From a virus (taxonomy: Duplodnaviria > Caudoviricetes), in IMG/VR virus record IMGVR_UViG_3300028863_000011, positions 1-28,562 of that record: DNA of 28,562 nt. One strand, written 5' to 3'. Both the position numbers and the translations under genes were made by a program. Below are positions 1-28,562 of the stretch, one piece after another. A model generated the notes under the pieces. The model was not told the DNA's origin. It searched no databases and saw only the letters and a program-made list of their open reading frames with translations. How positions within the stretch are numbered: position 1 is the first letter of the stretch; every line of letters starts with the position of its first letter.

Positions 1-59
1 TACCGCCAGGGTAAAAGGCCAAAATGCAACAAACCCGCACGTTAGGCTAAACTTGGGCC

Positions 60-536
60 ATGACTGCTACCGCCTTCGACCTGCAGCCCGTCAAAGCGTC
101 CCTTGTGGCCGATCTGGTCGGGCTGATCAATATCAACCTCGCCGACTTGTTGCAGGTGAAGGCCATCACGTGCGGCAGCTGCGACGGGGTAGGCGTACTG
201 GGCGATGCGGAGATGCGCACCGAGATGACCTGCGCTACCTGCGGCGGTCTGGGCGCAGTGGAACAGTTCGTGTTCGACATGGCCCGGATGAAGTCCGTGC
301 AATTCGGCCGGCTGATTGAGGGTTGGGATGTAAAGCAGGGCCAGATCGTCCCGAAGCTGCGCAGCAAGGACAAATCGTTCGCCATGCTGGTCAAGCTGCT
401 GGGCTTCGATAAGGCCATTCTCGAAATCACCAACGCGGCGCCCTTCGCCGAGTCCATCTCCGACCAGCAGCGCGAGACGTACGTGGAGCAGCTCAAGGAG
501 CTAGCTGCCGCCGGCCTTCTGGATGCCCGCCAGTGA
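60..536 (+). CDS. Putative terminase small subunit with DnaJ-type Zn finger
   Basis: Directly upstream of TerL with a GTGA stop/start overlap at 533-536; 158 aa; two CxxCxGxG motifs (CGSCDGVG, CATCGGLG). Function is inferred from position. Confidence 0.6.
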   Translation: MTATAFDLQPVKASLVADLVGLININLADLLQVKAITCGSCDGVGVLGDAEMRTEMTCATCGGLGAVEQFVFDMARMKSVQFGRLIEGWDVKQGQIVPKLRSKDKSFAMLVKLLGFDKAILEITNAAPFAESISDQQRETYVEQLKELAAAGLLDARQ

Positions 537-2047
537 CCGGCGCGTGCCTAGCCGTTACCCACCCGCCCAACGTGGCCGCGAGCCCTGGCGGTGGCAGTCT
601 GCAAGCCGTGGACCCCATTCAGTTCTTGATCGAGGCGGCGCGAACCAATTACGCCGCGTTCGTGTCTGCCGTACACCGGCCGCGCTTCCGGCACTCGGCC
701 TTCTCGGCACGGGTGTGCCGGGAAATTGACGTCTTCGTGGAAGACGTGCTGGCCGGCAAGCGCCCGGTCCTGATGCTCACGGCAGGCCCCCAGCACGGTA
801 AGAGTTCGCTTATCGCACGCTGCCTGCCGCCCTATTTGTTCGGCCGGCTGACTGGCGAGTTGCCTGCCGTGCGTATCGCTTGCGCGTCCTATGCACTCAG
901 TTTGGCGCGACGCAACACGCGCGACGCAGCGGGCATCATGGACGAGCCCATCTACCGGGCCATCTTCCCGCACACCGCGCTCATCGGTTTTAAGGGTACG
1001 CGCACGTCCGACGGCTTCGATGTGCCGCAAGGCGGTGGCTTGCGCGGCGTGGGCGTGGGCGGCGGCCTCACGGGTTTCTCGCTTGACATCGCCATTGTGG
1101 ACGACGCCACATCCAACGCTCAGCAGGCGCTATCGACCGTCGTGCAGGACGGGCTAGAGGCATGGTACGAGTCCGTACTCATTACCCGCCTGCAACAGCG
1201 ATCGGGAACCGTCATCATTGGCACACCCTGGTCAGCCAACGATCTGTTAGCGCGCGTGCGGCGTAAAATGGAAGGTGATCCGCGCTTTCGGCGGCTGTCG
1301 TTCCCGGCGCTCAACCTACCCAGCGAGATTGGCTACGACCCAGAGCTGCCGGAAGGCGCGCTCGTTCCTGAATTGCACAGCGAGGCCAAGCTGCGCGAGA
1401 TGAAAGCCCACATGTCCGAGATGTGGTGGGCATCTCTTTTTCAGCAAACCCCGCTCGCAGAATACGGAGCGATCTTCAAACGCGATCATGTTCAATATTA
1501 CCGACGCGCTGAGCTACCGGCGAACCTCGTTCAGTGCATAATTTCGGTTGATGCTACCTTCAAGGATGGCGACGCGAGCGATTATGTCGGCGTCGGCGTA
1601 TGGGGCAAGACAAGCGACGATCGAGTGTGGTTGCTGGACTGGCGGCGTGAGAAACTCGCGTTTATGGCCACAGCATCGGCTATCGTCGATCTCAAGAAGA
1701 AGCACCCACGGGTAGCGCGCATCTACATCGAGGACGCAGCCAACGGCAGCGCCTTGATCGACATGTTAAAAAAACACATTACCGGTCTCGTCGGCGTGCC
1801 GCCGATGGGCTCGAAAGAAGCGCGTGCCCATGCGGTAAGCTGGGTCTGGCAAAATAAGTGCGTCATGCTCCCCCATCCTGACGAGAATCCCGGCATCGTG
1901 CCGGTTGTGGCCGAGATCACCAGCTTCCCCGACGTGGCCAACGACGATATGGTGGACATGATGACTATCGCATTACATCAACTATGCTTGCGGTCGCCGA
2001 TCGCCTCACTTATCACAGCGGACGTATTACGGATGGCAACCCAATGA
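533..2047 (+). CDS. terL: Terminase large subunit
   Basis: Walker A GPQHGKS, Walker B IAIVDD, coupling motif IIIGTPW, C-terminal nuclease motifs ISVDATFK, IYIEDAANG and NDDMVDM. Confidence 0.95.
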   Translation: MTGACLAVTHPPNVAASPGGGSLQAVDPIQFLIEAARTNYAAFVSAVHRPRFRHSAFSARVCREIDVFVEDVLAGKRPVLMLTAGPQHGKSSLIARCLPPYLFGRLTGELPAVRIACASYALSLARRNTRDAAGIMDEPIYRAIFPHTALIGFKGTRTSDGFDVPQGGGLRGVGVGGGLTGFSLDIAIVDDATSNAQQALSTVVQDGLEAWYESVLITRLQQRSGTVIIGTPWSANDLLARVRRKMEGDPRFRRLSFPALNLPSEIGYDPELPEGALVPELHSEAKLREMKAHMSEMWWASLFQQTPLAEYGAIFKRDHVQYYRRAELPANLVQCIISVDATFKDGDASDYVGVGVWGKTSDDRVWLLDWRREKLAFMATASAIVDLKKKHPRVARIYIEDAANGSALIDMLKKHITGLVGVPPMGSKEARAHAVSWVWQNKCVMLPHPDENPGIVPVVAEITSFPDVANDDMVDMMTIALHQLCLRSPIASLITADVLRMATQ

Positions 2048-3678
2048 CCAAGCGTCGGAACAAACAGCAAACCCCCCGCCGCCCGACCGTGCCGGTTCCG
2101 CTACCCAAGCCGGCACAACCTGGCGCGCCTGCCGATCCAGCTCACAAGGCGTTGACTGGCCCCGCCGTCGGCACTCTCGCACTGGAGAATGCGCCGCGCG
2201 GATCGGCTAGCCCGTCCATAGCCGCGGCGACCGCGCACACGGTGGACCCGAAAGCGTACCGGCAGGCGGAGCGCAAGGCGGCCGAGATGGCGCTGGACTT
2301 CAATGGCCAGTCGAGCAATGCGCTGACCTTCGTGGAGTCCACCAGCTTTCCGGGCTTTCCGACCCTGGCGCTGCTCGCCCAGCTGGCCGAGTACCGCACC
2401 ATGCACGAGACGCTCGCCGACGAGGTGGTGCGCATGTGGGGCAAGGTGAAGGCCGCGGGCGACGCCTCGCCGGAGACGCTGGCCGCCATCGAGGCAGAAC
2501 TCAAGCGCATCGACCTGCGTGCGCACGTGCGCCAGGCGGTCGTGCACGACCAGGCCTTCGGTGGCGCGCACATGTTTTTCAGCATGAAGGACGACAAGAC
2601 CGCGCGGGATACCCCGCTGGTGTTCCGTCCGTACAGCGTGCCCAAAGGCTCGTTTATCGGCGTGCGCGTGGTCGAGCCCTACTGGGTGACGCCGAACTTC
2701 TACAACTCGATCGACCCCACGGCGGCGGATTTCTACAAGCCATCGTCGTGGTGGCTGATCGGTATCGAAGTACACGCCACGCGCCTGCAGACGATCGTGT
2801 CGCGGCCCGTGCCAGACATGCTCAAACCCACGTATTCATTCCGCGGCATCTCGATGTCGCAGCTGGCCATTCCCTACGTCGACAACTGGCTGCGCACGCG
2901 CCAGTCGGTCAGCGACACGGTCAAGCAGTTCAGTGTGTCAGGCGTGGCGATGGATCTGGCTCAGGCCTTGCAGCCGGGCGCGAACGTCGAGCTGCAGCAG
3001 CGCGCCATGCTGATCAACGCGTACCGCGACAACCGCAATCTGATGTTGCTGGACAAGGCGACCGAGGAGTTCTTTCAGGTCAATACGCCGCTGTCCGGGC
3101 TTGATGCGCTCCAGGCGCAGAGTCAGGAGCAGATGTCGGCCGTGTCGCATATCCCGCTGGTCAAGCTGCTAGGCCTCACGCCGACTGGCCTGAACGCCTC
3201 CAGCGAGGGCGAGATTCGGGTGTTCTACGATTACGTGCGCGGCTACCAGAGCAACACGCTGACGCCGCTCCTGCAGAACGTGCTCAAAGTCGTGCAGCTG
3301 TCTCTGTTCGGTGCGATCGACGATGGCATCACATGGGAATGGGAGCCGCTGCAGGAACTCACCGCGCTGGAGGCGGCCGACAAGCGCAACAAGGACGCCG
3401 ACGCCGACCAGAAATGGGTGGACATGGGCGCGATCAATGCGCAGCACGTCGCGCAGCGCCTGGCGGCGGATCCGTCTAGCGGCTATTCCGGTATCTTTGA
3501 CGGCACCGACGCCGTCGAGCCGGCCGACGACGACATCGCAGGCATCACCCAGCAAATTCTACAGATCGGCAACGAGGGCGCCCCGAATGACAACCTCAAC
3601 GAACCTGCAAGCGCCGGGCAAGAAAGAGAAGAAACTCCCGCCGATCCTGCCCAACCACGGAACGGAAGCGGCCTATAA
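2044..3678 (+). CDS. Portal protein (DUF1073-like)
   Basis: Follows TerL with an ATGA overlap (ATG at 2044, preferred over 1984). Motifs IPLVKLLGLTPTGLNASSEGEIRVFYD and VHATRL are typical of this portal family. Confidence 0.9.
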   Translation: MTKRRNKQQTPRRPTVPVPLPKPAQPGAPADPAHKALTGPAVGTLALENAPRGSASPSIAAATAHTVDPKAYRQAERKAAEMALDFNGQSSNALTFVESTSFPGFPTLALLAQLAEYRTMHETLADEVVRMWGKVKAAGDASPETLAAIEAELKRIDLRAHVRQAVVHDQAFGGAHMFFSMKDDKTARDTPLVFRPYSVPKGSFIGVRVVEPYWVTPNFYNSIDPTAADFYKPSSWWLIGIEVHATRLQTIVSRPVPDMLKPTYSFRGISMSQLAIPYVDNWLRTRQSVSDTVKQFSVSGVAMDLAQALQPGANVELQQRAMLINAYRDNRNLMLLDKATEEFFQVNTPLSGLDALQAQSQEQMSAVSHIPLVKLLGLTPTGLNASSEGEIRVFYDYVRGYQSNTLTPLLQNVLKVVQLSLFGAIDDGITWEWEPLQELTALEAADKRNKDADADQKWVDMGAINAQHVAQRLAADPSSGYSGIFDGTDAVEPADDDIAGITQQILQIGNEGAPNDNLNEPASAGQEREETPADPAQPRNGSGL

Positions 3679-4528
3679 GGCGGCGCTTGAGCGCGAAACC
3701 CGCACGATGGTCAAGAGCTACCTGTGGTGGATCTCCAATCGTTACCAGACCGCTGTGGAAGCCAATGCCGACGCAGGGCGCATCCCCGATCTAGCGCAGG
3801 ACGCCGCACCGAAGACTGCGCAACAGCGCCTTCTCGCAGAGCTAGGCCGGCTGCAAAAACATTGGGAGAGTCACTTCAAGGACGTCGCCAAGCGCCTGGC
3901 TACGCGCTGGGTTGGGGCGAGCTACAGGGACAACGCGAACGCGTGGAAGGCCCAGGCGCGGCGCGCCGGCTTCACGGTAGACATGCAACGGACTCCGGCG
4001 CAGCGCGCGGTGCTGGACGTGGCCGTGCCGGAGAATGTGTCGCTGATCAAGTCCATCCCACAGCAGTTCGCCACCGACGTGCACGGCATCGTGACCCGTT
4101 CGTTCCTAGCCGGCCGCGACCTGCATACCATGGCCGACGCATTGCGTAAGCGCGGCAGCATCACCGTCGACCGTGCGGCGCTGATTGCGCGCGACCAGTC
4201 GAACAAGCTGACCGCAGATATGAACGCTGCGCGGCAACGCGAATTAAGCCTGTGGTGGGCCGTGTGGAAGCATTCGAGTGCCGGCAAGGAGCCTCGCGTC
4301 AATCATGTGCGCGCGAGCCGAGAGGAGTGGATTTTCAACACTCAGGTGGGAATTGATTTCGGCGACGGTTTTGGGTACGTACTGCCAGGAAAGGCTATAC
4401 GTTGCCGTTGCGGGTCACGTACGTTGATTCCGGCGATTGGCCGCAACCTGGCTAGCGGCAAGGTGTTTGACCCCGAGAAACTAGAGCCTGTGCCCGGTTT
4501 CCCGGGCGCGTACCGCCAGCGCGACTAG
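3587..4528 (+). CDS. Minor head protein (Mu gpF / SPP1 gp7-like)
   Basis: Motifs RAALIARDQSNK, WKHSSAGKEPRVNH and PGKAIRCRC. Likely start is ATG 3587 after GAGGG, overlapping the portal 3' end by 92 nt. Confidence 0.85.
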   Translation: MTTSTNLQAPGKKEKKLPPILPNHGTEAAYKAALERETRTMVKSYLWWISNRYQTAVEANADAGRIPDLAQDAAPKTAQQRLLAELGRLQKHWESHFKDVAKRLATRWVGASYRDNANAWKAQARRAGFTVDMQRTPAQRAVLDVAVPENVSLIKSIPQQFATDVHGIVTRSFLAGRDLHTMADALRKRGSITVDRAALIARDQSNKLTADMNAARQRELSLWWAVWKHSSAGKEPRVNHVRASREEWIFNTQVGIDFGDGFGYVLPGKAIRCRCGSRTLIPAIGRNLASGKVFDPEKLEPVPGFPGAYRQRD

Positions 4529-4698
4529 ATCTTTCCTTTCTCCACGCACTGGGATAGGTGGGCGTCGATAGCTTTGGTCCAAATATCCATCAAGGTGCAC
4601 GTTACGTGGCGCTTCGTGGTTCGCTGGAATTTAGATTCCTCACGAATCGAATCGCGCACCTGCTCCAACGTCATCCTGCTATCTCGTTCGGCGGTCAT
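4525..4698 (-). CDS. Small hypothetical protein, 57 aa (MTAERDSRMTLEQVRD...AIDAHLSQCVEKGKI)
   Basis: Read manually, below the ORF track cutoff. ATGA-coupled to the methyltransferase stop; its TAG overlaps the convergent TAG of the minor head gene in CTAG 4525-4528. Confidence 0.65.
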   Translation of the reverse strand: MTAERDSRMTLEQVRDSIREESKFQRTTKRHVTCTLMDIWTKAIDAHLSQCVEKGKI

Positions 4699-5174
4699 GG
4701 GTTGTTGTCCTTGCTGAATATGAGTAGTACGCAGTCCACGGGCGAAACGTGCTGTGCGCCAACGAACTTCGACTTAGGTTTGAAGAATCGCGGCACAGCG
4801 CCAAGCTCAAGCGCACGATGAAACCAGCGGGCGTTAGTGCGGGCAGGAACGAGGAAAACGGCCAGCTCCGCATCCGGCGCAAGTTCAAGGAACGGTGCGA
4901 TATTTGACCACGGTGGATTGCAGAACACGCGCTCACCAGCCCAAGGCAACTGTTCGTCAGCGGTCGATGCGCGTGGCAACAGGCCGTTCCCAGGCTCCGA
5001 CGCGCCGTCAAGCGTGAAATGGAACTCAGCGTGCAGAGGGTCAAAGACCTTTGCTGGCGTGCACCGGTTCTGGCGGCGCCCCCTGCCGTACCATTGGACG
5101 TAAGCCGACTTCATCCGGCCCGGGTAATCACTGGTTACTTCTAGAACTTGGTTCATGGTAAGCAAGTCGCTCAC
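4695..5174 (-). CDS. Phage DNA N6-adenine methyltransferase (phage Dam-like family)
   Basis: TP..F..L..EF.FTLD N-terminal pattern, catalytic VFCNPPWS (NPPY-like), and VFLVPARTNARWF. Confidence 0.85.
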   Translation of the reverse strand: MSDLLTMNQVLEVTSDYPGRMKSAYVQWYGRGRRQNRCTPAKVFDPLHAEFHFTLDGASEPGNGLLPRASTADEQLPWAGERVFCNPPWSNIAPFLELAPDAELAVFLVPARTNARWFHRALELGAVPRFFKPKSKFVGAQHVSPVDCVLLIFSKDNNP

Positions 5175-5530
5175 GACTTCCCCCTCACCATCGATTCGGT
5201 CGTTTCTTCGCGTGGCGGCAATTTCCCGTCAGCCACGTTTCGGGCGATAGCTTTCTCAGTCATCTTCACGGCATGTGCGATAGCGTCATCCTTCGACCAG
5301 TCGCGATAGCAATTGTCGTGGTTGACGATGTTTATCCATTGCGTATCCCAAAGGCGAACCTCACCGGCACCAACCACCACGGGACGCTCAAGGATTTCTT
5401 TCAGTGCATCGGCGTGCTTATGAAGCCTCAGGTATTCTTCGTAAGAGCATTCGCCCTTCAGGTAGCGATTCGCGTCCTTCTTGATCGCATCCACCAGCTC
5501 CCGCATAGCGCGGTTGTCGGGGGTTATCAT
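5171..5530 (-). CDS. Hypothetical protein
   Basis: 119 aa ORF coupled by 4-nt overlaps to both neighbours. Confidence 0.75.
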   Translation of the reverse strand: MITPDNRAMRELVDAIKKDANRYLKGECSYEEYLRLHKHADALKEILERPVVVGAGEVRLWDTQWINIVNHDNCYRDWSKDDAIAHAVKMTEKAIARNVADGKLPPREETTESMVRGKS

Positions 5531-6072
5531 CGCTGCATCCCTTTCGGCACGTCGTCTTTCTCGATGGTCTTTTTGAATCCAACCCCAGCGGCAACGTGAA
5601 AAACCACTACCCCTTCGGGCTTAGTGAAGCCAGGAACTGCGCGGCTACCATTCATCGCCAACTCAGACAGGGCGGCGTTGATGGATTCCTGACTGAATTC
5701 GCCTCGATACAGTGTCGGAACAACGTGGCAGCATGAAGGGCGGCCATCGCCGTCCCATCTAGTCACGTTAAAAAGAGAAAATCGTTTCTCTCTCAGGCCA
5801 TACCCCCGCTGAATGCCGCAGCCCCACCACTCGCCAAAATGGCGGCCCGGACCAAGCTTCAATATTTCATCGCGGTTCTCGTTTACCCACGCAGCAAAGC
5901 CGAAGTTGTCATCTTTAGGCGTGATCCATCGTGTTCGACTTCCGGGCAACAGAAGTCCGTCTTCAGTGATATAAATCTGAGCATTCGTGCCGTCTAACTT
6001 TTCTGTAACGACGATTTCCCGAGCCAGTCTAGCCAGCTTAGGAAACTCAATGAATTCGATAATTTCACTCAT
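5527..6072 (-). CDS. RNA ligase (Rnl2-like nucleotidyltransferase domain only)
   Basis: Motif I TEKLDGTN, GSRTRWI, FGEWWG.GIQ, FSLFN, motif IV PEGVVV and motif V FKK. Start ATG 6072 with GGAG ribosome binding site (RBS). Confidence 0.88.
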   Translation of the reverse strand: MSEIIEFIEFPKLARLAREIVVTEKLDGTNAQIYITEDGLLLPGSRTRWITPKDDNFGFAAWVNENRDEILKLGPGRHFGEWWGCGIQRGYGLREKRFSLFNVTRWDGDGRPSCCHVVPTLYRGEFSQESINAALSELAMNGSRAVPGFTKPEGVVVFHVAAGVGFKKTIEKDDVPKGMQR

Positions 6073-6077
6073 TTCGC

Positions 6078-6350
6078 CTACTCCTTGATCGCGTTGAATA
6101 CGGCGGTGAGGGCAGCATCCCAGCACTCGTATGCCGTGTGCGCACCAGACACAAGCTTTACCGAATACGCCTCGTGAGCAATCGACGACAACTCAGGCGT
6201 CACCTCAAGGGACTGGATGGCAGCTTGCCAGCCCATCTCCATAGCCCGGCGCATGTCGCCATCTGTAGGCATACCTAGAGGATTGTTGTGCGCACGGGCT
6301 AGCTTGTTGCTAATCAGGTCGATGTACCACTTCTCAAACTTCGCGTTCAT
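6078..6350 (-). CDS. Hypothetical protein
   Basis: First gene of the reverse cassette; ATG 6350 lies downstream of the promoter at 6379-6407. Confidence 0.7.
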   Translation of the reverse strand: MNAKFEKWYIDLISNKLARAHNNPLGMPTDGDMRRAMEMGWQAAIQSLEVTPELSSIAHEAYSVKLVSGAHTAYECWDAALTAVFNAIKE

Positions 6351-6378
6351 GTCTAGCCCTATGGTGGATGGTAAAGGC

Positions 6379-6407
6379 ATTCTCACACTCTTAGATTGAC
6401 GTGTCAA
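6379..6407 (-). promoter_or_regulatory. Sigma70-like promoter for the RNA ligase/methyltransferase cassette
   Basis: Minus strand TTGACA-17 nt-GAGAAT. Confidence 0.6.
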
Positions 6408-6476
6408 CACCTTGACAGCATAAACTCGCACGTTCACTAATTGCGCACGCGTGCGCGCTTAGCTACCATGCGACGC

Positions 6477-7841
6477 ATGCCTGATAACCGCATCATATTT
6501 GCTTTCGATAAGCAGACCGCGCGCAGCCGCGACGCGGATGGCCGGATGCGCGTCAAGAACTGCATTCTGTCCACGGCGGAAATTAACCCTTACCGCGGCT
6601 CGGAGATCCCAGGCTATGACCAGTTGGGCCTCAAACCCAATCACGTCTATGACCTGTATCGCGACCCGGACGAGATGGCCAGGGCGGCGTCGACCTTCGA
6701 GGGCGTGCCGTTGATGATCAAGCACATCCCGCAGACCGCCGACGACCCGCGCAAGGAATATCAGGCCGGCGCGGTCCATTCGGTCAAATTTGACGGCAAG
6801 CACCTGCGCGGCGATTTGCTCGTATCCGATGGCAAGGCCATTGACCTGATCGAATCCGAAGCCATGACCGATCTGTCGTGCGGTTACCGTTACAAGCCCG
6901 ATATGCAGGCCGGCGAAGTGAACGGCCGGCGCCACGATGGCGTAATGCGCAATATCGAAGGCAACCACGTCGCACTGGTCGACGACGGACGCGCTAGTGG
7001 CGCGCACGTCGCCGATAGCGCACTATTTGACCCGCAAGGGCCGAACCCATCCATGCAAGGAGTAGACGAAATGGCAGGTGAGAATAACCTCCCGGCAGGT
7101 GGGCCTCCCGGCTCGGCTGCAGGCGAAAATCACGAAGATTCCGCAATGGCCCAGGTAGGCCAGGCGCTCAAGCACATTGCCGGTTTGCTGGAGAATATCC
7201 ACGGCAAGCTGGGCGGCAACGCGGGCGAAGCGAAGCCCGCGGCTGAGCCGATGGCCAATGCCGCCAACGCTGAAAACGCCGAGGACGAGGATCCGACCAA
7301 GAAGGAAGGCCGCGAGGCGGAAGACGGCGAGCTGGATCCGGCCGTGAAGTCCAAGGGCGCCGAGGACGAGGCCAAGGAAGGCGAAGGCGAAGGCGAAGGC
7401 GCGATGGACGAGGAGGGTGAATACCCCATGCCCAAGCAGGCCGAGCAGGAAGGCACCCCGGCGCGTGGCGGTAAGACCATCGCTATGGACGCCGCTGTGC
7501 GCAAGCACACCCAGACCGCTGTCGCTGCTGCGCTTAAGCAGGAACGCGAGCGTGCGGCGGGTGTGGAGCGTGCCAAGCGTGTCACGCGTGGCGTGCTCGG
7601 CGATGTCATCGCCATGGACAGCGCCGCCGGCATCTACCGCGAAGCGCTCAAGACCGTGGGCATCGACCCGGCGAATGTGCCTAAGGGCCAGGCGCGCGTG
7701 GCGTGGGACACCTACGTGGCGACCGCTGGCCGCGCGGCCGGTGTGCGCCAACAGACCGAGATGGCTATGGATTCCGCTGGTGTCACGACTTACCAGAACG
7801 GCGTGCTAGCCTCCCTCTCCAAGATCCGCAACCTGGGCTAA
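6477..7841 (+). CDS. Prohead protease/scaffold (DUF2213-like)
   Basis: Motifs LYRDPDE, LSCGYRY and NHVALVDDGRASG, followed by an acidic low-complexity C-terminal half; lies between minor head and capsid genes. Start is 6477 or 6468. Confidence 0.85.
   Translation: MPDNRIIFAFDKQTARSRDADGRMRVKNCILSTAEINPYRGSEIPGYDQLGLKPNHVYDLYRDPDEMARAASTFEGVPLMIKHIPQTADDPRKEYQAGAVHSVKFDGKHLRGDLLVSDGKAIDLIESEAMTDLSCGYRYKPDMQAGEVNGRRHDGVMRNIEGNHVALVDDGRASGAHVADSALFDPQGPNPSMQGVDEMAGENNLPAGGPPGSAAGENHEDSAMAQVGQALKHIAGLLENIHGKLGGNAGEAKPAAEPMANAANAENAEDEDPTKKEGREAEDGELDPAVKSKGAEDEAKEGEGEGEGAMDEEGEYPMPKQAEQEGTPARGGKTIAMDAAVRKHTQTAVAAALKQERERAAGVERAKRVTRGVLGDVIAMDSAAGIYREALKTVGIDPANVPKGQARVAWDTYVATAGRAAGVRQQTEMAMDSAGVTTYQNGVLASLSKIRNLG
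7071..7841 (+). CDS. Putative nested scaffolding protein (internal in-frame start)
   Basis: AAGGAG followed by 8 nt then in-frame ATG 7071, at the boundary between the conserved domain and the acidic region. Confidence 0.55.
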   Translation: MAGENNLPAGGPPGSAAGENHEDSAMAQVGQALKHIAGLLENIHGKLGGNAGEAKPAAEPMANAANAENAEDEDPTKKEGREAEDGELDPAVKSKGAEDEAKEGEGEGEGAMDEEGEYPMPKQAEQEGTPARGGKTIAMDAAVRKHTQTAVAAALKQERERAAGVERAKRVTRGVLGDVIAMDSAAGIYREALKTVGIDPANVPKGQARVAWDTYVATAGRAAGVRQQTEMAMDSAGVTTYQNGVLASLSKIRNLG

Positions 7842-7855
7842 AGGAAAAAACAACC

Positions 7856-8356
7856 ATGTTTCAGAATCAGGTGTACATCAATCCGGCCCAGGCAGTCCCC
7901 GGCGATTTCGCGTCGACTAACCCGATGGTCTTCAAGCTGTCGGGCGCCGGTAAGTGCGTGGCCGACGCATCAGGTGTCAGTGTGGGCCGCTTCGCCGTGC
8001 TCAACACCGACGGCACCGTCACCTCCATTCCGGGCGTGACCCCGGCACCGATCCAGCGCCTGGGCTTCGTGAACCGCGTGAATAACGCGCAGATCGTGAC
8101 CTATCTGGCCGAGTCGGGATACACGATCCAGCCGGGCCAGCCGGTGTCGCTGTTCGGCACGGGTGACTGGTTCGTGAAGGCCGACGCCATCACCGGCTCA
8201 CCGACGCGCGGCGCACTAATCGCGTGGGATTTTACCACCGGCCTCATCAACATCGGCGCCACGATCGCCGGCAACCTCATCGACACCGGCTACACGCTGG
8301 TCAGTGAGTCGGCGACGGTGGGCGCCACCGTCATCATCAGCAACACGGGCGCATAA
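7856..8356 (+). CDS. Head decoration/cement protein
   Basis: AAGGA RBS; N-terminus MFQNQVYINPAQAVPGDFASTNP; located between scaffold and major capsid gene. Confidence 0.75.
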   Translation: MFQNQVYINPAQAVPGDFASTNPMVFKLSGAGKCVADASGVSVGRFAVLNTDGTVTSIPGVTPAPIQRLGFVNRVNNAQIVTYLAESGYTIQPGQPVSLFGTGDWFVKADAITGSPTRGALIAWDFTTGLINIGATIAGNLIDTGYTLVSESATVGATVIISNTGA

Positions 8357-8363
8357 GGGACAC

Positions 8364-9377
8364 ATGACCATGAAAGACTCTCAGCTTATCGCCCAGCTTG
8401 CCTCGCGCGGTGTCGTGCTGGCCCCGGGTGTGACCGACATCTCGACCCCCTCCAGTGCTTACGCGATGGACGCAGCGAGCCTGACGCCGACCCTTATCGG
8501 CACCCCGAACGCGGGTATCCCCACGTTCCTGACCACCTACGTTGACCCAAAGGTGATCGAAGTCCTCGTCGCCCCGATGAAGGCCGCCGAGATTGTCAGC
8601 GAGTCCAAGAAGGGCGACTGGACCACCTTGACGGCTGCCTTCATCCAGGCTGAGCCGACCACACGTGTCGCCACCTACGGCGACTATTCGTCGGACGGCA
8701 CCAGCAACACGAACGTCAACTATCCGCAGCGCCAGTCCTACTTCTTCCAGACCTGGACCCGTTGGGGTCAGCGCGAGCTGGCCATGGCCGGCGCGGGCCG
8801 TGTGGATTGGGCCGCCCAGCTCAACTATTCCAGCGCGCTGGGTATCGCCAAGTTCCTGAACTCAACGTACCTGTTCGGCGTGGCTGGCCTGCAGAATTAC
8901 GGCCTGACCAACGACCCGCGCCTCGTGGCCCCGGTAGCCGCTCCGGTCAACTGGGCAACCGCAACCCCGGATGCGATCTACAACGACATCGTGACCAGGT
9001 ACGGCCAGCTGGTCACCCAGTCGGCGGGCATCATCGAGCAGGAAGACGAGCTGCGCCTGGCCGTCGCTCCGAGCGCAGCAGCCAACCTCAACAACACGAA
9101 CATCTATGGTCTGTCCGCCGCCAAGCTGATTCGCGACGCGTTCCCCAAGATGTCCATCGTCACCGTGCCGGAGTTCGACACGGCTGCCGGCCGCCTGGTG
9201 CAGCTGTGGGCACCGGTCATCGAGGGTCAGGAATCGGCAACCTGTTCGTTTACCGAGAAGATGCGCGCGCATGCGATCGAGACGTACAGCTCGTACTACC
9301 GCCAGAAGAAAAGCGCCGGATCGTGGGGTGCAGTGATCTTTCGTCCTCTGGCGTGTGCACAGACCCTTGGGGTGTAG
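8364..9377 (+). CDS. Major capsid protein (DUF2184-like)
   Basis: AMDAA, NAGIPTFLTTYVDPKVIEVL, KKGDWT and YGLTNDP motifs; strong codon bias; followed by a terminator. Confidence 0.9.
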   Translation: MTMKDSQLIAQLASRGVVLAPGVTDISTPSSAYAMDAASLTPTLIGTPNAGIPTFLTTYVDPKVIEVLVAPMKAAEIVSESKKGDWTTLTAAFIQAEPTTRVATYGDYSSDGTSNTNVNYPQRQSYFFQTWTRWGQRELAMAGAGRVDWAAQLNYSSALGIAKFLNSTYLFGVAGLQNYGLTNDPRLVAPVAAPVNWATATPDAIYNDIVTRYGQLVTQSAGIIEQEDELRLAVAPSAAANLNNTNIYGLSAAKLIRDAFPKMSIVTVPEFDTAAGRLVQLWAPVIEGQESATCSFTEKMRAHAIETYSSYYRQKKSAGSWGAVIFRPLACAQTLGV

Positions 9378-9400
9378 TCGTTAACGATAGTTTAACGTTT

Positions 9401-9430
9401 AGAAAGGCCCGGCTCATGCCGGGCCTTTCT
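9401..9430. terminator. Bidirectional rho-independent terminator
   Basis: Perfect 13 bp inverted repeat AGAAAGGCCCGGC-TCAT-GCCGGGCCTTTCT between convergent genes. Confidence 0.85.
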
Positions 9431-10931
9431 GCATCCAACGCCACAGTTTCTTCCCGCTGTCCCACATGCGAAAAGCGTTCACGGCGTCCTCGATGTCCCA
9501 TTCGGTACGGAGATCAGTCGCGGGATCGAATGCCAAGTCGGTGCGGCCTATCTGTCGCAGCCGCGCCGGCAGTTGTTTACGGGCCCAGGAACTCTTAGGC
9601 CGGAAGCCGAGTGCATGGTGATACACGCGATAGTCAGGCGGGATCTCGCGCGCCAGCTCGAAGCCCATGTGTGCGTACGTGCCGCCGTCGAACCAGTCGT
9701 TGGCGGAGTAGGAAACAACTTCGCGGCAGCCCAGCGTGCGCACGGCGTGCGCGAATAACTTGGATGCGCCGCCCCGCACGCGCGCTGACGTAGCGAACCG
9801 CGTGAGATCCCACACGCCCGACTCGACGCGGTTGCGGTCATAAGCGTCCTTAGCTAACGTCATCACCGCGACCAGGCCGTGCGCGGGGTGCACGAGTCCG
9901 AACCGGTGTGCATAGACTGCGCCCGGCTGCTGCGGGTGGTGACGATCGAGAAACGCTACCGTTTCGGTATTAGGAATCGGCTCAACCGTGCAATCGCGAG
10001 CATGCAGCGCCGGACGGTTGTCGCAGCCCAGCGCCGCCCGTAGCAGATTCTCGAAAGGCGCCCGCCGCTCGGTCCAGTCCTTGCAGGCAATGGCGATCAG
10101 CCGGTAGCCCGCAGCCTTGCACGCTTGATGCTTAATACGTGCTGCGGCCCGCTCGCGCGTGCGCCGATCGGAATGCCAGTACACGTCATTTAGCTCAATA
10201 GCTACGCCACGCGACGGCACGACGATGTCTAGTTCTTTCGGCTTGATGATGGTCCGATCGGACTGGTAGGCGTCAGGACAGAGCGCCTGCACGAAAGCGA
10301 ACAGGTCGCACTCGGTCGGTGAAGGGGCGCCGCTGACGCATTTTTGGCACCCGTAGCCGTGTCCGTGGTTTGCAGGAGTCTGCTCGAATGGTCCGTGTTT
10401 AGGGCAGACGATGGTGACTTTGTCGAGTGCCTGGCGGTAGACCGTCTGCGAGTAGTTGTATTTGTCGCCATGGGCGGCGCGCGCACGTTCCACGAAATGC
10501 GCCAAGTCTTTCTGGCGCCCCGCTGCTTTGCGCAGGTTTCCGCATGCGGGGCAGCCTCGCCCCTGTGTGTGCCAGCCTGCTACCTGCTTGAAAGGACCGT
10601 GCGCTGCACAGCCTATCGCCACACATAGCTGATCGCCGCGATATTCCACGTGGCTATAGTCATACAGGTCACCATGCACTGCGCGGGCTTTGACGATCCA
10701 AGCTGGCGTGTCGAAGCGCTGCCTATCACCGCGCGCGATGTAGCTGCATTCTCGGCAATGGTCGCCTTCAGCGTGCTTGCCCGCCGCTTGCTTGAAGGGT
10801 CCGTGATCCGGACAGATGATGGTGATCTTGGCCTTGCCGCCGTGGATCGTCTGCGGCGGATAGGTGTAGCGGTCGCCGTGTTTTGCGGCGAAACGAGCCA
10901 GCCAGGTTTCTGTGGTGATAGGTGCGTTCAT
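9414..10931 (-). CDS. Zn-finger-repeat endonuclease-like protein (DUF723-like repeats, Vsr/PD-(D/E)XK-like nuclease, GNAT-like C-terminus); probable homing endonuclease
   Basis: Three CxxHGPFxQ...H..G..CxxC repeats, ELDIVVPSRGVAIELNDVYWHS, and C-terminal LTRFAT...GGASKLF...VSYS...GGTYAHMGF. Confidence 0.7.
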   Translation of the reverse strand: MNAPITTETWLARFAAKHGDRYTYPPQTIHGGKAKITIICPDHGPFKQAAGKHAEGDHCRECSYIARGDRQRFDTPAWIVKARAVHGDLYDYSHVEYRGDQLCVAIGCAAHGPFKQVAGWHTQGRGCPACGNLRKAAGRQKDLAHFVERARAAHGDKYNYSQTVYRQALDKVTIVCPKHGPFEQTPANHGHGYGCQKCVSGAPSPTECDLFAFVQALCPDAYQSDRTIIKPKELDIVVPSRGVAIELNDVYWHSDRRTRERAAARIKHQACKAAGYRLIAIACKDWTERRAPFENLLRAALGCDNRPALHARDCTVEPIPNTETVAFLDRHHPQQPGAVYAHRFGLVHPAHGLVAVMTLAKDAYDRNRVESGVWDLTRFATSARVRGGASKLFAHAVRTLGCREVVSYSANDWFDGGTYAHMGFELAREIPPDYRVYHHALGFRPKSSWARKQLPARLRQIGRTDLAFDPATDLRTEWDIEDAVNAFRMWDSGKKLWRWMQKGPA

Positions 10932-10985
10932 GGCTTCAGGTTATCACGTCTGACGCGTGGGGCGCAATGCTTAGCACAGCACTCA

Positions 10986-10997
10986 GTTTGATATGCT
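10986..10997 (+). promoter_or_regulatory. Extended -10 type promoter motif, copy 1
   Basis: GTTTGATATGCT (TG-n-TATGCT), identical to 12277-12288. Confidence 0.55.
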
Positions 10998-11003
10998 AGT
11001 GTC

Positions 11004-11075
11004 GTTTGAGACCTCCGGCGGAGTGGGCGCCGCCGCAGCTCGAACAGGAAGGCCGCCGCAAGGCGGCCTTTCTTT
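11004..11075 (+). ncRNA. Candidate small structured non-coding RNA
   Basis: Starts 7 nt after the -10 box; stems GTTTGAG/CTCGAAC and GGCGG/CCGCC; ends in a terminator hairpin; no credible ORF inside. Confidence 0.5.
11049..11075 (+). terminator. Rho-independent terminator
   Basis: AAGGCCGCC-GCAA-GGCGGCCTT then TCTTT; GNRA loop. May also terminate the leftward transcript. Confidence 0.85.
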
Positions 11076-11289
11076 ATGACACGGTGATGCGCACGACTCC
11101 CCCACCCGTAGCATGCAACCAGCGGCTTTGGATAGCACTTGGTTGGTTATGGACCCAACTGTCACCAGGCGTCCGCATGCGCCAAGCAATAAAGGCAGCC
11201 TGCGCGGTCGGGCCGCAACCACACCAGCGACCATCCGCGCAGTACCATGCTGGGTAGTGTTTTGACTTGGTGAGATGCGGCTTGTTCAT
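11074..11289 (-). CDS. Hypothetical protein
   Basis: 71 aa, ATGA-coupled to the upstream gene, ends at the terminator. Confidence 0.55.
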   Translation of the reverse strand: MNKPHLTKSKHYPAWYCADGRWCGCGPTAQAAFIAWRMRTPGDSWVHNQPSAIQSRWLHATGGGVVRITVS

Positions 11290-11705
11290 CGTGGGCCGCC
11301 ATAGGGCGGACCACTAAAGTACGTAGGCGCAGGCGTGCGGCGCCGGATGCCATAAAGCCCCGCAACCTCATCCAATGCTGCACCGCTAGCTACTTGGACG
11401 GCCGCAGCCCGTTCGGCCGCAGCGCCGCAGCCCGCCATGATGCCTAGCAAGCGCTCGCGCAGCTCGTCGTCGGACTCGACAGCGGGCGCGGGCGCAGCCT
11501 TCGGCGCTAGCGTGCGGCCTAGCGTGATGTTCTTGCTGGCCCGCACGTGCCGGTTGGCGTACGTCCAGACCTCGCCGGTCTCGGTGATGAAGATCGTCCA
11601 GTACAGATCTGATTCCGGGCCGTAGTCGATCAGCAGGTGCGCGAAGCCTTCGCCCTTTGGGCAGGTCATCGGCAGTGGCGGGTTGAGCTGCAGGGCGGTG
11701 CTCAT
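11286..11705 (-). CDS. Hypothetical protein
   Basis: 139 aa ORF in a tightly packed operon with genome-like codon usage. Confidence 0.75.
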   Translation of the reverse strand: MSTALQLNPPLPMTCPKGEGFAHLLIDYGPESDLYWTIFITETGEVWTYANRHVRASKNITLGRTLAPKAAPAPAVESDDELRERLLGIMAGCGAAAERAAAVQVASGAALDEVAGLYGIRRRTPAPTYFSGPPYGGPR

Positions 11706-11706
11706 A

Positions 11707-11997
11707 TCAGCGTGTCCATCGTTCGCGTTCCTCTAGCATGGCCGGTGTCAGGGCCGGATTGTGGTCGCACCAGCGCGAGCCGCGCCGATGCGGAAAGTGA
11801 TAACCCTGGCAGCCCGAACGGTCGGGCCGGCAAGTGTCCTTGCGGTGCCGCTCGTGCGCCTGGCGCCACCCGTCGACCCGTAGCAGCCCTTTGCCGCAGT
11901 GCCGGCACTTAGGCGGACGCACATAGGACTCAGGGTGCCAGCGGATCGTCTGGCGGGCCTGGCAGGCTTTGCGGCGGCAGCGACAGGGCCAGCTCAC
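11707..11997 (-). CDS. Cys/His-rich hypothetical protein (putative Zn-binding)
   Basis: CRCRRKAC, CRHC and C...CQGYHFPHRRGSRWC; GTG start 2 nt after the upstream stop. Confidence 0.65.
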   Translation of the reverse strand: MSWPCRCRRKACQARQTIRWHPESYVRPPKCRHCGKGLLRVDGWRQAHERHRKDTCRPDRSGCQGYHFPHRRGSRWCDHNPALTPAMLEERERWTR

Positions 11998-11999
11998 GG

Positions 12000-12200
12000 C
12001 TAAGCCGCCGTGAGCGCGGATTCAACCATGTTCATTTCGCGACTGACCGGCTTACCCTTCTCGTTGACCTGCACCACGCCGTAGATGTGCTCGCCGACCG
12101 TTTCCGACCAGCGATGGCCCATTACCACGAAAACGCCATAATGACGGCCGTTGACCGCCTGGTGGGTGCAAAACTTGGCTTCGGGAATCATCGTGGTCAT
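12000..12200 (-). CDS. Hypothetical protein
   Basis: AGGAG RBS before ATG 12200, downstream of a sigma70 promoter. Confidence 0.75.
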   Translation of the reverse strand: MTTMIPEAKFCTHQAVNGRHYGVFVVMGHRWSETVGEHIYGVVQVNEKGKPVSREMNMVESALTAA

Positions 12201-12226
12201 GGCGCTGTCTCCTGTGGTGTGGATGA

Positions 12227-12255
12227 AGCTTAGGCGCACCTCACGGCGATGTCAA
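12227..12255 (-). promoter_or_regulatory. Sigma70-like promoter
   Basis: Minus strand TTGACA-17 nt-TAAGCT. Confidence 0.7.
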
Positions 12256-12276
12256 CAACTATTCTAGGCTCATTTT

Positions 12277-12288
12277 GTTTGATATGCT
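12277..12288 (+). promoter_or_regulatory. Extended -10 type promoter motif, copy 2, upstream of head-tail genes
   Basis: GTTTGATATGCT in the divergent intergenic region. Confidence 0.55.
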
Positions 12289-12330
12289 GACCGCACCAAA
12301 CCGTTCGCCCACCTACACGGAGAATCTTCC

Positions 12331-12708
12331 ATGCCCGCTCCCAAGCGTTCCGCTAAGACCGTTTCCATCGCCTGCAAACTGCCGCAGGGCCTGACCGTTC
12401 ACCTGCTCGCTGCCGATGGTACCGCCGGCCCGGTGGTCAAGCTGCACGGCGCCAATTCGCCGTTCAACATCGCCGGCCATGGCATCACCCAGAATGTGCC
12501 GGTCGAGCACTGGGAAGCCATCCAGAAGCAGCATGCGCATGCGCTGTGGCTCAAGAACGAGTTCGTGTTCGCCAACGGCGACGGCGACGATCTGATCGAG
12601 GAAGCCAACGACAAGACCAAGAACCGTAACGGGTTCGAGGCGATCGACCCGAACAATCTGCCGGGTGTGATCCAGAACGACGGCGAAGACGATCCGGGCA
12701 AGGCTTAA
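12331..12708 (+). CDS. Conserved virion-module hypothetical protein
   Basis: GGAG RBS; ACKLPQGL...LHGAN...GITQNVP pattern resembles the gene usually found after the capsid gene in this phage type. Confidence 0.7.
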   Translation: MPAPKRSAKTVSIACKLPQGLTVHLLAADGTAGPVVKLHGANSPFNIAGHGITQNVPVEHWEAIQKQHAHALWLKNEFVFANGDGDDLIEEANDKTKNRNGFEAIDPNNLPGVIQNDGEDDPGKA

Positions 12709-12711
12709 ACC

Positions 12712-13188
12712 ATGGCCATCGTCGTCTTCGATCCGGCGGCCTTCATCGCCGAGTACCCCGAGTTTACCTCGGTGTCGACGGGTCGACTGACGGCGATGTT
12801 CATTCTGGCCGAGCAGGCGATCCTCGACAACACGGACAACTCGCCCGTGATGGACGTGGATTTTCGCACCCAGCTGTTCTACATGCTGGTGGCGCACTTG
12901 TTGACCATCTTTGGAGCCAACCCGACCGTGCCGACTAACCCGCCGCCTGGCCGCATCAGCCAGGCGACGGAAGGCACGGTGACGGCCTCGTTTGAATATG
13001 TCATGCCGGCAGGCTCGGCCATCGCGCCCTGGTTCCTGCAGACCAAGTACGGCGCGATGTACTGGACCTTCACCGCGCCGTTCCGCTCGCTAAAATACGC
13101 CTTCAACGGCGGTAGTGGCATCGGTTTTGCGATCGCCTACGGCTCGCGCCCTGTCGTCGGGTTCGTGCCGGAAGGGTTCGTGCCGTGA
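12712..13188 (+). CDS. Head-tail adaptor (DUF4054-like)
   Basis: FDPAAFIAEYPEF, LVAHL, GRISQATEGTVTASF and WFLQTKYGAMYW. Confidence 0.8.
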   Translation: MAIVVFDPAAFIAEYPEFTSVSTGRLTAMFILAEQAILDNTDNSPVMDVDFRTQLFYMLVAHLLTIFGANPTVPTNPPPGRISQATEGTVTASFEYVMPAGSAIAPWFLQTKYGAMYWTFTAPFRSLKYAFNGGSGIGFAIAYGSRPVVGFVPEGFVP

Positions 13189-13667
13189 GCGTGACTCGCC
13201 GCGGGCTGCGCCTGCCATCGAGCATGGCCGACCAGTTCAAGCCGGGCAGCGTACGCGCTGGCGTGCTATCCGGTGCGACGTATCCGGCTGCCGTGCTGAC
13301 CAACGCGGCCACAGGCGAGAAGCGCCCGGATCCGCGCGCCGGCATGCCGGTAGCGCTCATTGCCGCCGCGCTCGAATACGGCGAGGGGCAGAATCATCCG
13401 CGACCCTTCATGTCGACCACGTTTGCCAAAGAGTCCAGCACCTGGGCCAACGCGTTCACGACGCTACTAAAGAACGGCGAAGGCGCCGAGTCGGCGCTGG
13501 GCACGGTGGGCCAGGTGATGAAAGAGGACGTGCGCGCTACTGTGCTCGAATGGCCGGCAGATAACGCCGAGTCGTGGGCCGAGTTCAAGGGCTTTTCACA
13601 TGGTTTGATTCTGACCGGACACCTGTCAAACTCCATCGAGTCCGAAGTGGCCATGGGGAAAGACTAA
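13185..13667 (+). CDS. Neck/tail-completion protein
   Basis: IAAALEYG...PRPFM and LILTGHLSNSI motifs; GTGA overlap with the upstream gene. Confidence 0.7.
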   Translation: MSVTRRGLRLPSSMADQFKPGSVRAGVLSGATYPAAVLTNAATGEKRPDPRAGMPVALIAAALEYGEGQNHPRPFMSTTFAKESSTWANAFTTLLKNGEGAESALGTVGQVMKEDVRATVLEWPADNAESWAEFKGFSHGLILTGHLSNSIESEVAMGKD

Positions 13668-14230
13668 TGGAGCAGTGGAAGCCGGTTGTAGGGTTTGAAA
13701 GTCAATACGACGTGAGCAACCGGGGTCGCGTGCGGCGGCGCGCTCGCACTGTTATGCGCAGCACAGGCGCCAGTTACAAGGTGTCCGAGAAAGTATTGTC
13801 GCCCGTGACTTACGGGCACAAACGTCTTTATCTGGGTATCGGATTCAAAGTCGCGCCCAAAACTAGCCGTGTGTTTGGCGTGCATCGTTTGGTAGCTGAG
13901 GCGTTTTTGCCGAATCCCGAACAGTGGCCTGACGTTAATCACAAGAACCTCGACAAGCTGGACAACCGCGTCGAAAACTTGGAATGGTGCACCAAAGTAG
14001 CGAACCAAGAACATGCAGCAAAACGCGGTCGTTTCCACGGTCGAACCAATCCCAACGCGCGTTATAAGCTGCAGCCCGAACAGGTTGATGCGATCCAAGC
14101 GCAATTGGCTGCGGGCGCTTCGCAAGCGTTACTAGCGGCCGAATATGGCGTTTCGCGCACAATGATCAGCATGATCAAGACAGGCCGGACTTGGGCGCAG
14201 CCTGCCGAGGTGTACGCACATGTCGTGTGA
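13667..14230 (+). CDS. NUMOD4-HNH homing endonuclease with C-terminal HTH
   Basis: EQWKPVVGFESQYDVSNRGRVR (NUMOD4), VHRLVAEAFLPN...VNHKNLDKLDNRVENLEWCT (HNH), SQALLAAEYGVSRTMIS (HTH); TAATG overlap; lower GC. Confidence 0.93.
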   Translation: MEQWKPVVGFESQYDVSNRGRVRRRARTVMRSTGASYKVSEKVLSPVTYGHKRLYLGIGFKVAPKTSRVFGVHRLVAEAFLPNPEQWPDVNHKNLDKLDNRVENLEWCTKVANQEHAAKRGRFHGRTNPNARYKLQPEQVDAIQAQLAAGASQALLAAEYGVSRTMISMIKTGRTWAQPAEVYAHVV

Positions 14231-14239
14231 GGTGCGCTA

Positions 14240-14671
14240 ATGGGGTTTTTTCTCAACATGCACGACATCGTGCGCGGGGCGATTACGTCGGTCAATGACG
14301 ACGTGCCGGCCATGTGGTACAGCTCCACGGGCTACACCAACAACCAGGGCATTCTGACGCCGACATTCACCACGTTAGCCATCACAGTGCAGGTCCAGGC
14401 GAAGGACCACAGCGGGCGGGTGCACGACCGCGCGCTGAACTACTCCACCGACTTCACGACCGTCTACGCGTACGGCAACCTGGCCGACATGAGCCGGCCC
14501 GACGGCCAAGGCGGCGACATCCTCAACATTGGCGGCGAGTGGTGGTACATCAGTCGCGTGAATGAGTGGTGGCCCACCTGGTGCAGCGTGGAAGTCTCCC
14601 GGCAGGTCAACGCCACTACGCTCGCGCAGCTGCAAGCGCTGATCGCCAACGGCACGGTACCTGCGCCATGA
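14240..14671 (+). CDS. Head closure / head-tail joining protein
   Basis: GAGG RBS; MHDIVRGAITSVN, QVQA, GGDIL and EWWPTWC; position in the neck cluster. Confidence 0.7.
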   Translation: MGFFLNMHDIVRGAITSVNDDVPAMWYSSTGYTNNQGILTPTFTTLAITVQVQAKDHSGRVHDRALNYSTDFTTVYAYGNLADMSRPDGQGGDILNIGGEWWYISRVNEWWPTWCSVEVSRQVNATTLAQLQALIANGTVPAP

Positions 14672-15204
14672 GTGCGGTAGCGACTCTTAGCGCCCGTGAG
14701 GATGTCGTGTTCAACGGCGTGTGGCAGTGGATCGTGCAGCTGCTGGACGTGCCCGATCAGGCCAGCGTGTTCAAGTCCAACCCGAACATGGCCGCGACGC
14801 CCGTGGGCACCTATGCGGTGATCCAGCCAGGCGTGCGCCTACGCCAGAACCAGGGCGTGCGCACCTACGACCCCGTTGGTGGCTTCCAGATCGTGGAACG
14901 CTCCACGACCTACTACTACCAGGTGGATTGCTACGGGCCGCTCGCGCCCGATTGGGCCGATACCTTCGCCATCGCCTGGCGCTCGCTGTGGGGCTGCGAC
15001 AACAACGCCGCATCGGCTGTTTTCACACCGCTTTACGCCGACGAGCCCGTGCAGTTGAACTTTGCCAACGGCGAGCAGATGTACGAGCAGCGCTTTATGA
15101 TCAAGTTATACGCGCAAGTCAGTCAGACCGTGTCGCTGCCGCAGGATTTCTTCACCGAAGTGCCGCCCACAACCCTCATCGTGGCGGACAACTTGCCGCC
15201 CTGA
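14668..15204 (+). CDS. Tail terminator / neck protein
   Basis: ATGA overlap at 14668; QVDCYGP, PLYADEP and EQMYEQRF; directly before the sheath gene. Confidence 0.7.
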   Translation: MSAVATLSAREDVVFNGVWQWIVQLLDVPDQASVFKSNPNMAATPVGTYAVIQPGVRLRQNQGVRTYDPVGGFQIVERSTTYYYQVDCYGPLAPDWADTFAIAWRSLWGCDNNAASAVFTPLYADEPVQLNFANGEQMYEQRFMIKLYAQVSQTVSLPQDFFTEVPPTTLIVADNLPP

Positions 15205-15250
15205 TTTGCTATAGAATCCCTCTCGCAACCCTTTTCCTGGAGCCCGACCC

Positions 15251-16738
15251 GTGACTATCCCTATTAGCAAGAAAGTGCAGGTGCTGCCGGGTGTCGTCCC
15301 GGGTGGCGGCGCGGGCTCCAGCCAGAACGGCCTGGTGGTGACGCAAGACCCTTCCGTGCCGCCCGGCCAGGTGCTCGACCTGACCAGCGCACTAGCTGTG
15401 TCCAACTGGTTCGGCCCCGCCGCGCCGGAAACCACACTGGCCAACAACTATTTCCCGGGCATCGTCAACGGTGGCCAGCTGCCGTTCGATTTGAAGTTCG
15501 TGGGCTACGCGCTGACGGCAGCCCCGGCCGGCGTGTATGGCGCCTCGACGGCGAACCTGACCCTAGCCGCGCTGCAGAGCCTGACCGGCACGCTGATCGT
15601 GACCACGGCCGCGCTGCATACCTCCACGACCATCAACCTGGCCGCGGCCACCAGCTTCGCCAACGCGGCGACGATCATGCTGGCGGCCTTCACCTCGCCC
15701 GACTTCACGATCGCCTACGACGCACAGCGCCAGCGCTTCACGCTGACCACGACGGCCACCGGTCCGACGGCCGTGTGTTCGCCCATCACCGGCACGCTGG
15801 CGACCGCTGTCGGCCTCTCGGCGGGCGTGGGCGCGTTCAATCAGGCGACCGGTGCGGCCGCTGACACGCCCGCCTCGGTGATGAACCGCGCGATCAGCCA
15901 GACGACCAACTGGATGACCTTCACGACCAGCTACGCGGCCGTGATTGCCGACCGTCTGGCCTATGCCGCATGGAATAGCGGGCAGAACTTCCAGTATGCC
16001 TACATGGCCTGGGATACCGAAGCGGCCTCGATCGTGCCAAACAACGCCGTCTCGTTCGGCGCGCAGGTGTTCGCGCAGCCCTATCAGGGCACGGCGCCGC
16101 TCTACGGTGGTGTCGACACGGCCGGCGCCTCGATGGGTTGGGCGGCTTCCATCAACTTCAGTGTTCAGAACGGTCGTACGAACTACGATTCGCGCCAGTT
16201 CGTCGCCGGCACGGCGGCCACGGTGACCGATAAGCCCACCTCCGATGCGCTCGACTCGAACCACTACAGCTATATCGGCGCGTTTGCCAATGCGGCCAAC
16301 AATTTCACCACGTCGGTAAACGGCTACCTGTCCGGCTCGTTCCTGTGGCTCGACACCTACGTCGACCAGATTTATCTCAACCGCCAGATTCAGCTCGCGC
16401 TCTACCAGGCGCTGATCAATTACAACTCGATCCCATACAACCAGGACGGCTACACAGAGCTTTATAGCGCGGTGCGCGACGTGGCCAACCAGGGCGTCGT
16501 CTCGGGCATCATCCGCCAGGGTGTGACGCTGTCGGAGAGCCAGCAGAACCAGGTGGACGCCCAGGCTGGCCGGACCATCAGCACGACGCTGCAGACGCAG
16601 GGCTGGTATTGTCTGTTCGGCGACCCGGCCAACGTTGCGCAGGCACGTCAGAATCGCACCAGCCCGGCGGCTACCTTCTGGTACACAGATGGCGGCTCGA
16701 TTCAGCAGATCACCATCAACTCCACCGCGGTCATTTAA
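15251..16738 (+). CDS. Contractile tail sheath protein (DUF3383-like)
   Basis: MTIPISKKVQVLPGV, VSNWFG..APE, SIPYNQDG and FWYTDGGSIQQI; 495 aa. Confidence 0.88.
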   Translation: MTIPISKKVQVLPGVVPGGGAGSSQNGLVVTQDPSVPPGQVLDLTSALAVSNWFGPAAPETTLANNYFPGIVNGGQLPFDLKFVGYALTAAPAGVYGASTANLTLAALQSLTGTLIVTTAALHTSTTINLAAATSFANAATIMLAAFTSPDFTIAYDAQRQRFTLTTTATGPTAVCSPITGTLATAVGLSAGVGAFNQATGAAADTPASVMNRAISQTTNWMTFTTSYAAVIADRLAYAAWNSGQNFQYAYMAWDTEAASIVPNNAVSFGAQVFAQPYQGTAPLYGGVDTAGASMGWAASINFSVQNGRTNYDSRQFVAGTAATVTDKPTSDALDSNHYSYIGAFANAANNFTTSVNGYLSGSFLWLDTYVDQIYLNRQIQLALYQALINYNSIPYNQDGYTELYSAVRDVANQGVVSGIIRQGVTLSESQQNQVDAQAGRTISTTLQTQGWYCLFGDPANVAQARQNRTSPAATFWYTDGGSIQQITINSTAVI

Positions 16739-16747
16739 GGAACCGAC

Positions 16748-17179
16748 ATGGCAGGCACACTCACTGTTGCTAACTCGGTCCTCGCGATGACGACCGAGGC
16801 GCTATTCCCACAGGCCCAGCGCCTGCAGGGTTACGGCGCGGATGACGCTTTCGACTTTGAAAATGTTGAAAACGGAGAGTATTCGATGGGGATCGACGGC
16901 CAGCTGTCGGCGGGTTTCGTGTTTAACGAAATCCCCCTCGGCATCACCTTGAAGGCGGACAGCGCGTCACTGTCGCTGTTTGAGCAGATTTACCAGTACG
17001 AGGTGACCAACCGCACCAAGCTGGGGCAGAACCTGACCATTACGCTGCCGGCGGTGTCCAAGCGCTACGACCTGACGGGAGGCTTCATGCGTCGATACAA
17101 GGCGCCGAGCGGCAAGAAGATACTGCAGCCTGGTGTGGTGGAGTTCGTATTCGCTCGCCTGACGGTCAGCGCACTGTAA
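16748..17179 (+). CDS. Tail tube protein (DUF3277-like)
   Basis: Follows the sheath; LQGYGADDAF, MGIDGQLSAGFV, ITLKADSAS and KKILQP. Confidence 0.8.
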   Translation: MAGTLTVANSVLAMTTEALFPQAQRLQGYGADDAFDFENVENGEYSMGIDGQLSAGFVFNEIPLGITLKADSASLSLFEQIYQYEVTNRTKLGQNLTITLPAVSKRYDLTGGFMRRYKAPSGKKILQPGVVEFVFARLTVSAL

Positions 17180-17181
17180 CC

Positions 17182-17772
17182 ATGGCAGCGCCCACGGCCG
17201 CTGGTGTGATGTTCACGCATGGCGGCCGTGTGCTGTGGCTCAAGCGTCGCCCGTCTGCAGTACAGGGTGGGCGCTGGGGCTTTCCTGGCGGCACGATCGA
17301 GCAGGGCGAGTCGGCCGAGCAGACCGCGCGGCGCGAGACCAAAGCAGAAATCGGGCTCGATTACACCGGCCCGCTGACACCATTGTTCACAACCAAGGAC
17401 GGCTTTGCGTGTTTCGGTGCGGCGCTACCTGATGCGTTCGTGCCGGATTTGAACGACGAGCATACGGCATCGCGCTGGGCCGGCTTTGACGATCTGCCCG
17501 AGCCGGTCATCCCTTCCACCCTTACAGAGCTAGCCGATATGCCCCTCATCGAAGGCAAGAGCGATAAAGCCCGCTCGGAAAACATCAAGACCGAAATTAA
17601 AGAGGGTGGCAAGGCCCCCAAGCAGGCCGAGGCGATCGCCTACAGCGTACAGCGCAAGGCCGGCGGCAAGGATTCCAAGGGCGCGAAGGACGGCTACGAC
17701 GTGCAGGCCGCACTCATGGCGCTCACGGGCATCGCGGATGGCTACATGGCGCAGGACCGCAAGCGCAAATAA
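17182..17772 (+). CDS. Nudix hydrolase fused to a small basic phage domain
   Basis: Nudix box WGFPGGTIEQGESAEQTARRETKAEIG plus LNDEH..SRW; C-terminal MPLIEGKSDKARSENIKTEI...KQAEAIAYS module. Confidence 0.85.
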   Translation: MAAPTAAGVMFTHGGRVLWLKRRPSAVQGGRWGFPGGTIEQGESAEQTARRETKAEIGLDYTGPLTPLFTTKDGFACFGAALPDAFVPDLNDEHTASRWAGFDDLPEPVIPSTLTELADMPLIEGKSDKARSENIKTEIKEGGKAPKQAEAIAYSVQRKAGGKDSKGAKDGYDVQAALMALTGIADGYMAQDRKRK

Positions 17773-17802
17773 GAAAGGGCCGCGTGAGCGGCCCTTTCGT
17801 TT
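17773..17802. terminator. Bidirectional terminator separating structural and replication modules
   Basis: GAAAGGGCCGC-GTGA-GCGGCCCTTTC inverted repeat. Confidence 0.85.
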
Positions 17803-17819
17803 CGTGTCTGCGAATCTGA

Positions 17820-17996
17820 CTAAAGCTCGAAGTTCGTCAGGGCCAGCAGCAGTGCGACGGTAAAGAGAATGCCTGCGGCCGTGTTGATCGCTCCGCGCGA
17901 CACCCGACCTGAACGCCCGTGCTGGTGCGCAGCGGTAGCCACGTTAAGCATGATCAGGATGAAAAGCGCCCAACGTACCGGTTCCCAGGTAGTCAT
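17820..17996 (-). CDS. Small two-transmembrane protein, 58 aa
   Basis: Read manually: MTTWEPVRWALFILIMLNVATAAHQHGRSGRVSRGAINTAAGILFTVALLLALTNFEL, with GGAGG RBS. Confidence 0.7.
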   Translation of the reverse strand: MTTWEPVRWALFILIMLNVATAAHQHGRSGRVSRGAINTAAGILFTVALLLALTNFEL

Positions 17997-17999
17997 GGC

Positions 18000-18641
18000 T
18001 TAGCCTCCCGCCAGCTGCGTAGCCTTCCAGGCCATCGCCGCACGGTGACGGCTCACCTGCTCGGGCGTGTGGCCGGCGATGTTGGCCGGCACGTCGGCCA
18101 GCTGCATCGTCTCGTTATAGGTCGGGAAGCCGTGCTTGGCGATGAAGTCGCGGCCTTCATTGATATGCGCCAGGCGGTCAGCGCCGTCGAACAGCGCAGC
18201 CATTTCGGCAATCTCCGCACGGGCCTGGCCGCCATTTGACGCCACGGCGGGTTCCGCTTTGAGATTGTCCAGCGGGCTCGTCTGCGGGACGCTAGGCTCG
18301 TCGCCCGTCTCGGTGGCTACCACAATAGCGGCCGCCGACTGCGCGGCCTTCTCGGCCTCAATCTCGGCCTTGGTGCGGCGCTTGCGTTTGGCCGGCTCGG
18401 GAGTGTGGCCGCTGGTAGCGGGCTCAGGCACGCCATCGTCGGGCAGGTTGTCGACGTCACGCAACGCAGTCTCGGCAGCGCGGTCGAATTGGCCAGATTC
18501 GGTTAGGTCTTTCACGAATTGCTCACTGCCACGCAGGGTAATTTCCCCGCAGGTCAGCTCTGCGATGGTGTCACGGCGCACATAGCCCATGGCCTTGAGC
18601 ATGTCGTTCAGTTCATCTAGATTGTTGAAAATCAGTTGCAT
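18000..18641 (-). CDS. Hypothetical protein with basic KRKRRTKAEIE motif
   Basis: 213 aa with GGAG RBS. Confidence 0.8.
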   Translation of the reverse strand: MQLIFNNLDELNDMLKAMGYVRRDTIAELTCGEITLRGSEQFVKDLTESGQFDRAAETALRDVDNLPDDGVPEPATSGHTPEPAKRKRRTKAEIEAEKAAQSAAAIVVATETGDEPSVPQTSPLDNLKAEPAVASNGGQARAEIAEMAALFDGADRLAHINEGRDFIAKHGFPTYNETMQLADVPANIAGHTPEQVSRHRAAMAWKATQLAGG

Positions 18642-18668
18642 GGTGTTCTCCGGTGGTGGGGTGAGGGT

Positions 18669-18959
18669 TTAGCGGGCAGCGCGCTGTGCGCTACGGATGG
18701 ACTGCAGGTTACGCATCTGGACCAGGCGGGCACGATGGCCCGTCTCGTCCTCGCGGATGGCCGCCTGGAGCTTGCCAACGCGCTCCAAGCCCATCTCGTT
18801 CGTGTTGCGCACGGTATAGATGGCCCGGCTGGACGTGCCAAGCAAGGCCGCCGCGCGCTCGATGCCCAGGGCGTCGGTCAAGTCGGTGACCGAAAACAGA
18901 TCCAGCGGCAGGGTGTAATAGTCCTCGGGCTTGCGTTCCGAAGCGGCGGTCTTGGTCAT
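18669..18959 (-). CDS. Putative HTH DNA-binding protein
   Basis: LGIERAAALLGTSSRAIYTVR resembles a helix-turn-helix. Confidence 0.6.
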   Translation of the reverse strand: MTKTAASERKPEDYYTLPLDLFSVTDLTDALGIERAAALLGTSSRAIYTVRNTNEMGLERVGKLQAAIREDETGHRARLVQMRNLQSIRSAQRAAR

Positions 18960-18990
18960 TGTCGGGCGTTCCGTTTGTATATGTGAGCGG

Positions 18991-19020
18991 AGTGTAACGC
19001 TAAACTTGCGGCGCGGTCAA
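18991..19020 (-). promoter_or_regulatory. Sigma70-like promoter
   Basis: Minus strand TTGACC-18 nt-TACACT. Confidence 0.55.
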
Positions 19021-19403
19021 TCCGCGATGCGATAGGCAATGACATCTGCGGTATGGCCGGTATGCTGCCAATAAACAGCACCGGCTGAAATATTCTTAGT
19101 GACGCGACCGCTTCGGTACTGAATATCGACTCGCGTGGACGCTAGTGCGGGCAGGAACGAACCGCCGCGCCAATCGACCCAATGGCCGGCGACGGTCAAT
19201 GTGGGCTTAGCGGCCTTGAGCGCGTCGGGGTGCTGCGCCCATTTGGCATAGCCGGCGAGCTGCTGCCAATCCTCGGCCGAGGCGCCATCGGTAGCCATCG
19301 CCACCAGGCGGCGTGCGATAGCCCGGGCGGCGATCTGTTCGGAAAGGGTCAGCGTGCCCCACTTGGCGCCGGCTTCCAGCGCGTCAATCATGGTGTTGCT
19401 CAT
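19017..19403 (-). CDS. Hypothetical protein
   Basis: 128 aa; C-terminal WVDWRGG..P....RVDIQYRSG...W.H.....DVIAYRI resembles a recurrent small phage domain. Confidence 0.75.
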   Translation of the reverse strand: MSNTMIDALEAGAKWGTLTLSEQIAARAIARRLVAMATDGASAEDWQQLAGYAKWAQHPDALKAAKPTLTVAGHWVDWRGGSFLPALASTRVDIQYRSGRVTKNISAGAVYWQHTGHTADVIAYRIAD

Positions 19404-19518
19404 ATCGGTCTGCCTGTGGTGATTGTGTGGTGAGTGTAATGGATAGTTGGTCTTTACGCCATAGCCGCCAGCACGCGCTGGCAGGCAGCGTCGGGGAGCA
19501 TGATCGGCAGGCTATTCA

Positions 19519-21486
19519 TCAATCCTTTCTCCAGCGCGGCGATACGTAGCCAGCCGCTTCCAATGGCAACCCTGGCGCCCATCTCGGCGCGATGCGCATA
19601 CGCTCCAGCAGTTGCTCCAGGCGCTCGTGGGCACGTTCAATCGGCACTTCCAGCACCATCTGGTCATAGACCTCATGCACGATGTCCTCGACCTTATCGA
19701 CCGACAGCATGATCAGCCAGAACAGGTCGCGGGCAAGCCCTTGCGTCATGTTGTTGGAAAGGATCTTGCGGTCGAGCGTCTCGACGTAGCCCTCGGGCTT
19801 GTCATAGACGGCGATCGGCGCACTCGCACCCGGGTCCAGGTACAGGCGGGCATTGTGGTAGCTGATCGCGCGCCCGCTTGGCAGCTCCATGCGCAATGCG
19901 TGCTGGTCACGCACGAAGGTCACCTCCGAGCACCAGCCACGGCCCACGGGCACGCGCACGCGCTTGCCCGGCTGGTCCAGCGCGATCAGCACGGCGTACT
20001 CAAGCACGGCCCACCAGCGCTCAAAGGCGGGGCGGGCTTCACGCCATTTCCATACGATGTCGGTCACCGCGTCCGGTTCGAGGTGCACGCCGTAGTTCGC
20101 CGCCATCGAGACAAACGCGCCATCCCCGCCGCCGTAAGATAATGCGAGGGAGGCGCATTTTCCTACCTGTCTCTGATCTTTCGTGACATCCGCGTATTCG
20201 ACACCGAAAATACCCACAGCCGACGTTTTGTAAGGATCGCCACCCGCCTCATAGACGGTCAACATTTCCTCGTCATTAGCGAGCCACGGGCTCATGCGCG
20301 CTTCGATGCCGGACAAGTCCGCATCGACCAGCGTGTGGCCCGGCTTGGTAGCGCAGAACAGCGAACGCTGCGCATCGGCCAGGGCAGCTAGGATCGGGCC
20401 CACTTCCGGGCTAGACAGGTAACCGATGTCGTGGCGCTTGCATGCGTCCAGGTAGCGCTCGCAATCCTCGGCCGAGCGGCCAGGGCGCGGACGGGCCACG
20501 TTGAGCAACTGCACGCCGCCGCAGCCGCGCGCGGTGGTGCGACCGGACAGCGCGCCGTGGTAGACAGTCGCGTGACACATGCGGCTGTCCACATGGGCGC
20601 GCAGGATCGCGCCGGCTTTCTTAGGGGCGCGCGAGGCGTCCAGGCGCAGGGCCAACACCTCACGCAGCGCCGCGGGCAGGTCCGGGCGCCCCATCAGGGT
20701 TTTGAGTGTCTCGCGGCCGGCGTCGTCCATATCCTCGCCCATGGTCGCCGCATAGTCCTTGATCTTGCCCACCTCGGTGGTGGACAACAGCCCGCCCTGC
20801 GTGGCCACGGCTAGGTCATAGTTGAGCTGGGCCTCGGCGAAGGCAGTCAAATCCTCCATGGCCTGGGCAGCCTCGACATCGCAGCCGAAGCCACGCATCG
20901 ACACGCGCATGTGTAGCTCAAAGAACTGCTGCTCCAGCGGCGGCAGCGGTACGGTCGCATTCCACAAGCCGAACATCGCATCCGTGTCGATCAGCGCGTA
21001 CTTGTACAGCCGCGCGTACTCCTCCGGGTGCGTTTGGGGCGTGTATTCGGGATGCGCGGCCAGTAGCAGCATGATCGGCTTGGCTTCGGTGTCTTTCTGC
21101 ACCGGCAGCCCCATCGCTTCGCACGCACCGGCCAGCGAGCCCGGCAGGCCGTTGTAGCGTGCACGGGCGGCGCTACAGCGCACCTGTTCAATCTTCAGCT
21201 CGGGCAAATGGGCGTAGCGTGGATCCCGACGCAGCACGTCGTTCCAGATGTGGAAGTCGAACGGTGCGTTGTGGGCTACGAACTCACCACCGCTAGCCAG
21301 GTGCGCTACGATGCGTTGCGGCACGATCTGGCCGGCCTCCCACAGCTCCGCCGCGGGCATGTCGGGGAAGCGCCACGTGAAACAGGTGGCGCGTGTGGAC
21401 GGATCGGCCAAGTAGCGCGCCAGACCAGACACGGCCAGATCGCAGTTACTTGAGGTCTCGAAGTCGAGAAATAGCTGTGTGGTCAT
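19519..21486 (-). CDS. DNA polymerase, family A, with 3'-5' exonuclease
   Basis: ExoI LDFET, ExoII AHNAPFD, ExoIII YALID; motif A DLSGIEAR, motif B RQVGKCASLALSYG, motif C variant EVYDQ. Confidence 0.93.
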   Translation of the reverse strand: MTTQLFLDFETSSNCDLAVSGLARYLADPSTRATCFTWRFPDMPAAELWEAGQIVPQRIVAHLASGGEFVAHNAPFDFHIWNDVLRRDPRYAHLPELKIEQVRCSAARARYNGLPGSLAGACEAMGLPVQKDTEAKPIMLLLAAHPEYTPQTHPEEYARLYKYALIDTDAMFGLWNATVPLPPLEQQFFELHMRVSMRGFGCDVEAAQAMEDLTAFAEAQLNYDLAVATQGGLLSTTEVGKIKDYAATMGEDMDDAGRETLKTLMGRPDLPAALREVLALRLDASRAPKKAGAILRAHVDSRMCHATVYHGALSGRTTARGCGGVQLLNVARPRPGRSAEDCERYLDACKRHDIGYLSSPEVGPILAALADAQRSLFCATKPGHTLVDADLSGIEARMSPWLANDEEMLTVYEAGGDPYKTSAVGIFGVEYADVTKDQRQVGKCASLALSYGGGDGAFVSMAANYGVHLEPDAVTDIVWKWREARPAFERWWAVLEYAVLIALDQPGKRVRVPVGRGWCSEVTFVRDQHALRMELPSGRAISYHNARLYLDPGASAPIAVYDKPEGYVETLDRKILSNNMTQGLARDLFWLIMLSVDKVEDIVHEVYDQMVLEVPIERAHERLEQLLERMRIAPRWAPGLPLEAAGYVSPRWRKD

Positions 21487-21547
21487 GTGGTGGGCTCGGT
21501 GGCGGTCTTTCGTGATTGTAGCGCTTTATTCACGTCTTTGTAGTAGT

Positions 21548-21760
21548 TCATAGCGAGTACATCCACACCACGCGACGAATAGACGGCCCGCGCTCAGGCG
21601 GGTAGTAGGCGCGGCGAGTTAGCGCGCCGCGGCGCCACAGGTCACGTAGATAGGCGCCGGTAAGCCGTGAGTTGCGGTCAAGTTCCGCAGCGATGTCAGC
21701 GGCGGTGCCTGGGCCATCGGCTAGCGCATGTTCGATCTTGTGTCGTAATGAAGCCTTCAC
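21548..21760 (-). CDS. Small winged-HTH protein
   Basis: GTGA-coupled start at 21760; GPGTAADIAAELDRNSRLTGAYLRDLWRRGAL. Confidence 0.65.
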   Translation of the reverse strand: MKASLRHKIEHALADGPGTAADIAAELDRNSRLTGAYLRDLWRRGALTRRAYYPPERGPSIRRVVWMYSL

Positions 21761-21948
21761 TGATCGAGCGCCAGCTCGTCTTCCCACACCCAGTCCACAC
21801 CCCCGCAAAACCACTGGATCAGGTAGATATTAATGGCGGCGTCGCCTTTCCATGGCTCGTATTTGCGGCTATCGCGGACGCACCCGCGCCTGTCGCCGTG
21901 CATCTCTATCACGCGGGCATTCAGTTCGAACTTAAAAGCGCGGGTCAT
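21757..21948 (-). CDS. Hypothetical protein
   Basis: 63 aa with GGAG RBS inside the helicase 3' end. Confidence 0.65.
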   Translation of the reverse strand: MTRAFKFELNARVIEMHGDRRGCVRDSRKYEPWKGDAAINIYLIQWFCGGVDWVWEDELALDQ

Positions 21949-23761
21949 AACGGAAACTCCTTAGATTACCCTCATGGATGAATCGGCATTCCGTAAGGAA
22001 TACCTGACCATTTTCAAACTTTGTAAGGGTAATGTCAACAGGCTGCGGGATCAGTTCACGTTGCAAGACGACGCGGTAAGCCTCGCCCGGCACGTTGCGA
22101 CCGGTGGCCGCCTGAAAGAACTTGCGGGCCTGGGCGTAGAATTTCGGGTCCGCCTGGGTGCGATCGAAGTCCAGGCGCAAGGCGTAGGGGCCAAAGTCGG
22201 TCGTGAAAGCGAAGTTCAGCACGCTGTTACCCTCGGGCACGACGGACATATCGCGCACCTCCAGCTGGCGCGTCAGTTTGCAGGCCTCATCCTTGAGCAC
22301 GACCGAATCCTCATCGTGCAGCTCGTAGGAGTCGCCCTCGCCAAAGATGGACCGCTCGGTCTTCTCGCGGCGCTGGCGCAATGCCAGGAAGCCCTGGCGC
22401 GGCCGGCCGCACTGGCGACAAGTCATGTGCTCGGCGTCGTTTAAATAGCCGCAGGCCTCGGTGTCTTTCTCCATCAGCTCCAGCACCAGGCGCAAGTCCG
22501 GCTCGGGCTGGGTGGGGTTATTGACCGGAAAGCGAATGGACGATTTCTCGCGCATGGCTTTCTGTTTGCCCGCCTGCACGGGCATATGCACGACCTCATC
22601 GGTGCAGCGCCACAGGCCAGCGCGCGAGTCGCCCTCGTCCACGGCGGCATTGATCGGTCCATGCCGAGCGATGTTGCCGCCACCGTCCAGTAGCAGCACG
22701 TTCTCTTTGCCCGGATAAGGTCGAAAGCCGCGCCCCACGATCTGCCGCCACAGCACCAGCGACTTGGTCGGGCGCAGGCATACCAGGCAATCAACGAACT
22801 TGGCGTTGAATCCCGTGGTGAGCATGGCCACGCTGACCACGTGGCGCTGGGCCTTGGCTAGATACGACTCGATACCTTCCACACGTTCGCCGTGCTCCAG
22901 GTCGCCATGGATCAACACGGACGACTCGCCGGCCTCCACCAGCGCGCGGTGAATCATCTGGGCATGCTCGATGTTCACCGCGAACCACATGAAATGCTTG
23001 CGGTCGGTGGCGTTATCGAGTGCTACAGTGACCGCTTCCTTGGTGACCTCCATGGCGCGGCGGGCCAGCTCGGCCTCGCCGAAGTCGCCGCCCTTGGTCT
23101 TGACGCCTGCGGTATCGACCTGCGGGAAGCGAATCGTGGGCGCGACCACCGGTGCCAGGAAGCCCTCGCGCACCAGGCGGTTGTAGTTGCGCCCCGATGT
23201 CAGGTCGTACACCTTCGCGTTGAACAGCCCGCATTGTGTGAGCGGGACGACCTTCTGGCCTTTCATGCAAAAGCCGGTGGCGGTCAGCGCGATGAACCGC
23301 ATGCCCGGGTTGTTGGCGGTCAGTTCGTCGACGATTTTGCGCGCGGTCTTAGCGCCCACGTCGAACCCGTGCGCCTCGTCCACGATCACAAAGTCGATAC
23401 GGCCAAAGCGCTTGGCCTGGCGCGTGACGGACTGAGGCGTGCCAAAGATGATTTGCGACAGGCGGTCTTTCATCTTTAGCCCGGCGCAGTAGACGCCTAC
23501 GCGCGACACCAGCGCCGGGGGTAGATAACCCATGGCCTCGTCGACGTTTTGCTTGACCAGCTCCATGGACGGCGCCAGCACCATCACACGAGCGCCGGGC
23601 CACTGTAGGTTAATTTCCTCGGCTAGCATCGCCGCCAGCAGGGCCTTGCCGCCGCCCGTGACAATCTCGGCGAGTGGGTTGGCGTTACCGGCGACAACGA
23701 GCGCGCCCATGATGGCGCTGCAGGCCTCGGCCTGATACCAGCGCGGGACAAGCTTACCCAT
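21932..23761 (-). CDS. Superfamily 2 DExH helicase (RadD/YejH-like) with Zn ribbon
   Basis: Q motif PRWYQ, VTGGGKA, DEAH, LTAT, LTTGFN, QIVGRGFR, and C-terminal cysteines including CRQCG. Confidence 0.92.
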   Translation of the reverse strand: MGKLVPRWYQAEACSAIMGALVVAGNANPLAEIVTGGGKALLAAMLAEEINLQWPGARVMVLAPSMELVKQNVDEAMGYLPPALVSRVGVYCAGLKMKDRLSQIIFGTPQSVTRQAKRFGRIDFVIVDEAHGFDVGAKTARKIVDELTANNPGMRFIALTATGFCMKGQKVVPLTQCGLFNAKVYDLTSGRNYNRLVREGFLAPVVAPTIRFPQVDTAGVKTKGGDFGEAELARRAMEVTKEAVTVALDNATDRKHFMWFAVNIEHAQMIHRALVEAGESSVLIHGDLEHGERVEGIESYLAKAQRHVVSVAMLTTGFNAKFVDCLVCLRPTKSLVLWRQIVGRGFRPYPGKENVLLLDGGGNIARHGPINAAVDEGDSRAGLWRCTDEVVHMPVQAGKQKAMREKSSIRFPVNNPTQPEPDLRLVLELMEKDTEACGYLNDAEHMTCRQCGRPRQGFLALRQRREKTERSIFGEGDSYELHDEDSVVLKDEACKLTRQLEVRDMSVVPEGNSVLNFAFTTDFGPYALRLDFDRTQADPKFYAQARKFFQAATGRNVPGEAYRVVLQRELIPQPVDITLTKFENGQVFLTECRFIHEGNLRSFRYDPRF

Positions 23762-23820
23762 TGTTTAGCCTTATGTGGTGGATTTCAGGCGGTTAGTTTA
23801 GCGCAATCGGCAGTTTGCGG

Positions 23821-24021
23821 CTAGTGGCGCCACACCGGGTGGCCGTGGTCAACGATCCACCGCACGAAGGGCAAGCCCAGTAGTGTCAGGACGCACACGA
23901 CCAGACACCAGCACGCGATGGCCAGCAGCACTACCGGCCACACGGCGGGGCGTTCGGGGGTGTGGCCCTGCGACATGCGGGCTTCCGCGCGTCGGGTAAA
24001 GTGATTGTCGGGAGTATCCAT
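23821..24021 (-). CDS. Small membrane protein
   Basis: Hydrophobic stretch VWPVVLLAIACWCLVVCVLTLLGLPFV. Confidence 0.6.
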   Translation of the reverse strand: MDTPDNHFTRRAEARMSQGHTPERPAVWPVVLLAIACWCLVVCVLTLLGLPFVRWIVDHGHPVWRH

Positions 24022-24024
24022 GAC

Positions 24025-24693
24025 TCAGGCCCCCGCATCGCACAGATACAAGAACTGGCAGCCGGGCGATTGCAGTTCGATCAGTGCGTTAAGTGCAATC
24101 GTGCATGCGGTAGCCAGCACTTCATCACGGGCGCCGCCTACGCCGGCGTAGGCGGCGTAGGCGGCGGCGTAGGCGGCGTAGGCGGCGTAGGCGGCGGCGT
24201 AGGCGGCGGCGTAGGCGGCGTAGGCGTAGGCGTAGGTGCGTGCTACTGACTTAGCATTTAACGCAGCTTCGCGATTGCCGTCCTTTTCACACTGTCGCGC
24301 AGCTGCTTCGAGTTTCTCACTATGCGCCGGATTGCCAATCTTGGCACGTAGCGCCCGCGGCACGATCTGTCGAATAGTCTGTTCGGTCACAATGCGCACG
24401 AACTCCTGTTGATCGATGCTATCTGAACCGAGCTGCGCGACAGCCAAGCGACGCAAACCCTCGGTGCGGGCTGCATCGGAACTCCAGAGTGCGTCGTTGA
24501 TACGGATCTTGAAAATGCGCACAGCGTCGCCGACACATGTCGGCCTGTCGCTATGCGGCAAACCCATGGCGTAGCACACGGCCGCCTCGACGCACATGGC
24601 GCCTGGTGTGGGCTTACCGAGTCCGTCGACTAGCCCGGCGTCGACCGTATCGAGTACTTTGCGGGCCAACGTTTCGTTCAATTCGTAAGACAT
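24025..24693 (-). CDS. Hypothetical protein with Ala/Tyr repeat
   Basis: AAGGA RBS and upstream promoter; MCVEAAVC...HSDRPTCV...IRINDA N-terminal domain. Confidence 0.8.
   Translation of the reverse strand: MSYELNETLARKVLDTVDAGLVDGLGKPTPGAMCVEAAVCYAMGLPHSDRPTCVGDAVRIFKIRINDALWSSDAARTEGLRRLAVAQLGSDSIDQQEFVRIVTEQTIRQIVPRALRAKIGNPAHSEKLEAAARQCEKDGNREAALNAKSVARTYAYAYAAYAAAYAAAYAAYAAYAAAYAAYAGVGGARDEVLATACTIALNALIELQSPGCQFLYLCDAGA
24145..24234. repeat. Coding tandem repeat built only from GCC and TAC codons
   Basis: 90 nt of GGC and GTA triplets on the + strand, encoding YAYAYAAYAAAYAAAYAAYAAYAAAYAAYA on the - strand. Confidence 0.9.
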
Positions 24694-24723
24694 GTGCTTA
24701 TCCTTGGTGTGGTGTGTAGGGCG

Positions 24724-24752
24724 AATGTAAAGGACTATTCGGCCTTTGTCAA
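24724..24752 (-). promoter_or_regulatory. Sigma70-like promoter
   Basis: Minus strand TTGACA-17 nt-TACATT. Confidence 0.7.
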
Positions 24753-24920
24753 GCGCTTCCGCCGCGCCTCCAGCTGGCGCTGGCGCTTCAGTTCATTTCG
24801 TGCCTCGCGCCGGCCCTGTGTGTAGGCGGCCATGAGTAACGCCGTGGTTTCGTCGCGGCACATCGTGTCGGCGCGCCTCCATAGTTTCTCGAACGCGGCC
24901 GTTACGGTCTTACTGCTCAC
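24735..24920 (-). CDS. Small basic hypothetical protein
   Basis: 61 aa, GTGA overlap with the upstream stop. Confidence 0.6.
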   Translation of the reverse strand: MSSKTVTAAFEKLWRRADTMCRDETTALLMAAYTQGRREARNELKRQRQLEARRKRLTKAE

Positions 24921-25219
24921 GGCTGCACCACTGACGGAACAAACGGCGCCGTATCCGGGCAGGTCTGAAACACCAACACGATCACCTCGCGACAGTAGGT
25001 CTTTTCCTGCGGCCAGGGCTTGTCGGGCGTGGGCTTGGTGCCCATCGGGTGTTTGTGCAGCCGCGACACCATGGTGCAGTCTTTGCCAAGCCGCTGGAGC
25101 AGCTTAAGCGGGACCGGCTGGGCGCAGCTTAACCAGCGAGAGGCTTCCTCGACGGTGAACATGTCGGGCGTGCCGGCGGGCACGGCGTCATCGTAGACGG
25201 TGGGTTTGTAGGTGCTCAT
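24917..25219 (-). CDS. Hypothetical protein
   Basis: ATGA-coupled start at 25219 (MSTYKPTV). Confidence 0.7.
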   Translation of the reverse strand: MSTYKPTVYDDAVPAGTPDMFTVEEASRWLSCAQPVPLKLLQRLGKDCTMVSRLHKHPMGTKPTPDKPWPQEKTYCREVIVLVFQTCPDTAPFVPSVVQP

Positions 25220-25632
25220 GCCACCACCTGCTGCCAATCCCCCGCCGACACGTTCTGACCGCGCACGCCGCCATAGAAATGATCGCCGGGCCACACAAGC
25301 GATCCACCGTAGTACCCGTTCGACTCGTTGCGGTAGTCAATCAGCAGCTCGCCGCGATCGGTGAGGATCTTGAAACCATAGAACTCCAGCTCGCCGCCGC
25401 GCGTGTCCAACTCGGCGTGCAATTCGACCTCCTCGGCCGAGACGACTACTGCAGGGAGCCCGAGTGCAGGCAGGTCGATATGCTCGACCCACGTATGCGA
25501 GCAGCATTCCGCACGGCACTTGGCGACGATTTCGCCAGCGTCTGTGGTGAACTTGATGGCTGTTTCGTCTTCGGCCAGGTAGACGGCCGTGATGGTACGG
25601 CCGACGAGAATGTGAGTCTTAGGCTGCGACAT
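25216..25632 (-). CDS. Conserved phage hypothetical protein
   Basis: ECCSHTWVE and YRNESNGYYGGSL motifs; GGAG RBS. Confidence 0.75.
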   Translation of the reverse strand: MSQPKTHILVGRTITAVYLAEDETAIKFTTDAGEIVAKCRAECCSHTWVEHIDLPALGLPAVVVSAEEVELHAELDTRGGELEFYGFKILTDRGELLIDYRNESNGYYGGSLVWPGDHFYGGVRGQNVSAGDWQQVVA

Positions 25633-28120
25633 GGTGCAGATTCTCCGCGGTGTGGTTGGCGAAAGGGTTAGGCGCAGTTTGCACTAATGTTTCGCACATA
25701 TCAATGAAAGTTTGCGGCGCAGTGTAGTAGCGCATGCCACGACTGTCGGCGCCGGCCGTCCAACCGCGCGCCTTGAGCCAGCGCGATACCTCGTGCGCGG
25801 AGAACTTGCGCCCGGTAGCTTGCACGTCCAGCGCTACGCGGATGGCCGATGACTGCACGCGGTGCTTATCGGACATCAAGCGCTCCAGGTGAGGCGGCAG
25901 CAGGTCGTCCAGATCGGACACCGGCATACCCTCGCCGCGGCTCATGGCGTCCATGTTGTACTCGAATACCGCCTCAGCCGCTTCGCGAATCAGCCGGAAA
26001 TAACTAGCCATGTCGGTGCAGTATTTCGCTTTGGCCTCGGCGAACAGCTGGGGCACCTCGACCGACCAGTCGGACGAGGGCGACTGCAGGGTCAGTACAG
26101 GCATAAAGCGACGGTTGCCGGTCTCGTCACGGTTCAGCTCATTCTTGTTGGCTGTGCCGATCAGCACAAAGCGCCGCGGGTGGGTTTCCTCTTTCTTGTC
26201 GTAGGGCCGGCGATAGACGTCCTGGGTGTCGGTCGTCCAGCGCTTCACGTCCTCAGCATCACGCTTGCCCAGTCCGGCCATCTCGCACAGCTCATCGAGC
26301 GGCGCGCGGGCGGCGGCCATGGACATGCGCCGATCATCGGTGAAGGCAAGCTCGGTCGGTGGCGGAAAGCCCATGGCTTTAGCCATCTCGGCGATAAACA
26401 GGCCCTTGCCATGCCCTTGCGGGCCGATCAGCACCGGGACTACGGGGGCGGGCGCGCCTGGCAGTAGTTGGCGCATCACCAGGCCGGCGAGCACCGCGCG
26501 CGCAGCGTAGGACTGCGCCTCGCAGGGCACAGCGCCGAAGGTGTCGACAAACAGCGAATCGACGCGCGGCTTGCCATCCCATAGCGGCAGGCTGAGCACG
26601 GCGTCTTTCCACGGATCTACTGGATTAGCGCGTGCCAGTTCCTCCAGCGCCTCGCGCAGCGTGCCGGCGGACACGCACGAGCAGCCCAGGCGGGTCACCG
26701 CGCGCAACCATTCGCCATCCGATGGCACCTCATCACGCGAAAAGGCGTCCAGGCACACATCGAAGGTGAGGCGGATATCGGCCTGTTTGGCCAGTAGCCC
26801 TACCGCGAAAATCACGTTAGACAGGCTATTGCGTTTCTTGTCTTTCTTGTCGGGCCATTCCTCGATTACCCCGCACAGGTTCTCGGCGGCGATGTCCAGC
26901 GGGGTGGACAGCTCGGGCTCGCCGTCCATAGAGAACTCAAAGAATTCTTGCAGCTTGTGCGACCACACGCCGGGTTTGCCGTGCATGGCGACAATCTCGG
27001 CCTTGGTCTTGTGGCTTTCGGTCAGGTCCGGGCGCAATGCGTCAAACGGGTCGGCGCAGAACCGCCCCAGGTAGGTCGGCAGGTTGCCAATGATGGCCCC
27101 CGCCGGCACCGGAAGGGGGCTACCGGCCAACGCCAGGGGCCAGGACGGCGGTAGTCGCTTGTCCCCTAGGGCACGTAGCGCCTGGGCCCCGCGACGGTCA
27201 CCATCGTCCAATCCGGCGGCCAGAGCGTTCGCCTTGTGGTAGTTCAAGGCGACCTGCTTGGCCTCGACGCGCATGCGGTCTTTGGCCTGGCGCACGTTGA
27301 CCTCGAAGCGGCGGCGTTCGATGTCGCGTAGCGGCGGCAATTCCTGGGCGTCTAGCCAACCCTCGGCCGTCTTGAACTTGGCGGGGCGGCCTTGCCCCAT
27401 CACGGCGGCGCGTTCGAGCCACGACTCGGCGGGCGGCACAACGCGCTGCACGTCGCCCTCCAGCTGTGGCGCAGCCTCGAACATCAGGCGTGATGGCTGA
27501 TAGACCAGCGCGTCGGACAGCTGGCGCACCAGCAGCGCGCCCGACTTGCTGATCACAATCGAGCCGCGTCCGGTCGCCCATTGTTCGATTTGCAGGCGCT
27601 TGCCCAGCTCAGGAATGTCGGTGCCGCGCGATACCGGGACGTAGACGTGCACGCCGCGCAAACCGCGTCCGGCGACGTAGGATGAAGACGACGGGCGCGC
27701 GACACGGTAGACGTGGCGCAGCCAGGGTGAGGCGGCCTCCAGAGCGTCCAGCACCTCGCCGACGCTGCGGTACATGCCAGTCGCCGTGTCGATATCGATT
27801 GGCATCAGGGCCGGCGCATCCAGGTAACGGAAGGCCTCGTTAGTGCGCGCCACCGCAGTGGGGTTGAATTCCGCGCCGGCCCGGGTGGTGAGCAATGTGT
27901 CGCCCACTTGCGGCACGCCGCAGGTGATGGCTTGGTTGGGCTTGAGCAGCGGCAGGAACGCGGCGAGCTGTTCGGGGCCATCAATCTCGATGACCTTAGC
28001 GTTACCTGCGGTCATGTGGGCGATGGCGGAGCTGGTGACGTTGCCAAAGGCGTCCTGGCTAAACGTCTTGGTCATCGCGCAATTGTCGGCGGTGACGAGG
28101 GTGAAGCGGATGGAAGGCAT
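25619..28120 (-). CDS. Primase-helicase: AEP-like primase N-terminus plus VirE/VapE-like ATPase
   Basis: PIDID, GLRGVHVY and DALVYQPSRL (primase-like); Walker A GPQGHGKG, YRRPY and FVLIGTAN...DETGNRRFMPV (VirE/VapE). Confidence 0.85.
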   Translation of the reverse strand: MPSIRFTLVTADNCAMTKTFSQDAFGNVTSSAIAHMTAGNAKVIEIDGPEQLAAFLPLLKPNQAITCGVPQVGDTLLTTRAGAEFNPTAVARTNEAFRYLDAPALMPIDIDTATGMYRSVGEVLDALEAASPWLRHVYRVARPSSSSYVAGRGLRGVHVYVPVSRGTDIPELGKRLQIEQWATGRGSIVISKSGALLVRQLSDALVYQPSRLMFEAAPQLEGDVQRVVPPAESWLERAAVMGQGRPAKFKTAEGWLDAQELPPLRDIERRRFEVNVRQAKDRMRVEAKQVALNYHKANALAAGLDDGDRRGAQALRALGDKRLPPSWPLALAGSPLPVPAGAIIGNLPTYLGRFCADPFDALRPDLTESHKTKAEIVAMHGKPGVWSHKLQEFFEFSMDGEPELSTPLDIAAENLCGVIEEWPDKKDKKRNSLSNVIFAVGLLAKQADIRLTFDVCLDAFSRDEVPSDGEWLRAVTRLGCSCVSAGTLREALEELARANPVDPWKDAVLSLPLWDGKPRVDSLFVDTFGAVPCEAQSYAARAVLAGLVMRQLLPGAPAPVVPVLIGPQGHGKGLFIAEMAKAMGFPPPTELAFTDDRRMSMAAARAPLDELCEMAGLGKRDAEDVKRWTTDTQDVYRRPYDKKEETHPRRFVLIGTANKNELNRDETGNRRFMPVLTLQSPSSDWSVEVPQLFAEAKAKYCTDMASYFRLIREAAEAVFEYNMDAMSRGEGMPVSDLDDLLPPHLERLMSDKHRVQSSAIRVALDVQATGRKFSAHEVSRWLKARGWTAGADSRGMRYYTAPQTFIDMCETLVQTAPNPFANHTAENLHHVAA

Positions 28121-28156
28121 GGGCGCCCCGAGGTGAGTGTGGTGTGGAGGGTCAGC

Positions 28157-28498
28157 TTACGCCGTGTGATAGTCGGGTTCTACACCTGCGGGCATGATCC
28201 AGTAGGCGCGCAGTGGTCCGTACATCCGCGTGTGCGGATAGCGCTTGGCCAACTGCTTGCCCAGGCGAATGGCGTGGGTTTGGGTCGGAACCTTCGCCTT
28301 ATGGATAGCGGCGTACACCTCCCGCGAGACGATCCAGCCCGGGCGCCTCAACTCCAGCGCGTCCAGGTCCGCAGGGTCCACCACCGGAAATCCGTGTACG
28401 TCAGGCAGCACGCACGTCGTCCCATGCTTGGCGGCAAACGCTTCCGCCGCTTGGATCGCGGGCAACAACTCGCGCGCCTCATAGGGTGAATATTTCAT
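28157..28498 (-). CDS. Hypothetical protein
   Basis: 113 aa ORF upstream of the primase. Confidence 0.65.
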   Translation of the reverse strand: MKYSPYEARELLPAIQAAEAFAAKHGTTCVLPDVHGFPVVDPADLDALELRRPGWIVSREVYAAIHKAKVPTQTHAIRLGKQLAKRYPHTRMYGPLRAYWIMPAGVEPDYHTA

Positions 28499-28528
28499 AA
28501 CAAACCCGTGATTAGATAGTAGGCGGTC

Positions 28529-28557
28529 AAGTTACATAGGGCGACTCAATCCGTCAA
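28529..28557 (-). promoter_or_regulatory. Sigma70-like promoter
   Basis: Minus strand TTGACG-17 nt-TAACTT. Confidence 0.45.
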
Positions 28558-28562
28558 CCCGA

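Follow-up and report, generated by a model that had tools for sequence, protein, structure and literature searches.

The 72-nt structured element at positions 11004-11075 of the DNA analysed here, which a preliminary description had presented as a late-expressed small RNA gene, is probably (at a rough probability of 0.6) the conserved 3′ untranslated region (UTR) and intrinsic terminator of the major capsid gene, separated from that gene by a 1.6-kb cassette; a promoter motif at the edge of the cassette would likely still yield an RNA of approximately 72 nt from it. The window, by which we mean the whole stretch of DNA that was analysed, is a 28,562-base IMG/VR contig estimated to be 64% complete. 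Its gene content, as assigned from PHROG, includes a terminase, portal, protease, major head protein, tail sheath and replication genes. By capsid protein, the closest cultured phages are the Ralstonia phages PQ43W, Jenny, and Bakoly (approximately 74%), followed by the Burkholderia phages Bcep1, Bcep781, Bcep43, and BcepNY3 (approximately 65%), and these comparisons place the window phage as a small myovirus related to Bakoly and Bcep781, with capsid proteins 74% and 65% identical, respectively.

Pattern and protein-guided scans recovered eight further viral records that carry the element, hereafter the module, giving seven distinct sequences including that of the window; two of the eight are identical to the window at the module. 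All eight loci with a capsid identity of at least 82% belong to module-bearing contigs. A covariance model, R1, was run over 78 sources (L035 being left out of these as a duplicate of L031) and found the module only in the known module contigs, at 86.9-105.4 bits, with the next match at 25.9 bits and no further or more distant homologues in these sources. Positions 10700-11400 had no blastn match among cultured phage records, and a metagenome scan with the 18-mer TCGAACAGGAAGGCCGCC, covering 17 of 64 parts, gave at least 120 loci, with the module in none of the 120 listed. Scanning a genome collection with the terminator pattern returned four matches, each of them a generic terminator in a MAG rather than the module. 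The runs listed for this stretch were 24 peat-metagenome DNA runs, from which the DNA may derive, and no RNA run; contigs from four of the 24 yielded the same sequence only, with no empty-site or variant contig among them.

The module consists of two hairpins on the + strand. Hairpin 1 (11004-11045) has an outer stem in which GTTTGAG (11004-11010, with the 5′ arm GTTTGA) pairs with CTCGAAC (11039-11045), a variable internal loop, and an inner stem of GGCGG (11017-11021) with CCGCC (11030-11034) that closes the loop AGTGGGCG. Hairpin 2 (11046-11075) is an intrinsic terminator, GGCCGCC-GCAA-GGCGGCC at 11051-11068 followed by TTTCTTT at 11069-11075, in which a 12-pair stem with a GNRA loop (GCAA) leads directly into the U tract, and it was also flagged by a terminator consensus scan. 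The + strand RNA from 11004 to 11079 is predicted to fold into these two hairpins at -44.5 kcal/mol (z = -4.55), and none of 200 shuffled sequences was equally stable. The stems and the GCAA-loop terminator ending at 11075 are present where the preliminary description had placed them, in a stable fold. It was likewise correct that no credible gene follows on this strand, as the ORF at 11006-11257 lacks the codon-position GC pattern of the window's real genes and its frame is disrupted in relatives by one- and two-base indels inside the module. Read-through of a stop codon into the module was also considered, and was rejected because the frame is shifted by the indels among relatives.

What the preliminary description had not recognized is where the sequence comes from. 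The major capsid gene of the window (8364-9377, + strand; PHROG 264 major head protein, E = 1.3e-67) ends in CTT GGG GTG TAG, a Val-stop unlike the GTT TGA of its cassette-free relatives. In these relatives (L032, L034, and L036) the capsid ORF ends in CTC GGC GTT TGA and the module begins at the GTT; the GTTTGAG arm of hairpin 1 is therefore the ancestral last codon and stop of the capsid gene plus one base. In the window, the old GTT TGA and the module sit 1.6 kb downstream of the capsid gene, and no + strand gene directly precedes the module. A same-strand stop falls within hairpin 1 in four other lineages, being that of the capsid gene in L032, L034, and L036 and that of a GIY-YIG gene in L033. 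With its first six bases corresponding to the ancestral last capsid codon and stop, the element is not the self-contained unit that had been proposed, and the comparison with cassette-free relatives indicates that it is the capsid gene's own conserved 3′-end piece and not a free-standing invention.

The intervening DNA is an endonuclease cassette, which in the window type and in L050 lies between the replacement Val-stop and the old GTT TGA. These two are the only ones among the seven module-bearing lineages to carry the endonuclease gene, and their proteins share 84% amino acid identity. The junction is polymorphic: the endonuclease cassette is absent from L032, L034, and L036, and different genes occupy the site in L033, where a 309-aa GIY-YIG gene reads into the old GTT TGA, and in L037, which has a 326-aa ORF. 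In all, three cassette types occupy exactly one junction, at the last codon of the capsid gene. The free-standing, homing-endonuclease-like gene of the window (9414-10931, - strand) encodes a 505-aa protein that combines a Vsr-like core with three Cys-containing repeats at its N terminus. This protein matched PHROG 559 'HNH endonuclease' (E = 1.8e-85) and PHROG 3339 'homing endonuclease' (E = 6.6e-54); its only Pfam match was REase_MTES_1575, whose 18.5 bits fall below the cut-off of 38.2, and comparison with NCBIfam and PDB sequences gave no match. Distant homologues of the endonuclease (L005-L007) come from unrelated AT-rich phages, in which nothing comparable was found.

Two further features of the cassette bear on transcription. 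The endonuclease stop codon (9414-9416) lies in the loop of a hairpin at 9403-9428, AAAGGCCCGGC-TCAT-GCCGGGCCTTT, which is predicted to be a cassette-borne bidirectional terminator, has a matching hairpin at the equivalent place in the 84%-identical cassette of L050, and is overlain by a weak R1 match at 9395-9469 on the - strand; we infer that this hairpin would terminate the capsid mRNA. At the other end of the cassette, a candidate promoter for the endonuclease gene (10938-10967, - strand) is composed of TTGCGC, an 18-nt spacing, and TGaTAACCT, blocks that are kept in L004/L029 as TTGCGC ... TGcTAACCT. As the ATG is 7 nt past the -10 of this candidate, an mRNA made from it would be leaderless.

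On the opposite side, a four-gene operon (11074-12200, - strand) converges on the module and ends at it. The operon is recognized by its ORFs, by homologues at the same place in relatives, and by its GC3 pattern, and comprises, in the order of transcription, a gene of approximately 66 aa (12000-12200), a 96-aa gene (11707-11997; PHROG 17384), a 139-aa gene recognized as an ORF (11286-11705), and a 71-aa gene (11074-11289), the last of the operon. Its candidate sigma-70-type promoter (12227-12255, - strand) has TTGACA at 12255-12250 and TAAGCT at 12232-12227 with 17 nt between them, followed downstream by AGGAGA at 12213-12208 and the first ATG at 12200, and the TGTCAA at this promoter is kept in all six loci compared. 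In each of the seven lineages, the module is met from this side by a convergent member of the 71-aa gene family, whose TAA stop always falls within the T tract. Since its - strand reading falls directly after the 71-aa stop, the terminator would act bidirectionally; the U tract in that reading, UUCCUGUU, is the poorer of the two.

Sequence comparison indicates that the module is under strong purifying selection. Over 21 pairs, the module averages 92.6% pairwise identity, whereas capsid DNA reaches 83.8% and its four-fold sites 62.8%, and conservation ends where the T tract ends. All tested homologues share the two-hairpin fold (z from -4.6 to -7.0 with that of the window included, and from -5.3 to -7.0 in the relatives), and folding of the + strand is favoured over that of the - strand by 6.1-12.3 kcal/mol in four of four tested. 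The terminator is invariant in the seven sequences except for changes in its loop, which is GNRA in every case (GCAA in four, and GTAA, GCGA, and GGAA in one each), with only the N and R positions changing. Elsewhere, the inner stem in L030 carries a paired deletion of one base, the middle helix of L029 is re-paired as a new four-pair UCGU/AUGA, and in L024 a C-G pair has become U-A with the structure preserved. The preference for the + strand fold, the GNRA loop, and the structure-preserving changes together favour selection acting on the + strand RNA. Of the conservation and compensatory change that the preliminary description had looked to, the strong conservation and a few structure-preserving changes are thus present, while the covariation statistic adds nothing: only one pair shows changes in both partners, the covariation score is reached by 46 of 500 shuffles and the paired percentage by 66 of 500, and the measure is statistically uninformative because 25 of the 28 pairs never vary. 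The parts that are nearly invariant include the 8-nt loop of hairpin 1 and the linker ACAGGAA, and hairpin 1 remains intact where it is detached from the capsid gene, which is more than a simple terminator obviously needs and leaves room for a further function of the RNA or the DNA.

The promoter-like motif at the cassette edge was examined in the same set of relatives. The 12-mer GTTTGATATGCT has exactly two copies in the window, at the places that had been reported, one at the cassette edge (10986-10997, + strand) and the other 43 nt before the ATG at 12331 that begins the head-tail operon (12277-12288, + strand). The cassette-edge copy is of the extended -10 type, with TG at 10989-10990 and the -10 hexamer TATGCT at 10992-10997. 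Taken alone, the repeat is not significant: the window holds 154 distinct repeated 12-mers against 66.9 ± 11 in Markov-1 simulations, and GTTTGATATGCT is the only AT-rich one (GC of at most 4 of 12), with at least one such repeat arising in 33% of simulations. The weight of the 12-mer comes from the motif in relatives and not from the repeat itself. It fits the motif GTTTGnTATGCT, a TGn plus TAnnnT layout that is preserved upstream of the head-tail operon in six of six relatives' loci, the base after TG being the variable one: GTTTG[A/C/G]TATGCT in L015 and L017-L019, GGTTTGCTATTCT in L016, and TTTGCTAGACT in L020. Searching five related records with TTTGNTANNCT, a motif class that is rare in them, gave eight matches, against one for a reversed-pattern control, and these were five head-tail promoters, two cassette edges, and one site before the first structural gene. 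The orthologous cassette edge of L029 reads TTTGATAAGCT, and there the motif ends 6 nt before GTTTGAG, as it does in the window. The corresponding TTTGNTANNCT site upstream of the first structural gene lies just beyond the window.

The flanks of the two 12-mer copies lack homology (score of 12 versus 12.1 ± 2.1 in shuffles). Simple duplication of the divergent promoter region as the source of the second copy was rejected for this reason, and any promoter function must therefore be judged on the conservation of the motif. The earlier claim of a promoter shared with the tail operon accordingly stands as regards the motif, which is promoter-like by sequence only. Transcription is predicted to start near G11004 from the cassette-edge motif, and a + strand transcript of approximately 72 nt, from about 11004 to about 11075, is plausible because the motif is conserved upstream of the head-tail operon.

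In the reading that we favour, the capsid mRNA of cassette-free phages would be both terminated and protected by the module, which on the opposite strand would end the small-gene operon. The cassette brought a spare Val-stop and a predicted terminator of its own to the capsid end, and in the window phage the module would still terminate the small-gene operon and shield the endonuclease gene from read-through. The predicted short RNA would most likely be a by-product, which is our default reading, or a local insulator; that it regulates ribosome binding sites in trans is unlikely.

A different reading of the same conservation is that the module is a selected sRNA derived from a 3′ UTR, released from the capsid mRNA in cassette-free lineages and made from its own promoter in endonuclease-bearing ones, with the invariant loop AGUGGGCG as a recognition site. 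An identity far above neutral with sharp boundaries, the favoured + strand, and the GNRA loop are all consistent with such an RNA, as is the retention of structure after detachment from the capsid gene, the L030 deletion and the L029 helix both being in cassette-bearing lineages. In addition, all four cassette-bearing sequences have a TAnnnT hexamer ending exactly 6 nt before the first G of the module (TATGCT, TAAGCT, TATACT, and TATATT), where cassette-free relatives have CAGACT, CAGACC, and GCCACC. Selection could on this account have supplied a late-type promoter 6 nt upstream once cassettes had cut a functional 3′-UTR RNA from the capsid mRNA, such that the same 72-nt RNA is still made, a step that we consider doubtful. 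The TATATT of L033 falls within the C-terminal codons of the GIY-YIG gene itself, whose homologues end in TAT ACT TGA, TAC GTG TGA, and TAC GTT TGA, and the TATACTgcaagc of L037 is identical at 10 of 12 positions to the end of the L054 gene, so cassette ends may share ancestry; the final codons of the GIY-YIG gene itself may account for two of the four hexamers. In L033 and L037 the upstream + strand gene already has the module as its transcribed 3′ end, a duplex scan of the window gave no target for the RNA, and a terminator role for the convergent operon already accounts for part of the conservation. We regard a selected 3′-UTR-derived sRNA as unlikely, and as the best placed of the alternatives to a separated capsid 3′ UTR.

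Slightly less probable is that the motif and the short RNA act as an insulator, in which polymerase starting from 10986-10997 and the complementary 72-nt RNA would block or destroy read-through from the operon and leave the endonuclease to be expressed from its own weak promoter only. The - strand operon heads into the module with the endonuclease gene starting 73 nt beyond it, the - strand U tract is the poorer one, and the endonuclease gene has a separate, conserved candidate promoter. Free-standing endonuclease genes of T4 are held at low expression by terminators and promoter arrangement (PMC2988022). All of this, however, is a matter of layout.

The module could also matter as DNA, by flanking the homing site and spreading through co-conversion or by being bound, with the 12-mer a chance occurrence or a passenger. 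Three cassette types at exactly one junction would fit this, as would the 100% identity of the window and L033 modules despite capsid genes that differ by 14.5%, and the 12-mer repeat carries no significance alone. The high identity is, however, a property of the hairpins alone and drops sharply at either edge, with about 11 of the window's last 45 capsid bases differing from L034 (by hand count), and cassette-free lineages preserve the module equally well. G-U pairs and the GNRA loop point instead to selection on the + strand RNA, and the motif recurs at the orthologous promoters of relatives. A DNA-level role is, on this evidence, improbable.

The proposal of the preliminary description was a late, self-contained, trans-acting sRNA of approximately 72 nt that would occlude Shine-Dalgarno sequences through ACCUCC, titrate CsrA/RsmA, or act as a decoy for a defence protein. 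A promoter-like motif 6 nt upstream, a strong terminator downstream, a stable fold, strong purifying selection, and two GGA motifs (GCGGAGU and CAGGAAG) that are invariant in seven of seven sequences speak for it. The promoter is absent, however, from the three cassette-free lineages, in which the unit is a plain capsid 3′ UTR. ACCTCC is indeed located at 11011-11016 in hairpin 1, but it is not wholly unpaired, since C10-G35 and U11-A34 pair in the predicted fold, and its position in the module's least conserved stretch (module positions 8-13) does not support a role as an anti-Shine-Dalgarno sequence. Variants of this stretch read ACCTCGC, TCCTCGC, TCTCCGC, and ACACTGC, positions 8-13 are predicted to be partly or fully paired in the homologues, and L029, the sole other lineage with the promoter motif, has TCGTTGC there, base-paired. 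Nor did CsrA/RsmA binding find support, as the module has no more than two GGA motifs, each within or next to a predicted stem, and the whole window at gathering thresholds matched no Rfam family, including the CsrB/Rsm-type families; at E <= 10, positions 10850-11200 gave chance-level matches with E >= 0.22 (best at the E-value threshold: Phe_leader, E = 0.58). In a duplex scan against both strands of the window, no target stood out from the GC-rich background (mean -23.9, sd 5.2, top -42.4), the top sites lying within coding sequence and a site at the start of gene 17182, at -40.4 kcal/mol, being one of many such values. Taken together, a trans-acting sRNA of this kind is the least probable of the readings considered, and a very improbable one.

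The separated capsid 3′ UTR, our preferred reading, has partial counterparts elsewhere. T4 segD occupies an antisense position between capsid genes 23 and 24 and has a terminator on either side, and invading endonucleases can displace or introduce promoters (Edgell, Gibb & Belfort 2010; PMC2988022). Of described layouts, that of segD is the closest, as an antisense endonuclease gene by the major capsid gene, flanked by terminators and patchy among relatives; it differs from the present case, in which the insertion falls at the final capsid codon and comes with a spare Val-stop and terminator. With its fit to PHROG 559/3339 and its Vsr-like core, the nuclease does not belong to the Seg or Mob proteins, and homing by it would be a prediction from sequence.

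Replacement of a gene end by a mobile element is a second point of comparison. Fungal mitochondrial mobile ORFs also replace the 3′ ends of host genes, leaving the old end behind. Yeast WHO elements at FBA1 replace the 3′ end of the host gene (Coughlan et al. 2020; PMC7282813). The likeness is that the gene receives a new end from the insert while the former one stays downstream; the differences are that here one codon and the stop are replaced and that the old end is not decaying, which would be because the terminator serves the convergent operon and the hairpins are under selection.

As a terminator, the module can be set beside the bidirectional intrinsic (Rho-independent) terminators that occur between convergent genes. 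Like these, it lies between convergent stops and has a GC-rich stem that is preceded by a purine-rich run and followed by a T tract, whereas an extra, equally conserved upstream hairpin containing the stop of one gene, and conservation beyond the needs of the stem, set it apart. Sharing an mRNA's terminator is also a property of CpxQ and SroC, 3′-UTR-derived sRNAs of enterobacteria, and processing or an internal promoter could make such an RNA here; of the traits of that type, processing, Hfq binding, and a seed region were not found in the module. Lambda 6S RNA is a short promoter-to-terminator transcript of the lambdoid late region. StxS is another short transcript of this region (Sy et al. 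2020; PMC7547250). The module resembles these RNAs in having a late-type promoter motif and a strong terminator within approximately 70 nt, from which a short RNA would arise as by-product or regulator, and differs in that late genes are not its immediate neighbours, four small genes to which the + strand is antisense over 1.2 kb coming in between. It also differs from the lambdoid PR′-tR′ unit, a short terminated leader just ahead of late genes that a Q antiterminator reads through, as the head-tail operon has its own promoter motif and the module with its promoter motif would have arisen by cassette insertion, outside any antitermination switch.

These observations suggest that a convincing promoter-hairpin-terminator "sRNA" can be the leftover 3′ end of a gene split by a cassette, which is a caution for sRNA prediction. 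They also point to the last codon of the capsid gene as a hotspot for mobile cassettes, with three cassettes in a clade of uncultured relatives of Ralstonia and Burkholderia phages, next to a 72-nt non-coding island conserved far beyond the neutral level. If the short RNA is functional, it would be a rare phage regulator derived from a 3′ UTR with an acquired promoter, and if the module is indeed maintained as a selected RNA, it would be a riboregulator that has survived repeated invasions by mobile elements.

The protein product of the endonuclease-like gene in the cassette between the capsid gene and the two-hairpin module (window 9414-10931, - strand) has an N-terminus made up of three repeats of ~55 aa (HGD.Y.Y ... 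CP.HGPF.Q ... C..C), downstream of which is a Vsr-like block, ELDIVVP...IELNDVYWH. While this protein has a PHROG label of HNH, its sole Pfam match is a sub-threshold Vsr-like restriction-endonuclease domain. Examination of the start region (window 10931-10967, - strand) revealed no Shine-Dalgarno sequence before the gene. As a conserved TTGCGC, 18 nt, TGaTAACCT string, which reads TGcTAACCT in L029, a related locus with a similar cassette, ends 7 nt upstream of the endonuclease ATG, our analysis suggests that the gene has its own extended -10 promoter and is expressed from a leaderless mRNA. A second endonuclease-like gene (window 13574-14230, + strand), which matches PHROG 59 'HNH endonuclease' (E = 5.2e-47), is situated among the head-tail genes.

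A -10-like hexamer ending exactly 6 nt before the module was also identified in two other cassette types, represented by the related loci L030 (TATACT-gcaagc, at about 2145-2168) and L025 (TATATT-gaggcc, at about 2940-2964), with the hexamer of L025 falling within the last codons of a GIY-YIG gene. The L030 string is identical at 10 of 12 positions to the end of the GIY-YIG gene in a further relative, L054, and thus the two ends may share ancestry. In L033, the GIY-YIG open reading frame terminates in FAYIEAV* (5500-5527), while its homologues end in KFEYT*, KFEYV*, or RFVYV*. Judging from these termini, the L033 reading frame appears to overrun the usual stop of its family and to use instead the ancestral GTT TGA, the last codon and stop of the capsid gene in cassette-free relatives.

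Between 12227 and 12288 of the window, we identified a candidate divergent promoter pair, arranged back to back, that comprises a - strand candidate promoter of the small-gene operon (TTGACA, 17 nt, TAAGCT) and a promoter-like motif serving the head-tail operon on the + strand (TGaTATGCT). Both motifs are conserved at fixed spacing in 6 of 6 loci from relatives. This class of motif occurs a third time, as TTTGGTAGACT, at 580-590 of L241 (7179-7189 of record G002), 57 nt upstream of the first base of the window. It lies within an AT-rich stretch of 318 nt that separates a - strand gene from the first structural gene on the + strand.

The module loop is complementary to sequence around the start of gene 17182 (window 17171-17210, + strand; ATGGCAGCGCCCACGG), and a duplex scan placed this predicted pairing, at -40.4 kcal/mol, among the top of ~11,400 windows, yet inside the GC-rich background. 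Farther along, tandemly repeated units of 9 to 12 bases (CGGCGTAGG...) occupy 24144-24225, within a - strand open reading frame (24025-24693).

Immediately 3' of the capsid stop, the window contains a direct repeat, tcgTTAACgatagTTTAACg (9378-9400). At least eight other relatives (L033, L037, L038, L047, L054, L059, L065, and L101) have similar duplicated 5-7-mers (TTAACC, TTCACAC, GTAACAC) 3' of their capsid stop, and several of these, including L033, L054, and L059, have a matching GGTGTG farther downstream that might pair with the second repeat copy. These post-stop repeats appear to represent an alternative, second kind of 3' UTR for the capsid gene.
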